Notes under the pieces: generated by a model
The model's database searches: none
What the model saw: only the letters and a program-made list of their open reading frames with translations
Told to the model about the DNA's origin: nothing
Source: Minisyncoccia bacterium
Lineage (GTDB): Bacteria; Patescibacteriota; Minisyncoccia; Phycocordibacterales; UBA5272
Length of the DNA: 64,000 nt
Direction: 5' to 3'
NCBI GenBank assembly: GCA_038326985.1
Contig: JBBQKQ010000002.1
Span: forward strand, 2,978 to 66,977
Position numbers and translations under genes: made by a program
Part shown: positions 1 to 64,000 of the stretch, piece after piece
How positions within the stretch are numbered: position 1 is the stretch's first letter
How the letters are laid out: each line of letters starts with the position of its first letter

Positions 1-563
1 CAATTATGAATATTTTAGGATTGCTAGACACACCAACTTCAGGTAAATATTTTTTAGAAGGTCAGGATATTTCCGAGATTAATGATGTTTCGCAGGCAAG
101 TATTCGCGCAGACAAAATAGGTTTTGTATTTCAATCTTTTAATTTACTCTCCCGAACCTCAGTTCTTAGAAATGTTTCTTTGCCACTTATTTATAGAAGT
201 GTCCAAATGAGTATTAAAGAAAGAGAAGAAAAAGCGAAATATGCACTCGCGAGTGCTGGTTTTCCTGAAGACAAATGGGACAATAATAGCAACCAACTTT
301 CTGGAGGGCAAATTCAACGTGTTGCTATCGCACGAGCGCTAGTAAATGACCCAAGTATTATTTTAGCTGATGAGCCGACTGGAAACTTAGACTCTAAAAC
401 TTCCGATATTGTATTAAAAACTTTCCAAGATTTAAATAAAAAAGAAGGCCGAACAATTATTCTTATTACCCACGAGCACGACGTGGCAAAATATGCAGAT
501 AGAATTATTTATTTAAAAGATGGCGAAGTGGTTTCTGAAAATTATAAAATTAATAATATATGA
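1..563 (+). CDS. ABC transporter ATP-binding protein, MacB/LolD-like. 5' end truncated by the window edge.
   Basis: ABC signature LSGGQIQRVAIARAL, Walker B ILADEPTGNLD, H-loop ITHEHD. The ATGA overlaps the downstream permease gene. Confidence 0.85.
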   Translation, partial: IMNILGLLDTPTSGKYFLEGQDISEINDVSQASIRADKIGFVFQSFNLLSRTSVLRNVSLPLIYRSVQMSIKEREEKAKYALASAGFPEDKWDNNSNQLSGGQIQRVAIARALVNDPSIILADEPTGNLDSKTSDIVLKTFQDLNKKEGRTIILITHEHDVAKYADRIIYLKDGEVVSENYKINNI

Positions 564-1774
564 AAATAATTGATTTATACCACGAAACACGCACAAGTTT
601 ATTGTCTAATATGACAAGAACTGGGCTAACAATTTTAGGAATAGTTATTGGGATTGCATCTGTAATTGTCATGCTTGCTGTTGGGCAGGGTGCGCAAGAC
701 TCTATAAACTCTACCATAAATAGTTTGGGTTCAAATGTTATAACAATACGATCTGGTGGTGGAACAGGTCGCCCAGGAGAGGTAAACTCTGGTGCAGGAC
801 TACCATTAACTATTGACGATGCTTTAGCTATTAGAGATAAGGTTTTAATTGCAAAAGAAGTTTTACCAATTGTGCAAACTTCTCAACAAATAGTTTCTGG
901 TTCGGTAAATAGTAAATCAGCAGTTTTGGGAATTACCCCCAACTATGCAGACGTAAATAATATAAAAATTGACGAAGGTACTTTTATTACTGAAGCGCAG
1001 AATAGAAGTTTTTCAAAAGTAGTAGTTCTTGGTGCAACAGTAAAAGATAATTTATTTGGAACGGATAATGCAATAGGTAAACAAATAAAAATAAAAACTA
1101 ATTCATATATTGTAGTAGGAGTAGCTCTAGCAAAAGGTGGCGGTGGTTTTTCAAACCCTGACGAAAATATTTATATGCCTCTTACTACTGAAATGCAATA
1201 TTTAACAGGAGGAAATAATGTAGGAAATATTGTAGTTACTGCTGCTAAGTCTGAGGACTTAGCACAACTCCAAGAGGAGGTTACAACACTAATGCTAAAG
1301 CGTCATAAAATAGAAGACAAAACTCAGGCTGACTTTAGAATTATCAATCAAGCCGAGCTACTGTCTACTGCCTCGTCCATAACTTCTATTTTCACCATTT
1401 TACTTGGTAGTGTTGCAGGAATATCTCTTGTGGTAGGTGGGATTGGAATTATGAATATGATGCTAACTACGGTTCGTGAGCGCACAAAAGAAATTGGACT
1501 TCGAAAAGCAATAGGTGCACAAAAAAAAGATATTCAAAGTCAGTTTTTGGCCGAAGCAGTTGTAATAACAATGACTGGAGGCATAATTGGAATTATTTTA
1601 GGTTATTTACTTTCCGCCCTAATTACATATTCAGGATTAATTACAACTTCAGTTTCAACCTTTTCAGTTCTATTATCATTTACAGTATCAGCGGTTATAG
1701 GAATTGTTTTTGGATATTATCCGGCAAAAAAAGCTTCGGAACTCAATCCTATTGATGCCCTTAGATATGAATAA
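560..1774 (+). CDS. ABC transporter permease, FtsX/MacB family
   Basis: N-terminal TM helix, a large periplasmic MacB-like domain and C-terminal FtsX-type TM helices. Translationally coupled to the ATPase gene. Confidence 0.8.
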   Translation: MKIIDLYHETRTSLLSNMTRTGLTILGIVIGIASVIVMLAVGQGAQDSINSTINSLGSNVITIRSGGGTGRPGEVNSGAGLPLTIDDALAIRDKVLIAKEVLPIVQTSQQIVSGSVNSKSAVLGITPNYADVNNIKIDEGTFITEAQNRSFSKVVVLGATVKDNLFGTDNAIGKQIKIKTNSYIVVGVALAKGGGGFSNPDENIYMPLTTEMQYLTGGNNVGNIVVTAAKSEDLAQLQEEVTTLMLKRHKIEDKTQADFRIINQAELLSTASSITSIFTILLGSVAGISLVVGGIGIMNMMLTTVRERTKEIGLRKAIGAQKKDIQSQFLAEAVVITMTGGIIGIILGYLLSALITYSGLITTSVSTFSVLLSFTVSAVIGIVFGYYPAKKASELNPIDALRYE

Positions 1775-1788
1775 TTAATCCATAAAAG

Positions 1789-1817
1789 TTGATTTTGTGG
1801 AAATTATATTGTATAAT
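1789..1817 (+). promoter_or_regulatory. Sigma-70-like promoter: TTGATT, 17 nt spacer, TATAAT
   Basis: TTGATT at 1789-1794, a 17 nt spacer, TATAAT at 1812-1817, about 25 nt upstream of the ATG at 1842. Confidence 0.4.
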
Positions 1818-1841
1818 AATAAAAAATAAAATAATTTTTTT

Positions 1842-2432
1842 ATGAATAAGAAAGAATTATTTACTACTATAAGTAAAATAAAAAAACCAATGATTCTGGG
1901 AATTTCAGGTTTTGGAGGTTCTGGGAAATCTTCACTGGCAAAGGAGATTTGTTTAAAATTCTACATTCCTGTAATTAGTATTGACTCGTTTCAAACAAAA
2001 GGTTTATATGATTCTAAATACAAACTTTGGGAAATAATGGACTTTAAAAGATTAGAAAATTCTGTTTTAAAACCATTTTTAAATAAAGAAAAAATAATTC
2101 GTTACGAGAATTTTTATCCAAATTTAGAATGCATTACTGAAACTGTAATTTTAGAAAACAAAGGAAAAATAATAATCGAAGGTGTCGGATTGTTTCGCCC
2201 AGAACTTTTGAAATATTTTACCTATAAAATATGGGTTGATTGTGAAATGGAAACTGAAATACAAGAGGAAAAAAAAGGGATAACAAACATGGTAGAAAAT
2301 CTGTTGATAATTTGTGGGACACTATTTGGATGCAAAATGATTATGAATATTTTGATGTTTTTAAACCAAAAGAACAAGCGGATTTTGTATATGATAATAA
2401 TTTGGAGAAATAAAAACTTGGTGTATACTTGA
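1842..2432 (+). CDS. P-loop nucleoside/nucleotide kinase, uridine kinase/PRK-like. The C-terminal ~45 aa look unnatural and a frameshift is possible.
   Basis: Walker A motif ILGISGFGGSGKSSLAKEI near the N-terminus. The tail follows an A8 homopolymer at ~2270 and is Cys/Met/Ile-rich nonsense-like. Confidence 0.45.
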   Translation: MNKKELFTTISKIKKPMILGISGFGGSGKSSLAKEICLKFYIPVISIDSFQTKGLYDSKYKLWEIMDFKRLENSVLKPFLNKEKIIRYENFYPNLECITETVILENKGKIIIEGVGLFRPELLKYFTYKIWVDCEMETEIQEEKKGITNMVENLLIICGTLFGCKMIMNILMFLNQKNKRILYMIIIWRNKNLVYT

Positions 2433-2457
2433 TATCAAATAAATTATAAATAAATAT

Positions 2458-3834
2458 ATGCAAACAAAATTTAAAGGTCTTGGTCAGCTTTGGGGAGTGA
2501 AAGTAGTTTTGTTGGCTATTGTTTTTTGTTCAGGAGTTTACTCTGGAAGATATGTTTTTCCTGTTCAGACAGTTTCTGCTCAAAATGCATCTACAAGTAT
2601 TTACTCAATGGGAACTGTAAACATCCAGCTTCCAAAAGAAATGCAGCTCTACCAAGACGTAAAGAAAATCTTAGATGATAAGTTTATAAAAGCAGGAGAT
2701 GTAACTGAGCAAAATAAAGCCTATGGTTCTATTCAAGGTTTGATAAATAGTTACGGTGACCCTTACACAGCATTTTTCCCACCCACTCAAGCCAAAGAGT
2801 TTAAGTCTGTAGTAGCAGGTTCGTTTTCAGGAGTTGGAATGGAGGTGGCTTTAAAAGAAGGTGTTATAACTGTAATATCTCCACTTAAAAAGTCTCCCGC
2901 AGAAAAAGCAGGTATCAAACCTGATGATAAAATCTTAAAAATAAATGGTACAAGTACTGAAGGTATGCAGACTGACGTAGCAGTTTCACTTATCCGTGGT
3001 GAAAAGGGAACTCCGGTAACTCTGTCAATTTTTAGAAAAAGTGATAACAAACCAAGAGAAATAACAATTATCCGTGACACTATTGATCTTCCAATTATTG
3101 AAACAGATAATACTAAAAAAGATGCCTTTGTTATTTCTGTTGCTTCATTTTCTGAGCATTCAGCTGAAAAATTCCAAATAGCACTTCAAGAATTTGCCAC
3201 TAGTAAAAAGAAAAATTTGATTATTGACCTTCGAAATAATCCAGGAGGATATTTAGAAGCTGCTGTACTTATTTCTTCTTTTTTCTTTCCATCGGATAAA
3301 TTAATAGTTAGTGAGGATTTTACAAGAACTGGAAATAAAAATGTTCACAATAGTAAAGGCTTTAATGCTATTCCGAGTGATGTTCATATTGTAATACTTG
3401 TTAACAAAGGTTCTGCTTCGGCTTCTGAGATAACAGCTGGTGCGTTTCAAGACTATGGTAGAGCACTAATAATGGGTGAGCAATCATTTGGTAAAGGTTC
3501 TGTACAAGAATACATTGAGCTTCCAAGTGGAGAGTCATTAAAAGTAACCGTTGCTCGCTGGCTTACACCATTAGGCCACACTATTTCTCAAGTCGGAATA
3601 ACTCCAGATATTGTTGTTGCTCAAAAAGAAATGAAAAAGAAAGGTGGACCCGACAGTGTTTTAGATGCTGCGCTAAACGTACTTAAAAACTGGGAGTCAT
3701 ATTCAAAGTATTCAGCACTAAATAAGTCACAGTATGACTTTGATAAAAAAGCTTTGGTCCCTAGTGCTACATCAACTACGTCATTGTTCAACGCGTCTAC
3801 CTCAAGTTCTTCGGTTCAGATACAAGTCAAGTAA
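2458..3834 (+). CDS. C-terminal processing peptidase (S41, Tsp/CtpA family) with PDZ domain
   Basis: Signal/TM N-terminus, a PDZ region (GVGMEV...), S41 motifs LRNNPGGYLEAAV and NKGSASASEI, and a Ser/Thr-rich tail. Confidence 0.8.
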   Translation: MQTKFKGLGQLWGVKVVLLAIVFCSGVYSGRYVFPVQTVSAQNASTSIYSMGTVNIQLPKEMQLYQDVKKILDDKFIKAGDVTEQNKAYGSIQGLINSYGDPYTAFFPPTQAKEFKSVVAGSFSGVGMEVALKEGVITVISPLKKSPAEKAGIKPDDKILKINGTSTEGMQTDVAVSLIRGEKGTPVTLSIFRKSDNKPREITIIRDTIDLPIIETDNTKKDAFVISVASFSEHSAEKFQIALQEFATSKKKNLIIDLRNNPGGYLEAAVLISSFFFPSDKLIVSEDFTRTGNKNVHNSKGFNAIPSDVHIVILVNKGSASASEITAGAFQDYGRALIMGEQSFGKGSVQEYIELPSGESLKVTVARWLTPLGHTISQVGITPDIVVAQKEMKKKGGPDSVLDAALNVLKNWESYSKYSALNKSQYDFDKKALVPSATSTTSLFNASTSSSSVQIQVK

Positions 3835-3845
3835 TTTATTAAAAA

Positions 3846-3872
3846 ACAGCTATCAAAACTAGCTGTTTTTTT
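3846..3872 (+). terminator. Rho-independent terminator after the S41 peptidase gene
   Basis: Hairpin ACAGCTA-tcaaaac-TAGCTGT followed by T7. It shares the AAAACAGCTAT...ATAGCTGTTTTTTT core with the terminator after rpoC. Confidence 0.55.
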
Positions 3873-3891
3873 ATGTTATAATAAACCATAT

Positions 3892-4326
3892 ATGAAAATA
3901 CTTTTCTTAAAAAATGTACCAAGAGTAGGTCAAGTTGGGGAGGTGAAAGAAGTTGCACAAGGACATGCGAATTTTATTTTAAAAAGTGGAGCAGGAATTG
4001 TTGCGACAGATTCTATCCTAAAGCAACACATAAAGAAAATCGAAGAAGCGTCTATGAAAGCTAAAGGTGAAGAAAGTATGGCTCATGAAATTGCCAAGCG
4101 TGTAGATGGCAAAATATTTAGAATTATGGGTGGTGCAAACAGTAAAGGTAGCCTTTATAAAGCTTTCAAAAAGCACGACGTGCAAGAAGCCATCACTAAA
4201 GAAATTATAGTTGCTGTACCTGAGAATTTTTTAGAAGATGTAAATTTAAAGCTTACAGGTAAACACAAATTAAACCTTGTTTACAAAGGAAAAATTTTAA
4301 CTACTTTTGAAATTGAAATAGTCTAA
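3892..4326 (+). CDS. rplI: 50S ribosomal protein L9
   Basis: N-terminus MKILFLKNVPRVGQVGEVKEV...ANFIL matches the L9 N-domain consensus (M.viLL.dV..lG..G..V.V..GYARNFL). Length 144 aa fits L9. Confidence 0.75.
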   Translation: MKILFLKNVPRVGQVGEVKEVAQGHANFILKSGAGIVATDSILKQHIKKIEEASMKAKGEESMAHEIAKRVDGKIFRIMGGANSKGSLYKAFKKHDVQEAITKEIIVAVPENFLEDVNLKLTGKHKLNLVYKGKILTTFEIEIV

Positions 4327-5019
4327 ATTTAGTTTTTTAGTTGAAGTTGCAATTTGAGCTTTGATTTCTTTAGGTAAAAGCTTGTCAATATCAACTTTTG
4401 TGGCAAGTCCAACGTGGACTTTTTTATCAATGACAATTGCTGGTAGCTGGTCAGGTTTTATTCCATAAATATTTCCGAAAGTTTTTATAATAGGTAAATC
4501 CAGGTTATAGTCTATAGAATAAACACGGAGTTTCTCATAGTCGTTACGTAAAGAAGTAAGTGCTTCCCCAGTCCCTACACATTTTGGACACACATCGGCA
4601 TTACCATAAAAGTAAATTATAAAGGTTGGTTTTTTACCGCAGTTTTCAGCTACTTTTTTTGAAAGTAGGTAGTCTTTTATTAAAAGTATGGTATATCTTT
4701 TTTTTGCGATCAATATTCTCTGATCCTCTTGGTTGGTGTTTTCTAAGATACTAAGTTTTTCTGCCAAGTCACCAATTTCTTTAGTAAGAGTAGTTTGGTT
4801 CTGAGTATCAAGATTATCACACGAAGCCTCCCTAACGATATCATTTTCAGTTTCAGATGCTAAGATTGATAGTGAGATATTATCCTCAACACTTTGAATA
4901 TTCTCTAATTTTTTTGAAGTTAAAAAGCTGGATGCTAAAAAACCTGTTATGAAGATCATTCCCGTAATAACAAGTGCAACTATATATCTTCGATAATTAA
5001 AATTAGTATTATTTGGCAT
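4297..5019 (-). CDS. Membrane-anchored thioredoxin-fold protein with a CPKC motif
   Basis: N-terminal TM helix, a coiled-coil-like middle, and a C-terminal region FYGNADVCPKCVG with a CxxC motif on a thioredoxin-like scaffold. Confidence 0.4.
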   Translation of the reverse strand: MPNNTNFNYRRYIVALVITGMIFITGFLASSFLTSKKLENIQSVEDNISLSILASETENDIVREASCDNLDTQNQTTLTKEIGDLAEKLSILENTNQEDQRILIAKKRYTILLIKDYLLSKKVAENCGKKPTFIIYFYGNADVCPKCVGTGEALTSLRNDYEKLRVYSIDYNLDLPIIKTFGNIYGIKPDQLPAIVIDKKVHVGLATKVDIDKLLPKEIKAQIATSTKKLNLDYFNFKSS

Positions 5020-5053
5020 ATTTGTATTTTTGTAATTATATCATAAAATTAAA

Positions 5054-5087
5054 GACCCCTCTTAACCTCCCCTTGGTAAGGGGAGGG
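5054..5087. repeat. Palindromic repeat family copy a, intergenic: GACCCCTCTTAACCTCCCCTTGGTAAGGGGAGGG
   Basis: Stem CCTCCCCTT / AAGGGGAGG with a 3 nt loop. It sits immediately 3' of the minus-strand GT2 gene stop and is near-identical to the copies at 19314 and 27347. Confidence 0.8.
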
Positions 5088-5094
5088 AAAATTC

Positions 5095-6381
5095 CTATCT
5101 CCACTCTCCAGCACGTTTTGTGAGAGTATTATAAAGTGCTCGAGCAAACCACCAAGGAACAATAAACTCCCATAAGAACATATAATAAAGTATGTAATGT
5201 AGTTTGCGGTTTTCTTTAAGTGAAAGATGATGTCCCATAAGCATAAAAATTATTCCAGAGACCAGAACTGGAACTACAAGAAAATATAGAAAATCTGTTC
5301 GAAAATATATTTTCATAAACATATCTATTAAGTCATAATGGTGAAAAATCATATCTAGTTTTAAAACCTGCCAAGTTTGGTAAAGGTGAATTATCTTTTT
5401 AACAAAAGTGTAGATAGTAAACAAGGCGATATATAAAACCATAACAACTCCCACCCATCCCAGAGGAATTGTAAGCATTGCAACATTGCCATATTTTGGA
5501 CGAAGTATCATATCTTTGTAATCTAAAGAGTTTTGCATGAATCCTTGGGTCCAACGAAGTCTTTGTTTATAAAGCTTGTAAAAAGTATCGGGTGTAGAAG
5601 TTTCAACATAGGCATCGGTAGCAGATACAATTTTCATAAAATTTTTTTGCATACGAAAAGTTATTTCCATGTCTTCGGTATTGTGCGCCGGTTTATAACC
5701 GCCAATTTTTTCAAACACTACACGTCTAAAAAGTGAAAATGGACCAGGTGTAACATGTATTCCATTTATCGCAGAAAATATTCTTTTTAATAGTAGTCCA
5801 AAATTGTACTCTACACTTTGTATTGCTTGAAGGATATTTTCTGGTTTACGTACCACCATCATTGGAGTAACTGCCATCACCTCTTTATTTTCTTCGAATG
5901 GTATGAGCATATTTTTTAAAGCGTCAGGAAAAACAAAAGAGTCAGCATCTAGACATCCAAATATTTCACAGTCAGGGTTTTTCTCAAGCACAAAATTTAA
6001 AACTGTGTGTTTCCCACCATTTTCTTTTTGAAGAACAATAAGTTGGTCAAACTTGTCATATTTTTCCTTGCAGTTTTTAAGAATTTCAAAAGTATTGTCT
6101 TTAGACCCATCGTCAACTGCCCAGATTTTAAATTTGTATTTTGGATAATTTATTGCCAAAAGCGAAAGAATAGTTTTTTCTACCGTCTTACTTTCATTCC
6201 AGCAGGGTACTGCAATTACAACTTCTGGATAGTAGGTTAAGTTTTTTTCTTTTGTTGAAGCAAAAATAGTGTCCCATTCTTCAAAAAGTACAATCAACAA
6301 ATACACTTGTACGTAAAGGGCAATAAAGGTAAATAAATAAATTGGGTAAACCTCCATAAATTTGTCTGTATTATACAACAA
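5095..6381 (-). CDS. Processive family-2 glycosyltransferase (cellulose/chitin/PNAG synthase-like), integral membrane
   Basis: GT2 motifs AVPCWNES...DDGSKDNT and DAD, the QRLRWTQG (QxxRW) processivity motif, and multiple TM helices flanking the catalytic domain. Confidence 0.75.
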   Translation of the reverse strand: MLYNTDKFMEVYPIYLFTFIALYVQVYLLIVLFEEWDTIFASTKEKNLTYYPEVVIAVPCWNESKTVEKTILSLLAINYPKYKFKIWAVDDGSKDNTFEILKNCKEKYDKFDQLIVLQKENGGKHTVLNFVLEKNPDCEIFGCLDADSFVFPDALKNMLIPFEENKEVMAVTPMMVVRKPENILQAIQSVEYNFGLLLKRIFSAINGIHVTPGPFSLFRRVVFEKIGGYKPAHNTEDMEITFRMQKNFMKIVSATDAYVETSTPDTFYKLYKQRLRWTQGFMQNSLDYKDMILRPKYGNVAMLTIPLGWVGVVMVLYIALFTIYTFVKKIIHLYQTWQVLKLDMIFHHYDLIDMFMKIYFRTDFLYFLVVPVLVSGIIFMLMGHHLSLKENRKLHYILYYMFLWEFIVPWWFARALYNTLTKRAGEWR

Positions 6382-6406
6382 AAGTTGATATTTTTCTAGA
6401 TTAAAA

Positions 6407-7195
6407 ATGAGTAGATATTGTGTTATTATATCTAATATGCAAGAAAAAAAAGTCGGTCATTTACACCCAATGTCTTTGATAATAAACTGTGTAACCGAAA
6501 TATTTCAAAAAATTGGTTTTCGAGTAGTAGATGGACCAGAGCTCGAGACAGAGTGGTATAACTTTGATGCCCTAAACGTTTCAAAAGACCACCCAGCTCG
6601 AGACATGCAGGACACTTTTTGGATAGAAACTAAAGATGGAAGTAGAAAAGTTTTAAGAACACAAACTTCTAACATGCAAATAAGAAGTATGGAAGAATGG
6701 GTAAAAACAGATATGTCCGAACCCCTTGCTATTATTGCTCCAGGAAAAGTTTATAGAAATGAGGCGACGGACGCTACGCACGAAGCAAACTTTTACCAAT
6801 TAGAGGGTTTATTTGTAGATAAAAAAGAGCATGTTTCTGTGGGGAATTTGAAATGGGTTATAGAGAAAATGCTTACCGATTTATTTAATAGACCAATAAG
6901 TATTCGTTTTCGCTCATCATACTTTCCATTCGTTGAGCCCGCACTTGAGGTGGACATGTCTTGTTTTCGTTGTGATGGTGCAGGGTGTAGTACGTGTAAA
7001 CAAAGTGGTTATATTGAGCTTGGAGGAAGTGGAATGGTACATCCAAATACTTTGAACATGTGTGGTATAGATAGTTTAAAATACTCAGGCTTCGCATTTG
7101 GTTTTGGTATTGATAGAATAATAATGATGCTTTACGGGGTGGAAGATATTCGACTTCTTTATAATGGTGACATGAGGTTCACGAGTCAATTTTAA
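6407..7195 (+). CDS. pheS: Phenylalanine--tRNA ligase alpha subunit, short form
   Basis: Class II aaRS motifs: HPARDMQDTFW, QTSNMQIRSM, APGKVYRNEATDATHEANFYQLEG and FPFVEPALEVD. Confidence 0.85.
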   Translation: MSRYCVIISNMQEKKVGHLHPMSLIINCVTEIFQKIGFRVVDGPELETEWYNFDALNVSKDHPARDMQDTFWIETKDGSRKVLRTQTSNMQIRSMEEWVKTDMSEPLAIIAPGKVYRNEATDATHEANFYQLEGLFVDKKEHVSVGNLKWVIEKMLTDLFNRPISIRFRSSYFPFVEPALEVDMSCFRCDGAGCSTCKQSGYIELGGSGMVHPNTLNMCGIDSLKYSGFAFGFGIDRIIMMLYGVEDIRLLYNGDMRFTSQF

Positions 7196-7207
7196 ATAAA
7201 TAACAAC

Positions 7208-9163
7208 ATGAAAAGATATAGTAAAAAGTGGATGCAAACGTTTGTCGAAGGAAAATTTCCTGAAGACGACAAAATAATAATCGAAGAACTTTCTAAAAAA
7301 AGTTTTGAAGTTGAAAGTGTTGAAATGAGTGCGGATGGCGATAGTCTATTTGAAATAAAAGTTTTACCAAATAGAGTATCCGATGCGATGAGTTTAAGAG
7401 GAATGGCTAGAGAGTTTTCTGCGGTGTTTGATTTGAAATGGAATGATAAAAATATCCCAGATATAAATTTAGAAGATTTTAAATTAAATAATGAATTTTA
7501 CTCACCTCTTTTTTCTCCTCTTTCCCGACGTGAAGAAATGCCAATTTATATATTTTCCGGTGTAAAAGTAAATAATTTTGATAACTCTAAAGAAACACCT
7601 GAGTGGTTAAAAGATATAATACTAAAATGCGGTGGAAGGTCAATAAATTTATTGGTAGATATTACAAATCTGATGCTATTTTCTTTTGGCCAACCTGCAC
7701 ACGTTTTCGACTTTGAGAAACTAAACGGTAAAATAGTTACAAGGTTTGCAAATAATGAAGAAGAGATAGAACTTTTAGGAGGAAAAATCGGCGACAAAAA
7801 AATAACTTTGACAACTGATGACTTTGTAATTGCTGATGAAAAACAAGCATTGTCGCTAGCGGGTATAAAAGGTGGGAAAGCAGCTGAGGTAGATAAAAAT
7901 ACTAAAAATGCTTTTTTTGAACTAGCAAACTTTAATGGAACTATGATTCGTAAAACTACTCAAAGGTTAGGAATTCGAACAGACGCATCTAAAATTTTTG
8001 AAAATGGAATAACAATATATAAAACTGAAAATGTTTTAAAAATACTTTTATCAACTATAAAAGAAATGGATAAAAATGCAGAAGTAGAGTTTATTGTAAA
8101 TCAAAAATTTGAAAATAAATCTCCAAAATGGGTAGAAACAACTCTGGCTCATATAGAAAATTATGCTGGAATTCCTTTGGGAGCAGAAAAAGTTGTTGAG
8201 CTGCTAAAAAAGCAAAACTTCGAAGTAGATACGGATGAGTCAGGTGCAAATTTTAAAGTTAAGGGTACGGATGAGCGCTTGGACATAAATATCGCAGAAG
8301 ACATAGCTGAAGAAGTTTTGAGACTTTATGGCTTTGACAATATTGGAAGTAAGGCATTAAATCTTCCAATAACAACTTCACACAACAAACGTTTTTTGCT
8401 TGAAAACTTCTTAAAAATAAAATTAATGGATTTAGGTTATACCGAAATTTTTAACTATACTTTTGTTGATAGTGGCGAAGTAAAGTTGAAGGCGGGACTA
8501 GCAGAAGATAAAATGTTTTTAAGAGACAACTTATTTTCAGGTGCACAAAAAGCTTTAGTAAAAAATTATAACTATTTACCTATACTTGAAATTGAAGTTG
8601 TAAAATTTTTCGAAATGGGATCAGTTTTCTTTGAGGGTAGAGAAGAAAAATATTTGGTTATAGTACAAGAAGATAATAAAAAGAAAACTAAATACTTAGA
8701 AAACATAAAAGAAGACTTAAAAAGCATCTTGCTAGAGTTGGGGGTGGAATTTAAAGTTGTAAAAGAGTCTGAAAATCCTGCAATTTTAGAAATTTCTTTA
8801 GATGAGATTTTAAAAGAATTAAATAATAAAAATACTCAAGTTCCATATTTGAAAATTGAAAAAGATTTGCAATTAATAAAATATTTCCCAATCTCTATCT
8901 ATCCTTTTATTGTTCGTGATGTTGCAATTTGGGTAGATAGTAATTTTGGATTTGAAAATTTAAAACAAGATATACCAAAATTAAATTTACAAAATTTTGT
9001 AAAAGTTTATATGTTTGATAGTTTTGAAAAAGAAGGGAGAAAGTCCGTAGCTTTTAGAATCATTTTTCAATCGCCTGAAAGGACCTTGACGGACACAGAA
9101 GTAGAAACAGAAATGCAAAAAATTAATAACTATTTAAAGAAAAATAATTTTGAGATAAGATAA
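7208..9163 (+). CDS. pheT: Phenylalanine--tRNA ligase beta subunit, short 651 aa form
   Basis: Directly downstream of pheS. B3/B4 and B5-like regions, and a C-terminal FDX-ACB-like segment FDSFEKEGRKSVAFRIIFQSPERTLTD. Confidence 0.8.
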   Translation: MKRYSKKWMQTFVEGKFPEDDKIIIEELSKKSFEVESVEMSADGDSLFEIKVLPNRVSDAMSLRGMAREFSAVFDLKWNDKNIPDINLEDFKLNNEFYSPLFSPLSRREEMPIYIFSGVKVNNFDNSKETPEWLKDIILKCGGRSINLLVDITNLMLFSFGQPAHVFDFEKLNGKIVTRFANNEEEIELLGGKIGDKKITLTTDDFVIADEKQALSLAGIKGGKAAEVDKNTKNAFFELANFNGTMIRKTTQRLGIRTDASKIFENGITIYKTENVLKILLSTIKEMDKNAEVEFIVNQKFENKSPKWVETTLAHIENYAGIPLGAEKVVELLKKQNFEVDTDESGANFKVKGTDERLDINIAEDIAEEVLRLYGFDNIGSKALNLPITTSHNKRFLLENFLKIKLMDLGYTEIFNYTFVDSGEVKLKAGLAEDKMFLRDNLFSGAQKALVKNYNYLPILEIEVVKFFEMGSVFFEGREEKYLVIVQEDNKKKTKYLENIKEDLKSILLELGVEFKVVKESENPAILEISLDEILKELNNKNTQVPYLKIEKDLQLIKYFPISIYPFIVRDVAIWVDSNFGFENLKQDIPKLNLQNFVKVYMFDSFEKEGRKSVAFRIIFQSPERTLTDTEVETEMQKINNYLKKNNFEIR

Positions 9164-9169
9164 TGATTT

Positions 9170-10090
9170 ATGATAGAAAAAATTTTGACACCTAAAAAGC
9201 CAGAAGAAATTTTTAAAAATATTGAGTATAGAACCCCGTTTCCTTCAAATCCCGAAATGCAAACTTTTATTCTTGGTAAACATGAAAATATACCACCAGA
9301 ATTTGGCTGGAGTTTAAGAGGGGTAAAGACTGTTGAAGATTTGTATAAACCAGAAAGAATTCACGTATTAAATTTTTTAGTGGATTTTGCCAAAAAAACA
9401 AAAATAAGAAATTTCTTTTCACCAGTCTCTGACCCACAAAATGGTTACATTTCAGAAAATAGGGATTTTGAAAATAAAATTGAAATTGGCAAAGATGATA
9501 ATGACGAATCCATTTTTTTACATAGAAGTCAAAAAAATCTTGAAGGTTGTGAAATTATAAAAGGAGAAATGTTTATTACTACTACAGCAGACTGTTTAAC
9601 ACTTATAATAAAAACAAAAAAAGAACCAGTAAGAGTTTTTGCTATGCATGCTGGGAGAGAAACAATTTTTGATATTAATAATCCAAAAAGACCAACACTG
9701 ATGGAAAATGTAATTTCAATGGCAAAAAGAATAGGCTATGATCCAACGGATTTGGAAATTTATAGTTCTTTTGGAGTTGCTCCCACAGAAAATTTTCTTC
9801 ATGATGAAGAAAGTGGTACTCATGCAAAAATAAATAAATCTCGACGTGAATTTATTGAAAAAAAAGGATGGAACGATGTTTATTCAAATGGGTATCTAAA
9901 TCTTTACAAAATGATTGAGAATGGGTTTAAAGATAAGGGTGTTCCTAGTTCAAATATTACATCAGATATGAGTTTAGATACACTAACTGCTAAAGATGAA
10001 TCTGGTGAAAGTAGATTTTTTAGTAATAGGCGAGATTCAGGTGAATTGGCTGGAAAAGGTAGAAATCTCTCTGCTTTTGTGTGGTTATAG
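9170..10090 (+). CDS. YfiH/PgeF (DUF152) family purine nucleoside phosphorylase / peptidoglycan editing factor-like protein
   Basis: ITTTADCLTLII...VFAMHAGRE matches the ADC...HAGWRG core. The C-terminus FFSNRRD...GRNLSAFVWL matches the family end FSYRRD..GR...IWL. Confidence 0.6.
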   Translation: MIEKILTPKKPEEIFKNIEYRTPFPSNPEMQTFILGKHENIPPEFGWSLRGVKTVEDLYKPERIHVLNFLVDFAKKTKIRNFFSPVSDPQNGYISENRDFENKIEIGKDDNDESIFLHRSQKNLEGCEIIKGEMFITTTADCLTLIIKTKKEPVRVFAMHAGRETIFDINNPKRPTLMENVISMAKRIGYDPTDLEIYSSFGVAPTENFLHDEESGTHAKINKSRREFIEKKGWNDVYSNGYLNLYKMIENGFKDKGVPSSNITSDMSLDTLTAKDESGESRFFSNRRDSGELAGKGRNLSAFVWL

Positions 10091-11448
10091 ATAATTCTGG
10101 TATAATGTGTTCCATGAAAGTAAAAGAGTTAAAAGACTTTTGTAAAAAACAAATTATAAAGGTTTTAGCTTGGGAGTCAAAAAAAATTTTGGATAAGTTT
10201 CAACCTAAGATAATAGGTATTACGGGAAACGTTGGTAAGACAACAACCAAAGATTACATTTACACTGTTTTAAAAACAAAATATGGTGCCAAAGTTTTAG
10301 AATCCAAAAATTCTCAAAACTCAGAGTTCGGAGTATGTCTAACTATTTTAAATAGCAAAAACCCTTGGAACAATCCATTTGCATGGATATATTTAATAAC
10401 TGTTAGATTCTTAAAAGTTTATTTCGGGAAAGTTTATTTTGAGGTTTTAATTTTGGAAATTGGTGCGGACCACAAAGGGGACATTAAACATATTACTAGT
10501 TTTGTAAAACCAGACGTAGTTGTTCTAACTGCTTTTCAAGACAAGCCAAGTCATGGTGAGTTCTTCAAAAATCTTGAAGAACATGTTCGAGAGAAACAAT
10601 ATCTAGTTGATGTTTTAAAAGATGATGGAATTTTGTTATTTAATAATGAAGATAAAATTTTAAAAAATTTAGTAAGATCTGACCACAATTCTTTTTCATA
10701 CGGAAAACGCGCAGGGTCTATTGTAGAAATTTTAGGTGTCCATGATTTTTATGAAAATGACAAAGTTATGGGTGTAAAAGTTATTTTAAAACAAAATCTT
10801 ACAGAAGAACTGGGAATAACCGAAATAATTTTACGGGGAGTTTTAGGAGAAGCTCATGGATACTCCGTTGCTGCATCAGTGCTAATAGGATTTATCGAAC
10901 AAATGGAAAAAAAGGAAATAGAAATGAGCTTTGACGATATGGGTGAAGACTCGCTAGCTAAAAGTAGAATGAGAATTTTACAAGGAATAAACGACTCAAT
11001 AATAATTGATGATTCATATAATGCCTCCCCAGACGCTTACAAAAATGCCTTAAATTCTCTTGCAAATATTGAAACTAAAGCACGAAAAATTGTTGTTCTT
11101 GGACATATGGCTGAACTAGGAGAAAACACTGAAACAGCGCACATTGAAGCTGGAAACTTGGCTGGAAAAGTGGCTGATGCGGTTATTATTTCAGGCAAAC
11201 ACCAAGACTACTTTCTTATGGGCTTAGAACAATCTGGTTTCCCTATGGAAAATTTAAGGTTGGCTAAAAATGCTGATGAAGTTTATAAAATAATTTTTGA
11301 AAATAATTTATTAGAAAGTGGTGACGTTATTTTGGTGAAAGGTTCCCAGTCAGCAAGACTTGAAAGAGTTGTGGTAAAGTTGTTGTCCAATAAAGAAGAT
11401 AGTAAGTTTGTATGCAGACAAAATAAAGAGTGGAAGAAAAGATCTTAA
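10081..11448 (+). CDS. murF: UDP-N-acetylmuramoyl-tripeptide--D-alanyl-D-alanine ligase
   Basis: Mur ligase P-loop IIGITGNVGKTTTKDYI, the MurF-type DDSYNASPDA motif, and position next to ddl. Confidence 0.8.
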   Translation: MVIDNSGIMCSMKVKELKDFCKKQIIKVLAWESKKILDKFQPKIIGITGNVGKTTTKDYIYTVLKTKYGAKVLESKNSQNSEFGVCLTILNSKNPWNNPFAWIYLITVRFLKVYFGKVYFEVLILEIGADHKGDIKHITSFVKPDVVVLTAFQDKPSHGEFFKNLEEHVREKQYLVDVLKDDGILLFNNEDKILKNLVRSDHNSFSYGKRAGSIVEILGVHDFYENDKVMGVKVILKQNLTEELGITEIILRGVLGEAHGYSVAASVLIGFIEQMEKKEIEMSFDDMGEDSLAKSRMRILQGINDSIIIDDSYNASPDAYKNALNSLANIETKARKIVVLGHMAELGENTETAHIEAGNLAGKVADAVIISGKHQDYFLMGLEQSGFPMENLRLAKNADEVYKIIFENNLLESGDVILVKGSQSARLERVVVKLLSNKEDSKFVCRQNKEWKKRS

Positions 11449-11466
11449 AGTTTTGTAATAAATAAA

Positions 11467-12327
11467 ATGAAAACTTCAAAACTAACATTTATTTACGGTG
11501 GTCCTGGTGAAGAGCACGAAGTTTCTGTAAAATCATTTCAAAATATTTATGAGACTGCAAAGCAGAATACTCAATATGAAATAAATACTATTTTTGTAGA
11601 TAAAAAAGGTAAGTGGGACAACAAGAAAAAGTTTGATAAAAAAGAGATTGTCTGGCCAATTATACATGGCAAATTTGGTGAAGATGGGCAAATCCAAAAA
11701 ATTTTGGAACAACAAAAAATAAAATTTATTGGCAATTCAAAAACTTGTTCCGAGCTAACAATAGATAAAGTGAAAACACAAAAAATATTAGCTAAAAATA
11801 ATATCAAAGTTCCTAGAATTATTTTTTCAAAAGAAAATTTGAAAATCCCTATTATTATAAAACCTAGCAATAATGGTTCTTCGGTTGGGTTATTAAAATA
11901 TTCTCATGAAAATATTTTAATTCAAGAATGTATTTTAGGGAGAGAGTTTATTTGTGGAGTAATAAAAAAAGCTGATAAATTTATAGCGCTCACTCCAACC
12001 GAAATTGTTTTAGAAAAAAACCAAATTTTTGATTATCAAAAAAAGTACAATGATAAAACTGGAACTATAGAAATAACTCCACCAAAAAATTTAGATATAA
12101 AAATTTTAAAAAAAATACAAGATATGGCTTTAAAGGTACATAAAATGACAGGATGTCGAGATTATTCTAGGACAGATATGATTTTGAATAGTAAAAATCA
12201 ACTTGTAGTTTTGGAAATAAACTCGGTACCAGGTCTTACAAAAGCCAGTCTTGTACCTCAGCAGCTTTCAGCGAGCGGTTATACATTAAAAGAGTTTATT
12301 GATATAATGGTTAAAAATAATTCATGA
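11467..12327 (+). CDS. ddl: D-alanine--D-alanine ligase, short 286 aa form
   Basis: ATP-grasp motifs HGKFGEDGQIQ, KPSNNGSSVGL and LEINSVPGLT. Confidence 0.8.
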   Translation: MKTSKLTFIYGGPGEEHEVSVKSFQNIYETAKQNTQYEINTIFVDKKGKWDNKKKFDKKEIVWPIIHGKFGEDGQIQKILEQQKIKFIGNSKTCSELTIDKVKTQKILAKNNIKVPRIIFSKENLKIPIIIKPSNNGSSVGLLKYSHENILIQECILGREFICGVIKKADKFIALTPTEIVLEKNQIFDYQKKYNDKTGTIEITPPKNLDIKILKKIQDMALKVHKMTGCRDYSRTDMILNSKNQLVVLEINSVPGLTKASLVPQQLSASGYTLKEFIDIMVKNNS

Positions 12328-13610
12328 AAAAAGTATATTTCATTGGAATAGGTGGTATTGGTATATCTGCTCTTGCAAGATATTATTTATCAGAAGGTTG
12401 GCAGGTATTTGGAAGTGATGATAATGATAGTGAACTTATTCAAAATTTAATCAGAGAAGGTATTAAAATAAATATTGGAAGAAATGAGCAAAATATAAAT
12501 AAAGATTTTTCTAGAATAATTCATACAATTGCAGTAACAGAAGAAAATATTGAGCTACAGAAGGCGAGAGCTTTAGAAAGGGATAGTGGTCTAGAAGTCC
12601 TTACTTACCCAAAAGCACTTGGTGAAATGACGAAAGAAAGAAAAGTTATTGCAATTTGTGGAACACATGGAAAAACTACAACAACTGCTATGACATATTT
12701 TGCTTTAAAAAATGCTGGGATTGATGTTTCTATGATTGTGGGCTCACTGATAGAAGACCCTAAAAATGAAAACTTAAAAACAAATTGCGTTCACGGTAAA
12801 AGTGAATGGCTAATTATTGAAGCTTGTGAGTACAGAAGAAGTTTTTTAAATTACACCCCTGATATAATTTTAGTAACAAATATAGACAATGACCACTTGG
12901 ATTACTTTAAAGACCAAAAAGATATAAATAATGCCTTTCAAGAATTTGTAGATAAGATTAAAAAAGGTGGAACTTTGGTTTTACATAAAAAAGATGAAGA
13001 GAAATTAAATTTTGATAGTAAATATATAGCAGAAGATTTTTCAAATGAAGATGAAATTGACTTACAAGTTCCAGGTATACACAATAGGAAAAATGCGCAG
13101 TTAGTCATTGCACTAGGCACAGTTTTAAAGTTAGATAAAAATAAAATTTTAGAAGGATTGAAAAATTTTAAAGGAACCTGGAGAAGACAAGAATATAAGG
13201 GAAATTTTTATGGCATAGATTTTTATGATGATTATGCTCATCATCCTACAGAGTTAAAAGCAACTTTGCAGGCTTTCCGGGAAAAGTTTCCCCTAAAGAA
13301 TATTGTTGGACTTTTCCAACCTCATCTATATTCTCGAACAAAAATACTTTTTAATGATTTTGCAGATTCATTTACTGATAGTGACAAAGTATTTATTTTG
13401 CCTATTTATGCTGCAAGAGAAAAATTTGATGGGACAATAAATAGTGAGATGTTAGTAAAAAAAATTGGAGATAAAGCAGATAACACAAATAATATAGAAG
13501 AGTTTGTTGAAAAAATTAAAAACAAACAAGTTAATATACTAAAAAATGCTGATGTTATAATAACTATGGGAGCAGGAGATATAAAAGATATATATAAATA
13601 TTTAAAATAA
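12324..13610 (+). CDS. murC: UDP-N-acetylmuramate--L-alanine ligase
   Basis: N-terminus YFIGIGGIGISALARYY, P-loop AICGTHGKTTTTAM, and the DDYAHHPTE motif. Confidence 0.85.
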   Translation: MKKVYFIGIGGIGISALARYYLSEGWQVFGSDDNDSELIQNLIREGIKINIGRNEQNINKDFSRIIHTIAVTEENIELQKARALERDSGLEVLTYPKALGEMTKERKVIAICGTHGKTTTTAMTYFALKNAGIDVSMIVGSLIEDPKNENLKTNCVHGKSEWLIIEACEYRRSFLNYTPDIILVTNIDNDHLDYFKDQKDINNAFQEFVDKIKKGGTLVLHKKDEEKLNFDSKYIAEDFSNEDEIDLQVPGIHNRKNAQLVIALGTVLKLDKNKILEGLKNFKGTWRRQEYKGNFYGIDFYDDYAHHPTELKATLQAFREKFPLKNIVGLFQPHLYSRTKILFNDFADSFTDSDKVFILPIYAAREKFDGTINSEMLVKKIGDKADNTNNIEEFVEKIKNKQVNILKNADVIITMGAGDIKDIYKYLK

Positions 13611-13613
13611 TTT

Positions 13614-14975
13614 ATGAAAAAAATTAAAACTAAATTTTTTGAAAATAAAAAAGTGTTACTAGTAGGATTAGGAATTTTAGGTGGAGGAACTTCAATGGCA
13701 AAGTTTATAATTGACGAAGGAGGAGAACTTACAATCACAGACCTTAGAAATGAAGAACTACTTAAAAAAGAAATTGACATAGTTTATAAATATGCAGAAA
13801 GGAAAAGTACCAAAGTAAAATTTGTTTTAGAAAAACATGAGCAGGTTATTTTTGATGATTCAAACGTAGTAGTATTTAACCCTGCAGTTCCATATTTCTC
13901 AAAATGGCCACAATATTGTATAGAAATAAAAAAAGAACATTACAATGATTTTACTTTATTTCAGGAATATCTAAATTGGCGAAATTGCACCTCAAAACAA
14001 ATATGGATTACTGGAACCCGAGGTAAAACAACTACTACGGACTGTATTTGGCAGCTCATGGGAAAAGACGCTGTCATTGGGGGTAATGTATTGGGTAATG
14101 GATTACAGAAAATATGTACACAGAACCCCAAATTTTTCGTACTGGAAACAAGTAATTTTCAACTTGAGTATCCAGTTTTAAATCAACAAATAATACAACC
14201 TGAAATTGCTGTATTAACCAATATATTTACTGACCATATAAATAGGCATAAAACACAAGAAGAATATGCAAGAGTCAAAAACCTTATTTATTCCTATAAC
14301 AAAAATTGTATATTATTTTTAAATAAAAAAGAAGGAAGTATAGAAAATATTTGGAAAAATAATTTACATGAGAATATAAAATTTATTTCTGAATATGAAA
14401 ATAATAAACTAAAAAATATTAAAGAGTTTTCACAAAATCAAATGCTTGCACTGTCTTTTGCAGTCTCAATCGCAAATCATATTGGAGTAAATGAAAAAGA
14501 TTTAAATAATAGAATTAAAACTCTCAAGTTACCCAAAATGCGACAAGAAATCATTTTTCAAAATAAAAATTTTAAAATAATAAATGACAGTGCTGCGACT
14601 AGCCCAGACGCACTTATTTCTTGTATCAATAGTTTTCCCGACGCGATATTTATCAGTGGCGGCACTAATGCGGAGCTTAACTTTGAAGAATTGGCAAAAA
14701 CAATTCTTGATAAAAACTTAGTTGTAAAAAAACAAATATTTTTCTTAAAGGGTACTGCTACAGTGGAGATTTTAAAAATTTCGAATATTGATGATAAAAA
14801 CAATCTAGTTTTTGACAATTTTGAAAAGATTTTTGAAAAAATAATTACCCTAAAATCAAAAAAGCAAATCACAATAATACTTTCTCCTGGGGCTAAAAGC
14901 TTTGGATTATTTAAAAATGAGTACGACAGAGGGGAAAAATTTAACAAAGCAGTAAAGAAAGCTTTTAAAGTATAA
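13614..14975 (+). CDS. murD: UDP-N-acetylmuramoylalanine--D-glutamate ligase
   Basis: N-terminal Rossmann region VLLVGLGILGGGTSMAKFI, P-loop ITGTRGKTTTT, and the INDSAATSPDA motif. Confidence 0.75.
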   Translation: MKKIKTKFFENKKVLLVGLGILGGGTSMAKFIIDEGGELTITDLRNEELLKKEIDIVYKYAERKSTKVKFVLEKHEQVIFDDSNVVVFNPAVPYFSKWPQYCIEIKKEHYNDFTLFQEYLNWRNCTSKQIWITGTRGKTTTTDCIWQLMGKDAVIGGNVLGNGLQKICTQNPKFFVLETSNFQLEYPVLNQQIIQPEIAVLTNIFTDHINRHKTQEEYARVKNLIYSYNKNCILFLNKKEGSIENIWKNNLHENIKFISEYENNKLKNIKEFSQNQMLALSFAVSIANHIGVNEKDLNNRIKTLKLPKMRQEIIFQNKNFKIINDSAATSPDALISCINSFPDAIFISGGTNAELNFEELAKTILDKNLVVKKQIFFLKGTATVEILKISNIDDKNNLVFDNFEKIFEKIITLKSKKQITIILSPGAKSFGLFKNEYDRGEKFNKAVKKAFKV

Positions 14976-15045
14976 AGTTTTATCAAAAAAGTTATCCCCA
15001 AGTTATAAACATTTAGGGAGATTTTTTAGTTGCAAAGTTTCACGA

Positions 15046-15080
15046 GTGGGTTAAACTGGGAAAAGGTGGGGGAAAGTGGA
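15046..15080 (+). promoter_or_regulatory. Putative MraZ operator: four GTGGG-like boxes on an exact 10 bp period, upstream of mraZ
   Basis: GTGGG 15046-50, CTGGG 15056-60, GTGGG 15066-70, GTGGA 15076-80. The spacing is the 10-bp-phased direct repeats known for MraZ binding sites. Confidence 0.5.
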
Positions 15081-15198
15081 TAAAGAATCTTGGAACTGTA
15101 AACGACGGTTTCTCAAAAATATACGCATACATATTTTAATAAACAATTCCTAAAATACTGTTCCAAGATTCTTTATCCAAGCCTTCACTACAAATAAA

Positions 15199-15633
15199 AT
15201 GTTAATTGGTCAATACACACATATATTAGACGATAAAAAGCGACTTGCTTTGCCAAATAAATTTAAAAGTTTACTTGGTAAAAAAGTTGTCCTTACTCGT
15301 GGTCTTGATACGTGTGTATTTGTTTACACAACAAAAGAATGGGATAAAATTGCAGAAAAACTCAGCTCTGGTTCCTTGGGCTCCAAAGATTCAAGAGACC
15401 TTAACAGGTTTTTTCTTTCAGGTGCTACAGAAGTAGAAGTAGATTCTGCGGGTAGAATTCTAATTCCTGAATACTTAAAAGAATTTGCGAAACTAACTGA
15501 AAAGGTTATTTTTGCTGGACTTTATAGTAGATGTGAAATTTGGAATGAAACTGAGTGGGAAAAAAAACAAGCAGACGTTTCTAACCGTGTAGATGATGTC
15601 GCAGCCAAACTCCAAGAAATAGGGATGATTTAA
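15199..15633 (+). CDS. mraZ: Transcriptional regulator MraZ
   Basis: N-terminus MLIGQYTHILDDKKRLALP with a duplicated DxxxR fold, followed by rsmH. Confidence 0.85.
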   Translation: MLIGQYTHILDDKKRLALPNKFKSLLGKKVVLTRGLDTCVFVYTTKEWDKIAEKLSSGSLGSKDSRDLNRFFLSGATEVEVDSAGRILIPEYLKEFAKLTEKVIFAGLYSRCEIWNETEWEKKQADVSNRVDDVAAKLQEIGMI

Positions 15634-15640
15634 TAAATTA

Positions 15641-16525
15641 TTGAATAATTTTATGCACTACTCAGTAATGAAAGAAGAATCGCTTAAATCACTTCAATTG
15701 GTACCTGGTCTTACTGTTGTTGACTGTACTGTAAATAGAGCAGGTCACGCGCTAGAAATAGCTAAACAAATTGGTGAAAGTGGAACCCTAATTATCTTTG
15801 ATCTTGATTTGCAAGCTTTAAACTTTTCAAAAGAAATTTTAGAAAATTTGCAAACTTGTCCAAAAATAATCGCAATTCATTCTAACTATAGAAATATAAA
15901 TACGGAATTACAAAAAGTTGAAATTGTGAAAGTTGACAGAATCTTTGCGGATCTAGGTTTGTCATCACAAGAAATTGACGAGTCAGGAAGGGGATTTACA
16001 TTTCAAAAGGATGAACCCATTCATATGACTTTTCAGTCAGAAATAGATGATAAAACTTTTACTGCCAAAGATTTGTTGAATAACCTAGATGCAAAAAGTC
16101 TTCAAAATATATTTGAAAATTATGGTGATGAAAAAAAAGCTTATAAAATCGCAAATGCAATTGTAAAATATAGGGCAGAAACTGGTGAAATAACCACAAC
16201 TACCGAATTAGTAAAAATAATTGAATCGGTAGTTAAGAGAAGTGGAAAATCGCACCCCGCAACTAAAATATTTCAAGCGATACGAATTGCAGTAAATGAT
16301 GAATATGATGGTATAAAAGAACTAATAAATGACGGGCATGAAATTTTAAACACTGGAGGAGTTATGTCAATAATTACTTTTCACTCTGGTGAAGATAGAA
16401 TTGTGAAAAATTTATTTAATGATTTAAATAAAAAGAACAACTTTAAAACAAAACCAAGTCAAAGTGAAATAAAAGAAAATAAAAGAAGTAGGAGTGCCAT
16501 GCTTAGAACAATAATTAAAATATGA
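15641..16525 (+). CDS. rsmH: 16S rRNA (cytosine1402-N4)-methyltransferase
   Basis: HYSVMKEESLKSL...VDCTVNRAGHA, DLGLSSQEIDESGRGFTF and HSGEDRIVKN motifs. Confidence 0.85.
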   Translation: MNNFMHYSVMKEESLKSLQLVPGLTVVDCTVNRAGHALEIAKQIGESGTLIIFDLDLQALNFSKEILENLQTCPKIIAIHSNYRNINTELQKVEIVKVDRIFADLGLSSQEIDESGRGFTFQKDEPIHMTFQSEIDDKTFTAKDLLNNLDAKSLQNIFENYGDEKKAYKIANAIVKYRAETGEITTTTELVKIIESVVKRSGKSHPATKIFQAIRIAVNDEYDGIKELINDGHEILNTGGVMSIITFHSGEDRIVKNLFNDLNKKNNFKTKPSQSEIKENKRSRSAMLRTIIKI

Positions 16526-16893
16526 AAGATATTAAAGTAAACAGAATTCCAAAAGTACCCGCTAAGATCCAGCCAAAAATAGAAAATTTATATTATAGAG
16601 AGAATAAAATAGAAGATAAAAATAAAAGTGAGAAAAATTTTCTCTCTAGTTTGTCTTATATTTTATTTGCTTTTATGACTGTGAGTGTTTTTACATATAT
16701 ATTTTTCGTTACTTCTACTTTTTACTATGCAATAAAAGAAAGACAAGTTTTAACATCAAAAAATAATATTAATCAAAATGAATTAGCAAATATTTTTGAG
16801 GAAAATAAAAAGTTTTTAGTAATTGAAAAAAGTAAAAATAGTAAAATTTCTTATATAAATGTAAATCAAGATATTTCCATTTCTTTGAAATAG
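16522..16893 (+). CDS. Small single-TM membrane protein in the FtsL position
   Basis: 123 aa with one TM helix, between rsmH and ftsI. Called by position and topology only, not sequence similarity. Confidence 0.35.
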   Translation: MKDIKVNRIPKVPAKIQPKIENLYYRENKIEDKNKSEKNFLSSLSYILFAFMTVSVFTYIFFVTSTFYYAIKERQVLTSKNNINQNELANIFEENKKFLVIEKSKNSKISYINVNQDISISLK

Positions 16894-16898
16894 AGTGC

Positions 16899-18641
16899 AT
16901 GAAAGAGATACGAATTAATGAAGGTCAGATAAAAATTCTTGGATTGGTTTCTGTAGTGGGAATTGCTTTTCTTTATTTAATTTTCTGCCTTTACAAAACC
17001 CAAATTACTAATCATTCTAAGTATTTGGAGAGTAGAAATGAGCAAAATCAGCTAATTGTTAATAATAGTAAAAGAGGGACTATTTATGGGACAAGAAAAG
17101 ATGGCGAATTATTACCACTTGCTGTGGATGAGCAAATTTATAAACTTGTAATTTCTCCTAAAAATATTCCTAAAAAAATTGAAGATTTTTATTTTGAAAA
17201 ATTGAGTCAAATATTGCCAGATTTAAAAAAAAATGATTTTTATGAAAAGGTAAGTAAAAAGAAAATTGTTTATGTGGAATTGGGAATTATTGATAAAAAA
17301 TTAGTTACAAAAATTGATGATCTAGCTCTTGAAGGTGTTTTTGTTGTAAAAGATTTTAAAAGAACTTACCCCATGAAGGACGTCGGAGCGCGATTTCTCG
17401 GTTTCGTTGGAGATGGGGAAGGTGGGATGATGGGTAGGTATGGTTTAGAAAAACAATATAATTCTCTTTTAACAGGAAATAATAGCACTTCAGTATCTTT
17501 TTTTCAAAAACTTTTACAGGATATTAATCTGGGAAGTGTCTCGAAGGATACTAATAAAAATGGAGATAATGATGGGAGTATAATAACAAGTATTGAGCCA
17601 AATGTACAAAACTTTTTACACAATCATTTATTGGATATGAAAGAACAGTGGGGTGCAGATTCGGTATCGGCTATTATTATTAAACCCTCATCAGGAGATA
17701 TTACAGCTATGGATACAGTACCAAGTTTTGACCCTAACAATTATAAAGATTTCGACATTTCACTTTTTAATAATCCTAATATTCAAGGAGTTTACGAACT
17801 TGGGTCGATTATGAAACCAATAACCATGAGTGGAGGTATACAAAATCGACTAGTTACTCCAGAGTCAACTTACCATGATTATGGATTTGTAAAGGTAAAT
17901 AATTTTACTATTTGGAATTTTGATCATAAAATTAGAGGAGAGCAAACGATGCAAGATGTCATAAATAATTCATTAAATACTGGTGCAGTTTATGTGGAAA
18001 ATTTACTAGGAAAAGAAAGATTTAAAAATAATTTTAACAATTTTGGTTTCGAAACTGTAACTGGAGTGGATTTCCCTGGTGAGAGTTACAATATTACCGA
18101 TAACCTGGAAAAAGGTAAAACTTCTGATGTTGACTATGCCACGGCAGCTTTTGGTCAAGGAGTGGCGATTACACCAATTTCCATGTTGCGTGCGCTTTCA
18201 ACCCTTGTAAATGCGGGAGTATTGGTGCAGCCAAAGTTTATAAAAAGTATTTTACACACAGATGGAAATATTGAATACGTAAATCCAAATTCTGAGAAAA
18301 AAGAAAATGTAGTTAGTTCGACCACTGCCAAAACTGTGGAAAATATGCTAGTAAATTTAATTGATGTTGGTTTGGCACATGGAAGGTTTAAAGACAAGTA
18401 TTATAAAGTGGGTGCAAAAACAGGGACTGCTCAGATTCCAAAAAAAGGAGGAGGTTACGAAACGGATAGGTTTATCCACTCATATTTTACTTTTTTAGGA
18501 GAAGGGGAAAATAGATACGCAGTATTGATATTTCAAGTAAACCCAAAGAGGGGAGCTCTTGCTTCGCTTACTTTAGCACCTCCAGCTACAAAGCTAAAAG
18601 ATTTTTTGATTTCTTATTACAATATCCCACCAGACAGATAG
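16899..18641 (+). CDS. ftsI: Penicillin-binding protein 2/3, peptidoglycan D,D-transpeptidase (FtsI-like)
   Basis: N-terminal TM helix and the transpeptidase motifs SIMK (SxxK), SLN (SxN) and KTGTA (KTG). Confidence 0.8.
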   Translation: MKEIRINEGQIKILGLVSVVGIAFLYLIFCLYKTQITNHSKYLESRNEQNQLIVNNSKRGTIYGTRKDGELLPLAVDEQIYKLVISPKNIPKKIEDFYFEKLSQILPDLKKNDFYEKVSKKKIVYVELGIIDKKLVTKIDDLALEGVFVVKDFKRTYPMKDVGARFLGFVGDGEGGMMGRYGLEKQYNSLLTGNNSTSVSFFQKLLQDINLGSVSKDTNKNGDNDGSIITSIEPNVQNFLHNHLLDMKEQWGADSVSAIIIKPSSGDITAMDTVPSFDPNNYKDFDISLFNNPNIQGVYELGSIMKPITMSGGIQNRLVTPESTYHDYGFVKVNNFTIWNFDHKIRGEQTMQDVINNSLNTGAVYVENLLGKERFKNNFNNFGFETVTGVDFPGESYNITDNLEKGKTSDVDYATAAFGQGVAITPISMLRALSTLVNAGVLVQPKFIKSILHTDGNIEYVNPNSEKKENVVSSTTAKTVENMLVNLIDVGLAHGRFKDKYYKVGAKTGTAQIPKKGGGYETDRFIHSYFTFLGEGENRYAVLIFQVNPKRGALASLTLAPPATKLKDFLISYYNIPPDR

Positions 18642-18658
18642 TATGGTAAAATATCATT

Positions 18659-19192
18659 ATGAAACTTTTACTCAAAAAATTAACTTTTAAAAATTTTGCA
18701 GTTTCAATTTTAGTATTTCTAATATACTTCAAAATATTTTTTATTCTTACAAACTATCAACAATTTATAGAGCTCTATAAATATTCTAATTCTTTTTTAA
18801 ATTTCTTTTCAAACTCATTAAGTTATTTTTTTATCTTTTGGTCATCTCTAAATTTTTTAACATACACTTTTAGTATTATCTTTTTTGCTTTTGTATTTCT
18901 ATTTATTCTAACATTTACAATTGCAAAAGCGGGCATGAAAAATATATTTAAAAAAGTTCATAAATATAATATAGTTGGTAGTGTGCTTTCTTTTTTTGGT
19001 TTTGGTTGTGTTGCTTGTGGACAGACACTACTTTACCCCATACTTCTTTTCTTGTTTACCAATGTTTCCGGAGCACTTGTAGAGTATGTGGGTAATTTTG
19101 CAATGTTTTTAGGAATTATATTTTTGTATTTTGGAATAAAACAAAATCTTGAATTAATCAAAATCGAAGATAAAAAAATATGTATTATTTAA
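18659..19192 (+). CDS. Hypothetical polytopic membrane protein
   Basis: Multiple hydrophobic helices and a conserved-looking GFGCVACGQT segment. No assignable family. Confidence 0.35.
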   Translation: MKLLLKKLTFKNFAVSILVFLIYFKIFFILTNYQQFIELYKYSNSFLNFFSNSLSYFFIFWSSLNFLTYTFSIIFFAFVFLFILTFTIAKAGMKNIFKKVHKYNIVGSVLSFFGFGCVACGQTLLYPILLFLFTNVSGALVEYVGNFAMFLGIIFLYFGIKQNLELIKIEDKKICII

Positions 19193-19833
19193 ATAATCCA
19201 AAAAAATTAATTGCCTACAGTATTATTTTTATAATTGGATATTTTTTAGGAGACAAAACAATTCAAAACTTTTCTTTAGACAACTTAAAAATCACCCTTA
19301 GTCCCTCTAATCAGACCCCTTCTAGCCTCCCCTTGGATAAGGGGAGGGACCTCATTGCAACTAGTACAAAATATATTGTAAATTATGTTGTAGATGGTGA
19401 CACTATTCATGTAAAAAATGAAAATGGCGTTGAGACTAAAGTAAGACTTTTAGCAGTAAATACTCTTGAGCTTCATGCAACGAGCTCAAGAGAAAAATGC
19501 TTAGCAGAACAAGAAAAACAGTTCACTAAACAAAACCTTCTAGGAAAAGAGGTTGTTTTAACAGCTGATCCCACTCAACCAAAACTTGATAAATATGGTC
19601 GAAGTTTGTTTTATATTAGCCTCACCCCACCTCGAAACGATGGCAAGGGTACACTTGAAGCGAAGCAAGAGGGAGAAGAGCAAACCTTTAATGAATTATT
19701 GATGAAAACTGGAAATGCGAAAATTTATAAGTCTTCACCACCTGCACAAATGTATACAAAATATTTAGATTTACAAAATCAAGCAATTCAAAGTCGTGTT
19801 GGTATTTGGGACCCGACAAATTGCAAATTATAA
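19180..19833 (+). CDS. Thermonuclease (staphylococcal nuclease, SNase)-like secreted or membrane-anchored nuclease
   Basis: N-terminal TM helix and an SNase core: YVVDGDTIHV...KVRLLAVNTLE...DKYGRSL. Carries in-frame palindromic repeat copy b. Confidence 0.7.
   Translation: MYYLNNPKKLIAYSIIFIIGYFLGDKTIQNFSLDNLKITLSPSNQTPSSLPLDKGRDLIATSTKYIVNYVVDGDTIHVKNENGVETKVRLLAVNTLELHATSSREKCLAEQEKQFTKQNLLGKEVVLTADPTQPKLDKYGRSLFYISLTPPRNDGKGTLEAKQEGEEQTFNELLMKTGNAKIYKSSPPAQMYTKYLDLQNQAIQSRVGIWDPTNCKL
19314..19348 (+). repeat. Palindromic repeat family copy b, in-frame inside the SNase-like gene
   Basis: GACCCCTTCTAGCCTCCCCTTGGATAAGGGGAGGG, translated as TPSSLPLDKGRD. Confidence 0.8.
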
Positions 19834-19854
19834 ATTAAAGAACATACTTTCAAT

Positions 19855-20265
19855 ATGAAAAAAATAATAAAATATTTTATATCATTTATATCAATTCTAT
19901 TGATTGTGCTGGCTGTAAGAATACACTATTTTGACTCAAGCCCGAGAAATTTAATCACTTTTTCTGGCTCAGGATTTGAACCAGGTTTTTATTTTAGTAT
20001 ATCTACTGAAGACGCAAAAACTGCGGCATTTTCTATGACTACTCAAGAGGGAAATAAATATGTAGGATCATTAAATGTAAAAAAGTTTGAGGATCAAGAA
20101 AAAAATTTTTCAGGGAATGTAAACGATATTGAAAATAATAAAGTTAGTGTAGAAATAAATATTATTAAAAAAGATTGTGGGGAACCCAGTGGAAAATTTG
20201 CCCCTTACACTATAACCCTAAAAATAGGGAAAATACTTTGGAGTGGATGTGCTACACAAAAATAG
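19855..20265 (+). CDS. Hypothetical small secreted or membrane-anchored protein
   Basis: N-terminal hydrophobic helix and a C-terminal Cys pair. No family assignable. Confidence 0.35.
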   Translation: MKKIIKYFISFISILLIVLAVRIHYFDSSPRNLITFSGSGFEPGFYFSISTEDAKTAAFSMTTQEGNKYVGSLNVKKFEDQEKNFSGNVNDIENNKVSVEINIIKKDCGEPSGKFAPYTITLKIGKILWSGCATQK

Positions 20266-20295
20266 AAATCTATATTTTTAGAATTTTTAAAACCG

Positions 20296-20304
20296 TGATA
20301 TAAT
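20296..20304 (+). promoter_or_regulatory. Extended -10 element TGATATAAT for tRNA-Leu
   Basis: TGnTATAAT located 16 nt upstream of the tRNA 5' end. Confidence 0.35.
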
Positions 20305-20319
20305 CATCATCACCAATAT

Positions 20320-20404
20320 GCCCGGGTGGCGAAATTGGCAGACGCACTAGCCTTAGGAGCTAGCGAGGCAACTCATGAAGGTTCAAGTCCTTTCCCGGGC
20401 ACCA
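20320..20404 (+). tRNA. tRNA-Leu (anticodon TAG), type II with long variable arm and encoded CCA
   Basis: Hand-folded cloverleaf: acceptor GCCCGGG/CCCGGGC, D stem GCG/CGC, anticodon stem CTAGC/GCTAG, loop CTTAGGA, 13 nt variable arm, T loop TTCAAGT, 3' ACCA. Confidence 0.8.
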
Positions 20405-20660
20405 AAATGGAACTTAAAATTTTTGAAGAAGCAGAAATGCGGGACGCGCGAAGCGCCTCCCAATGGTTTCCGCCTAGATTTCCCCCAGAATCCGCAGAAG
20501 AATCTGCCAAAAATAAATCCGAATTTGGCGCGCAAGCGTGTGGAGTTTTTTCGCCGAGGAGGAGGTGCGAGCCAAAGATTTCTTCGGCACAGACCTTTTT
20601 AGAAAAAAGGTCTGAATCAGAAGCGATTTTGTCCAAGGATTGAGAGTCTTTTAGCCAGTT
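20405..20660. other. GC-rich (~50%) noncoding-looking segment between tRNA-Leu and the IS remnant. Function unknown.
   Basis: Composition strongly deviates from the ~30% GC surroundings. Local hairpins include GCGCGAAGCGC and CAGACCTTTTTagAAAAAAGGTCTG. The overlapping ORFs on both strands look spurious. Confidence 0.3.
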
Positions 20661-20989
20661 TTGGAAAGGTGTGAGCAAATCGTTCTGCTTATATAAAAAA
20701 GTAGATATATCTTATTTAAGAGATAAAAATTTTTTTTCCCCACAAAAGCAGTCAAAGATGGGTCGGAGTTTTTGTAGTCTTGCAAATCAAGACGATTTAA
20801 TTCCTCTACTCAGTCTTTGGGCAAAGAAGCTTTTTGAATTAAGAATGATAATTGCTAGTCTAGTTTTTCACAACGAAGCTACATTTCGGGACATTTCATT
20901 ACTTTAGATTTTTTTTTCGTATATCTGTAATACGCAAAGTGGATACTTGATCGTGGAGTTAGAAGATGCAAGGAATGTAAAAAAGATGT

Positions 20990-21680
20990 CTCTGTATAAG
21001 TGGACACAGTTTTGGTACATACTCAAATACCAATTAGGCTTTTGTTGCAAGCTATTTGGCTAATCATCTTTTCTAAACAAGGTGTCAATACTATGGAGTT
21101 AGTAAAAATGTTAGGCATGAAAAGTGAGAGATCTGGCTGGGACTTATTGCAAAAAATACTTAGTGCTATGGTCAAAACTTCAGCCAATTTACTATCTAGT
21201 TAGTAGAAATAGACGAGGTTTTCCTAGAAGGCGAGCATGCTGGTAAGCGTGGTTGAGGTGCCTTTGGTAAAACTTTGATACTTGTGATAGTTGAAGACAA
21301 AGTCGAAGCTAGATTCGGTAGAATACGAATGTGTGTCATAAAAAATGCTGAAGATCAAACTTTGTTAAAAGCCATACAAAGTATGGTATCTGTTGGCAGT
21401 ATAATTCGTAACGATCAACACAAAAGTTATTCACTCATAAAAGAGCATTACTACGAGCATAAACCTGTTGCTAAAGTTGTTCATAAACTTGGAGAAGACA
21501 ACACACCACTTGTGCAAAAAGTGGCTTCACTTTTTAAAAGGTGGCTTTTAGGAACTCATCAAGGTGGCATGGAACCTTTGTATATTCCATCTTACCTATA
21601 TGAATACACTTTCCGTTTTAATAGACTAAAATCCAAATCTCGTGATAAACTATTATTCGATAGAAAATCTAATTAAAAAA
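20990..21680 (+). pseudogene. Decayed IS1595-family (ISXO2-like) transposase, split into at least two frames
   Basis: 21000-21203 encodes HTQIPIRLLLQAIWLIIFSKQGVNTMELVKMLGM, matching the F.NTKIPLRKWF.AIYL...KGISS.QLAR HTH region. 21275-21676 encodes DNTPLVQKVASLFKRWLLGTHQGGMEPLYIPSYLYEYTFRFNR, matching the C-terminal HTN.IE..WS.LKR...GTYH.VS.KHL..Y..EF.FRYNNR signature. The catalytic core between them is missing or fragmented. Confidence 0.6.
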
Positions 21681-21734
21681 CCTTTAGTGGTGATAGATGA
21701 CTAGACCAGAAATAAAATAAAAATATGACGAATA

Positions 21735-22243
21735 AAAATATGCTTTATGCTGGGTTAGTCATGTTAATAATCTCTATCTTCTTGTGGCTTTTTACTTTTA
21801 ACAATACTACATAAACTCCCGTTATTACTTAAGACCAAGTGGCTACAACTGCAAATAATTCTGTAGATGCTGGCACAAAGACAGAAATTGTAGCTGATTC
21901 ACAAGTGCCTGTAAAATACATTTCTGGTTATCCAAAGTCTTGACCAAGTGACATTGTAAAGTATCTAAATGGTATTGTAAATACAAAAGCTGAAGATAAT
22001 CTAAATTCTAAAGCAAAAGAAGTAATTGTAATTCTGACAACAGGAGACACAGTGCATACTGTAGTTAAATTTTATTTAAAGAATTTGGTTGCAAATGGCT
22101 GGAAAATAACTGAAGATGGTGCTGGACTTGCCAATCAAATTACTTTTAGAGCCACAAAAGGGGTAAGAACTGTTGGTGCCTACGTTCAAAAAATAACAGA
22201 TGGAAAAACGAAATTGACAATGGGTGTAAATGAGGGAATATAA
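21735..22243 (+). pseudogene. Disrupted gene for a small secreted protein: a signal peptide in one frame, then a frameshift and two in-frame stops (TAA 21830, TGA 21941) before the 22052-22243 ORF
   Basis: The signal-peptide-like start MTNKNMLYAGLVMLIISIFLWLF is in frame 0. The continuous protein-like reading is in frame 2, interrupted only by TAA and TGA. It lies adjacent to the IS remnant. Confidence 0.3.
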
Positions 22244-23849
22244 AAGAAATTATAAAATGAACAAAAAAATATCAAGAGAAGAAAATGCTAGATATGCTAG
22301 GTCGCTTATTGAGGCTTCACTAGACCCACTTGTTACTATTAGCATTGATGGAAAAATTACAGATGTTAATGAAGGTTCAATAAAAGTGACAGGAATTTCC
22401 AGAGAAAAATTAGTGGGAACTGACTTTTCAGATTATTTTACTGAGCCAGAAAAGGCCCGCGCAGGCTATAAACAAGTTTTTGCAGACGGATTGGTGACAG
22501 ACTATCCATTAACGATTCACCATTTGAACGGTACTTTGACTCATGTGCTTTATAATGCCTCGGTGTATACAGATGAAAAAGGGGAAGTTTTAGGTGTTTT
22601 TGCAGCGGCAAGAGATGTAACTGCCAAAAAAGAATTGGAAAAACAATTAGCAGAATTTGCAAAACTACAAGATGAAAAAATTATAAATAGAACCGTGGAA
22701 CTTGCTCAAAAAGTAAAAGAGCTTAGTGAGGCCAAAGCTAAAGACGAGGCTATTTTGCTTTCCCTTGGTGCCGCATTGGTGGTAGTAGATAAAGAAGGGA
22801 AAATAGAATTTGTAAATAAGGCCTTTGAGGAGCTTTTAGGTTGGGCGCAATCAGAGGTGCTAGGTAAATTCATGGTAGAGGTCATACCCCGTGAAGATGA
22901 AGCTGGACTTGAGGTGCCATTTGTGGAAAGAATTTTGTCAGAAGTTTTAGCTGGTAAAAAAATCACAACTTCAAACATTAAGTCTAGCGATTTAGATGCC
23001 CCAGTTATGGTATTACCTCCATATTATTATATCCGTAAAGACAAGACTAGATTCCCGGCAGCAGGGTTTATTAACCCTATTTTACTCAATAAAAGAGTTG
23101 TTGGAGCAGTTGAAATATTTCGCGATATTACAAAAGAAAAAGAATCAGACACAGCTAAAAGTGACTTTATTTCTCTTGCAGCTCATCAACTTCGTACCCC
23201 TCTTTCGGTTGTTTCCTGGTATATAGAAATGCTTTTAGATGGTGATGGTGGTGAGTTGAATGAGATACAAAAAGATTATTTTCAACAAATTTACAACGCA
23301 ACAGAAAGAATGTTAGATATGGTGAACTCGTTACTAAACGTTGCTTTACTTGATGTTGGAGCAGTGATAATTCATGATGAACATACTGATGTGGCATTAT
23401 TAATTCAAGATGTTATGGATGAGCAGAAAAAAGATATTTTGGAAAAAGAAATGGAAATTACTTTTGATTATACAAAAAATTTACCACTTATAAAGATTGA
23501 TCCAAAAAGACTAAGAATGGTTTTACAAAATTTAATATCAAATTCCGTAAAATACACTGAGAAAAAAGGTAAAATAAAAATCAAGATGTCGATCTTAAAT
23601 AAAAATGGTAAAGAAAAAAAAGAGTTGCTATTGTCAGTGGAAGATAATGGTCTCGGTATCCCTTTTGAATTCCAATCTAAAATATTTACAAAATTTTTTA
23701 GAGCAGACAATGTGGTCCAACGATCAACAGCTGGTACTGGATTAGGTATGTATCTAGCAAAAAATATTGTAGAAGCTTCTGGTGGAAAAATTTGGTTTGA
23801 AAGCAAGGAAAATATAGGCACAACTTTTTATGTGACTTTGCCCATGTAA
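22230..23849 (+). CDS. Cytoplasmic PAS-domain sensor histidine kinase. An alternative start at 22257 is possible.
   Basis: Two PAS-like regions, the HisKA H-box FISLAAHQLRTPLSVV, and HATPase_c N/G boxes NSVKYT, VEDNGLGIP and GTGLGMYLAK. Confidence 0.8.
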   Translation: MREYKRNYKMNKKISREENARYARSLIEASLDPLVTISIDGKITDVNEGSIKVTGISREKLVGTDFSDYFTEPEKARAGYKQVFADGLVTDYPLTIHHLNGTLTHVLYNASVYTDEKGEVLGVFAAARDVTAKKELEKQLAEFAKLQDEKIINRTVELAQKVKELSEAKAKDEAILLSLGAALVVVDKEGKIEFVNKAFEELLGWAQSEVLGKFMVEVIPREDEAGLEVPFVERILSEVLAGKKITTSNIKSSDLDAPVMVLPPYYYIRKDKTRFPAAGFINPILLNKRVVGAVEIFRDITKEKESDTAKSDFISLAAHQLRTPLSVVSWYIEMLLDGDGGELNEIQKDYFQQIYNATERMLDMVNSLLNVALLDVGAVIIHDEHTDVALLIQDVMDEQKKDILEKEMEITFDYTKNLPLIKIDPKRLRMVLQNLISNSVKYTEKKGKIKIKMSILNKNGKEKKELLLSVEDNGLGIPFEFQSKIFTKFFRADNVVQRSTAGTGLGMYLAKNIVEASGGKIWFESKENIGTTFYVTLPM

Positions 23850-23909
23850 TATATTTGCTTCAACCTTCCCATTGACATATTTTTATGGTATGATTGATAT
23901 AACATCATA

Positions 23910-24275
23910 ATGAAAATAATTTTGTTAGTGGAAGACGATATTTCCTTACTAACTGTAATCCAAATAAAATTGGAAAGATGTGGCTTTAAAGTTGTCACTG
24001 CAAGAAGTGTTGAAAGTGCAATGGAAAAAATAATGAAAGTAGATGGCATATGGCTTGACCATAACCTAATTGGTAAAGAAAACGGAATGGATTTTGTCAT
24101 AAAATTTAAAGCTAAAACTAAAAAATTTAAAGAAACACCCGTTTTTGTTGTTTCCAATACATCTTCTCAAGATGTACAAAAATGTTATGCAGATCTTGGG
24201 GTTCTGAATTATTTTGTAAAAGCCGAACATAAACTTAGTGAAATAGTTAAACAAGTACAAACATCTCTGTCGTAG
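23910..24275 (+). CDS. Single-domain response regulator, CheY-like receiver
   Basis: MKIILLVEDD with acidic pocket, phospho-acceptor Asp in IWLDHNL, and a conserved Lys region. No output domain. Confidence 0.75.
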   Translation: MKIILLVEDDISLLTVIQIKLERCGFKVVTARSVESAMEKIMKVDGIWLDHNLIGKENGMDFVIKFKAKTKKFKETPVFVVSNTSSQDVQKCYADLGVLNYFVKAEHKLSEIVKQVQTSLS

Positions 24276-24287
24276 TTTTTTTAGAAA

Positions 24288-25214
24288 TTATTTAATTCCA
24301 CAAACCTTTTTTAAAGCCTCGGAGTCAGCTTTTGTGATTGTAAACCCTACACCGTCATCAATGTAGTGCATAATAGAATTTTTTTGCTTTAAATGATCGA
24401 GGCCTAGTGCGTGCCCAAGCTCATGAGCTAAAACTCTTTTCAAAGAATTGAAATCTTCATACTCATAAATATCAATTGTGCCATAAGAAGAATAAAGTCC
24501 TTTTTCAAACTCACCTCCAGTATTAGAATTATAAGAATTTACAATAGTATTTACAGAGTTAACTTCTGAATTATGAGTGCTAACATTTTGATTAATTTCC
24601 GATTTTAAAGAATTTAGCTCGTTAATTAAAACCTGCAAATTGTTTTTTTGTTGGTCAAGACTAGCTTTTTCTTGCTCCAATACTTGAGCTTGCTGCACAG
24701 TTGCACCGCCACTATTATTTATGGCTCTAACTTTATAATTGTAAGAATCAAGATTTGTCTGATACTTTTTATTTTCAATTTCGAAAGCTATATTTTTATT
24801 ATTATAATTGGCTTTTAAATCAGAAATGATTTTGCCGTCATTTTTAAGCTCTGCTTCTTTCACTCTAATATTTTCAGCAATTATTTTATTTTTAATTGTG
24901 TCTCGCTGTCTTTTGTCAAAAATAAATCTTATTTTTATTTCACCACCCGCATCATATTTTAAAACTTCTTTCCCAACAGATTTGTTCCAGGCCTCTGCAA
25001 CTGCTTTAGCTTGTAGAACAGCAGTACTTGTAGAGAGATTGAAATTTTTATCTATAGTTACTATTTCAAATGTCTTAGGTGTTTGGTAATTTAAAAAAAG
25101 TCTGGGAATATTTTTAGTTAAATCTGCCAAATTTGTCAAATCTTGTTTTGAGTAAAATTTGTAGGCCAAAAAGATAATAACAAGTAAGAATAAATACTTT
25201 ATTAATTTAAACAT
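24288..25214 (-). CDS. Secreted or membrane-anchored zinc metalloprotease, metzincin/matrixin-like HExxHxxGxxH
   Basis: C-terminal VLAHELGHALGLDH plus a Met-turn-like SIMHY. N-terminal TM helix and a central coiled-coil, Asn-rich region. Confidence 0.7.
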   Translation of the reverse strand: MFKLIKYLFLLVIIFLAYKFYSKQDLTNLADLTKNIPRLFLNYQTPKTFEIVTIDKNFNLSTSTAVLQAKAVAEAWNKSVGKEVLKYDAGGEIKIRFIFDKRQRDTIKNKIIAENIRVKEAELKNDGKIISDLKANYNNKNIAFEIENKKYQTNLDSYNYKVRAINNSGGATVQQAQVLEQEKASLDQQKNNLQVLINELNSLKSEINQNVSTHNSEVNSVNTIVNSYNSNTGGEFEKGLYSSYGTIDIYEYEDFNSLKRVLAHELGHALGLDHLKQKNSIMHYIDDGVGFTITKADSEALKKVCGIK

Positions 25215-25281
25215 GTTTATATATATTATACGCTAAAAACTTTGAAAGTATTTCAGCTATTATACGTAGTATAATGTAGAT

Positions 25282-26040
25282 ATGAAAAAAATTCTTTTTA
25301 TAGTGCCTGTGCTTTTCCTGCAAATATTTACTGCAAGTGCACAGACTTTATCAACATCAACTGCATCAACCTCGACATCAACTATTTCTACTTCAACCTA
25401 TATTAGAGTCCTTATACCAGAAGGTTTACGAAAAGAAGAGATTGCTAAAATTTTTACCAAAAGTCTTAACTGGGATAAAAAACAAGAAAAAAACTTTTTA
25501 AGTTTTAATGAGGGTACGTATTTTCCAGAAACTTATTTAATTCCTCCAAATGAAGTAGCTACAAAAACTGCCCAGAGACTTATATCAAAGTTTAATGAAC
25601 AACTGGGTCCATATTTGCCTTTGTTTAATGAACAAAACGTAAAATGGACCACTGCTCTTACTCTTGCATCAATCGTACAGCGCGAGGCTGCGAATAGCCA
25701 AGATATGCCAATCGTTGCAGGTATTTTGTGGAATAGGTTAAACCAGAAAATGCAACTAAATGCAGATGCAACTTTACAGTATTTGCGCGGGGATACTGGA
25801 AATGGCTATTGGGCACAAGTTTCTGTGAAAGACAAAAAAATAAAATCTCCATATAATACTTATAAAAATAAAGGTTTACCTCCTCACCCCATTTCTAATC
25901 CTGGAATATCTGCTATAGAAGCTGTTCTAAATCCTGCGACTACAACATGTCTTTATTATTTACACGATAAAGACCACATAATTCATTGCGCAAATACTTA
26001 CGATGAGCATTTACAAAATATTGAGACTTATTTGAAATAA
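25282..26040 (+). CDS. YceG/MltG-like endolytic transglycosylase family protein, short paralog with a Ser/Thr-rich linker
   Basis: Signal peptide, STSTASTSTSTIS linker, and the YceG core ASIVQREAANSQDMPIVAGILWNRLNQKMQLNADATLQY. Confidence 0.65.
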   Translation: MKKILFIVPVLFLQIFTASAQTLSTSTASTSTSTISTSTYIRVLIPEGLRKEEIAKIFTKSLNWDKKQEKNFLSFNEGTYFPETYLIPPNEVATKTAQRLISKFNEQLGPYLPLFNEQNVKWTTALTLASIVQREAANSQDMPIVAGILWNRLNQKMQLNADATLQYLRGDTGNGYWAQVSVKDKKIKSPYNTYKNKGLPPHPISNPGISAIEAVLNPATTTCLYYLHDKDHIIHCANTYDEHLQNIETYLK

Positions 26041-26613
26041 CTATTTTTGGTGAATTTTATTGGTCTCTATATTTTCTTTATCAGGAGGTAGGTCTCTTAA
26101 ATCCTCCGCTTTACTATCAAAAAGTATTCCATCTAAGTGGTCAATTTCGTGCTGAAAAATTTGAGCCATAAGTCCTGAAGCTCCGCGAACATGTCTGATC
26201 CCAAATTCGTCTAGGCTTTCTATCATTACTTGTTTTGATCTCTCAACTTCACCATACATCCAACGAACAGAAAGACAACCCTCTAACATAAAATCTTTCT
26301 CTTTTGAAGATTTTAAAATACGTGGGTTGATATACACTGTTTGAAAATTTTTAGTATTTTTATGAAAAGCAATTGGAGATAGTATAAACAAACGGATAGA
26401 TTCACCAACCTGTGGCGCTGCAATAGCTACACCATCCTCTTGTTTTGCAAGTTCGTCTTTCATTAAATCTATCACGTCATTTAAAAACCTACCTCCTATT
26501 TCCGATGCCAAAATTGGCCTTGCCATTTTTTCTAGCACAGGGTTACCTTTATTTACAATTTTATTTGACACTTTCATTTGTATGTATTGTAACATATTTT
26601 CAAATTTGCACAT
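26041..26613 (-). CDS. def: Peptide deformylase
   Basis: Motifs GVAIAAPQVG, EGCLSV and QHEIDHLDG. Confidence 0.85.
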   Translation of the reverse strand: MCKFENMLQYIQMKVSNKIVNKGNPVLEKMARPILASEIGGRFLNDVIDLMKDELAKQEDGVAIAAPQVGESIRLFILSPIAFHKNTKNFQTVYINPRILKSSKEKDFMLEGCLSVRWMYGEVERSKQVMIESLDEFGIRHVRGASGLMAQIFQHEIDHLDGILFDSKAEDLRDLPPDKENIETNKIHQK

Positions 26614-26639
26614 AATTAGATTATTGCTATACTTACGAC

Positions 26640-27035
26640 ATGAAAAATAAAAATTTACAAGTTGTCGGACTAATTTTTGTACTATTGGTTATTGGCTCAC
26701 TTTATTTCTGGTATAAAGATTCCAAAGCTCCTGGACAATATGACGAATTTGCGAAGTGCCTCGGAGACAAAGGTTTGAAATTCTACGGAGCATTCTGGTG
26801 TCCACATTGCCAAAAAGAAAAAGCCTTATTCGGAAAATCGAAACAATATTTGCCATATGTTGAGTGTTCAACTGCTGACGGTAATGGGCAAACACAAATC
26901 TGTAAAGATAAAGGAGTAACAGGGTATCCAACTTGGGAATACATGAAAAATGGAACTACCACCATGGAAAGTGGAGAAAAGACTCTACAAGATTTGGCTG
27001 ATATGACAAGCTGTGTTTTAGCTCCTGTTAAATAA
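26640..27035 (+). CDS. Membrane-anchored thioredoxin-like protein with WCPHC active site
   Basis: N-terminal TM helix, FYGAFWCPHCQKEK, and a cis-Pro region GYPTW. Confidence 0.55.
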   Translation: MKNKNLQVVGLIFVLLVIGSLYFWYKDSKAPGQYDEFAKCLGDKGLKFYGAFWCPHCQKEKALFGKSKQYLPYVECSTADGNGQTQICKDKGVTGYPTWEYMKNGTTTMESGEKTLQDLADMTSCVLAPVK

Positions 27036-27704
27036 GTGCTAAGTAAAGAAGCGCAGTTTCTAAAAAAGAAAGATAAAATATTGGGTAAAATAATTTTAGA
27101 GGATTTACCTGTGCTAAAAAGTAGGGGAAATGTCTACGAGTCGTTACTCTCATCAATTATTTCTCAACAAATTTCATTAGGAGCAGCAAGATCAATAAAA
27201 GAAAAATTCTTAAAATTATTCAATAAAAATACATTGAAATTTCCACGCATAAAAGAACTATTGGAAATAAGCGACGAAGATTTGAGAAGTGCCGGACTTT
27301 CGAAACCAAAAATAGGTTATATGAAAAATGTTGCAGAACATTATAAGACCCCACCTAGCCTCCCCTTGTTAAGGGGAGGAACAGTGCAATATGAAAATAT
27401 GAGTGATAGTGAAGTAATAGCAGATTTAGTAAAAATAAAGGGTGTGGGAGAGTGGACAGCTGAAATGATACTTATTTTTTCCCTACTTAAACCGGATGTG
27501 TATTCTTATAAAGATTTAGCATTAACAAATACTATAATCGAAACTTACAATATAAAAAAAGACAACTACACTCCAAAACAACTGAAAGAAGAAGTTTTAA
27601 AAATAACTGACAAATGGTCCCCGCACCGAAGCTTGGCTTCTAGATATTTATGGGAATATAGAGGTAAAAAGAAAATAAAATTAATAAATAAAAATCTCAC
27701 TTGA
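27036..27704 (+). CDS. HhH-GPD superfamily DNA glycosylase (AlkA / 3-methyladenine glycosylase II-like), GTG start
   Basis: HhH-GPD core VKIKGVGEWTAEMILIFSL...D. Contains in-frame palindromic repeat copy c just upstream of the HhH motif. Confidence 0.65.
   Translation: MLSKEAQFLKKKDKILGKIILEDLPVLKSRGNVYESLLSSIISQQISLGAARSIKEKFLKLFNKNTLKFPRIKELLEISDEDLRSAGLSKPKIGYMKNVAEHYKTPPSLPLLRGGTVQYENMSDSEVIADLVKIKGVGEWTAEMILIFSLLKPDVYSYKDLALTNTIIETYNIKKDNYTPKQLKEEVLKITDKWSPHRSLASRYLWEYRGKKKIKLINKNLT
27347..27380 (+). repeat. Palindromic repeat family copy c, in-frame inside the glycosylase gene
   Basis: GACCCCACCTAGCCTCCCCTTGTTAAGGGGAGGA, translated as TPPSLPLLRGGT. Confidence 0.8.
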
Positions 27705-27760
27705 CAGAAAATTTGTATTTGGTATAGATATAGTATTAATAACCTAAAGTAAACAAAAAT

Positions 27761-30475
27761 ATGCCACCATTTAACTTATTTTCCATGACTGCACAACGGT
27801 CAATTCAGAAAGCTCACGAAATAGCTGGTGAGCGTGGTATAAGCCACGTTTCTTCTATGCATTTATTGCTATCGCTTTTTACTTTGGAAGATGATGTGCT
27901 CTTAACAATTTTTGAAAAAATGGAGCTTAACCAATTAGACATTATAGACAGTTTGTTGGAAAAACTCGAAGACAGAAACGTGGGTGATCAGATGTCGACT
28001 AGTTACGTGCAACAGATGTTTTTAACCCCTGACATGGCCGAGACACTAGACCGCGCAATGCATGTAGCAAAAGAAATGAATGATAAAACAATTGAGCCTG
28101 AGCACTTATTTTTAGCACTTTTAAGTATTGATAAAGAAGCAGCCAAGTTTTTATTGCCGTACAATATTAACTTTGATAATTTCAAAAAAATAGTTTTAGA
28201 AGTGCATCAAGAAAATCTTGATGAACAAGAGTTAGAAAATATTGAGGGAGAGGAGTCAGAAAATAAAAGCAATCCAAAAGCTAGAGCGGTAGAAAAATTT
28301 ACTCGCAATTTAACTAAAGAAGCAAAACAAGATAAAATAGACCCTGTTATTGGGCGAGATAAAGAGACGATGCGCCTAATGCAAATTTTATCTCGTAGAA
28401 CTAAAAACAATCCTATAATTATTGGTGAACCCGGAACAGGAAAAACCGCAGTAGCAGAAGGACTAGCACTCAGAATAGCAAAAGGTGACGTTCCCGAGTC
28501 TTTAAAAGGTAAAGAACTAGTTTCGCTTGATTTAGGACTTTTAATTGCAGGTACAAAGTATAGAGGAGAATTTGAAGAGAGATTAAAAAATATAATGAAA
28601 GAAATAGAGAAATCTAAAGGTAAGATTATTCTCTTTATTGATGAAATACATACTATAATTGGAGCAGGAAACCGTGAAGGTGAGAGTGATGTAGCAAACA
28701 TGCTTAAACCAGCCCTTTCACGAGGAGAAATACGTGTTATAGGTGCAACTACAATAAATGAGTATCAAAAACACATTGAAAAAGATGCTGCTTTAACCCG
28801 CCGTTTTCAGCCAATATTTGTAGAAGAACCTTCTGAGGTTGACACGATTGCAATATTGCGTGGAATAAAAGAAAAGTACGAGCTTTTTCATGGAGTCAGA
28901 ATAACCGATGATGCCATTATTGCTTCTGTTGAATTATCAACAAAATATATTTCCAATAGATTTTTGCCGGACAAAGCCATTGATCTTATTGATGAAGCAG
29001 CCTCAACTCTCAGGATGACTTTGGAAAATAAACCAATTGTTTTAGATGAGGCACACAGAAAAATAATGAAGCTCGAGATTGAAAAAAAATCTTTAGTTGA
29101 AGGTGATGCAAAAATTAAAATCATCGCGGCACAAATAGCAAAAATTAAAAAAGAAATAGCCCCCACAGAAAAAAAGTGGAAAGCTGAAAAAGATTTGTTA
29201 TCTGAAATACAGAGAATAAAGACGGAGCTCGACACGATGAGGGTTGAAAGTGAGCAAGCGGAATCAATGGGTGATTTAACAAAAATTGCCGAAATACGCT
29301 ATGGAAAAATACCCGAGCTTAAAAGTGAAATGCAAGTAAAAATAACCGAGCTTGCACTTTTACAGAAAAAAGGAAGTCGTGTATTAAAAGAAGAAATAAA
29401 TAGGGAGGACATTGGTAGAGTTGTAGCTCAATGGACAGGAATACCAGTGCTTAGAATGCTAGAAGACGAAGCTCAAAAGCTAGAACATATGGAAGAGTTT
29501 TTACACGCGAGAGTTGTAGGACAAGAAGAAGCTGTTAGTAAAGTTGCACATGCAATAAGAAGAAGTAGAGTGGGAATTGGTGACCCAAACCGACCAATTG
29601 GTTCTTTCATATTTTTAGGACCTACTGGAGTAGGAAAAACCGAACTTACAAAAGCCTTGGCGGAATTTATGTTCAATGATGAAAAGGCACTGGTCCGAAT
29701 TGATATGAGTGAATACATGGAAAAACACAGTGTTTCTAAACTGGTAGGAGCTCCACCAGGATACGTAGGATATGATGAGGCAGGTCAATTAACAGAAGCT
29801 ATTCGCCATAGACCATACTCGGTAATACTTTTTGACGAAGTGGAAAAAGCTCACCCAGAAGTTTTCAATATTCTTCTTCAAGTTTTGGATGAGGGAAAAC
29901 TTAAAGACTCAAAAGGTCGATATGTAAACTTTAAAAATTGTATTATAGTACTCACTTCTAACTTGGGTTCTCAGTTTATAAATAAGATGGAAAGTTTTGG
30001 TTTTAACGAAAAACCAACATCAGATTATTCCAACATGAAAGAAAAAGTATTAACTAGTTTGAAAGATTTCTTTAGACCAGAATTCTTAAACAGGCTTGAT
30101 GAAATAGTTGTCTTTGATGTGCTTTCAAAAGAAATGATAAAAGATATTGTAAAAATTCAATTAAATATTTTAGTGGACAGATTAAAAACAAAGAATGTGA
30201 ATTTAAGTTTTACTGAAGCCTCAGTTGATAAAATTTCTGAACTTGGATTTGACCCTCATTATGGAGCACGACCCGTTAAGAGGATTATTCAAACTGAAGT
30301 TTTAAACCCCATTGCACTGACCTTAGTAAAATATGTAAATAAATTTGAGAAAAATGTATTACTAGATGTTAAAAAGGACAAGGGAATACTCAAATCTGAG
30401 AATAAATTAGAAATTTCTTTTAAAGGACTCACAAAAGGAATCTCACTTAAAAAAGTCAATATTGCAAAAAAATAA
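27761..30475 (+). CDS. clpB: ATP-dependent chaperone ClpB: two AAA+ modules plus a long middle coiled-coil
   Basis: Clp_N repeats, Walker A motifs GEPGTGKTA and GPTGVGKTE, a ~120 aa coiled-coil M-domain, and the sensor-2 GARPVKR. Confidence 0.85.
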
Positions 30476-30495
30476 AAATAGAATACAATAATAAA

Positions 30496-30652
30496 TAGGG
30501 CTATCTGTAAAAAACTTTACTAAAATTTTTACAGGAGGCTTTATATAGATTCACCTGCCGCGCTTTCAAAAGAAATTTTGTTCGTACGAATATGGAAATT
30601 CTTGCGGTCTCCGCCCTTAAGTTAATCCTTAAGGTTTAAGCAGATAGCCCTA
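30496..30652. repeat. ~157 bp element bounded by 12 bp inverted repeats TAGGGCTATCTG / CAGATAGCCCTA. MITE-like or a structured RNA.
   Basis: Perfect 12 bp terminal inverted repeats. The interior has hairpins CTGTAAAAA/TTTTTACAG, palindromic TTCGTACGAA and CCTTAAG..CTTAAGG. It is GC-richer than the flanks and has no ORF. Confidence 0.3.
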
Positions 30653-30681
30653 AACAAAAAATGAAAACAACAATGAAGCAC

Positions 30682-31020
30682 TTGCTTCGTTTTTTGTTTG
30701 GGTGTAGAATTTTAGATGACCGACAAAACGGTCAGCGTTCAAAGGAAAAAAAAGATGGCAAAAAGCAAACGAGGAGCCGTAAAGGCATCCCGGAGGAGGA
30801 GGTGCCTTAGTGGTAATCCTGATTTGGTGGGGCAACATCACCAACTGCAAACAACCACGTTAGGTGGGGACTCGAGAGAGACTCCAAAAAGATATGACTA
30901 TGGGGGACGAACCTTTGTGTTTCCGGAAAGCACTTGGGAGTTGAATGATCTCAACTTCTAAGCTCAGTCTTCTTTGGGAAACGTTTGTGGGGCGCTGCAA
31001 AGCAGCGCCCCTTTTACTTT
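30682..31020 (+). other. Mini transcription unit 1: TTGCTT-N17-TAGAAT promoter, SD plus a 68 aa basic ORF (30755-30961), and a GC hairpin terminator (30988-31020). Possibly an sRNA.
   Basis: Promoter box TTTGGGTGTAGAAT shared with unit 2. AGGA Shine-Dalgarno 10 nt before the ATG. Terminator GGGGCGCTGCAAAGCAGCGCCCC + TTTTACTTTTT. About 45% GC in a ~30% GC genome. Confidence 0.35.
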
Positions 31021-31055
31021 TTAATTATCTTAAAAAATATATTTGAAAAAGACAT

Positions 31056-31336
31056 TTGCTTTGTTTAAAGTTTGGGTGTAGAATTTAAAAGCTGTCAACC
31101 TGTAAAAGAAGGAAAAATCATGACTAAAAAGAAACCTTCAGGTGCACATGGCGCAAAAGGGGCAAAGCTTAGACGTGCAGAAAGATGGCTGCGTCAGAAC
31201 TTTGCGAAGTTCTTTTTCAGAACTCCGCGGATGACTCAAGAAACACCTTCGGTGATCTTGCATCAAGCGACAGGTTAATCCCGTAGAGCCAAAAAGAGGT
31301 AGGGGCGTCACAAATCGACGCCCCTTTTACTTTTTA
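31056..31336 (+). other. Mini transcription unit 2, paralogous to unit 1: TTGCTT-N17-TAGAAT promoter, SD plus a 52 aa basic ORF (31120-31278), and a GC hairpin terminator (31302-31336)
   Basis: Same promoter box AGTTTGGGTGTAGAAT and the same terminator tail GCCCCTTTTACTTTTTAA as unit 1. The ORF starts MTKKKPSGAHGAKGAKLRRAERW. Confidence 0.35.
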
Positions 31337-31361
31337 AAATTTTTATTGTATTATATATTTT

Positions 31362-32684
31362 ATGATACTGAAAGATTTAGATAAATTTAAGCTTCCGGAC
31401 GAAAGTGGAGTTTATTTTTTTATGGGACCCCCCCTAACCCCCCCTTATACAGGGGGGGAAGAGAACATCCTTTACATTGGTAAAGCTACAAGTTTAAAAA
31501 GTAGAGTTAAAAGTTATTTTGATAATAATATTTTACATACCCGTGGTCTTCACATTGCAAACATGGTGAGCTTGGCCAAAAGTATTAAATTTGAAACTAC
31601 AAGAAGTGTTTTAGAAGCACTTCTGCTTGAGCAAGAGCTAATAAAAAAACATAAACCAAAATTCAACAGCGAAGCAAAAGATGATAAAAGTTTTTTTGTT
31701 TTGGTGATAACAAAAGAAGATTTTCCTAGAGTACTACTAGTAAGAAACAAAGATATAGACAAAGAAAATAACCTAGTTTTAAAAAGTAAATTACTTGGTA
31801 AGAAAGTAGAAAATAAAAAAGAAATTGTAAAAGTTGAAAAAACTTTCGGACCGTATTCAAGTGGGCAAAGTGCAAAAGATGCTTTAAAGCTTATTCGTAA
31901 AATTTTTCCATTTCGAGATAAATGTGATCTTTATGACAAGAAAAAATCTTGGCAAAAAAAAGCCTGTTTTTCATATTCTATAGGTCTGTGTCTAGGAACG
32001 TGTGCTGGAGTAATTTCTAAAACGAAATACCAAAACCATATTGAAAGACTAATAACTTTTTTAGAAGGGGATGGGGAAAAGGTGCGAAAAGATTTAGAAA
32101 AAGATATGCAAACTGCCAGTGACAAATTAGAATTTGAAGAAGCGCAAAGAATAAAAGAAATACTTTTTGCGCTCGAGCATATTCGAGATTCTCATCTTAT
32201 AAATCGTGATATAAAAGAAGAAAATAAAAGCACTCGTATAGAGGCTTTCGATATCGCACACATGTCTGGTCAAAACAGAGTCGGGGTAATGGTGGTTGTA
32301 CAAGGTGGAGTCCCTAATAAAAGCCAATACAAAAAGTTTAAAATCTCGAAAGATGAAAACGACGACTTAGAAGGATTAAAAGAGCTTTTTTTAAGAAGAA
32401 TAAAACACTTGGAATGGGGAATACCAGATGTAGTTATTGTTGACGGTGATGAAAGACATATAAATGTTGCAGAAAAAATTTTAATTGAAAACAACCTAGA
32501 TAAAACAGTAAAAGTTGTAGCAGTAACAAAAAACCGCCAACACAAAGCACAAAAAATAACAGGTGATAAAAAAATTGTGGAAGAGTTTCAAAGAGAAATA
32601 ACTTTAGCAAACAGCGAAGCCCATAGATTTGCAATAACTTATCATAAAAATTTACGCAAAAAAAGTTTTATACCTAAAAACTGA
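31362..32684 (+). CDS. uvrC: UvrC-like excinuclease, short 440 aa form: GIY-YIG, Cys-rich, UVR and RNase H-like start, but lacking the C-terminal Endo V-like and HhH2 domains
   Basis: GIY-YIG motifs GVYFFM...ILYIGKATSLKSRVKSYF. Cys cluster CDLYD..CFSYSIGLCLGTCAG. UVR motif EFEEAQRIKEILFALEHI. IEAFDIAHMSGQ motif. The ORF ends where the canonical C-terminal domains would follow. Carries in-frame repeat copy g inside the GIY-YIG motif. Confidence 0.6.
   Translation: MILKDLDKFKLPDESGVYFFMGPPLTPPYTGGEENILYIGKATSLKSRVKSYFDNNILHTRGLHIANMVSLAKSIKFETTRSVLEALLLEQELIKKHKPKFNSEAKDDKSFFVLVITKEDFPRVLLVRNKDIDKENNLVLKSKLLGKKVENKKEIVKVEKTFGPYSSGQSAKDALKLIRKIFPFRDKCDLYDKKKSWQKKACFSYSIGLCLGTCAGVISKTKYQNHIERLITFLEGDGEKVRKDLEKDMQTASDKLEFEEAQRIKEILFALEHIRDSHLINRDIKEENKSTRIEAFDIAHMSGQNRVGVMVVVQGGVPNKSQYKKFKISKDENDDLEGLKELFLRRIKHLEWGIPDVVIVDGDERHINVAEKILIENNLDKTVKVVAVTKNRQHKAQKITGDKKIVEEFQREITLANSEAHRFAITYHKNLRKKSFIPKN
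31426..31466 (+). repeat. Palindromic repeat subfamily-2 copy g, in-frame in the uvrC-like GIY-YIG motif
   Basis: GACCCCCCCCTAACCCCCCCTTATACAGGGGGGGAAGAGAAC, translated as GPPLTPPYTGGEEN, between GVYFFM and ILYIGKA. Confidence 0.8.
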
Positions 32685-32926
32685 AAATCTTTGTGGATAA
32701 CTTTTTACTTTACAAAATAAAAATTTATGGGGAAGTTTATATACTAAAAATATAGAGTTTTTGAGAAACAAATTACCACAGAATTCGCTTTGTAAATATT
32801 GTTATTTTAATATATTTGAATATACTGTTAATAACACCAAAAGAGTAACCTCCAAAAGTGTATGCGACATTATTAACCCGTTTTCCTGGCCAAGTTTTTT
32901 AGCTCAACTTTTTTTAAAATTAAAAT

Positions 32927-35900
32927 ATGATTAATCTTACAACCATTCGTAAAAGAAATGGCACTTTGGTGCCTTTTGACCAAAACAAAATTATCGATGT
33001 AATAACGAAAGCCTTTAAAAATGTAACTGGCAACGAACAAATGTTGGTTGCTGAAAATATTCGAGACCAGGTTGTTATAAAACTCGAGGAGCTCCACAAA
33101 GGTGAAGATGCTGGAGTACCATATGTTGAACAAGTTCAAGATGTTGTAGAGCAGGCAATAATGGAAGCGGGATATTTTGAGGTTGCAAAACATTTTATAC
33201 TTTATAGACACGAAAAAATAAAAGAAAGGGCTGAAGAAAAAGCAAAGGAAATAAAAAAAATAGAAGAAGGGAACGCAATGATAATAAATCGCAATGGAAA
33301 GCAGGAAAGATTTAATGAAGGAGTAATGCGTGGATTTGTAAAAAAAATGGTTGTAGGGTACGAAAATACAGTTTCAGTCGATGCTATAATGTCGCGTACA
33401 AAAATGGAAATTTATGATGGAATTTCTTCTACAGACCTAATGAAAGCGCTTATACTTTCTTGCCGAGGAATGATAGAAAATGACCCGGCCTACGCCTACG
33501 TAGCTGCAAAAATGATTCGCTATACAACTGTAAAAGAATTAGGGAGCAATGACAGTTTGACAGTAAATTACGAAAATTATACTGAAGAACTTGTAAATAA
33601 AACTTATATTGAAACTTTTGTAAAATGCACCGTTGAAGGAGTTCAGGATAAAATATACGACGCCAGACTTTTAACCTTTGATCTAGGAAAACTAGCGGCG
33701 GCAATTCGCCCAGAAAGAGATTTTTTATTCCAATACCTTGGAATGCAAACTTTGGTAGACCGATACCTTGTAAGAAATATTGAAAAAGGAAATAAAATAA
33801 TTGAACTTCCTCAGACGTTTTGGATGCGTGTTGCAATGGGTCTAGCAATATTGGAGACTGATAAAAACGAAAAAGCCATAGAGTTTTATAATATGATGTC
33901 GACTCTACGAGTAATTCCGTCTACTCCCACACTTTTTCAATCAGGTACTTCTTATCCTCAGCTATCGTCTTGTTATTTAAACACTATTGACGATACTTTG
34001 GAAAGTTTAGCAAAAGTTACTTACACAGATAATGCCCAACTTTCAAAATACTCTGGAGGTATTGCTACCGACTGGTCATACATTCGATCAAGTGGTGCTA
34101 TTGTTAAGAAAACTCGTATAGAAAGTACGGGAATTATTCCATTTTTAAAAATTGCGAACGACGTAACTTTAGCGATTAATAGATCTGGACGTCGCCGTGG
34201 TGCAACTTGTGCTTATCTAGAAACTTGGCATTACGATATAGAAGAATTTTTAGATCTTAGAAAAAATACTGGCGATGAGCGCAGACGTACTCACGATATG
34301 AACACTGCCAACTGGATCCCAGACTTGTTTATGCAAAGAGTTAGAGAAGATGCTGAATGGACATTATTTTCCCCTGATGAAGCTAAAGAACTTCATGATA
34401 CTTATGGGCAAAATTTTAAAAGACATTATGAAAATTATGAATCTAAAACAAAAACTGGAGAGATAAGAATTTTCAAAACCGTAAAAGCTAAAGATCTTTA
34501 TAAAAAAATGATTATGATGATTTTTGAAACGGGCCATCCTTGGTTTACTTTCAAAGATGTTTGTAATATTCGCTCACCACAAGACCATGTTGGTATGATC
34601 CACAACTCTAACCTCTGTACTGAAATAACCCTTAATAATAGTTTCGAAGAAACTGCTGTTTGTAACTTAGCATCTCTTAACTTGCCCCGACACTTTGTTG
34701 ACCATGGTGGTGGTAAGAAAATGGATCTGGAAATGCTCAAAGATACTATCGGTACTGCAATGCGCATGCTAGATAATGTAATTGATATCAATCTTTACCC
34801 TACGATAGAAGGTAAAACCAGTAATTTGAAGCACAGGCCAATTGGTTTAGGTATAATGGGTTTTCATGATGCCTTATATGAACTTGGGCTTAATTATGAT
34901 TCGGCTGAAGCATTAAAATTTGCAGACGAAAATCAAGAATTTATTTCCTATTATGCGATACTTGCATCAACAGAACTTGCAAAAGAGCGTGGTGCATATT
35001 CTACATTTCCAGGGTCAAAATGGGATCGCGGAATATTGCCAGTAGATACAATTTCTCTTTTAGAGCAAGAAAGAAATAGTAAGATTCCAGTTTCTAAAAC
35101 AGGAAAAATGGATTGGGGACCGGTTAGAAATTCTATAAAAATGTATGGAATGAGAAATAGTAACACTATGGCAATAGCACCAACCGCTACAATTTCTAAT
35201 ATTGCCGGCAGTAGTCCGTGCATCGAGGCTTATTATAAAAACATTTACGTGAAAAGTAATATGTCTGGTGAGTTTACAATGATCAATTATTATTTAGTTT
35301 CCGATTTGAAGGAAATTGGTATGTGGAATGATGAAATGCTAAACGAAATTAAACAAGCGGAAGGTTCTGTTCAAGATATCATGCGGATTCCTGCGGAGCT
35401 CCGAGCTAAGTATAAAGAAACTTTTGAAATAGACTCTAAAGTATTTATAAATCTCGCTGCATTTAGAGGTAAATGGATTGACCAATCTCAGTCGCTTAAC
35501 CTTTTTTACAAGGGAACAAGTGGAAAAGACATTGGAGATATGTATATGTACGCATGGGATATGGGACTAAAAACAACTTATTATTTGCGAACTCTGGCAG
35601 CATCAGGTATAGAAAAGGCAACCGTATCTATCTCTAAAGCCCCCGAAAAAGCACCCAACGTCATCGTAGGGGGTGCAGGACCCACACTTACACCGCAAGC
35701 AACTCCCTCTACCTACGCTTCATACAATACTCCAATACCTGAACCCCCTTTTGTTGCAGCTGAGTCAGAAACAGTAAAACCAGAAGTAAATTATCTTACT
35801 CAGTTTGCCCCGGTAAATACTTATAAAGAAATAGACACACAGGCTCTTATAAATAATGCACTGAGTAAAATAAAAGCCAATACCGAAGCAAAAGCAGAAA

Positions 35901-36001
35901 GTATGAACAATTCTTATGTCACAAATGGATCTGTAAAAATAAATGGTGTAGATACTAAACTTTGTCGCATTCTCGACCCCGATTGCGAAGCATGCCAATA
36001 A
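32927..36001 (+). CDS. nrdA: Ribonucleoside-diphosphate reductase alpha subunit with N-terminal ATP cones
   Basis: ATP-cone start TIRKRNGTLVPFDQNKII, the RNR large-subunit catalytic core (NLCTEI, Cys-containing active site regions), a C-terminal tail with a CEAC pair, and nrdB immediately downstream. Confidence 0.8.
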   Translation: MINLTTIRKRNGTLVPFDQNKIIDVITKAFKNVTGNEQMLVAENIRDQVVIKLEELHKGEDAGVPYVEQVQDVVEQAIMEAGYFEVAKHFILYRHEKIKERAEEKAKEIKKIEEGNAMIINRNGKQERFNEGVMRGFVKKMVVGYENTVSVDAIMSRTKMEIYDGISSTDLMKALILSCRGMIENDPAYAYVAAKMIRYTTVKELGSNDSLTVNYENYTEELVNKTYIETFVKCTVEGVQDKIYDARLLTFDLGKLAAAIRPERDFLFQYLGMQTLVDRYLVRNIEKGNKIIELPQTFWMRVAMGLAILETDKNEKAIEFYNMMSTLRVIPSTPTLFQSGTSYPQLSSCYLNTIDDTLESLAKVTYTDNAQLSKYSGGIATDWSYIRSSGAIVKKTRIESTGIIPFLKIANDVTLAINRSGRRRGATCAYLETWHYDIEEFLDLRKNTGDERRRTHDMNTANWIPDLFMQRVREDAEWTLFSPDEAKELHDTYGQNFKRHYENYESKTKTGEIRIFKTVKAKDLYKKMIMMIFETGHPWFTFKDVCNIRSPQDHVGMIHNSNLCTEITLNNSFEETAVCNLASLNLPRHFVDHGGGKKMDLEMLKDTIGTAMRMLDNVIDINLYPTIEGKTSNLKHRPIGLGIMGFHDALYELGLNYDSAEALKFADENQEFISYYAILASTELAKERGAYSTFPGSKWDRGILPVDTISLLEQERNSKIPVSKTGKMDWGPVRNSIKMYGMRNSNTMAIAPTATISNIAGSSPCIEAYYKNIYVKSNMSGEFTMINYYLVSDLKEIGMWNDEMLNEIKQAEGSVQDIMRIPAELRAKYKETFEIDSKVFINLAAFRGKWIDQSQSLNLFYKGTSGKDIGDMYMYAWDMGLKTTYYLRTLAASGIEKATVSISKAPEKAPNVIVGGAGPTLTPQATPSTYASYNTPIPEPPFVAAESETVKPEVNYLTQFAPVNTYKEIDTQALINNALSKIKANTEAKAESMNNSYVTNGSVKINGVDTKLCRILDPDCEACQ

Positions 36002-36169
36002 AAGCTGTAATAAATATTAAAACGATACGGCATTCTATTGTGGATAAGTTAGTTGCAAAAAATATACAAAGACTTATACTTATCACACAAAAAACAATTT
36101 ATTATCAGCAGAGTTTCAGATTTTTCTCGTCTAAAAATCTCAAAAATTATAAAAAATAAATAAAAATAT

Positions 36170-37180
36170 ATGAATAAATCAGGAATATTGAACAACAACA
36201 CTCACGATCCAAATAAAATTCTTCCTATGCGCTACAAATGGGCGCGTACACACTATAAGAATGGTGTTAATAATAACTGGACCGCAGAAGAAGTGCCCAT
36301 GATGAATGACGTAGAGCTTTGGAAAAAAGCAGAAGCATTAGGTGGTCTAACTCCTGATGAGCGAAGAATGATACTTTGGAATTTAGGATTTTTCTCTACG
36401 GCAGAGTCACTGACAGCCAACAATATTGTACTGACCGTGTATAAACATGTTACAAACCCTGAGTGTAGACAATATCTTTTAAGACAAGCTTTTGAAGAAT
36501 CAATTCACACTGATATGTTCATTTACTGCTGTGATTCATTAGGCCTTAACCCTGACGAAATATATAAAATGTATGAGACTATTCCCTCAATCAAAGCAAA
36601 AGATGATTTTGTTATTGAAATGACAAAAAGTATAATGGATCCAAATTTTAAAACTGACACAGTTGCAAATATTCAAAGGTTTGCACATGATCTAGTAGGC
36701 TATTATGTAATTATGGAAGGAATGTTTTTCTACGCTGGATTTGCGATGATGCTAAACCTAATGCGTCACCAAAAAATGGTAGGAGTAGGGGAACAATTCC
36801 AATATACTTTACGTGATGAGACAGTACACTTAGCATTTGGAGCAGATCTAATCAATACAATCATTTCTGAAAATCCAGAAATTTGGACTCCCGAGTTTAA
36901 AGCAGAATTAACTTCTAAAATAATGCAGGCAGTAGATCTTGAAAGTGCTTACGCAGCTGATGCTTTGCCAAAAGGAATTCTCGGTATGAATAAAGAAATA
37001 GTTCGACAGTATTTGGAATATGTTGCTGACAGAAGGTTAGAGAGAATTGGGCTTTCAGCACAATACAACACTCCAAATCCATTTCCTTGGATGTCGGAAA
37101 TAATGGATTTAAAAAAAGAAAAGAATTTTTTCGAAACTCGCGTTACCGAGTATCAACAATCGGGGGCACTGGAGTGGTAA
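36170..37180 (+). CDS. nrdB: Ribonucleoside-diphosphate reductase beta subunit, ferritin-like di-iron
   Basis: EESIHTDMF and MEGMFFYAGFAMM...ETVHLAFG iron-ligand motifs. Conserved Tyr radical region. Confidence 0.85.
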   Translation: MNKSGILNNNTHDPNKILPMRYKWARTHYKNGVNNNWTAEEVPMMNDVELWKKAEALGGLTPDERRMILWNLGFFSTAESLTANNIVLTVYKHVTNPECRQYLLRQAFEESIHTDMFIYCCDSLGLNPDEIYKMYETIPSIKAKDDFVIEMTKSIMDPNFKTDTVANIQRFAHDLVGYYVIMEGMFFYAGFAMMLNLMRHQKMVGVGEQFQYTLRDETVHLAFGADLINTIISENPEIWTPEFKAELTSKIMQAVDLESAYAADALPKGILGMNKEIVRQYLEYVADRRLERIGLSAQYNTPNPFPWMSEIMDLKKEKNFFETRVTEYQQSGALEW

Positions 37181-37217
37181 GTAATATTTAGCTAAAGCTA
37201 GAAATAAAATTATCATC

Positions 37218-37703
37218 ATGTCAAAAGAAGAAAAATTAGAATTTACACAAATGGTTCGAGATTCAATCAGAGTTGATTTGAAAGATGAGCATAATTATTT
37301 TGATTTGAAATTTAAAGAGGAGAGTGAAAAGAATGATGGAAGATTTAAAATCGAAAGTGAAAAAACCGATTATAGATTTAAGCTAGAAAGTGAAAAGAAT
37401 GATGAAAGATTTAGAATCGAAAGTGAAAGGAGTGATGATAGACTTATAGAATTTTCTAGGAATATGGTTGAGGCCGTTGATCTTCGTGTAAAAAACGCAA
37501 TAAAAGAAAATAATGAATTTATTCTCAGTGGCATGCAAAACCTGCTTGTTGATTTTAGAGAAGCAATTAAAGATGATAACCGTTCTACAAAAAGAAAAGT
37601 AGATGAAATGGCAAGTGTTTCTGAAAAAGTAAGCTGGTTGGAAGGTATGGTAAATAATACAATAATGCCAAAGATAAATTGGCTGTATTCTAAGGTTTCT
37701 TAA
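37218..37703 (+). CDS. Hypothetical coiled-coil protein containing four tandem 13 aa repeats (ESEKNDxRFKI)
   Basis: Tandem 39 bp DNA repeats at 37317-37446: GAAAGTGAAAAGAATGATGAAAGATTTAGAATC x4, with variants. Confidence 0.4.
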   Translation: MSKEEKLEFTQMVRDSIRVDLKDEHNYFDLKFKEESEKNDGRFKIESEKTDYRFKLESEKNDERFRIESERSDDRLIEFSRNMVEAVDLRVKNAIKENNEFILSGMQNLLVDFREAIKDDNRSTKRKVDEMASVSEKVSWLEGMVNNTIMPKINWLYSKVS

Positions 37704-37741
37704 TTTTTTCCAATTAATTAAATAAATGCCAAACCATAAAT

Positions 37742-38398
37742 ATGTACAAAAAAGAGCTTACTGAGGAGTACATTTTATCGGAAATTAAAAAACTAAGATA
37801 TACATATGGACTCAATAAAGTTATAAGATATAACCAAGCGAGAGATGAAAAATATCAAACTCAGTCTGTAGCAGAGCATATAGCAAATATGATTTTTCTG
37901 GCATTTTATTTCAAAAAATATGAAGATCCTGAAAACAAACTTAATTTTGGCAAAGTAATTAAAATTATCCTCATGCATGACATGGGAGAAATTGAAACAG
38001 GCGATGTAATTGCAGTATCAAAAAATATTCAAGATGCGGAAGCAGAAAAACTTGCTATACAAAAAGTTAAAATTAATTCTCCAGATTTTGTTGCAGAAGA
38101 AATAGAAAATTTATTTGAAGAATATAAAAATACAAATACTCCAGAGGGCCAATATGCAAAAGCAATAGATAGATTTGAGGGACAACTTTTTTGGATTGAC
38201 AGAGAAGGTGTGGAAATGTGTAAAGACGTTTGCACAAACGCAGGACTAGATATAAACATTACTCAAGTAAAACTCATTAAAGACATATTTGAATTATTAG
38301 ACAGATTTGGTTTTAAAACTATTGCAAAGTTTCTTGAAGTAGTAAATACAGAAAAATACAAATATGGAATATTTAAGGAAGATTTAAATACTTTATGA
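37742..38398 (+). CDS. HD-domain phosphohydrolase, YfbR-like 5'-deoxynucleotidase family
   Basis: H..H...ILMHDMGEIETGD...D metal-binding pattern, about 200 aa. Confidence 0.65.
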   Translation: MYKKELTEEYILSEIKKLRYTYGLNKVIRYNQARDEKYQTQSVAEHIANMIFLAFYFKKYEDPENKLNFGKVIKIILMHDMGEIETGDVIAVSKNIQDAEAEKLAIQKVKINSPDFVAEEIENLFEEYKNTNTPEGQYAKAIDRFEGQLFWIDREGVEMCKDVCTNAGLDINITQVKLIKDIFELLDRFGFKTIAKFLEVVNTEKYKYGIFKEDLNTL

Positions 38399-38925
38399 GT
38401 CACCAAAATTTAAAGTTAATGTCTTTAATATTTTTTACAAAATTTACCGATGGTAGAAAATATATTTTAATGGGAAAATATTCAAATGATAAAAGATTAG
38501 AAGGTTTTAGGAATGGTTATGGTGGAAAGTGTAAAGTAGGAGAAAATACTTTAGAATGTGCAAGGCGTGAAGTGGAAGAAGAATTTGGAGTAATATTTGA
38601 TAAAGAAAAATTTATTAAAGTTGGGAAACTATTTGACCAAGAAATTCAAGTTGATATTTTTATTATAGTTAGTGGAGGAGATTTTGTTATCCCGGCCAAC
38701 AATTCTGAATTTGAAGATGTGAGATGGTTTGATATTGAAAAATCCGAAGTGTTTTTGAATGAAATGCTAAATGGTGATAATGAAATTATTCCAAAACTTA
38801 GTGAGGCTTTGGAGCAAATAAAAAATAATGTTGAAATGGTAAAAGAATTTGAAGTTGAATTGTCATCGAACACACAAGAAGAAAAAAAAGAAAGAGAGAA
38901 AATAAAAAACAAAATATTTAAATAA
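38395..38925 (+). CDS. Nudix hydrolase
   Basis: Nudix box GYGGKCKVGENTLECARREVEEEFGV (Gx5Ex7REUxEExGU). Confidence 0.7.
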   Translation: MSHQNLKLMSLIFFTKFTDGRKYILMGKYSNDKRLEGFRNGYGGKCKVGENTLECARREVEEEFGVIFDKEKFIKVGKLFDQEIQVDIFIIVSGGDFVIPANNSEFEDVRWFDIEKSEVFLNEMLNGDNEIIPKLSEALEQIKNNVEMVKEFEVELSSNTQEEKKEREKIKNKIFK

Positions 38926-38930
38926 ATTTT

Positions 38931-39497
38931 ATGAAAGTAATAGGAATATGTGGAACCAATGGAAGTGGAAAAGGAACAGTGGTAGATATATTAGAAAAGT
39001 ATTTCACTCTAACCCATATCAGTGCTCGAGAAATGATAATAGAGGCTGCTAAAAATGAAGGAGTAAAAATAGAATCAAGAGACGACTTCAGAGAATACAA
39101 CGAACAAAGGAATAAAGAAGGCAAGACCTTGGTAAATGAAATAAAAAATAAATTTAAAAAAAGTGAAAATGAAAATAGAATATTTGTTTTTGAATCAATT
39201 AGAAGAGTGGGGGAAATAAAAGAATTTAGAGAAGATTTTAAGAATAATTTTTTACTTGTTTCTGTATATGCACCAGTAGAAATTCGGTATCACCGAATAC
39301 TGAAAAGAGCAAGCATCGCTGACTCTGTTGATTTTTCAAAGTTTGTTGAACAAGAAAAGTTGGAAAGTATAAATGAAGACGAAAATCAGATGAATATTAC
39401 AAAATGTATTCTTATGTCGGACATTCATCTTGTGAACGATGGTGATTTAGCAAAATTTGAAGAGGAAGTAAAAAACAAATTATTACCTGTGATATAA
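38931..39497 (+). CDS. P-loop nucleotide/nucleoside kinase family protein
   Basis: Walker A IGICGTNGSGKGTV at the N-terminus, ~190 aa, clustered with HD and Nudix genes downstream of nrdAB. Confidence 0.5.
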   Translation: MKVIGICGTNGSGKGTVVDILEKYFTLTHISAREMIIEAAKNEGVKIESRDDFREYNEQRNKEGKTLVNEIKNKFKKSENENRIFVFESIRRVGEIKEFREDFKNNFLLVSVYAPVEIRYHRILKRASIADSVDFSKFVEQEKLESINEDENQMNITKCILMSDIHLVNDGDLAKFEEEVKNKLLPVI

Positions 39498-39521
39498 TAT
39501 AAAAATAAGCAAAATAAAAAT

Positions 39522-39809
39522 ATGTTAGACGGAATAAAAGGTGTATTTAAAAAAGCTGGAGTAGCTGTTGCAAAAAAAGTTGCAACTACAGAATTTGGGA
39601 TAGCAAAAATGAAAGAAGAAATGGCTAAAATGCCAATTCCACCACAAATGAAAATGATGTTCACAAAATTATTAGATAATAATCCAGAATTACTTTTCAA
39701 AATCCAAGAAGAAATACAAGATCTAATTTCAAAAGGCAAAAACCAAATGGCAGCTTCCCAAAGCGTGATGACAAAATACCAAAATGAACTGCGCGCAGCA
39801 ATGAAATAA
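39522..39809 (+). CDS. Hypothetical small protein
   Basis: ORF only. A helical Lys/Met-rich protein with no motif. Confidence 0.3.
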   Translation: MLDGIKGVFKKAGVAVAKKVATTEFGIAKMKEEMAKMPIPPQMKMMFTKLLDNNPELLFKIQEEIQDLISKGKNQMAASQSVMTKYQNELRAAMK

Positions 39810-39843
39810 GTTTTATTTAATTTTTAGTGATATAATCAATCCC

Positions 39844-39924
39844 ATGTCAATATTACTTATAATTGCAATTGTACTTCTCGTTATGTTTATGATGGGGTAC
39901 AAAATAAACATTAAAAAAGATTAA
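39844..39924 (+). CDS. Candidate 26 aa hydrophobic membrane peptide, possibly leaderless
   Basis: MSILLIIAIVLLVMFMMGYKINIKKD. The extended -10 TGATATAAT (39828-39836) ends 7 nt before the ATG. Confidence 0.25.
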   Translation: MSILLIIAIVLLVMFMMGYKINIKKD

Positions 39925-39991
39925 GATAATACTTAAAGTATTTCGTTAATAAAAATATGATATAATTGCCAAAAATAACTAAACAAAATTT

Positions 39992-41107
39992 ATGGCAAAT
40001 ATATCTATCGGAATAGTGGGACTACCCAACGTGGGAAAGTCTACACTTTTTAACGCGCTAACTAAAAAAAGTGTACCTGCAGAAAACTACCCATTTTGTA
40101 CTATTGACCCAAGTGTAGGAATTGTTCCTGTACCAGACTCCCGACTTTGGAGACTTTCTGAATTTTCAAAATCTATTAAAACTATACCTGCTGTTGTGGA
40201 GTTTGTTGATATTGCGGGTCTGGTTAAAGGTGCAAGTAAAGGTGAAGGATTGGGGAATAAATTCCTTTCAAACATTCGCGAAACTGACGCAATTGGGCAA
40301 GTTGTGAGACTATTTGAATCATCGGAAAGTCTAGATATTCAACACGTTGAGGGAAGTGTGCACCCACTGCGAGACGTGGAAATAATAAATGCTGAGCTTG
40401 CTTTGGCTGATCTTGAAACAATAGAAAAAAGAATCAATAACATTCAAAAAGATGTACGTAAAGGTGACAAAGAAGCCTTAAAAGAAGAAGAACTTTTAAA
40501 AAGAATTTTACAAGTTGTAAATGACGGGAGACTAATTTCTAGTCAAACATTTACTGAAGATGAAAGTAAAATTTTAAAAATGCTAAATTTTCTTTCTAGT
40601 AAACCAATACTTTATATATTAAATAAAAGTACTGGCAAAAAAAATATTGAAGAGACTGATGAAAAATTTTTAGAATTAAAAAAATATATTGAAGACACAA
40701 AGTCACAATATGTAATAGTAGATGCAAAAATAGAAGATGACTTAAAAGATTTTGAAGGAGAGGAAAAAAGTCTTTTCCGAGAAGAGCTCGGAGGAAAAAA
40801 AGAAGATGACGGAGTAGACACATTAATTAAAAATGCTTATAAGCTTCTCGGACTCGACACATATTTTACAACAGGTGTTGATGAAACTAGGGCCTGGACA
40901 ATAGCTAAAAATAGTACTGCACCAGTTGCAGGGCAAGCAATTCACACGGACTTTTTAACTAGGTTTATAAAAGCACAGGTCATTTTTTGGAGTGAACTTT
41001 TAGAAGCAGGAAGCTTAGCAAATGCAAAATCAACAGGGAAACTCCGAACTGAAGGAAAAGAATATATTGTAAAAGATGGTGATGTTATAGAGTTTATGGT
41101 TAATTAA
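39992..41107 (+). CDS. ychF: Ribosome-binding ATPase YchF (Obg-family GTPase with TGS domain)
   Basis: G1 motif GIVGLPNVGKSTLFNALT, G4 NK.., and a C-terminal TGS-like KDGDVIEFMVN. Confidence 0.85.
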   Translation: MANISIGIVGLPNVGKSTLFNALTKKSVPAENYPFCTIDPSVGIVPVPDSRLWRLSEFSKSIKTIPAVVEFVDIAGLVKGASKGEGLGNKFLSNIRETDAIGQVVRLFESSESLDIQHVEGSVHPLRDVEIINAELALADLETIEKRINNIQKDVRKGDKEALKEEELLKRILQVVNDGRLISSQTFTEDESKILKMLNFLSSKPILYILNKSTGKKNIEETDEKFLELKKYIEDTKSQYVIVDAKIEDDLKDFEGEEKSLFREELGGKKEDDGVDTLIKNAYKLLGLDTYFTTGVDETRAWTIAKNSTAPVAGQAIHTDFLTRFIKAQVIFWSELLEAGSLANAKSTGKLRTEGKEYIVKDGDVIEFMVN

Positions 41108-41111
41108 GAAG

Positions 41112-41729
41112 TTATTTTTTTAGACTACTAATTTCTTTTAGTAAAATCTCTAGTGTATTTTCTATTTTTTCCAAACGTGCTTTTTGCTCGAAACGGCGGC
41201 GTTTCTCGTCCTGCTCGGCAATTAGTTCTTCTTCATCTTCCATCATTTCTTCTTGGATATCTTCCACGTCTTCTGCGAGCTCATCAACTGTTTTATTCAT
41301 TTCTTCCACATCTTCACTCATTTCTTCCATGTCTTTAGAAACATCCGCAACATCTTCTTGTATTTCATCAACGTCTTTTTCAATCTCATCTACACTTGCA
41401 TTTATTTCCTCTACATCTTCCTGAATTTCTTCCATGTCTTCCTGGATCTCCTCAATATCTTCTGATACTTCTTCAATAACTTGAGTTTGCCTATTTATAG
41501 AAATTTGGATAAAAAGCGCAAGGTAAATTGCTTCTAGAGATAATATTGTAGTTAATACAATTAAAGTGTCCTGATAAGAAAAATTTGTAACCAATGGAAA
41601 TACTAAAAATAATATAAACAAAATAGTGTGTACAACAATTGAGGTCATAGAGCCAAAAGCAGCAGTAAACTTTTCGTCAATATTTACTATTTTAGCTTTA
41701 CTTTTCTTTTTAGAATTGGATTTGACCAT
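41112..41729 (-). CDS. Membrane protein with two TM helices and a highly acidic heptad-repeat tail (EE[IM]QEDxEE x ~12)
   Basis: Tandem 21 bp-periodic repeats at about 41215-41470 encoding EDIEEIQEDMEEIQEDVEEINASVDEIEKDVDEIQEDVADVSKDMEEMSEDVEEMNKTVDELAEDVEDIQEEM. Confidence 0.45.
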   Translation of the reverse strand: MVKSNSKKKSKAKIVNIDEKFTAAFGSMTSIVVHTILFILFLVFPLVTNFSYQDTLIVLTTILSLEAIYLALFIQISINRQTQVIEEVSEDIEEIQEDMEEIQEDVEEINASVDEIEKDVDEIQEDVADVSKDMEEMSEDVEEMNKTVDELAEDVEDIQEEMMEDEEELIAEQDEKRRRFEQKARLEKIENTLEILLKEISSLKK

Positions 41730-41757
41730 AAGATACTTTATAGTGTAATATATAAGT

Positions 41758-44172
41758 ATGAAAATGCAAGATAAAATACCTTACGAACCAAAAGATATAG
41801 AAAAAAAATGGCAAGACGTTTGGGAAAAGAATAATTTATATAAAAGTGAAATAGATAAAACAAAAACAAAAATGCATGTTTTGGATATGTTTCCATATCC
41901 AAGTGGAGAAGGACTCCATGCAGGACATGCTAAAATTTTTGGAGCCTCAGACATTTATGCCCGAATGAAAAGAATGCAAGGTTTTAATGTTTTAAAAGTA
42001 CAGGGCTATGATGCTTTTGGACTTCCAGCAGAACAGTTTGCAATTAAAAATAAGGTCAACCCAAAAATTTCTACCAAAAAAAATACAGAAAACTTTGAAA
42101 GACAAATGCGACGCCTTGGACTTTCTTATGACTGGAGTAGAAGTGTAAACACAACTGACCCAAAATTTTACAAATGGACCCAATGGATATTTAAACAACT
42201 TTATAAAGATGGACTCTGTTTTGAAAGTCATGAGCCAATAAACTGGTGCCCAAGTTGTAAAACAGGTTTGGCAAATGAAGATTTGGAAGACGGAAAATGT
42301 GAGCGTTGCGGGAGTGTTGTAGAGAAAAAACCAATTCGTCAGTGGGTAATAAAAATAACAGACTACGCTGAAAAACTTTTAAGCGGAGTGGATAATTTAA
42401 ACTGGAAAGAAAGTATAAAAGAAATGCAGAGAAATTGGATTGGGAAAAGTGAAGGAGCGGAAATAGATTTTAGATTAAGTACTAGCCAAACTTTTACCGT
42501 TTTTACAACTCGTCCAGACACACTTTTTGGATGTACTTATTGTGTATTTGCGCCTGAAAATAAATTAGTAGAAGAATTGTTAAATAATAATTTAATTAAT
42601 AATGGGAACGAAGTTAAAAAATATATTTTAGAAGTAAAAGATAAATCTGAAATAGAAAGAACCTCTTCTGGTAAAGAAAAAACCGGTGTAAAACTTGAGG
42701 GTGTATTTGCAATAAACCCCGCAAACCAAAAAGAGGTGCCAGTCTACATTGCAGATTATGTATTAAACAATTATGGAACAGGAGCTATTATGGCGGTACC
42801 AGCACATGACGAGCGAGACTTTGAGTTTGCAAAAAAGTTTGATATAGAAATAATAGAATTAGAAAAGTTTGAAGATAAAAATGAAATAGTAAAAAAAGTT
42901 GGAGGGAAAATGGTTACAAAATATAAACTTCGTGACTGGGTATTTGCAAGACAGAGATATTGGGGTGAGCCTTTCCCAATTGTATTTGACGAAAACCACA
43001 ATCCATTTGTAGTTGCAGACTCTGAACTACCGGTAATACTTCCTGATGTAGAAAGTTATGAGCCAACTGGAGATGGAGAGAGTCCGTTAAAAAATATACA
43101 AGAGTGGGTAGAAGTAAATGGAAAAATAAATAGCGAGGGAGAATTTGAAAGTGATGAAAATGGAAAAATATTTTATAGAGAAACAAATACAATGCCCCAA
43201 TGGGCAGGAAGTAGTTGGTATTGGCTAAGATACATGGACCCTCATAATGATCAGGAAATGGTAAATAAAGAAATTGAAAAATATTGGGGGGATGTCGATA
43301 TCTATCTTGGGGGAATGGAACATGCAACTAGGCATTTAATATATGGTAGATTTTGGAACCAATTTTTATTTGATAAAAAAATAATCTCTACTCCAGAACC
43401 CTTTAAAAGACTTGAAGCTGTAGGGCTAGTGCTTGGAGAAGGTGGTATGAAAATGTCTAAAAGACTCGGAAACGTAATAAATCCAGATGACATTGCTGAT
43501 ATTTTTGGAGTGGATACACTCAGACTATATATTGCTTTTGCTGGGGACTATCATGATGACTATACTTGGGATACAAAAGCTATAGTTGGACCTAGAAGAT
43601 TCATTGAAAGAGTTTGGAATATGCAATACAAGATCCAGACCCCCCCTAGCCTCCCCTCAATTGAGGAGGGGAATAGTTCCCCAAATATCAAGCTAACAAC
43701 TTTACTACACCAAACAATAAAAAAAGTGAGTAATGACTACGAAAAACTACAGTTCAACACTGCTGTGGCTCAGATGATGACATTTATTAATGCGTATGAT
43801 AAAAATGAAAACATTGATTTAGAAAGTTATAAAACTTTACTAAAACTTCTAGCACCGATTTGTCCATTTGTGACAGAAGAAATATGGGAAAGCCTCACCC
43901 CGGCCCTCTCCATAGGAGAGGGAGCAATGCAATCTATTCACCAAGAAGAATGGCCAAAGTATGATGAGCTGCAAACTATAGACAAAGTTGTTAATATCGC
44001 CATACAAATCAACGGTAAATTGCGTGACACATTTTCTATAGCTACAGACAGCCCTGACGTGGAAGTTTTAGAAGTAGCAAAAAATAGAGAACAATATAAA
44101 AAATGGGTAGGTGAGGTAGAGCCAAAAAAAATAATTGTAATTAAAAATAAAATAGTAAATGTTGTACTTTAA
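41758..44172 (+). CDS. leuS: Leucine--tRNA ligase
   Basis: HIGH-type motif PYPSGEGLHAGHA, KMSKS-type GMKMSKRLGN, and CP1/editing and Zn-binding Cys regions. Carries two in-frame palindromic repeat copies. Confidence 0.9.
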   Translation: MKMQDKIPYEPKDIEKKWQDVWEKNNLYKSEIDKTKTKMHVLDMFPYPSGEGLHAGHAKIFGASDIYARMKRMQGFNVLKVQGYDAFGLPAEQFAIKNKVNPKISTKKNTENFERQMRRLGLSYDWSRSVNTTDPKFYKWTQWIFKQLYKDGLCFESHEPINWCPSCKTGLANEDLEDGKCERCGSVVEKKPIRQWVIKITDYAEKLLSGVDNLNWKESIKEMQRNWIGKSEGAEIDFRLSTSQTFTVFTTRPDTLFGCTYCVFAPENKLVEELLNNNLINNGNEVKKYILEVKDKSEIERTSSGKEKTGVKLEGVFAINPANQKEVPVYIADYVLNNYGTGAIMAVPAHDERDFEFAKKFDIEIIELEKFEDKNEIVKKVGGKMVTKYKLRDWVFARQRYWGEPFPIVFDENHNPFVVADSELPVILPDVESYEPTGDGESPLKNIQEWVEVNGKINSEGEFESDENGKIFYRETNTMPQWAGSSWYWLRYMDPHNDQEMVNKEIEKYWGDVDIYLGGMEHATRHLIYGRFWNQFLFDKKIISTPEPFKRLEAVGLVLGEGGMKMSKRLGNVINPDDIADIFGVDTLRLYIAFAGDYHDDYTWDTKAIVGPRRFIERVWNMQYKIQTPPSLPSIEEGNSSPNIKLTTLLHQTIKKVSNDYEKLQFNTAVAQMMTFINAYDKNENIDLESYKTLLKLLAPICPFVTEEIWESLTPALSIGEGAMQSIHQEEWPKYDELQTIDKVVNIAIQINGKLRDTFSIATDSPDVEVLEVAKNREQYKKWVGEVEPKKIIVIKNKIVNVVL
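43638..43671 (+). repeat. Palindromic repeat copy d, in-frame in leuS
   Basis: GACCCCCCCTAGCCTCCCCTCAATTGAGGAGGGG, translated as TPPSLPSIEEGN. Confidence 0.75.
43893..43928 (+). repeat. Palindromic repeat copy i (subfamily-2-like), in-frame in leuS
   Basis: CCTCACCCCGGCCCTCTCCATAGGAGAGGGAGCAATG with stem CCCTCTCC/GGAGAGGG, translated as LTPALSIGEGA. Confidence 0.6.
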
Positions 44173-44190
44173 ACTTTATACACAATATGT

Positions 44191-44219
44191 TTGCTTACTT
44201 TGTCAAATTATGGTAGAAT
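44191..44219 (+). promoter_or_regulatory. TTGCTT-N17-TAGAAT promoter, same architecture as the two mini transcription units
   Basis: TTGCTT 44191-96, 17 nt spacer, TGgTAGAAT ending at 44219, 12 nt before the ATG at 44232. Confidence 0.4.
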
Positions 44220-44231
44220 ACAAATAATAAC

Positions 44232-45269
44232 ATGAAAAATAAATTCAGCTTCTTGCCCAAAAAAGTTTCCAAAAATTTGTTGACACCTCTTAACGCTCGA
44301 GCAAAGGAAGTTATCACGGGACGATTTGGCCTTGGCGACGGTGAGAAAAAAACTTTAGAATCTATTGGTCGTAAATATGGAATTACTCGTGAAAGAGTGA
44401 GACAAATTGAAAATTTTGCATTACGCCTTATTAAAAAATCTGAAAACTTTTTAGCCGAGCACTCAATATTTGAAGAGCTTAAACAGCTTATGAAAGCTGA
44501 AGGGGGAGTTGTACATGAAGAACAATTTTTAGAAAGTTTAACTAAAGATAAAGCACTTCAAAACCATATACATTTTTACTTAGTACTTCATGACGATTTT
44601 AAGGTAGACAGAGAAACTGAAGACTTTAACAGACAATGGTCAATGGATGAGAAAATCAAAAAAACTGTTAAAGACTCTTTAGAAAGTTTACACACTACTT
44701 TAGGGGATGAGGAAATGGTAGCGGAAAGTGTATTGCTGGACAGATTTTTAAACCAAATGGAAGAGCTACATACTGCATATAAAACTCCGGAAATGATAAA
44801 AAAATATCTTCAACTTTCGAGAGTTTTAGGTAAAAACCAAATGGGTGAATGGGGTAAACGAACTAGCCCAAATATCAAAACAAGAGGTATAAAAGACTTT
44901 GCATATTTAGTTGTTCGAAAAGCTGGACGCCCAATGCATTTTCGTGAAGTAGCAAAAGAAATATTTACAGAGTTTAAAAGAAAAGCTCATGTTGCAACGT
45001 GCCACAATGAGCTTATCCGTGACCCTAGATTTGTATTAGTAGGAAGAGGAATATATGGTCTTCGTGAGTGGGGGCACAGTGGTGGAATAGTTCGAGATGT
45101 CATAATAGAAGTAATGAAGAAAAATGATAAAGCTATGACTAAAAATGAAATCATTGATCTGGTAAAAGGTGAGCGTGTAGTAAAAGACAATACAGTGGTA
45201 GTAAATTTACAAAATCCAAAATTCTTTGAAAAAACTAGCGATGGAAAATATGTTTTAAAAAAGAACTAA
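44232..45269 (+). CDS. Sigma-70 region-4-like HTH plus C-terminal HARE-HTH domain protein
   Basis: N-terminus [42 protein letters not shown] (sigma70_r4-like). C-terminus [14 protein letters not shown]...[17 protein letters not shown] (HARE-HTH-like, as in RpoE delta subunit or restriction-system HTHs). Confidence 0.5.
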
Positions 45270-45287
45270 AAAAAGACTAGCAAAAGA

Positions 45288-45319
45288 AATCATGTTATAA
45301 TTAAAACATGATTTTTTTG
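45288..45319 (+). terminator. Hairpin AAATCATGTT-ataattaa-AACATGATT + T7. It overlaps the annotated ATG of the next ORF.
   Basis: 9-10 bp perfect stem followed by TTTTTTT. The annotated start codon at 45308 lies in the 3' arm. Confidence 0.35.
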
Positions 45320-46816
45320 TTAATTATAAATATAATTTTTGTTGCGTTTTTAGGACTACTTACTTATTTTTTGATTAATCAAAATTTATTTTGGTGGCTA
45401 AGATCTCAGAGAACAAAAAATATTTTAAAAAACTTTTGGCCAAAGCTTAGCTACTTAGAATTAAAAATGCCAAGAGAAGTTACTAAGTCACCCGCTGCAA
45501 TGGAATTTATGTTTAATGCATTGAACCAAACTTTGGGACACGTTGACCTAACCTTTAAAGAAAAAAGAGAAAAAGACAAGGAATGGAAAAAGAAAAAACT
45601 TTCCCAAAAAGTGGACGAATACAGGTCCTATTGGCAAGATAGATATTTAAACGGTGGAGTTAGGATGTGGAGCTCTTTAGAAATTGTTTCGGAAGAGGGG
45701 CAAGTAAAATTTTATATTGTAATGCTTGAAAAACACGTTGGACTTGTTAAGAATGCGCTATATGGGCAGTACAATGGAATAGAAATAGTAGAGTCAAAAA
45801 ATGACTACTTAGATAAGTTTGCCTACACAAAACAAAACGAAGGAGACTGGAACCTTTATGTAGGAAGATACCAGAAAAAACAAGATAAAGAAACTTTTAA
45901 ATACGTTCAACCTATTAAAACTTATGTTGACTATGGACTAGAGAAAGATCCGAAGGATGAATTTAAAATTGACCCTCTTAATACAGTCTTAGAAGCATTT
46001 GCAAATGCAGGTAAGGGCGAAAACTTTGTTTTACAAATATTAATCAGAGGCTCCATTGCTGATGGAACTACTTATCACCACGGACATGCTATCAACTATC
46101 AAGCAGACACTTTTACTGCAATTGAAAAAATAAAAGGTATAAAAAGAGCAGAAGAAGATACAACAATAGAAGAAGAAATTAAAGGTGAAAAAAAACCAAA
46201 AAAAATAAAGAAAGGGGATATTGTTGAAAACGGTAAATCGGAAATGCAGTTAACCACTGCCGAGAAAGAGTCCATCGAGGCGCTAAACAAAAATTTAACC
46301 AAACCTTGTTTTGACACAATTATTAGAATGTTTTACATAGCTAAGAAAGAAAAATTTAATTTATCAAGTGGAGTATTTCCTGTAGTTTATACGCTAAAAA
46401 ATTTCAACAAACCAAATTTTGGCGAATTAGGCTTTACAAGTTTGACCCTTGACTCGGACTATCTATTTAAAGACCCAACTGGAGTGAGATCAGAGGGTAT
46501 GAGAGGATTTTTTTGGAAGATGCTTAAACTTAGAGCGGGGTTTTATGTAGAATCAGAAGGAATTCACTTTTCTTTAAAAAGTTGGTTTAAAAGAAGATTT
46601 GGGAAAGGTGGAACGGCAGACTGGGCAGCAACAATTGCTAAAGAAAATGTACTTTATTTCTCTGAAGGAATAAAACACCCTGGAACTGCGGGAGACTCGT
46701 ACATGAACGCTGAAGAACTGGCAACACTTTTCCATGTCCCATCAAAAATACAAGGAAATACTCAAGGAAGAGTAGATAGTATAAAAGTAGATCCGCCTGC
46801 AAATTTGCCATTTTAA
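45308..46816 (+). CDS. Hypothetical 502 aa protein with an N-terminal TM helix. The start is uncertain (alternative Met at ~45464).
   Basis: Long ORF with a Lys-rich linker (KKPKKIKKGD). No Walker or catalytic motifs recognised. The first 50 aa coincide with a terminator-like hairpin. Confidence 0.35.
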   Translation: MIFLLIINIIFVAFLGLLTYFLINQNLFWWLRSQRTKNILKNFWPKLSYLELKMPREVTKSPAAMEFMFNALNQTLGHVDLTFKEKREKDKEWKKKKLSQKVDEYRSYWQDRYLNGGVRMWSSLEIVSEEGQVKFYIVMLEKHVGLVKNALYGQYNGIEIVESKNDYLDKFAYTKQNEGDWNLYVGRYQKKQDKETFKYVQPIKTYVDYGLEKDPKDEFKIDPLNTVLEAFANAGKGENFVLQILIRGSIADGTTYHHGHAINYQADTFTAIEKIKGIKRAEEDTTIEEEIKGEKKPKKIKKGDIVENGKSEMQLTTAEKESIEALNKNLTKPCFDTIIRMFYIAKKEKFNLSSGVFPVVYTLKNFNKPNFGELGFTSLTLDSDYLFKDPTGVRSEGMRGFFWKMLKLRAGFYVESEGIHFSLKSWFKRRFGKGGTADWAATIAKENVLYFSEGIKHPGTAGDSYMNAEELATLFHVPSKIQGNTQGRVDSIKVDPPANLPF

Positions 46817-46836
46817 ATGTGCTATAATAATTCGAA

Positions 46837-47787
46837 ATGTTAAAAGAATTCTTTGTAAATAATTTCGGGAAAATTGGAACTGGAATACTTAGTGTCATGT
46901 TGTTGGTTTTGGCCTATCTTGCTTACCAGATATATTTACCAATTTCAAACTTTCCCGTTTCCAAAAATAATGAAGTAAGTTTTGTAATTGCAAAAGATGA
47001 AAATGGAGCACAGATATTTGATGACTTAAAAACAAAAGGTTTTATAAAGGATGTTTTCTACGCAAAACTTGTTTCAAAAGCATTTGGGTATAATAGATTT
47101 TACCCCGAAGAATATGTATTCCAAAATCCAATGTCCACATTTGACATTGTGATAACCGTATCTACTCGTCCTCCTAGTATTGCAGTATTAATCCCAGAAG
47201 GCTTCACTAAAAAACAAGTTGCTGAAAGAATCGCTGCTACTATTAAAAACTTCGACAAGGAAAGCTTTTTGGCAAGTAGTAGTGAAGGATATTTATTTCC
47301 CGATACCTATTATTTTTATAAGTCATATACTAACAGTGAAATATTAAGTGAATTCCAAACTAAATTTTACAAAGAGACATTTGCAAAGTTTGGTAAAGTG
47401 CCAACAAACCAAGAGGTAATCATTGCTTCTATTTTGGAGCGTGAAGGAAAAGACCCGGAAGATATGAAAATGATTTCAGGAATAATTCAGAACCGGTTAA
47501 AAATAAATATGCCACTTCAAATCGACGCTACAGTTTTGTATGGCAACAATACTTGGAAAAGTATTACGTATTATAAGGATTTAAAATCTAAAAATAATTA
47601 TAATACCTACCTTAATATTGGTCTTCCTATTGGTCCCATATCAAACCCTGGCTTACTAGCTCTTGATGCTGCTATGAACCCTTCTAAAACCGATTATCTT
47701 TTTTACTTAACAGGGAGAGACGGAAAAATGTATTATGCAAAAACTAATGAAGAGCACGTGAAAAATAAATTTAAATATTTAAAATAA
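46837..47787 (+). CDS. mltG: YceG/MltG endolytic murein transglycosylase family protein
   Basis: N-terminal TM helix and the YceG core ASILEREGKDPEDMKMISGIIQNRLKINMPLQIDATVLYG...GLPIGPISNPG. Confidence 0.7.
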   Translation: MLKEFFVNNFGKIGTGILSVMLLVLAYLAYQIYLPISNFPVSKNNEVSFVIAKDENGAQIFDDLKTKGFIKDVFYAKLVSKAFGYNRFYPEEYVFQNPMSTFDIVITVSTRPPSIAVLIPEGFTKKQVAERIAATIKNFDKESFLASSSEGYLFPDTYYFYKSYTNSEILSEFQTKFYKETFAKFGKVPTNQEVIIASILEREGKDPEDMKMISGIIQNRLKINMPLQIDATVLYGNNTWKSITYYKDLKSKNNYNTYLNIGLPIGPISNPGLLALDAAMNPSKTDYLFYLTGRDGKMYYAKTNEEHVKNKFKYLK

Positions 47788-47803
47788 CAACAAAAATAAA
47801 ATT

Positions 47804-48355
47804 ATGAAAGATTCAATATTAGCATTTCTTGACGTTGAAACTACGGGACTTGACTATGCAAAACATGAAGTGATACAAGTTGGAGTTGTTCTTGCAAAAC
47901 AAATTCCCCGTGACAATACTCGTGGTCCTGCACTAGAGTTTATTGAAGAGTTTGAACTAAAAATAAAACCTACTAGAATTGAAGATGCAGAAGAAGAAGC
48001 ACTTAGAATAAATGGCTACACAGAAGCTGAGTGGATGTTTGCACCTGACATGAAAAATGCAGCTGAGTTTTTAGCGAAAAAACTTGAGGGAACAATCCAG
48101 GTTTCCCACAACATTGCATTTGACGCACCTTTTATAGATAAATTTTGGGAAAGAGCGGGTATGGACAACCCAATGAAAAGGTACAAACTGGACACAATTT
48201 CAATAGCCTTCGCAAGACTATATAATAGAGATGATGTAAAGTACTCTTTAAAATATTTGTGTGACCTTTTTCAAATTAAAAATGAAAATGCCCATACTGC
48301 CCTTGCCGATGCAAGAGCAATGTATTTAGTTTATAAAAAATTAATGAATGCTTAA
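47804..48355 (+). CDS. DEDDh 3'-5' exonuclease, DnaQ / Pol III epsilon-like
   Basis: Exo I motif LAFLDVETTGLD, Exo II VSHNIAFDAPFI, Exo III HTALADARA. Confidence 0.75.
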   Translation: MKDSILAFLDVETTGLDYAKHEVIQVGVVLAKQIPRDNTRGPALEFIEEFELKIKPTRIEDAEEEALRINGYTEAEWMFAPDMKNAAEFLAKKLEGTIQVSHNIAFDAPFIDKFWERAGMDNPMKRYKLDTISIAFARLYNRDDVKYSLKYLCDLFQIKNENAHTALADARAMYLVYKKLMNA

Positions 48356-48379
48356 AAGTTCTCATGATATAATATATTT

Positions 48380-49717
48380 GTGAAAAAAATTTTGTTATTT
48401 TATTTTTTAATTGTGGTTATCTTTTCTTATCAACAAGTTTCAGCCTTTGGGAGTTTTGACTATCAAAACTTTTTCCAAAATTTTGGTCTTAATTCTTTTT
48501 TAAGAAATATAAACTTTGGAGAAAATATTTATAGACCTGTAACTAGAATTACAAGTCTTGTAATATCTACACCTTCAACTTCATCTCCAAATTTAAATGA
48601 AGAAAATGTTTTTTTACATATTGATAATAATGATACTAACAGAAATTACTCACCCACGACTTTTAATCCAAGAGCACTCGAGGAAAATAAAATAACTCCT
48701 AATTTTGCTCCTCAAACTACTCTTGAAAGACTCTTAAGCAGCTTGAGTCCTAATACTTCAAGCGGCACTACTCCCCAAATTACAGGGCTTCAGCAAAGTG
48801 AACCCGTCTCCAATACTTATGGACTTTTTGCAACCACAACCACTAATTCTTCAGTACAAGAACTAAGAAGAGTTGACCAAACTGGAATTGTCCAACCGAG
48901 TTCAGTTCCTAACGTTGATGCATCTCCAGCTTCAGGAGGACTTCTACCAAGCGATATTAATTTTAGTCTCCAAACTGCTATTCAAGCGGCTTTTAGAAAT
49001 TTTCCTGCAACTGGACCAGTTAACCCTGCTATTTGGGATGGTAATCCACTTACAAGACCCAACCAATTACTGGCGTCGACTTCACTTATTGAAATGAACA
49101 GACCAACTTTTAGAGTTGCACTAGGAAGTTCTACTGATGTTATAAATAGTTTACAAGATGGAAGATTTACAATACTCCCTGATAATTGGTTGAAAACTAA
49201 AGCTACAAACTTTGGTTTGACAGTAAATGGTGGAGCAGATACTGGACTGGTAAATTTTGCTTTGGGTTGTCCAACGTCTATGAGTGGTTTTTCCAGAGGA
49301 GGGGTGAGGGTTTGTAACCAAAGTACATGTGTAGTCGGAATACCACCAGACGTAATGGACTATTATTTTGGAAAAACAACTTGGAATAGACCTCGCTGGG
49401 CACCATACCCCGCAGGTGAAAATGCTCAGTCTATTTTGACTCTTTATAGAAGAATTGCCGGTACACCAATAGAAATAATAAACGAAAGAAATAACAGATG
49501 TACCGTTGTTCCACTTTGGGAAACAGGTCCATCAAAAAGCGAATGTGCAGGAAAGGGTTGCGGAATAGATCTGACTTATTGTGTGAAAGTTGTTCTACTT
49601 GAAAACAGGGAAGGGAGAACTCCCGTAAGGTATAGACCAGTACCTCAGGGGAAACGAGGTTGCGAAGGTTTTCAATATATTCAAGCACCGGTAAACACTT
49701 TACCAGAAAGAAGATAA
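48380..49717 (+). CDS. Hypothetical secreted protein: Ser/Thr/Pro/Asn-rich N-terminal half and Cys-rich C-terminal half
   Basis: Signal peptide ending VSAFG. A low-complexity region. Ten or more Cys in the C-terminal 170 aa (GCPTSMSG...CNQSTC...CAGKGCGIDLTYC). Confidence 0.4.
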   Translation: MKKILLFYFLIVVIFSYQQVSAFGSFDYQNFFQNFGLNSFLRNINFGENIYRPVTRITSLVISTPSTSSPNLNEENVFLHIDNNDTNRNYSPTTFNPRALEENKITPNFAPQTTLERLLSSLSPNTSSGTTPQITGLQQSEPVSNTYGLFATTTTNSSVQELRRVDQTGIVQPSSVPNVDASPASGGLLPSDINFSLQTAIQAAFRNFPATGPVNPAIWDGNPLTRPNQLLASTSLIEMNRPTFRVALGSSTDVINSLQDGRFTILPDNWLKTKATNFGLTVNGGADTGLVNFALGCPTSMSGFSRGGVRVCNQSTCVVGIPPDVMDYYFGKTTWNRPRWAPYPAGENAQSILTLYRRIAGTPIEIINERNNRCTVVPLWETGPSKSECAGKGCGIDLTYCVKVVLLENREGRTPVRYRPVPQGKRGCEGFQYIQAPVNTLPERR

Positions 49718-49721
49718 ACTT

Positions 49722-50819
49722 ATGAAAAATAAAAAAGTATTTGTTGGACTAAGTGGAGGAGTAGACTCGAGTGTATCAGCATATTTATTAAAAAAATCTG
49801 GCTTTGATGTGACAGGAGTTTTTATAAAAGGTTGGCAACCAGATTGGATTCCTTGTACATGGATGTCAGATAGAATATCTGCAATGCGAACGGCTGCATA
49901 CTTGGATATTCCATTTATTACTCTTGATTTAGAAATGCAATACAAAAATAAAGTTGTGAGTTATTTACTTGAAGAATACGCAAAAGGGCACACTCCAAAT
50001 CCGGATATGCTTTGTAATAGAGAAATAAAATTTGGAAGTTTTTTAAATTGGAGTTTGAAAAATGGTGCCGACTATGTTGCCACTGGGCATTATGCACAAA
50101 ATTATAAAAATCAACTTTTAGAATCAATAGACAAAGAAAAAGATCAGAGTTATTTTTTATCACAGCTAACTCAAAAAGAGTTGCAACATATTTTATTTCC
50201 AGTAGGGCATTTGGTAAAAGCAGAAGTTCGAGGAATTGCAGCTCAAGCAAAATTGCCTGTTGCAACTAGAAAAGACTCTCAAGGAATATGCTTTGTAGGA
50301 GACTTATCAATGAAAGAATTCTTAAAACGAGAACTTAAGCCAGAAAAGGGAAATGTTGAGAACGTAGATGGGGAAATAATTGGTGAACACGATGGGGCTA
50401 TACTTTACACTATCGGCGAAAGACATGGGTTTACTATAATTAACAATACTGAAAATCAAAAACAATTTTATGTTGTCAAAAAAGATGTTGAGAAAAATGT
50501 GATTGTGGTTTCAGACTCACCCCTAACCCCTCTCCTTCAGAGAGGGGAAGAGAACAAAAAAGAAAAATTTATATATTTAAATGATTTTTCTTTTACACAA
50601 AATATTGATGAGGTGCAAAATAGCAAAAATTTATCTATAAGAATTCGCTATAGAGGTGCAAAAGTCGCAGTAAAATTTATTTCTTATAATGTATCTGAAA
50701 ATATAGTTGTGGTTGAGACTGAAGACAATTTAGTTTTTGATTTTGGACAATTTGGGGTTTTATATGACCGTGAAAGATGTCTGGGTGGTGGAGTAATTTC
50801 TACAAATGTGGTAGAATAA
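49722..50819 (+). CDS. mnmA: tRNA-specific 2-thiouridylase
   Basis: PP-loop VFVGLSGGVDSSVSAYLL, catalytic Cys region DMLCNREIKFG, and GHYAQ. Carries in-frame repeat copy h. Confidence 0.85.
   Translation: MKNKKVFVGLSGGVDSSVSAYLLKKSGFDVTGVFIKGWQPDWIPCTWMSDRISAMRTAAYLDIPFITLDLEMQYKNKVVSYLLEEYAKGHTPNPDMLCNREIKFGSFLNWSLKNGADYVATGHYAQNYKNQLLESIDKEKDQSYFLSQLTQKELQHILFPVGHLVKAEVRGIAAQAKLPVATRKDSQGICFVGDLSMKEFLKRELKPEKGNVENVDGEIIGEHDGAILYTIGERHGFTIINNTENQKQFYVVKKDVEKNVIVVSDSPLTPLLQRGEENKKEKFIYLNDFSFTQNIDEVQNSKNLSIRIRYRGAKVAVKFISYNVSENIVVVETEDNLVFDFGQFGVLYDRERCLGGGVISTNVVE
50525..50566 (+). repeat. Palindromic repeat subfamily-2 copy h, in-frame in mnmA
   Basis: GACTCACCCCTAACCCCTCTCCTTCAGAGAGGGGAAGAGAAC, translated as DSPLTPLLQRGEEN. 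It shares the CCCTAACCC head and GAAGAGAAC tail with copy g. Confidence 0.75.
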
Positions 50820-50839
50820 ACAAGTCTAAAAAATTAGAC

Positions 50840-50920
50840 GCCCGGGTGGTGGAATGGTAGACACGAAGGACTTAAAATCCTTTGACGCAAGTTGTGTGGG
50901 TTCGAGTCCCACCCCGGGCA
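50840..50920 (+). tRNA. tRNA-Leu (anticodon TAA), type II, no encoded CCA
   Basis: Hand fold: acceptor GCCCGGG/CCCGGGC, D stem GTG/CAC, anticodon stem AAGGA/TCCTT with loop CTTAAAA, long variable arm, T stem GTGGG/CCCAC with loop TTCGAGT. Confidence 0.75.
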
Positions 50921-50922
50921 CT

Positions 50923-50994
50923 GGTGTCGTGGTGAAGCGGTAACACTGCGGTCTGCAAAACCGCCATGCGCGAGTTCGATCCTCGCCGGCACCT
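50923..50994 (+). tRNA. tRNA-Cys (anticodon GCA), no encoded CCA, 2 nt after tRNA-Leu
   Basis: Hand fold: acceptor GGTGTCG/CGGCACC (one G-U), D stem GTG/CAC, anticodon stem GCGGT/ACCGC with loop CTGCAAA, T stem GCGAG/CTCGC with loop TTCGATC. Confidence 0.7.
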
Positions 50995-51028
50995 CTAATG
51001 GAATTAAATTTTATGATATACTTTTTCT

Positions 51029-51550
51029 ATGATGCAAATCTTAAAAGTGTTTCTAGGAATAGTTTTTGGCCTATTACTAATTTATATTGTTATAATTATT
51101 TTTAGGGCAGTTTTTTTAACTGGTGTTTCTACTGTGAGTACAGTGTCAAACGATGTTTCTCCAGCGAAAAACGTAGTTACTACGGCAAAAAGGTTTTCGT
51201 GGCAAGATTTTGTAAATTATTGGAGGTTGCCTATTGCTCCAGTGACTATTGTTCCAAATATTACTTCAAGTGTGTATTACTCCACACAAGAGGAACAAAA
51301 TTATAAATACCAAAATTTAAACAATGCCGACTCTCCAGATAACCACCCTACAGATTGGGCACCGGTGGATCAGAGACCTTTCGACGAAAGATGGGGATTG
51401 CAAAACAAAAATCAGAACTATCAACAAAACTTTAATGGAAACCTTTACGAAAATTTACCAGTTCAAAAATACTTTAATCATAACTTTCCTCAATTAAAAC
51501 TCCTTTTCCCAAGCCGAGCATTAATGTATCCTAATTATCAAAACTATTAA
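51029..51550 (+). CDS. Hypothetical membrane-anchored protein with an Asn/Gln/Tyr-rich low-complexity (prion-like) C-terminal half
   Basis: N-terminal TM helix, then QNYKYQNLNN...QNKNQNYQQNFNGNLYENLPVQKYFNHNFPQ...YPNYQNY. Confidence 0.35.
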   Translation: MMQILKVFLGIVFGLLLIYIVIIIFRAVFLTGVSTVSTVSNDVSPAKNVVTTAKRFSWQDFVNYWRLPIAPVTIVPNITSSVYYSTQEEQNYKYQNLNNADSPDNHPTDWAPVDQRPFDERWGLQNKNQNYQQNFNGNLYENLPVQKYFNHNFPQLKLLFPSRALMYPNYQNY

Positions 51551-51593
51551 TACCTACTTGCAATTATTTTAAATAATGTTATTATTGTAATTG

Positions 51594-51720
51594 CTGGGTG
51601 GGGGTCCCCCCCGATGACCCACCTAGCGCATGCTGCTGCATCGCCCTACGCAGCAGCAGAGTGGTCCGAACTCCTGGAAGATTAGAGCTATTAAGCTCTC
51701 ATCCAGGGGTTCGGCCATTT
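51594..51720 (+). ncRNA. Candidate structured small RNA or complex terminator: ~125 nt, ~60% GC, three hairpins, ending in a terminator-like stem plus T-tract
   Basis: H1: GGTGGG...CCCACC around a C7 run. H2: TGCTGCTGC-atcgccctac-GCAGCAGCA (9 bp). H3: a 14 bp interrupted stem GGtCCGAACTCCTGG...CCAGGGGTTCGGCC enclosing AGAGCT-atta-AGCTCT, followed by ATTTCTCTTTGCATTTTT. It lies between the stop at 51550 and the rpoB promoter. Confidence 0.3.
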
Positions 51721-51724
51721 CTCT

Positions 51725-51752
51725 TTGCATTTTTAGAATTTTGTGTTATAAT
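51725..51752 (+). promoter_or_regulatory. rpoB promoter: TTGCAT, 16 nt spacer, TGtTATAAT
   Basis: TTGCAT 51725-30 and an extended -10 TGTTATAAT ending at 51752, with an ~85 nt leader to the rpoB ATG. Confidence 0.45.
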
Positions 51753-51837
51753 CCGCGGCAACGAATGAGTTCCGACAAGTGTAAAAAAGTGCGAGATATT
51801 TTAATAAAAAGAAGGGTAAATTAATTTAATCATTCAT

Positions 51838-54800
51838 ATGACTACAAAAGTAATTCAAAAGTACTTTTCGAAATTCCGCGCTCCACTTGTTGAAGTTCCA
51901 AATCTAGTTGAAAACCAAATAAATTCTTATAACCTTTTTCTAAAAGAGGGTTTTGGAAATGTTTTGAGAGAGTTTACTCCTATTTCTGATTACTCAGGAA
52001 AAAAGTTTGATTTAGAAATTGTTAAATTTGAAATTGGAGATGCTAAGATGACTGAAATGGAGGCTAAAATGAAAAAGCAAACATTTGAAGCTCCAATACG
52101 TGCAACTTTTAAATTAAAAAACAAACTTCTTAATACCGAAAAAACTCAGGAGCTCTTTTTGGCTGACATGCCACTTATGACTGACCATGGTACTTTTATA
52201 ATTAATGGAATTGAGCGTGTAATTGTTTCTCAACTTATTAGATCATACGGAGTTTTCATATCAAGTGAAGAAGCTAAAGGGAAAGAATACTACGGTGCAA
52301 AAATTATTCCAGCTCGAGGAGTGTGGATAGAAATGCAAACTACTAACGACAATGAGATAGTAGTAAGAATTGACAAAAAAAGAAAATTTTCAATTATTAC
52401 ACTTTTACGAGCTTTTGGATATAAAACCGATGTTGAACTTTTGGGAGCATTTAAAGGTGATAAATCTCGCGCTTATATAAAAGCACTTTTAAAAACTGAC
52501 CCAATTAAAAACCAAGAAGATGCCTACGTAGAACTTTATAAAAAAGTTCGTGATGGAGATTTGGCTTCAGCTGATAATGCCAAAGAATATTTTGCATCTA
52601 TTTTTGATAAGGCAAGATATGACTTTTCACTTGTTGGAAGATTTAGATTTAATAAACGTTTTGGCCTTCCTTTAGAAGGAAAAGACCTTGATAGAAAAAC
52701 TTTTTCTAAAGAAGATTTGGCTATGGTTGTGGAGTCAATAATTAATTCTAATGAAAACATAGAAGCTATTCCAGATGATATTGACCACTTAGGATCTCGA
52801 AGAGTAAGATTTGTGGGTGAAATAATTGAAGGAAGAATTCGAACAGGAATGATCCAAGTAAAAAGAAATATCCAAGATCGTATGTCGGTAGTTGATGGAG
52901 ACACAACACTTCCAACAAATATTGTAAATCAGCGACCTTTACAAGCTCGTATCAAAGAGTTTTTTGCTACCAACCAACTTTCACAGTTCATGAACCAAGA
53001 TAATCTTCTTGGAGAAATTGAGCACTTAAGAACACTTTCTGCCATGGGACCTGGAGGTTTAAACTCTGAGCGTGCTTCATTTGAAGTTCGTGACGTGCAC
53101 ACCTCTCACTACGGTAGAGTATGTCCAGTGCACACTCCAGAAGGTCATACTATTGGGCTAATTTTGCGTATGTCTACTTATGCTAAAGTAAATAATTTTG
53201 GAATTCTTGAAACCCCATACGTTGTGGTGAAAGATGGTAAGATAACAGGTAAAATAGTTTATTTAAATGCTCTGGAAGAAGAAGCTTATGTTATTGCTCA
53301 CCAAGGTTTAAACTACAATGACAAAGGAGTTATTACTGATGATTTTGTGCAAGCAAGAGTTCGAACTATACCGGGAATTATTTCTGCGGACCAAGTCCAA
53401 CTTGTAGAAGTTTCTACATTCCAACAATTCTCAGTGGCAACTTCTCTTATTCCATTCCTAGAACATGACGATGCGACTCGTGCGTCTTACGGTGCAAACA
53501 TGCAGAAACAAGCAACTCCGGTTATTATTCCAGAGCTTCCAATTGTTGCCTCAGGACTAGAAAGTGAATATGCAAAATATACAGGAAGATTGGTTTATGC
53601 ACCGGCAAACGGAGAAATAGTTTTTGCAGATGCCAACAAAATAGAATTTATTGCTGATACTGATAAAGGAAACAATAAAAAGAAAATCACTTATCCTTTG
53701 CTTTCATTCCAAAGAACAAACCAATTTACAAATTTCCACCAAAGACCAGTCGTTAGAAATGGTGAAAAAGTAAAGAAGGGGCAAATTATGGTTGACGTTT
53801 CTACTTCAGATCGAGGGCAAATTGCTCTTGGACAAAATGTATTGGTAGCTTTCATGACTTGGAATGGAAATAACTTTGAAGATGCGATTATTCTTTCAGA
53901 AAGGTTAGTTAGAAATAAGAAGTTTACTAGTATTCATATTGAGGAGTTTGTATGTTTAGTTCGTGAGACAAAACTAGGACCAGAAAACACTACTTGCGAT
54001 ATTCCAAATGTTTCTGAAAACAGACTGAAGGATTTGGATGCCAATGGAATTATCCGAATGGGTGCAGAGGTTGAGCCGGGAGATATTTTAGTAGGAAAGA
54101 TTACTCCAAAAGGAGAAACTGATCTTACTCCAGAAGAAAGACTACTTAGAAGTATTTTCGGAGAAAAAAGTAGAGAAGTAAAAGATACTTCAATGCGTGT
54201 TGAAAATGGAAAACGTGGACGTGTTATTGGGGTAAAAATATTTGATAGAAGTAAAGGTGACACTCTTGAAACTGGAATCTTAAAAAGAATTCACGTAGAA
54301 GTTGCACAGCTTAGAAATATTTCTGTTGGAGATAAGCTTGCTGGTAGACACGGAAACAAAGGTGTAATTTCAGTAGTGCTACCCGAAGAAGAAATGCCAT
54401 TTATGGCCGACGGTACTCCTATTGATATTGTACTTACTCCACTCGGTGTGCCATCACGTATGAACCTAGGACAAATATTGGAAATTCACCTTGGGCTTGC
54501 AGCTGACAAGCTTGGCTACCAAGCTGTAGTTCCACCTTTTCAAGGTGCGACTGCTGATGAAATTTCCCAAGAGCTTGTAAAAGCTGGATATCAGTCCAAT
54601 GGTAAAATGCCACTTTTCGATGGACAAACAGGTGAGAAATTTGAACAAGACATTGCGGTGGGTATCATGTATATTTTGAAACTTCACCACATGGTTGAAG
54701 ATAAAATTCACATGCGCTCTACTGGTCCATACTCGCTTATTACTCAGCAACCTCTTGGTGGACGTGCACAAGGTGGAGGACAAAGACTTGGAGAAATGGA

Positions 54801-55143
54801 AGTGTGGGCCTTGGAAGGTTATGGTGCAGCTCATACTTTAAGAGAAATGTTAACGGTAAAATCTGATGATATTATTGGGCGTACTCGTGCTTTTGATGCC
54901 ATCATCAAAGATGAACCAATGCCAGAACCAGGAATTCCAGCATCATTTAACGTACTTAAAAATACTCTTCGTGGTCTTGCCCTTGACGTGCAAATAACTG
55001 GTGGAGACAAAGAAGGAACAGATGATTATGCAAAACAAGAATATCTTAAACACAGAGGTGTTAATATTGACGAACAACTTGGAATGGATGAGGAAGATAT
55101 GGCAGATTTACACGAAGTTGATGAAGATGCAGAATTAAAATAA
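51838..55143 (+). CDS. rpoB: DNA-directed RNA polymerase beta subunit
   Basis: 1101 aa. Conserved beta regions, e.g. GDKLAGRHGNKGV, PFMADGTP and NLGQILE. Confidence 0.95.
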   Translation: MTTKVIQKYFSKFRAPLVEVPNLVENQINSYNLFLKEGFGNVLREFTPISDYSGKKFDLEIVKFEIGDAKMTEMEAKMKKQTFEAPIRATFKLKNKLLNTEKTQELFLADMPLMTDHGTFIINGIERVIVSQLIRSYGVFISSEEAKGKEYYGAKIIPARGVWIEMQTTNDNEIVVRIDKKRKFSIITLLRAFGYKTDVELLGAFKGDKSRAYIKALLKTDPIKNQEDAYVELYKKVRDGDLASADNAKEYFASIFDKARYDFSLVGRFRFNKRFGLPLEGKDLDRKTFSKEDLAMVVESIINSNENIEAIPDDIDHLGSRRVRFVGEIIEGRIRTGMIQVKRNIQDRMSVVDGDTTLPTNIVNQRPLQARIKEFFATNQLSQFMNQDNLLGEIEHLRTLSAMGPGGLNSERASFEVRDVHTSHYGRVCPVHTPEGHTIGLILRMSTYAKVNNFGILETPYVVVKDGKITGKIVYLNALEEEAYVIAHQGLNYNDKGVITDDFVQARVRTIPGIISADQVQLVEVSTFQQFSVATSLIPFLEHDDATRASYGANMQKQATPVIIPELPIVASGLESEYAKYTGRLVYAPANGEIVFADANKIEFIADTDKGNNKKKITYPLLSFQRTNQFTNFHQRPVVRNGEKVKKGQIMVDVSTSDRGQIALGQNVLVAFMTWNGNNFEDAIILSERLVRNKKFTSIHIEEFVCLVRETKLGPENTTCDIPNVSENRLKDLDANGIIRMGAEVEPGDILVGKITPKGETDLTPEERLLRSIFGEKSREVKDTSMRVENGKRGRVIGVKIFDRSKGDTLETGILKRIHVEVAQLRNISVGDKLAGRHGNKGVISVVLPEEEMPFMADGTPIDIVLTPLGVPSRMNLGQILEIHLGLAADKLGYQAVVPPFQGATADEISQELVKAGYQSNGKMPLFDGQTGEKFEQDIAVGIMYILKLHHMVEDKIHMRSTGPYSLITQQPLGGRAQGGGQRLGEMEVWALEGYGAAHTLREMLTVKSDDIIGRTRAFDAIIKDEPMPEPGIPASFNVLKNTLRGLALDVQITGGDKEGTDDYAKQEYLKHRGVNIDEQLGMDEEDMADLHEVDEDAELK

Positions 55144-55235
55144 TAAATTTTTTCAAAACAAAACTCCTTAAACAAAAAAAATTTGTATCAGGCAAATTAA
55201 AATAAACTGGCTTCAGTGCACATTACAAGTTACAA

Positions 55236-55270
55236 AACCCCTCCTAACCTCCCCTTGATTAAGGTGAGGA
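55236..55270 (+). repeat. Palindromic repeat copy e in the rpoB-rpoC spacer, or in-frame at the extreme rpoC N-terminus if the 55216 start is used
   Basis: AACCCCTCCTAACCTCCCCTTGATTAAGGTGAGGA, translated in the 55216 frame as TPPNLPLIKVRN. Confidence 0.7.
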
Positions 55271-55284
55271 ACGGGCAAATAAAT

Positions 55285-58200
55285 ATGCAAACATTTAACA
55301 AAAAAATAATTAGAAATAATTTTAAAGAAATTGGACTACGAATAGCTTCACCTGCTCGTATTAAAGAATGGTCATATGGAGAAATCTTGAAACCAGAAAC
55401 TATTAACTACCGAACAGGAAAATCTGAACGAGGTGGACTTTTTGACGAGCGAGTTTTTGGACCAACAAAAAGTTTTGAATGTTATTGTGGAAAATATAAA
55501 CGAATTCGTTATAAAGACATTATTTGTGAAAAATGTGGAGTGCAAGTAACTGACTCCATAGTTCGTCGTGAAAGAATGGGGCATATTGAGCTTGCAACTC
55601 CTGTTTCTCATATTTGGTATTTGAAAGGGACTATTCCTGCCCCACTTCCATTATTTTTGGGTATTCAAGCTTCTCAACTTGAAAAAGTTATTTATTTTGC
55701 AGGTTACATTATCCAAAACGTAAATGAAGTTGAAAAAGCAAAACTTTTAAAAGATCTTGATGGAGAATTTAAAGATAAGCTAGGAAATGCAGCAGACGAA
55801 GCCACAAAAGAAAAACTGCGAGAGTTAATGATGACTGCCAAAGAAGAAATAAAGAACCTCTCCTCTTGGCAAGTTTTGGATGAAGTTACATATAATAAAT
55901 ATTCTGCCAGATATGGAAATGTTTTTGAAGCAGGGATTGGAGCTGAAGCAGTTTACAATATTTTAAAAAATTTAAACCTTCAAGAATTTATAAAAACTCT
56001 TGAAGTAGCGCTTTCAAATGCTGGAAGTGTTGAAAGAGAAAAACTTCAAAAAAGACTATCACTTGTAAGAGGAATGAACGAAGCCGATATCCGCCCAGAA
56101 TGGATGTTTATAAAAACTATGCCAGTTATACCTCCAGGGTTACGACCAATGGTTGCGCTTGAAGGTGGACGACACGCAACTTCAGATGTGAATGATCTTT
56201 ACCGAAGAGTTATAAACAGAAACAATCGTCTTAAAAAATTAATGGCAATAGGTGCTCCTGAAGTAATTTTGCGAAATGAAAAACGTATTTTACAAGAAGC
56301 TTGCGATTCACTTTTTGACAATACAGCACGAGGAAGTAAAGAAATGGCAATGAACGCGACACAACGCCGACAATTAAAATCTCTTGCGGACAACCTGCAA
56401 GGAAAACAAGGAATGCTTCGTCAAAACCTTCTTGGAAAGCGTGTAGACTATTCAGCGCGTTCAGTGATTGTTGTTGGTCCAAGACTAAATTTGAATCAAT
56501 GTGGTCTTCCAAAACATATGGCGCTTGAGCTGTTTAAACCATTCATTATCTCTAAACTTTTAGGAAGAGAATTGGCATTTAACATAAAATCTGCAAATAA
56601 ACTTATAGAAGAAGGAGACCCAGATGTTTGGTCAATATTGGAAGAGGTTATTGAAGGAAAATATGTATTGTTAAACCGTGCACCAACACTTCACCGTCTT
56701 GGTATGCAAGCCTTTATGGTTAAACTTGTAGAAGGAAACGCTATCCAACTCCACCCACTTGTTTGTCCCGCGTTTAACGCAGACTTCGACGGTGACCAAA
56801 TGGCTGTTCACTTACCTCTCGGTGAGGAGTCTCAAATGGAAGCCAGAGAAATCATGGCTGCACAAAAAAATATCTTAAAACCAGGAGATGGGGTACCTTC
56901 TTTCTTTGGAAAGCTTCTAGATCTAGTTTTGGGAGTGTTTTGGATGACAACTATTTTAGAAGAAGACAATAAAACTCCTCAATATTTTTCTTCACCAAAT
57001 GAGGCAATACTTGCTCATGAAAATGGGGTAGTGAGTTTCCGAAATAAAATAATTGTTCTCCCAACAGGATCTGTAAGATATACAAAGTTTGCAGGAAAAA
57101 CTTTCGAGACCACAGTTGGAAGACTTTTGTTTAACTCGGTACTTCCAAATGATTACGAATTCATCAACCAAACTTTAGAACAAAAAAGTTTGAAAAAACT
57201 TTTCGAGGATGTAATTGATAGATATGGAATTGAAAATTCTTGGGTTATTTTTGATCGTGTTAAAAACTTTGCATTCGAATATGCAACAAAATCTGGTGTG
57301 ACATTTGGTTTGTACGATGTAGAAACTCCAGTTGAAAAGGCGTCTCTTGTTGCGGAAGCTAATAAACTTGTAAAAGAAGTTGAAAATAACTTTAACGAAG
57401 GTTTCTTGTCAGATGAGGAAAGATATAAAAAAATTATTGAAATTTGGTCATCTACAAAAACTCGAATTGAAAAATCTTTGCGTGGTGCGTTTAAAGCTGG
57501 CAACCCAATTAAAGACATGGCAGAGTCTGGAGCTCGTGGAAACTATGGTCAGCTAAACCAAATGGCGGGTATGAAAGGTCTTATTCAAAACAACACTGGT
57601 CGTACACTTGATTTTCCGATTATTTCTTCATATAAAGAAGGACTATCACCGATTGAATATTTCGTAACTTCATATGGTGCACGTAAAGGTGGTTCAGATA
57701 CAGCACTTAAAACAGCTCAAGCAGGGTACTTTACTCGTAAACTTGTAGATGTTGCTCAAGATACAATTATCACTGAAGAAGATTGTGGGTCAGAGAATTT
57801 CAAAAATGTTTCAACACAAAACTTAGGAGGAATAGAAATTCCACTTTGGAAAACTATTTGGGGAAGAATATTAGCTGCCGATGTTGTACATGAAGGAAAA
57901 ACGCTTTACAAAAAAGGTGAAATGTTGAAACAATTTGAAGCAAAAGAAATTGATGCTGCGGGTGTTAAAACTGTTTCAATTAGAACCCCACTTACATGTA
58001 TTGCCGAGCGTGGACTATGTCAAAAATGTTATGGACTTGATATGGGTCGTGGAAATTTGGTGCGTCTAGGTGAAGCAGTAGGAATTGTGGCCGCTCAAGC
58101 GATTGGCGAGCCAGGAACACAGCTAACTATGCGTACTTTCCACTCAGGTGGAGTGGCAGGTGTCGATATTACTCAAGGTCTTCCTCGTGTAACAGAACTT

Positions 58201-58971
58201 TTCGAAAAAAGAATGCCCAAGACGCAAGTCGCTGCTACTCTTTCACCTTACGATGCTGAAGTTATGGAAATAACTACAAACGGAAATACAAAACTTATTA
58301 CTCTAATACTTGACGAAGGAGAATCTACTAAAAAATCTAAGGGTGTTAAAGAAGGACAAAAATCTGCACAATTTGAAATTTCTAACAAGCGTGTGGTTGT
58401 TGTGAAGGTTGGTGATCGTGTAAAACGTGGTGACATGTTGACTGATGGTTCAGCAGATATTGATGAACTATTCCACCATGCTGGAGCTGAAAAAGCGCAA
58501 GACTATATTGCAGAAGAAGTAACTAAAGTTTATGAGCTTCAAGGAGCAAGTATTTCACGAAAACACTTGGATATTATTATTAAACAAATGTTTTCTCGTA
58601 TGGAAGTTCTAGACGGCGGAGACTCAAAATATTCTCATGGTGATATTATTCCTGACTATACTTTCAAAAAAGAAAATAGAAAAGTTGAGTCCAAAGGTGG
58701 TCAAATTATGACTGCCGAGCCTATAATCCAAGGAATTACTCAAGCGTCTCTCTCTACAGAATCATGGTTGTCAGCTGCATCATTCCAAAATACTACAAAA
58801 ATTCTTATTAAAGCTGCAACTCGTGGACAACGTGATGAGCTTGTAGGTTTGAAGGAAAATGTTATTGCGGGACGTCTTGTTCCAGTAGGAACAGGTTACC
58901 GAACAAAAGCTGAAAAAGAAGTTGAAGAAATGGAAAAAGAAGCCCAGTTTAATGAGGGATCAGATGAATAA
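55285..58971 (+). CDS. rpoC: DNA-directed RNA polymerase beta' subunit. Start set at ATG 55285. An in-frame upstream ATG at 55216 would add 23 aa including the repeat.
   Basis: Canonical beta' N-terminus begins near ...IASPARIKEWSYGE. Zn-finger CYCGKYKR..C.KCGV and NADFDGD catalytic motif. 1228 aa from 55285. Confidence 0.9.
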   Translation: MQTFNKKIIRNNFKEIGLRIASPARIKEWSYGEILKPETINYRTGKSERGGLFDERVFGPTKSFECYCGKYKRIRYKDIICEKCGVQVTDSIVRRERMGHIELATPVSHIWYLKGTIPAPLPLFLGIQASQLEKVIYFAGYIIQNVNEVEKAKLLKDLDGEFKDKLGNAADEATKEKLRELMMTAKEEIKNLSSWQVLDEVTYNKYSARYGNVFEAGIGAEAVYNILKNLNLQEFIKTLEVALSNAGSVEREKLQKRLSLVRGMNEADIRPEWMFIKTMPVIPPGLRPMVALEGGRHATSDVNDLYRRVINRNNRLKKLMAIGAPEVILRNEKRILQEACDSLFDNTARGSKEMAMNATQRRQLKSLADNLQGKQGMLRQNLLGKRVDYSARSVIVVGPRLNLNQCGLPKHMALELFKPFIISKLLGRELAFNIKSANKLIEEGDPDVWSILEEVIEGKYVLLNRAPTLHRLGMQAFMVKLVEGNAIQLHPLVCPAFNADFDGDQMAVHLPLGEESQMEAREIMAAQKNILKPGDGVPSFFGKLLDLVLGVFWMTTILEEDNKTPQYFSSPNEAILAHENGVVSFRNKIIVLPTGSVRYTKFAGKTFETTVGRLLFNSVLPNDYEFINQTLEQKSLKKLFEDVIDRYGIENSWVIFDRVKNFAFEYATKSGVTFGLYDVETPVEKASLVAEANKLVKEVENNFNEGFLSDEERYKKIIEIWSSTKTRIEKSLRGAFKAGNPIKDMAESGARGNYGQLNQMAGMKGLIQNNTGRTLDFPIISSYKEGLSPIEYFVTSYGARKGGSDTALKTAQAGYFTRKLVDVAQDTIITEEDCGSENFKNVSTQNLGGIEIPLWKTIWGRILAADVVHEGKTLYKKGEMLKQFEAKEIDAAGVKTVSIRTPLTCIAERGLCQKCYGLDMGRGNLVRLGEAVGIVAAQAIGEPGTQLTMRTFHSGGVAGVDITQGLPRVTELFEKRMPKTQVAATLSPYDAEVMEITTNGNTKLITLILDEGESTKKSKGVKEGQKSAQFEISNKRVVVVKVGDRVKRGDMLTDGSADIDELFHHAGAEKAQDYIAEEVTKVYELQGASISRKHLDIIIKQMFSRMEVLDGGDSKYSHGDIIPDYTFKKENRKVESKGGQIMTAEPIIQGITQASLSTESWLSAASFQNTTKILIKAATRGQRDELVGLKENVIAGRLVPVGTGYRTKAEKEVEEMEKEAQFNEGSDE

Positions 58972-59000
58972 AAGTTTATAAAGTAAGGACAATTTAACGA

Positions 59001-59035
59001 AAAAACAGCTATTGAAAAAAATAGCTGTTTTTTTG
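59001..59035 (+). terminator. Rho-independent terminator after rpoC
   Basis: AAAAACAGCTATT-gaaaaaa-ATAGCTGTTTTT followed by T7. Confidence 0.6.
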
Positions 59036-59054
59036 TGGTAATATTAGAAATATA

Positions 59055-59099
59055 AATCCTCCCTAGCCCTCCTTGAGAAAGGAGGGCTAGGGAGGATTT
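59055..59099. repeat. Palindromic repeat family copy f: the longest and perfect copy, a 19 bp stem, intergenic between rpoC and dnaG
   Basis: AAATCCTCCCTAGCCCTCCTT-gagaa-AGGAGGGCTAGGGAGGATTT, a perfect inverted repeat. Confidence 0.8.
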
Positions 59100-59122
59100 T
59101 TGAACTCTGTTATAATGTCTTT

Positions 59123-60757
59123 GTGAAAGACAACCGTAATTTAGAACTGATTAAAGAAAGATTAAATATTTTAGACGTTGTTTCGACCTACATAAAGTTG
59201 GAAAAAGCAGGCTCTCAGTTCCGAGCCCGCTGTCCATTTCATAATGAAAAAAGCCCTAGTTTTTATATTTCTCCAGCTCGCGGAACTTACCATTGTTTTG
59301 GCTGTAGTGAGCATGGAGATATCTTTGGTTTTACAATGAAAATTGAAGGCTTACAGTTTAAAGATGCTCTTAAAATGTTGGCTGATAAAGCTGGAGTATC
59401 ACTTTCAAATTTTAGAAAAGAAGAAGTGGGAAATGTTTTGGATATTTTAGAAAATACAACAATATTTTTTGAAGAGAATTTAAAAAATAATATTGATGCG
59501 CAAAATTATTTAAAGAGTAGGGGATTAAGCACTGAAATAATAAAAAGGTTTAGAGTTGGATTTGCACAAAACGACTGGCGAACACTTTATACTTATCTGC
59601 AAAAATTAAACTATTCTGATGAAGAGATATTAAGTAGTGGTGTTTGCATACGTCATGAAAAAGACAATAAAGTTTCGTTATATGATAGATTTCGAAGTAG
59701 AGTAATGTTTCCAATCATGAATGCCTCGGGTAAAGTTGTGGCTTTTACAGGAAGAATTATTGGAATGGACGAAGGTAGGGACGAGGTTGCAAAATATGTT
59801 AATAGCCCTGAAACTGAAACTTATCACAAGTCTAGTATTTTATTTGGCTATGACAAAGCCAAAATGGAAATTGGGAAAACAAAAAAAGTAATTGTGGTAG
59901 AAGGGCAAATGGACGTTGTTATGACTCATATGGCTGGAACACAAAACGTTGTAGCCATTTCAGGTACCGCCTTTACACCCGAGCACATTTCTATTTTAAA
60001 AAGATTCGCAGAAGTTGTTGTCTTGGCACTTGACTCGGACAAAGCAGGGTACAATGCTATGTTAAAGTCTGCAAGTTTGGCATTACAAAGTGACCTAGAA
60101 GTTGAAGGTATAAAAATGACCAATAAAGACCCCGCAGATATGGTAAAAACAGATCCTAAAATGTGGGATGAGGCAGTAAAAAATAGTAAGCCAATTTTGA
60201 CTCTCATTGCAGAAATAATTAAAGAAAAAGAAAGTGTGAGACCAAAACAAATTCAACTCATGAGAAAAGATTTGTTTCCACTACTTCGAGTAGTAAAAAG
60301 CCCACTTTTAAAACAAGCATATTTACAAGAAATAGCAGAAATATTAAATGTTGCCCCCAACATTATTCAAGAAGAAGTAGACTTAATAAAAAGTGAGTTA
60401 GAAGGACAAATTAAAAAAGAAAAAAAAATAGTACCCAAAATAGATATTTTAACAATAGTTGCAAAGGGTAAAGCTGCAAGTGAAATACTAAAAATAAAGC
60501 TTGAGTTGGATATGGAAGAAATACCAGATGATATTTTAAACAAAGAACATATTTTGTTAGAAAAAAGTTTATCTGAAGTTAAAGCGGGAGATGAAAAAGA
60601 AAAAGAAAGAATTTTACGCGAGGCAATATATTTAGCTAAAAAAGTAATTTATGAAAATGCTATTATGATAGCTAAAAATAAAATTGGCGAAGGGGTAGAC
60701 ATGGAAGAAAATTTAAAAATCATACAAGAATTTTCTAAAAAACTAAAAAACATATGA
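59123..60757 (+). CDS. dnaG: DNA primase, GTG start
   Basis: Zn-ribbon CPFHNEKSPSFYIS...YHCFGCSEHGD, TOPRIM VEGQMDV...LDSD. TATAAT at 59111-16 lies only 6 nt upstream, so the mRNA is possibly leaderless. Confidence 0.85.
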   Translation: MKDNRNLELIKERLNILDVVSTYIKLEKAGSQFRARCPFHNEKSPSFYISPARGTYHCFGCSEHGDIFGFTMKIEGLQFKDALKMLADKAGVSLSNFRKEEVGNVLDILENTTIFFEENLKNNIDAQNYLKSRGLSTEIIKRFRVGFAQNDWRTLYTYLQKLNYSDEEILSSGVCIRHEKDNKVSLYDRFRSRVMFPIMNASGKVVAFTGRIIGMDEGRDEVAKYVNSPETETYHKSSILFGYDKAKMEIGKTKKVIVVEGQMDVVMTHMAGTQNVVAISGTAFTPEHISILKRFAEVVVLALDSDKAGYNAMLKSASLALQSDLEVEGIKMTNKDPADMVKTDPKMWDEAVKNSKPILTLIAEIIKEKESVRPKQIQLMRKDLFPLLRVVKSPLLKQAYLQEIAEILNVAPNIIQEEVDLIKSELEGQIKKEKKIVPKIDILTIVAKGKAASEILKIKLELDMEEIPDDILNKEHILLEKSLSEVKAGDEKEKERILREAIYLAKKVIYENAIMIAKNKIGEGVDMEENLKIIQEFSKKLKNI

Positions 60758-61521
60758 TTTACATTTTATATTTCTTAATATTTATTTCTGGGTCATGTAT
60801 TGCAAGCTATATTTGTGCTTATTTGTATAGAAATAAAAATAAGAAAAATTTGCCCAAGCGAAGTATATGCGAGAAATGCAAAAGGGAGCTTTGTTGGTAT
60901 GAAAACATTCCTGTTTTTTCTTATATTTTTTTATGGGGAAAGTGTAAAATGTGTAAAAACAAAATAGATTTGAAATATTTTATTTCTGAAATAGTTCTTG
61001 GATTATGGTTCATTTTTTCATTTATATATTATTTAGGGATTCAAGAAGGTAAAATATATTTTGTTCTAAGTTGTATATTGGGAAGTTTATTATTATATAT
61101 CTCGCTAGAAGATTATGAATCCCAAGAAATATCTTCATATATTTTATATACAATAATTTTTATTGCTCTTTTAAAAAATGTTTTATTTTTAGATGTAAAA
61201 AGTTTATTTTGGGCACTATTCATTTCTTTACCATACTGGTTAATATATTTTATAAGTCGAGGGAAGTGGATTGGTATTGCTGACCCATTTTTGTTTACGT
61301 CATTAAATATTTTCTTTGGTCCACAGTTTGCAATATCCCTGTTTCTATATTCTGCATGGTTCGGAGTAGTATTTGCGTATATCTATTTAAAAAATAATAA
61401 AAACAATTATATTCCCTATGTTCCAATTATTTTCTTTTCCACATTAGTAATTTTAATTTTTCAATATCATATTATAACAATACAGGATATACTAGTAATA
61501 AATGAAATTATTGGAAAATAA
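60754..61521 (+). CDS. pilD: Type IV prepilin peptidase (A24 family)
   Basis: N-terminal Zn-binding tetracysteine CEKCKREL...CKMCKNKI, polytopic, with catalytic Asp regions LEDYESQEI and GIADPFLF. Confidence 0.7.
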   Translation: MIYILYFLIFISGSCIASYICAYLYRNKNKKNLPKRSICEKCKRELCWYENIPVFSYIFLWGKCKMCKNKIDLKYFISEIVLGLWFIFSFIYYLGIQEGKIYFVLSCILGSLLLYISLEDYESQEISSYILYTIIFIALLKNVLFLDVKSLFWALFISLPYWLIYFISRGKWIGIADPFLFTSLNIFFGPQFAISLFLYSAWFGVVFAYIYLKNNKNNYIPYVPIIFFSTLVILIFQYHIITIQDILVINEIIGK

Positions 61522-62116
61522 ATTTAAAGGTTTTACACTCGTAGAACTGTTGGTTTCTATAACTATTATTGGAATTATTTCTGTAATGTCTATTTCCTCA
61601 TATCCAAAATTTTCCGAACAACTTTCTGTAACTTCAGAAACTTATAAAATATTATCTTTTGGTTTGGAAACCAAAAGTTATGGCTCAGGATCTATTACAG
61701 AGCCAGGTGTAAAAGTGGTTTATGCACTCATAATAGAAAAAAACAACAATACAATTAAAAGAGTGGTAATAAAAAATCCCACCCAAAATGATAACCAATA
61801 TTTCGTAAATACTTTTCCCGCCGCATCAACCGATCCTTTGGATAATTTGATAATTAAAGATAATTTCGAAATTTCAGATATTTGTTACTTTGGAATTGAT
61901 AAGACAAATTGCGATCAACACTTAAACAAAGTTTATGGAATATTTAAAAGGCCAAATCCAGATGCGAGACTTATTGGACTACAAGGAACTAATATTGGTC
62001 CAGACACTGACACGGGAAGCTATGATAGGTTGGAAGTGACTCTTAAAAGCAAAAATAATAGTAATTTGCAAAAAAAGCTTGTTATACTTTCTACAGGTCA
62101 AATTTATGTCAAATAA
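61502..62116 (+). CDS. Type IV pilin / pseudopilin-like protein
   Basis: Class III signal KGFTLVELLVSITIIGIISV (G|FTLVE). Confidence 0.6.
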   Translation: MKLLENKFKGFTLVELLVSITIIGIISVMSISSYPKFSEQLSVTSETYKILSFGLETKSYGSGSITEPGVKVVYALIIEKNNNTIKRVVIKNPTQNDNQYFVNTFPAASTDPLDNLIIKDNFEISDICYFGIDKTNCDQHLNKVYGIFKRPNPDARLIGLQGTNIGPDTDTGSYDRLEVTLKSKNNSNLQKKLVILSTGQIYVK

Positions 62117-62852
62117 AAAGTTTAAAGCGTTTTCCCTTATTGAAATAATAGTATCACTGGCGATATTTTCGGTTATCATTACTGTGGTAATTGGAATATC
62201 TGTAAAAATGATTGATGCTCAAAACAAACTTCAAGCAAAAGTTTTTCTAGTACAAACTGCACAAATTACTTTAGAGCTAATGAGTGGTCAAATGAGGTTT
62301 GGATATAACTATACAGGTACTGAGCCCACAAAAACAAATGCGAACGGAACTATATATTTGAGCTCAAATAAAATTGAAGGAAAAAATTGTTGGGATGACA
62401 AGGGAACTTCAGATCCTGTTGATGACACCTATCAGGACCCCAATGCAAGCGGTGTTTGTTCATTTGGAGTATTAATAACAAAAACTATTTACTCTCAAAA
62501 TTTAAGTGACATTGCAAACTCACCCATAATAGTATTTGAATCTCACGAGGGTAATCCAAATGATTTGTCAGATCAAAAAGTTTTTTGTGCCTACAATAAT
62601 AAATTATATTATTTGAAAAAATTTCTGCCCGACACCTCAACACCTGGTGCTTTTACATCAAGGTGTGATGAGGGACAAAGTATTTTACCTGATGAAGTGA
62701 AATTGGAATATATTTCATTTGACGTTTATGGTGATAGCTCAACAAATCCGAAGAATCCTATGGTAAGGATTAAATTTAAATTATCAAATGGAGATGGTGC
62801 CACCATGGAATTACAAACTACTATTACTCAAAGGCTCGTAAGCTATTTTTAA
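62106..62852 (+). CDS. Type IV pilin-like protein. Start moved to ATG 62106 from the ORF-track 62079.
   Basis: MSNKKFKAFSLIEIIVSLAIFSV prepilin leader with E at +5. Confidence 0.55.
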   Translation: MSNKKFKAFSLIEIIVSLAIFSVIITVVIGISVKMIDAQNKLQAKVFLVQTAQITLELMSGQMRFGYNYTGTEPTKTNANGTIYLSSNKIEGKNCWDDKGTSDPVDDTYQDPNASGVCSFGVLITKTIYSQNLSDIANSPIIVFESHEGNPNDLSDQKVFCAYNNKLYYLKKFLPDTSTPGAFTSRCDEGQSILPDEVKLEYISFDVYGDSSTNPKNPMVRIKFKLSNGDGATMELQTTITQRLVSYF

Positions 62853-62857
62853 AGAAT

Positions 62858-63391
62858 ATGAAAAAAATCACAAAAAAAATAATAAAAAATATAAAGGCAT
62901 TTACTATTTTAGAAACTCTGATAACTATTCTTGCAATTTCATTAATGATTGTAGGACCGGTTGCTTTTGTTGCTAAAAGTTTTCATTATTCAGATTTTAT
63001 AAATCATAAAATAATTGCTACTGGACTATCTCAGGAAGCTTTGGAACTGGCAACCAGTCTTCGAAATTTGGATTTAGATGAATTCCAAAAAATGGCTTCA
63101 AAATGTTCAAAATCATGTTTGATAGATTGGGGTGGCAATGGAAGTACTCCTACTTATTCAAAATGTGAATCAGATTCGGAGTGTCAGTTATTTTTACTTC
63201 CTAACTCTGACGGTAGTAGAAGTTATAGACATATATATTCAAGTGAAGCTAGTGATTTTTATAGATATATTGAAATTACTAAAAATGGTTCACAATCCTA
63301 TACAGTAGAAGCAAACACATACTCATATAACAATGGCATAAAATTAGAAGTAAAATTAAAAAAAATAATTTTTGCAATAGTAGTAAAATAA
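62858..63391 (+). CDS. Type IV pilin-like protein
   Basis: KAFTILETLITILAISLMIV prepilin-type N-terminus. Confidence 0.55.
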   Translation: MKKITKKIIKNIKAFTILETLITILAISLMIVGPVAFVAKSFHYSDFINHKIIATGLSQEALELATSLRNLDLDEFQKMASKCSKSCLIDWGGNGSTPTYSKCESDSECQLFLLPNSDGSRSYRHIYSSEASDFYRYIEITKNGSQSYTVEANTYSYNNGIKLEVKLKKIIFAIVVK

Positions 63392-63395
63392 ATTT

Positions 63396-63896
63396 ATGTT
63401 AAAAAAACAAAACAAAAACAAAAAAGCTTTCATATCAATATTTGCTATTTTCTTTTCAGCTATTGTGGTTTCGGTTTTAACTGCCTTATTTGTTTTATTT
63501 ATTAAACAAATACAAATTTTAAATACAGACTATGCGTCTTTCCAAGCTTTTTATACTTCCGACTCTGCATTTGAGTGTGGATTGTATAAAGAATCACAAA
63601 TATCTGCACCTGAAGACTCCGTTTTTTTACCAGCTAATAAAGACAATTTGGGATATTGTGCAGATGCTGGCGACTTAGTTTGGCAAACTGCACCTTCTTC
63701 ATCAGGGGGACCTACAAACTCTACTGCTAATTTTTCCCTTACTACTGACCAAGGAAATTTTTGCGGACAAATGTTCGTGACTAAACAACAGCCTAATACC
63801 GAAGTAAATCATACAATGAAACTTTACGGTCAAAGTAGAAACTGTTCCGATACTGGTTCAAAAGTTATCGAAAGAGAGATAGATTTTATTTATTAA
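63396..63896 (+). CDS. Possible minor pilin-like protein, atypical with no Glu at +5
   Basis: KKAFISIFAIFFSAIVVSVL hydrophobic N-terminus following basic residues. Last gene of the pilin cluster. Confidence 0.3.
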   Translation: MLKKQNKNKKAFISIFAIFFSAIVVSVLTALFVLFIKQIQILNTDYASFQAFYTSDSAFECGLYKESQISAPEDSVFLPANKDNLGYCADAGDLVWQTAPSSSGGPTNSTANFSLTTDQGNFCGQMFVTKQQPNTEVNHTMKLYGQSRNCSDTGSKVIEREIDFIY

Positions 63897-63927
63897 AAGA
63901 AGTATTTTTTTGTAGTATAATAGGAGA

Positions 63928-64000
63928 ATGAAGGATGTTAAAAGTAAAATTATAAAGCTTAGAGAAGAAATAGAATCCCACCGATATGCATATTATGTTA
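63928..64000 (+). CDS. ligA: NAD-dependent DNA ligase, N-terminal fragment; the gene continues beyond the window
   Basis: MKDVKSKIIKLREEIESHRYAYYV matches the LigA N-terminal consensus ...L...I..H...YYV. SD GGAGAA upstream. Confidence 0.5.
   Translation, partial: MKDVKSKIIKLREEIESHRYAYYV

Follow-up and report, generated by a model that had tools for sequence, protein, structure and literature searches.

Two short insertions in the leucyl-tRNA synthetase gene

The leuS gene examined here carries two short, GC-rich repeat-like segments within its reading frame, and the question is what these segments are and how an essential gene came to harbor two of them. The original prediction was of two independent palindromic insertions lying about 250 bp apart in the anticodon-binding region, either accommodated by tolerant surface loops or directed there by an insertion-site preference. 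Further copies were sought across the whole 64,000-nt stretch of DNA that contains the gene (hereafter the window). The features of the locus are as follows.

41758 to 44172, + strand: leuS, leucyl-tRNA synthetase, 804 aa (ORF, Pfam and PDB)
43637 to 43681, + strand: copy d, type-A-like triplex motif in leuS, encoding residues about 627-641
43893 to 43932, + strand: copy i, type-B triplex motif in leuS (generic triplex detector and E. coli match)

The leuS product contains the Pfam domains tRNA-synt_1, LeuRS editing domain and Anticodon_1 (residues 648-769), and matches the LeuRS structure 1h3n from the PDB with E = 1e-170. Both copies are in frame, with hairpin centers about 253 bp apart. Copy d opens with AGA, followed by the box CCCCCCC (43640-43646) and the linker TAG (43647-43649); then come a hairpin, composed of the arm CCTCCCCTC (43650-43658), the loop AATT (43659-43662) and the arm GAGGAGGGG (43663-43671), and a tail. 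The encoded peptide is TPPSLPSIEEGNSS. Copy i consists of the box CCTCACCC (43893-43900), the linker CGG (43901-43903), the arm CCCTCTCC (43904-43911), the loop ATA (43912-43914), the arm GGAGAGGG (43915-43922) and the tail AGCAATGCAA, and is translated as LTPALSIGEGA.

Alignment with orthologues, proposed at the outset as the way to place the segments relative to domain boundaries, identified both as insertions that the closest orthologues lack. Copy d accounts for a gain of about 10 codons within a variable linker just ahead of the Anticodon_1 match, and copy i for a net gain of 8 codons (TPALSIGE) inside that match, where the increase is clean against the consensus EEIWxxLGxxxSIH. Thus, only copy i belongs to the anticodon-binding domain proper, copy d being in the linker before it. 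The AlphaFold model of the protein is confident overall (mean pLDDT 88.7), and pLDDT drops below 50 in just two stretches, residues 631-640 and 717-722, which correspond to the two inserts. A comparison of 120 LeuRS homologues identified the two sites as general indel hotspots. The notion of tolerant surface loops is therefore well supported. As far as sequence goes, the different subtypes of the two copies (TAG versus CGG linker, different arms) establish that they entered leuS separately. The claim of two independent insertions is borne out by this difference and by the absence of both copies from the sister orthologue P0003 (locus L208). Altogether, we consider it very probable that both segments are copies of the BoxC/PIT/TM repeat that were acquired separately and survive in indel-tolerant surface loops.

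Triplex architecture and family assignment

Family members share the same layout on the sense strand: first a C-rich box and a linker of 2-3 nt, then a pyrimidine arm mirroring the box and, across a loop, the complementary purine arm. The complementary, G-rich strand could thereby fold into a class II purine-motif intrastrand triplex made of the pyrimidine arm, the purine arm and a reverse-Hoogsteen purine block, with G.G-C, A.A-T and T.A-T as the predicted triads. The mirror relationship was evaluated in 90 copies with asymmetric arms, collected de novo from the window and from unrelated metagenome contigs. In 79 of these, box and arm are perfect mirror images, against 20 in which the box is a direct repeat (0 of 2000 permutations). 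At least 12 arm types obey the rule, and a T in the arm corresponds to either T or A in the box, both of which the purine motif permits. Hence "palindromic", the term first applied to these segments, is correct for the hairpin and yet incomplete, since the defining trait is a third block mirroring the hairpin arm (PMC4666352).

Three other explanations of the mirrored box were discarded. A folded mirror repeat would yield antiparallel C-C pairs, which rules out an i-motif. No downstream G-runs are conserved in the window that could support a pseudoknot, and selection at the coding level is ruled out by the fact that the box-arm rule also holds for the metagenome copies, which lie mostly outside long ORFs (85 of 137 type-A copies).

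Elements of this kind have been named BoxC, PIT or TM_ECO by Bachellier et al. in the 1990s, Hoyne et al. in 2000 and Holder et al. in 2015 (PMC4666352). The pattern given there, CCCTCNCCC N3-6 GGGNGAGGG N3 GGGNGAGGG with a second loop of type A (TTA) or type B (CCG), matches the complement of the window copies. The likeness extends to the succession of a pyrimidine arm, a purine arm and a third block that mirrors them, to the G/C-rich stems of 7-9 nt, the sizes of the loops and the linkers TTA/TAA and CCG/CGG, and to the multicopy, dispersed occurrence, with copy numbers varying sharply between related genomes and with palindromic doubles (PMC4666352). Formation of a triplex in vivo is undetected even in E. 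coli. At gathering score, no Rfam family matches the repeats, the window yielding three tRNAs only, and a literature search by sequence strings returned no bacterial paper on them.

The assignment of copy i rests on the triplex rule and on a match in E. coli. The ITxF definition of a triplex (stems of 6-15 nt, at most 1 mismatch, loops of 1-6 nt) describes it fully: the blocks are CCTCACCC, CCCTCTCC and GGAGAGGG, separated by two 3-nt loops, and the 8-bp stem is perfectly Watson-Crick paired (-8.0 kcal/mol in ViennaRNA). The box departs from the mirror by one T-to-A change, giving an allowed T.A-T triad, and the CGG linker makes the copy type B (CCG). Against a covariance model built from the type-A copies of this genome, its score is marginal (12.2 bits, E = 0.33). 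A chance palindrome, raised in the original prediction as the alternative for this copy, is nevertheless rejected because copy i is identical at 32 of 34 positions (94%) to an intergenic BoxC-type repeat of E. coli. Some 4,400 E. coli genomes contain such copies, and matches with at least 80% query coverage occur in 4,160 of 5,426.

Copy d presents the reverse profile. A covariance model (R1) built from eight other copies, neither leuS copy being included, retrieves it with 37.1 bits (E = 2.4e-7), and it is grouped in repeat family D2; a search of E. coli genomes gave no match. Its arm type is frequent among metagenome contigs. The ITxF definition applies loosely, with blocks CCCCCCC, CCTCCCC(TC) and GAGGAGGGG, loops of 3 and 4 and two imperfect stem positions, and the TAG linker (complement CTA) is type-A-like. 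Because the stem is degenerate at these two positions (one G-T pair and one mismatch) and the hairpin is weak (z = -1.0), copy d may no longer fold.

Other copies in the window

Besides the two leuS segments, the window contains seven copies, listed below.

5053 to 5096, + strand: copy a, intergenic, flanked by two minus-strand genes
19313 to 19356, + strand: copy b, in frame, linker of an SNase-like nuclease with a membrane anchor
27346 to 27389, + strand: copy c, in frame in nth, an HhH-GPD (endonuclease III-like) gene
31425 to 31468, + strand: copy e, all-C arms, in frame within the GIY-YIG domain of uvrC
50514 to 50557, + strand: copy g, CTCACCCC-TAA-CCCCTCTCC arms, in frame in an inter-domain linker of mnmA
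55235 to 55278, + strand: copy h, between rpoB and rpoC, some 15 nt ahead of the rpoC ATG
59054 to 59099, no strand: symmetric double copy (box-arm-loop-arm-box) between rpoC and dnaG

A generic triplex detector, which requires a pyrimidine arm, a complementary arm and a mirrored upstream box, finds 9 + strand sites in the window, the two leuS copies among them. In 100 dinucleotide shuffles the mean is 0.04 and the maximum 1, an excess that excludes a chance origin. Six of the nine copies are in frame within genes (leuS twice, uvrC, mnmA, nth and the SNase-like nuclease); the other three fall in the non-coding DNA that makes up ~7% of the window. The + strand carries every one of the eight asymmetric copies (two-sided sign test, p about 0.008). 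The double copy resembles the "palindromic" configuration of E. coli triplex motifs (PMC4666352). Copy g, the closest in sequence to copy i, does not qualify as a clean insertion, since it takes the place of an mnmA linker of nearly equal length.

These features set the window apart from E. coli, whose motifs are always intergenic and without strand bias (PMC4666352). We regard this trait as a description of the E. coli copies rather than as part of the structural definition. The host also differs, being an AT-rich candidate-phyla-radiation (Patescibacteria-like) genome from a group absent from the accessible part of that survey, and most window copies have CCTCCCC or CCCCCCC arms instead of the published CCCTCNCCC (PMC4666352). 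Elements of this kind are already known; what seems to be unreported is that, in a candidate-phyla-radiation bacterium, they enter essential genes with the reading frame preserved.

The copies measure 31-45 nt and encode nothing; they show no terminal inverted repeats outside the hairpin, and no target duplication was seen in their flanks. The flanks had been thought to be A-rich. This is partly a reflection of the conserved ends of the element itself (AGA on the 5' side, AAnAG..CA on the 3' side); further out, the composition matches the 37% A background of the + strand. A target-site motif common to the insertion points, another expectation, was looked for in the flanks of the eight window copies, and nothing beyond the element ends is shared.

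The inserts might be kept because they are useful, as a protein loop that aids LeuRS, as an mRNA or DNA structure regulating leuS expression or as a local promoter of recombination. The strand uniformity of the eight asymmetric copies hints at a strand-linked constraint, copy h puts AAGGTGAGG about 15 nt ahead of the rpoC start codon, and RNA is able to form pyrimidine-motif triplexes (PMC4666352). However, the same kind of short repeat occurs in unrelated proteins and in spacers, close orthologues do without the inserts, which are modeled as disordered, and earlier work on the E. coli motifs detected no role for them as promoters, as terminators or in regulation (PMC4666352). We hold a function of this sort to be very improbable.

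Occupied and empty sites in related leuS genes

In the sister loci L208 and L209, leuS contains no family copy, and their 16-23 kb of syntenic DNA yields at most one weak detector match, on the opposite strand in the L209 mnmA gene. Other relatives do have copies in leuS: L001 and L002 at site d, L003 at site i and at two further hotspot loops. Overall, copies are numerous in L003, as they are in the window, and few or absent in L208, L209 and L004. A scan of LeuRS in one genome per species gave relatives of at most 56% identity, none with an element within 10 kb of leuS.

Near-identical positions in several lineages could mean that a single old insertion at site d was inherited by the whole clade and later lost in some lineages, its sequence being replaced by conversion from other copies; occupancy of site d in relatives would then not reflect independent events. 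The almost identical start in three lineages fits this scenario, as does the degeneracy of copy d, expected of an old copy, and the site-d peptides of P0011 and P0022 contain Pro and Gly and could be decayed remnants. It has to contend, however, with the arms of the three site-d copies, which differ from one another (CCTCCCC, CCTCTCC and CCCCC), each with a matching box, so that point mutation would need triple coordinated changes. Moreover, the nearest sisters, P0003 and P0005, retain no site-d remnant, and the neighbor-joining (NJ) tree requires at least four losses. A single ancestral event is in our judgment unlikely.

The same distribution could arise if some mechanism recognized a sequence or structure at particular leuS positions, repeated insertions being the mark of this preference. 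The site-d element starts 1-3 codons past the conserved QYK in the window, L001 and L002; on the NJ tree, lineages occupied at this site are interleaved with empty sisters; and two distant lineages are occupied at site i. Empty sites often contain GGAGAG, a match to the purine arm (site i in L208 and L001, site d in L004) and thus a possible microhomology. What speaks against targeting is the lack of a common flanking motif noted above, the unrelated nature of the other host sites in the window (the SNase and MnmA linkers, the GIY-YIG hairpin and spacers) and the fact that, in other lineages, the occupied leuS positions also accommodate unrelated insertions. Targeting, which is neither demonstrated nor needed to account for the data, strikes us as quite unlikely. 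Rather, the status of all four occupied leuS loops as general indel hotspots favors selection for tolerant loops.

Persistence in coding sequence and a possible mode of spread

Persistence of the repeats in tolerant loops can be envisaged as follows. About 93% of the genome being coding, most landing sites would be genes, and a copy would survive only in a frame free of stops. In metagenome ORFs, the three frames are used 19, 19 and 0 times: two are occupied, and no copy sits in the frame in which the TAA/TAG linker would be a stop. In either open frame, C-runs followed by G-runs are translated into Pro-rich and then Gly/Glu-rich peptides, which would naturally form loops. Copy d would be tolerated in the linker preceding the anticodon-binding helices, and copy i in the loop that follows the helix bundle of the domain and precedes the C-terminal domain.

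Simple insertion is not the whole story since the net gain is smaller than the element: 24 nt at site i for an element of ~34-40 nt, and 3 codons in mnmA. A bolder proposal is that BoxC/TM repeats, commonly viewed as an immobile oddity of intergenic DNA, are selfish elements that actively spread across phyla and colonize the coding sequence of compact genomes, in a fixed orientation and by copying at microhomology. Their landing orientation would be fixed relative to replication, keeping the G-rich, triplex-prone strand off the lagging-strand template in the window. Copies would be introduced by repair or template switching anchored on microhomology to the purine arm (GGAGAG) at the target. 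Part of the loop would be overwritten in the process, and this would account for the shortfall in length. Taken as a whole, this chain of steps is doubtful. If it is true, the first precise filled-versus-empty pairs for a repeat known since the 1990s would come from the essential genes that harbor in-frame copies.

Whatever the mode of spread, the occurrence of the repeats in leuS shows that the BoxC/triplex-motif family can invade coding sequence, published work treating such repeats as intergenic, and conserved orthologues provide exact before-and-after insertion sites. The family is common to Proteobacteria and candidate-phyla-radiation bacteria, for which horizontal spread, a universal copying mechanism and strong structural convergence are candidate causes. 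For annotation, short Pro/Gly-rich insertions in proteins from such genomes would be repeat-derived rather than functional motifs.

Comparison with other small repeats

Yeast mitochondrial GC clusters and the coding palindromes of Nematomorpha mitochondria are likewise short, GC-rich or palindromic and in frame in AT-rich compact genomes (PMC6649704). They differ in being organellar, with other sequences and sizes, and in folding as simple hairpins that lack the mirrored third block (PMC6649704). REP and REPIN sequences are also short (20-40 nt), GC-rich, palindromic and dispersed; however, their extragenic location, GTAG head, inverted pairs and RAYT link are missing in the window copies (PMC3116915). 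The 17 window ORFs scanned include no RAYT. Nor do the window elements, at less than 50 nt, resemble MITEs, which have terminal inverted repeats and a target-site duplication and usually exceed 50 bp.

The relevance of these families lies in the idea that the leuS segments are miniature transposons akin to RPEs, MITEs or REP/REPIN sequences and owe their mobility to a transposase. In-frame occupation of genes does recall the Rickettsia palindromic elements (RPEs), and a fragment of an IS1595-family transposase is present at 21275-21673. Nevertheless, elements of about 31-45 nt that lack terminal inverted repeats beyond the hairpin, visible target duplication and a GTAG head, and that possess a conserved mirror block foreign to all three families, make this origin scarcely credible. 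Holder et al. saw no association of the motifs with transposons, phages or plasmids (PMC4666352). A search of 2.9 million viral contigs gave a single match.

RPEs, described in 2000 by Ogata and colleagues, are said to be long stem-loops of about 100-150 bp, confined to Rickettsia and devoid of a mirror (triplex) block. They are comparable to the leuS repeats as selfish sequences that, in a reduced genome, interrupt essential protein-coding genes in frame and are tolerated at surface positions; the window elements share the in-frame insertion but not the length (31-45 nt). A sequence relationship between the two would not be expected.

Finally, the SDR repeats of cyanobacteria are reportedly (Elhai and colleagues, 2008) hairpin-containing repeats of 21-27 nt for which there are signs of mobility, among them insertions within conserved sequences. 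They resemble the leuS repeats in being very small and hairpin-bearing. Many of the metagenome copies start with GATCCCCCCCTA and are presumably cyanobacterial; the SDR and leuS-repeat families may thus overlap.

Two in-frame elements in leuS

The window is AT-rich (GC ~33%) and ~93% coding; 50 of its 57 ORFs lie on the + strand, the leading strand throughout as indicated by GC skew. Two islands of 60-70% GC occur within leuS.

Features of leuS and its two elements
41758-44172, + strand: leuS, 804 residues, a bacterial LeuRS (clear by Pfam and PDB match)
43640-43671, + strand: core of copy d, AGA CCCCCCC TAG CCTCCCCTC AATT GAGGAGGGG
43893-43922, + strand: copy i, CCTCACCC CGG CCCTCTCC ATA GGAGAGGG

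Alignment of LeuS orthologues confirmed that both elements are insertions, and both are translated in frame, copy d as TPPSLPSIEEGNSS and copy i as LTPALSIGEGA. Alignment with 120 LeuRS homologues shows a clean gain of 8 codons at site i, within the consensus EEIWxxLGxxxSIH, where T. thermophilus LeuRS has a 9-residue gap; the variable linker that follows RFIERVWxxQYK, where site d lies, exceeds that of relatives by about 10 codons. The original prediction placed both in the C-terminal anticodon-binding region. This holds for copy i, found within Pfam Anticodon_1 (residues 648-769) in a loop past the helix bundle; copy d falls in the linker just ahead of that domain.

Sites d and i are both empty in the sister orthologue (L208) and in two further relatives (L209 and L004). 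Site d of L001 and L002 holds family copies with different arms (CCTCTCC and CCCCC), and L003 has copies at two additional loops, near window residues 245 and 471, plus, at site i, a composite copy that has decayed. Since occupied and empty lineages interleave on a neighbour-joining tree, independent gains are the simpler reading; one old gain followed by turnover is conceivable as well.

In many close relatives, LeuRS has 950-1150 aa and contains an inserted NUDIX domain (PF00293) where the editing domain begins, at about window residue 245 (P0002-P0005 and ~40 further homologues, e.g. those of L001, L002, L208 and L209). The window enzyme is without it; its sister, P0003, has it. Divergent from leuS is a minus-strand gene (41112-41729) for a small DUF1003/DUF948-like product, with synteny kept in relatives. 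Inside it, 105-nt tandem repeats with an inner period of 21 nt (41248-41478) encode acidic EEIQEDxEE repeats.

The upstream box mirrors the pyrimidine arm

The pattern CCTARCCNCCCCTT N3-4 AAGGGGNGG matched at least 120 metagenome contigs, 30% to 70% in GC content, and one viral contig. In a de novo census of pyrimidine-arm hairpins, the matched contigs yielded at least 12 arm types; in each type, the upstream C-rich box is a mirror, not a direct repeat, of the arm.

Examples of arms and their boxes
Arm CCTCCCC: box CCCC[T/A]CC
Arm CCCCTCC: box CCTCCCC
Arm CTCCCCC: box CCCCCTC
Arm CCCTCTCC: box CCTCACCC

Copies with asymmetric arms numbered 90, of which 79 carry a perfect mirror box and 20 a direct one; when boxes were permuted among copies, none of 2000 trials reached the observed mirror score. 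The box base opposite an arm T is T or A, so that the G-rich complementary strand offers exactly the triads permitted in an antiparallel purine-motif triplex (G.G-C, A.A-T, T.A-T).

In three contigs (L116, L129 and L123), copies are arrayed in tandem, one every 72-81 nt, inside stop-free frames of 550-1280 codons, translating as PPNPPLLRGG-type units; in some bacteria the element thus builds repetitive protein segments. In many contigs (including L100, L120, L125, L133, L139 and L144), CCCCTCCTT lies 8-12 nt 3' of the purine arm. It is the mirror-type arm and suggests composite elements, two hairpins with one common purine arm.

A known family, the E. coli BoxC / PIT repeats

The element is of a kind already described. 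According to Holder et al. 2015 (PMC4666352), E. coli BoxC repeats are the later rediscovered potential intrastrand triplex (PIT) elements, with the pattern CCCTCNCCC N3-6 GGGNGAGGG N3 GGGNGAGGG and a second loop of type A (TTA) or type B (CCG). The same text describes triplex formation by the isolated strand in vitro, with none detected in vivo; an always intergenic location in MG1655, without strand bias or ties to transposons, phages or plasmids; and copy numbers differing widely among related strains.

Read on the complementary strand, copy i (CCCTCTCC TAT GGAGAGGG CCG GGGTGAGG) is a motif of type B. Copy i matched 4,393 of 5,426 complete E. coli genomes by blastn (median, 4 places per matching genome); the top match is 32/34 identical, including four bases outside the stem, and none of the ten matches listed lies under an annotated feature. 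Copy d, which has a type-A-like linker and an arm type common among the metagenome matches, gave no match in E. coli. Both leuS copies are thus members of the family, of different subtypes. In the searchable literature we found neither in-frame occupation of essential genes by these repeats, nor a candidate-phyla-radiation host, nor such near identity of a copy from that group to E. coli copies.

A covariance model trained without either leuS copy, on six other window copies and two of a relative, scored copy d at 37.1 bits (E = 2.4e-7) and copy i at only 12.2 bits (E = 0.33). By that model alone, the refuting test named in the original prediction would leave copy i doubtful. A detector using only the mirror rule found nine + strand sites in the window, both leuS copies included, against an average of 0.04 in dinucleotide shuffles. 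This and the E. coli match make copy i a family member; its type B motif and the 32/34 identity rule out a chance palindrome.

Tolerant loops and the question of targeting

A repeat finder and a hairpin scan gave nine copies in the window (5053, 19313, 27346, 31425, 43637, 43893, 50514, 55235 and 59054). The copy in the rpoC-dnaG spacer (59054-59099) is a perfectly symmetric double element, ATCCTCCCTAGCCCTCCTTGAGAAAGGAGGGCTAGGGAGGAT, one hairpin with a box on each side; it resembles the E. coli 'palindromic' configuration and could double as a transcript-end hairpin. A candidate decayed copy, GCCTCACCCCACCTCGAAACGATGGCAAGGGT (19619-19650; peptide SLTPPRNDGKG), lies inside the SNase domain of the nuclease gene already holding copy b, which may therefore be a second gene with two insertions.

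In an AlphaFold model of LeuRS (mean pLDDT 88.7, pTM 0.85), pLDDT drops below 50 only at residues 631-640 and 717-722, the two inserts, each an inter-helix loop. Sites d and i and the two extra L003 positions are general indel hotspots, with unrelated insertions in other lineages. The predicted loops and the hotspots thus support tolerant surface loops. Insertion-site preference, the other possibility raised, found no support: the copies' flanks have no target motif in common. In the A-rich flanks, the conserved parts (AGA 5' of the box, AAnAG..CA 3' of the stem) are the element's own ends, and the sequence beyond matches the strand's 37% A.

Frame use in metagenome ORFs (19, 19 and 0) never includes the frame that reads the TAA/TAG linker as a stop, and window copies use two reading frames. 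Three of the nine are non-coding, in the ~7% of the window that is so, the pattern expected of broad landing followed by selective removal of harmful copies.

Departures from simple insertion and simple neutrality

Simple insertion or simple neutrality accounts poorly for several observations. Net gains are smaller than the element at site i (24 nt for an element of 34-40 nt), in mnmA (only 3 codons) and in uvrC (where 14 codons of element add about 9); GGAGAG is already present in several empty sites. All eight asymmetric copies lie on the + strand, including copy a, flanked by two minus-strand genes, and by GC skew that strand is the leading one. As hints only, net gains, GGAGAG, strand bias and GC skew are compatible with a copying process linked to repair or replication and with selection disfavouring a lagging-strand template that carries the G-rich strand.

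Other features of the window

A truncated IS1595-family (ISXO2-like) DDE transposase (21275-21673), covering positions 40-153 of a 153-position profile, is probably the remnant of an insertion sequence; a tRNA gene (20320-20401) and, after it, a GC-rich stretch (20417-20566) lie just upstream. Between a 173-aa ORF matching no Pfam family and rpoB lies a 115-nt stretch (51574-51688), a possible unannotated structured RNA. Its GC content peaks at 77%, parts of it are complementary to each other (GGGTGGGGGTCCCCCCC...GCAGCAGCAG), and no Rfam family matches it at the gathering score.

Follow-up and report, generated by a model that had tools for sequence, protein, structure and literature searches.

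Directly upstream of the rpoB promoter of an uncultured member of the Patescibacteria (CPR) lies a GC-rich, strongly folding element of 129 nt that we tentatively read, with somewhat less than even confidence, as a lineage-specific orphan sRNA gene whose terminator would also shield the rpoB promoter. The element occupies positions 51592-51720 on the plus strand of the window, by which we mean the whole 64-kb stretch of DNA that was analyzed, and it is located between an ORF of 173 amino acids and the rpoB promoter (Table 1). It is a real feature, unusual for its genome, and an orphan found in a single genome only. Three consecutive hairpins make up its predicted fold, and a promoter-like site that we call P_up precedes the first of them.

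Fold, composition and flanking signals

The stop codon of the 173-aa ORF and the start of rpoB (ATG at 51838) are separated by 287 nt. The 5' edge of the element is found 42 nt past the ORF stop (51550) and its 3' edge 5 nt ahead of the rpoB -35. The initial annotation had described three consecutive hairpins with a perfect 9-bp stem, a long terminal stem followed by a T-tract, a local GC content of about 60% in an AT-rich background, and a position past the stop of the upstream ORF and ahead of the rpoB promoter. This description holds in the predicted fold and in the composition, with the details that the last stem comprises 26 pairs and that the T-rich tail is interrupted.

Folded separately, hairpins 1, 2 and 3 have predicted energies of -21.9, -15.2 and -38.2 kcal/mol (z -3.4, -3.3 and -8.1, respectively), and each is thus significant by itself. 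The apical loop of hairpin 1 is CCCCCC, which is part of a C7 run; the pairs of hairpin 3 fall into segments of 6, 13 and 7, and the hairpin has a single bulge and small internal loops. The minimum free energy (MFE) of the 129 nt together is -76.4 kcal/mol (z -7.1), and that of a 151-nt stretch is -78.3 kcal/mol (z -8.35), a stability that was equaled by none of 200 shuffles. The centroid and MFE structures of the element nearly coincide, so that the prediction gives no alternative to this fold. Of the two strands, the plus strand forms the more stable structure (-78.3 kcal/mol, z -8.35, versus -72.3 kcal/mol, z -6.5, for the minus strand), and three internal G.U pairs of the plus strand become A.C mismatches on the minus strand, with no case of the opposite kind. 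This asymmetry in fold energy and G.U pairs would weakly favor an RNA read from the plus strand over a strand-symmetric DNA palindrome (about 1 in 8 for the G.U pairs).

The GC content of the element is 0.60, with an 80-nt peak of 0.68, in a window of 0.33; the three tRNAs of the window match the element in this respect (0.57-0.63). The boundaries of the GC-rich block coincide exactly with those of the paired region, which is how structured RNA usually shows itself in an AT-rich genome (Stav et al. 2019, PMC6429828).

Table 1. Positions of the features in and around the three-hairpin element (window coordinates)
Feature	Position	Strand	Description
Upstream 173-aa ORF	51029-51550	+	Ortholog in the closest relative (L001); no Pfam domain
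P_up, promoter-like site	51558-51585	+	-35 TTGCAA (51558-51563), 16-nt spacer, extended -10 TGtTATTAT (51577-51585)
Block without counterpart in L001	51553-51736	.	Pairwise alignment, one gap of ~184 nt
Hairpin 1	51592-51628	+	10-11 bp stem including one internal G.U; 3-bp apical extension
Hairpin 2	51631-51658	+	Perfect 9-bp stem UGCUGCUGC/GCAGCAGCA; 10-nt loop AUCGCCCUAC
Hairpin 3	51659-51720	+	62 nt, 26 pairs; candidate intrinsic terminator stem
Tail	51717-51735	+	ATTTCTCTTTGCATTTTTA, 12 T in 19, interrupted; overlaps the rpoB promoter -35
rpoB promoter	51725-51752	+	TTGCAT-N16-TGtTATAAT
rpoB 5' leader	51759-51837	+	Clade-conserved motif CAACGAATGAGTTCCGACAAG ... ATATTTTAATAA; outside the element, alignment anchor

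P_up (TTGCAA-N16-TGtTATTAT) was missed in the initial annotation. It ends 7 nt ahead of the first paired base of hairpin 1, and the transcription start predicted from it (~51592) is the first base of that hairpin. Judged by its letters, P_up appears to be a near-twin of the rpoB promoter and as good a match. A loose search pattern, TTGCAW-N15-18-TAWWAT, was found three times in the window versus 1.9 occurrences expected; the specific pattern TTGCAW-N13-TGTTATWAT, searched at up to one mismatch, was found twice versus 0.12 expected, and these two matches are P_up and the rpoB promoter, which flank the element. The spacers of the two promoters are identical at only 5 of 14 positions (hand count) and are thus dissimilar, so that the functional positions alone are shared. 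By itself, TGnTATTAT has no strand bias in the window, with six occurrences on each strand. The 7 nt from P_up to the stem equal the distance between the extended -10 and the start codons of apparently leaderless genes.

A separate observation concerns the TGnTATAAT extended -10 elements of the window, 16 of 18 of which are on the coding strand. Many of them end 7-10 nt ahead of an ATG or GTG (for example at 3874-3892, 45293-45308, 46820-46837, 48365-48380 and 59108-59123), a proximity that suggests many leaderless mRNAs in this organism.

At the other end of the element, the tail sequence AUUUCUCUUUGCAUUUUU is T-rich and interrupted, and a simple consensus terminator scan did not call hairpin 3 and the tail as a terminator. 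The clear terminators of the window have CCCC followed by TTTTACTTTT. Hairpin 3, with the energy and z score given above, does have the GC-rich stem-loop of an intrinsic terminator, and a promoter of its own, as expected of an sRNA gene, is predicted in silico 7 nt from the first stem. P_up, the three hairpins and the long last hairpin with its interrupted U-tract therefore present the anatomy of an independent transcription unit. Upstream, the 173-aa ORF begins 34 nt past tRNA-Cys and is therefore probably co-transcribed with tRNA-Leu and tRNA-Cys.

Our survey of the window and of the relatives' loci also recorded several other structured or repeated features. Past rpoC there is an AT-rich terminator hairpin (59003-59036). 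After it, and immediately ahead of the dnaG promoter, comes a GC-rich hairpin with a perfect stem of 21 bp and a TTTT at its end (59054-59099; AAATCCTCCCTAGCCCTCCTT/AAGGAGGGCTAGGGAGGATTT), the sequence of which is in none of the relatives' loci fetched. Short palindromic repeats of the form CCTCCCCTT-N3-4-AAGGGGAGG make up a family with members at 5066-5086, 19326-19347, 27359-27379 and 55248-55269, and its 9-mer occurs 7 times versus 0.1 expected. Three members (19326, 27359 and 55248) are located within ORFs and are read there in one common frame (Leu-Pro-Leu...); no member was found in the relatives' loci. The pair GGGGTGAGG/CCTCACCCC is likewise over-represented in the window. The intergenic stretch 30496-30652 (plus strand) is predicted to form a multi-branch fold with a 13-bp closing stem (GGGCUAUCUG.../...CAGAUAGCCC; z -4.25); it has no Rfam match and might be another candidate non-coding RNA. 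It is followed by two tandem small-gene units (30690-31030 and 31060-31340) that encode small basic peptides and are almost alike in promoter (TTTGGGTGTAGAATTT) and terminator (GGGGCG...CGCCCC TTTTACTTTTTAA). Downstream of tRNA-Leu, the stretch 20405-21270 is GC-rich at its start and contains no long ORF; its translated fragments give the impression of a decayed IS1595/ISXO2-type transposase. Among the relatives, contig L083 (13650-13760) has a GC-rich unit of 36 nt (GGGAACACTTATGCCGGGCACTTAAGACCGGCGAAA) that is present as three identical copies in tandem between pseudopilin-like genes, and in the sister contig L082 the matching gap is about 36 nt shorter, with no GC-rich peak at the repeat region (compared by composition only).

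Homolog searches and the syntenic site in relatives

No Rfam covariance model matched over the element at the gathering threshold, and a search of the local 501 nt at E<=10 returned only noise (mir-1781 at 15.8 bits, gathering 68, and U6 at 10.7 bits, gathering 44). ARAGORN found only the three tRNAs of the window, and the element is neither a tRNA nor a tmRNA. The Rfam scan that the initial annotation had proposed thus yields no family for the element, and its calls against SRP RNA, tmRNA and RNase P are confirmed by Rfam and ARAGORN. Individual classes were also considered and rejected. SRP RNA has the wrong architecture and its Rfam models gave no match; 6S RNA is a rod with a large central bubble of ~180 nt, rather than three separate hairpins over 129 nt, and gave no Rfam match. 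Resemblances to 5S rRNA (GUGGGGGUCCCC, CCCACCU and CCGAACUC) were not significant, as the local alignment of the element with the E. coli 5S scored 18, a score reached by 135 of 1000 shuffles. A permuted 5S alignment scored no better, there was no Rfam 5S match, and the fold consists of three independent hairpins instead of the 5S three-way junction with its closing helix. Nor does the element match a riboswitch or attenuator leader of rpoB, as the conserved rpoB promoter is downstream of it and no mutually exclusive folds are predicted.

At the protein level, none of the five ORFs across the element was found in a collection of 15 billion proteins, and a six-frame concatenated query had no match at E<=10 among 5.8 billion proteins, so that the element represents no small gene and no recognizable fragment of one. 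At the nucleotide level, a blastn-short search against the window and 89 loci gave no homolog, and a single-sequence covariance model (R1) run against the window and 18 relatives' loci (290 kb) recovered only the element itself. A metagenome scan with a 22-mer from the element gave 0 matches, and one with a loop-anchored gapped pattern gave a single chance match in a GC-rich coding region. The matches of four viral scans were chance matches in coding regions only, and blastn searches of phages and plasmids with the element region matched only the AT-rich flanks.

Two kinds of RNA target were examined. The 5' arm of hairpin 3 is complementary at 9 of 10 positions to the conserved motif GAGUUCCGAC of the rpoB leader, yet antisense pairing with the leader was rejected as a chance effect, as the RNAduplex energy of the element with the leader was matched by 397 of 500 shuffled elements. 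Targeting of Shine-Dalgarno sequences by the C-rich loops is unsupported: in a scan of 54 translation-initiation regions of the window, no duplex was better than those of shuffled sequences.

The best RpoB relatives of the organism are MAGs labelled Paceibacterota, Nomurabacteria and the like. The closest genome (L001, MAG GFS_6112) has an RpoB 93.5% identical over 1088 aa. It contains the tRNA-Cys and an ortholog of the ORF, and at rpoB it has the -10 and a leader that is almost unchanged. There the ORF stop abuts the rpoB promoter directly, and the element is absent. Compared to L001, the ~184-nt block of Table 1 is one clean insertion between the stop codon/-35 region and the rpoB -10. It takes in P_up, all three hairpins and their tail, and also the present -35 of rpoB, and its 3' end supplies TTGCAT at the correct distance from the rpoB -10.

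The element is likewise absent from the rpoB-upstream site of seven more distant lineages, whose RpoB is 73-85% identical. The gap between the upstream gene and rpoB is 96-150 nt in L082/83, L084/85, L087-89, L099 and L100/101 and 201 nt in L098. It is 505 nt in L086, where an unrelated GC-rich (0.71) insert of ~330 nt is found in the same place. Comparative genomics, which the initial annotation had named as a check, thus gives no evolutionary support for a conserved function: absence from relatives, which the initial annotation had listed among its refuting observations, is what L001 and the seven lineages show, and no homolog was found in the searches. By parsimony the block was gained in the lineage of the window after the split from L001. 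Over the same relatives and searches, the element lacks the conservation of a structured RNA family and offers no homolog in which covariation could be seen.

The L086 insert (in the region 7453-7830 of L086) follows DnaA boxes (TGTGGATAA / TTATCCACA) located past a gene with a DnaA_C domain, and it contains a Shine-Dalgarno sequence, an orphan ORF of 54 aa and a long terminal hairpin followed by UUUCU. The insert (z -3.7) has no Rfam match and the 54-aa ORF has no protein homolog; the idea that the rpoB-upstream site collects identifiable host DNA is unsupported.

The proteins neighboring the element are singletons at 90% identity, and the collections therefore contain no conspecific genome. 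An independent Logan assembly, the only other one of the same organism (L081, SRR19962015), breaks off at 51597, with just the first four to five bases of the element included. Such a break could fit a repeat boundary, a presence/absence polymorphism or a drop of coverage in the GC-rich hairpins. Low coverage is an equally good explanation, as the contig measures only 2 kb and is cut off within a gene at its other end.

The rpoB promoter named in the initial annotation is real in a comparative sense, as its arrangement and leader spacing are kept in relatives. In five of nine other rpoB-upstream regions (L082, L084, L086, L087 and L098; the comparison left out L099) a -35 is located ~17 nt ahead of TGnTA(T/G)AAT. 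This -35 is TTGCAA in four relatives and TTTGGA in L098. The promoter of L001 is TTGATA-N17-TATAAT, without the TG. We also noted in the rpoB leader a clade-conserved motif, CAA-(C/T)GA(A/T)TGAGT(A/T)(A/C)CGAC... and then ATTTTAATAA, whose distance from the -10 is constant (window 51759-51812; L001 2925-2985; rpoB-upstream regions of L082, L084, L086, L087, L098 and L099). Independently of the element, this motif is a candidate for a site that regulates rpoBC in cis.

A proposed sRNA unit and its alternatives

In the reading that we tentatively prefer, the sigma-70-type P_up, which matches the rpoB promoter at the functional positions, would start transcription at about 51592 and produce a non-coding RNA of ~130 nt with three stable GC-rich hairpins. 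Hairpin 3 and the U-rich tail would stop most of this transcription a few bases ahead of the rpoB -35. The unit would end transcription coming from P_up as well as from the upstream tRNA-ORF unit, leaving rpoBC to be read from its own conserved promoter, and the shielding of that promoter would be a by-product of the sRNA unit. If the RNA acts in trans, the exposed C-rich loops would be its obvious contact surfaces. The initial annotation had offered either an independent sRNA or a terminator-insulator; both are still leading, the sRNA side gaining support from the putative P_up and none from homologs.

Because the element and the unrelated L086 insert occupy the same spot, one may go further and propose a recurrent insertion of small GC-rich, promoter-bearing, terminator-ended RNA cassettes at the rpoB promoter of this clade of Patescibacteria, a proposal that we consider improbable. 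If it were true, the element would be an sRNA gene, acquired or born recently, under copied rpoB promoter signals, and its RNA would be made in step with RNA polymerase. It would then represent small mobile RNA-gene cassettes of a new kind or, alternatively, capture the birth of an sRNA gene in a reduced genome.

The alternative that survives best, although we regard it as rather unlikely, is that of an insertion without function, that is, foreign GC-rich DNA or a palindromic or mobile element (MITE-, REP-, BOX- or IS200/605-end-like) kept for its replacement -35. The clean indel relative to L001, with a 3' end giving TTGCAT, and the absence from every relative examined are what such an insertion would leave. 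The near-perfect stems point the same way, as they suggest young or unconstrained sequence, and the genome contains other short GC-rich palindromic repeats. L086 shows that the site accepts unrelated GC-rich inserts. The Logan break would fit a repeat or a presence/absence polymorphism, but it may simply reflect low coverage of a short contig. A repeat family would have many copies, whereas the element is single-copy in the 64-kb window and in all loci examined. By inspection it has neither terminal inverted repeats nor a clear target-site duplication, and the -35 regions of the two promoters that flank it resemble each other only loosely. The phage, plasmid, viral and metagenome collections gave no match, nor did the protein searches identify it as a fragment; furthermore, the G.U asymmetry and the promoter twin suggest constraint at the levels of RNA and promoter.

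It is also possible, though in our estimation unlikely, that the element is purely a cis-acting terminator or insulator, in which the hairpins form the 3' end of the tRNA-Leu/tRNA-Cys/ORF transcript and P_up is silent or irrelevant. The location of the element just past the ORF stop and just short of the rpoB -35 is suited to this role. Another long perfect GC-rich hairpin followed by TTTT is found after rpoC, directly upstream of the dnaG promoter, and the differing GC-rich insert of L086 also finishes in a long terminal hairpin and UUUCU in the same place. However, ordinary terminators in the window are single hairpins of ~10 bp with a clean T-run (30989-31011 and 31301-31325), and three hairpins with -78 kcal/mol go far beyond what termination needs. 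Moreover, six of the nine other rpoB-upstream regions (L001, L082/83, L084/85, L087-89, L099 and L100/101) are short (96-150 nt) and without a comparable GC-rich hairpin block; a need for insulation is thus not conserved. Under this explanation a well-placed twin of the rpoB promoter would be left unaccounted for.

Finally, a cis-acting leader or attenuator of rpoBC, with P_up as a second promoter and hairpin 3 as a partial terminator whose read-through sets the level of RNA polymerase, in analogy to the attenuator ahead of rpoB in E. coli, seems very improbable, since two tandem look-alike promoters parted by a terminator-like hairpin directly upstream of rpoB and an imperfect U-tract that would permit read-through are set against a conserved promoter and leader downstream of the element that suffice in all relatives, a predicted fold with no anti-terminator alternative (centroid and MFE agree), and an element without conservation.

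Comparison with known systems and significance

Typical trans-acting sRNA genes have their own sigma-70 promoter, 5' hairpins and a Rho-independent terminator. The element is similar to them in its length (~130 nt), in a promoter-like site 7 nt ahead of the first stem and in a long last hairpin with a U-rich tail; unlike them, it has no Rfam sRNA match and no complementary G-rich target in the window. C-rich loops are known from sRNAs of the RsaE/RoxS type, and the apical loops of the element are C-rich as well (CCCCCC in the C7 run; CGCCCUAC). In contrast to that type, its poly-C loop contains no U, which pairing with a GGAGG Shine-Dalgarno sequence needs, and many genes of the host appear leaderless.

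The rplL-rpoB intergenic region of E. coli contains an attenuator and a hairpin processed by RNase III; this hairpin is part of the rplJL-rpoBC transcript and is not followed by a major promoter for rpoB. Both systems have a stable hairpin or terminator directly upstream of rpoB, and hairpin 3 (26 bp) is long enough to serve as an RNase III substrate. They differ in that a conserved rpoB promoter follows the element, and there is no sequence relationship between the two. Palindromic repeat elements, such as REP/BIME, the pneumococcal BOX, the Correia elements of Neisseria and the IS200/605-derived PATEs, are defined by many copies per genome. The element is similar to these as a modular, intergenic run of hairpins of ~130 nt beside a promoter, present or absent between close relatives and able to supply promoter or terminator signals; it differs in that a single copy was seen in the 64-kb window, without terminal inverted repeats or target duplication.

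The closest parallel in approach is the 'GC-IGR' search for structured-RNA candidates in GC-rich intergenic regions of AT-rich bacterial genomes (Stav et al. 2019, PMC6429828). Like the candidates of that search, the element is rich in GC, folds strongly and is located between genes of a genome that is itself low in GC and has short intergenic regions, and it is as prominent there as a tRNA. Unlike the GC-IGR families it has one representative, from which neither a consensus nor covariation can be derived, and in that scheme a motif with fewer than five representatives is 'unnamed' or a 'low-ranking candidate', which is how the element would rank (PMC6429828).

The element should accordingly be taken as a flagged candidate, together with the caution that strong folding alone is no proof of function. 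Almost nothing is known about regulatory RNAs in the Patescibacteria (CPR), which have tiny genomes and few recognizable regulators. An sRNA-like unit with its own signals, located where the RNA polymerase operon has its promoter, would offer this group a concrete candidate for testing and, being absent from a close relative, would be a clean example of how sRNA genes appear.
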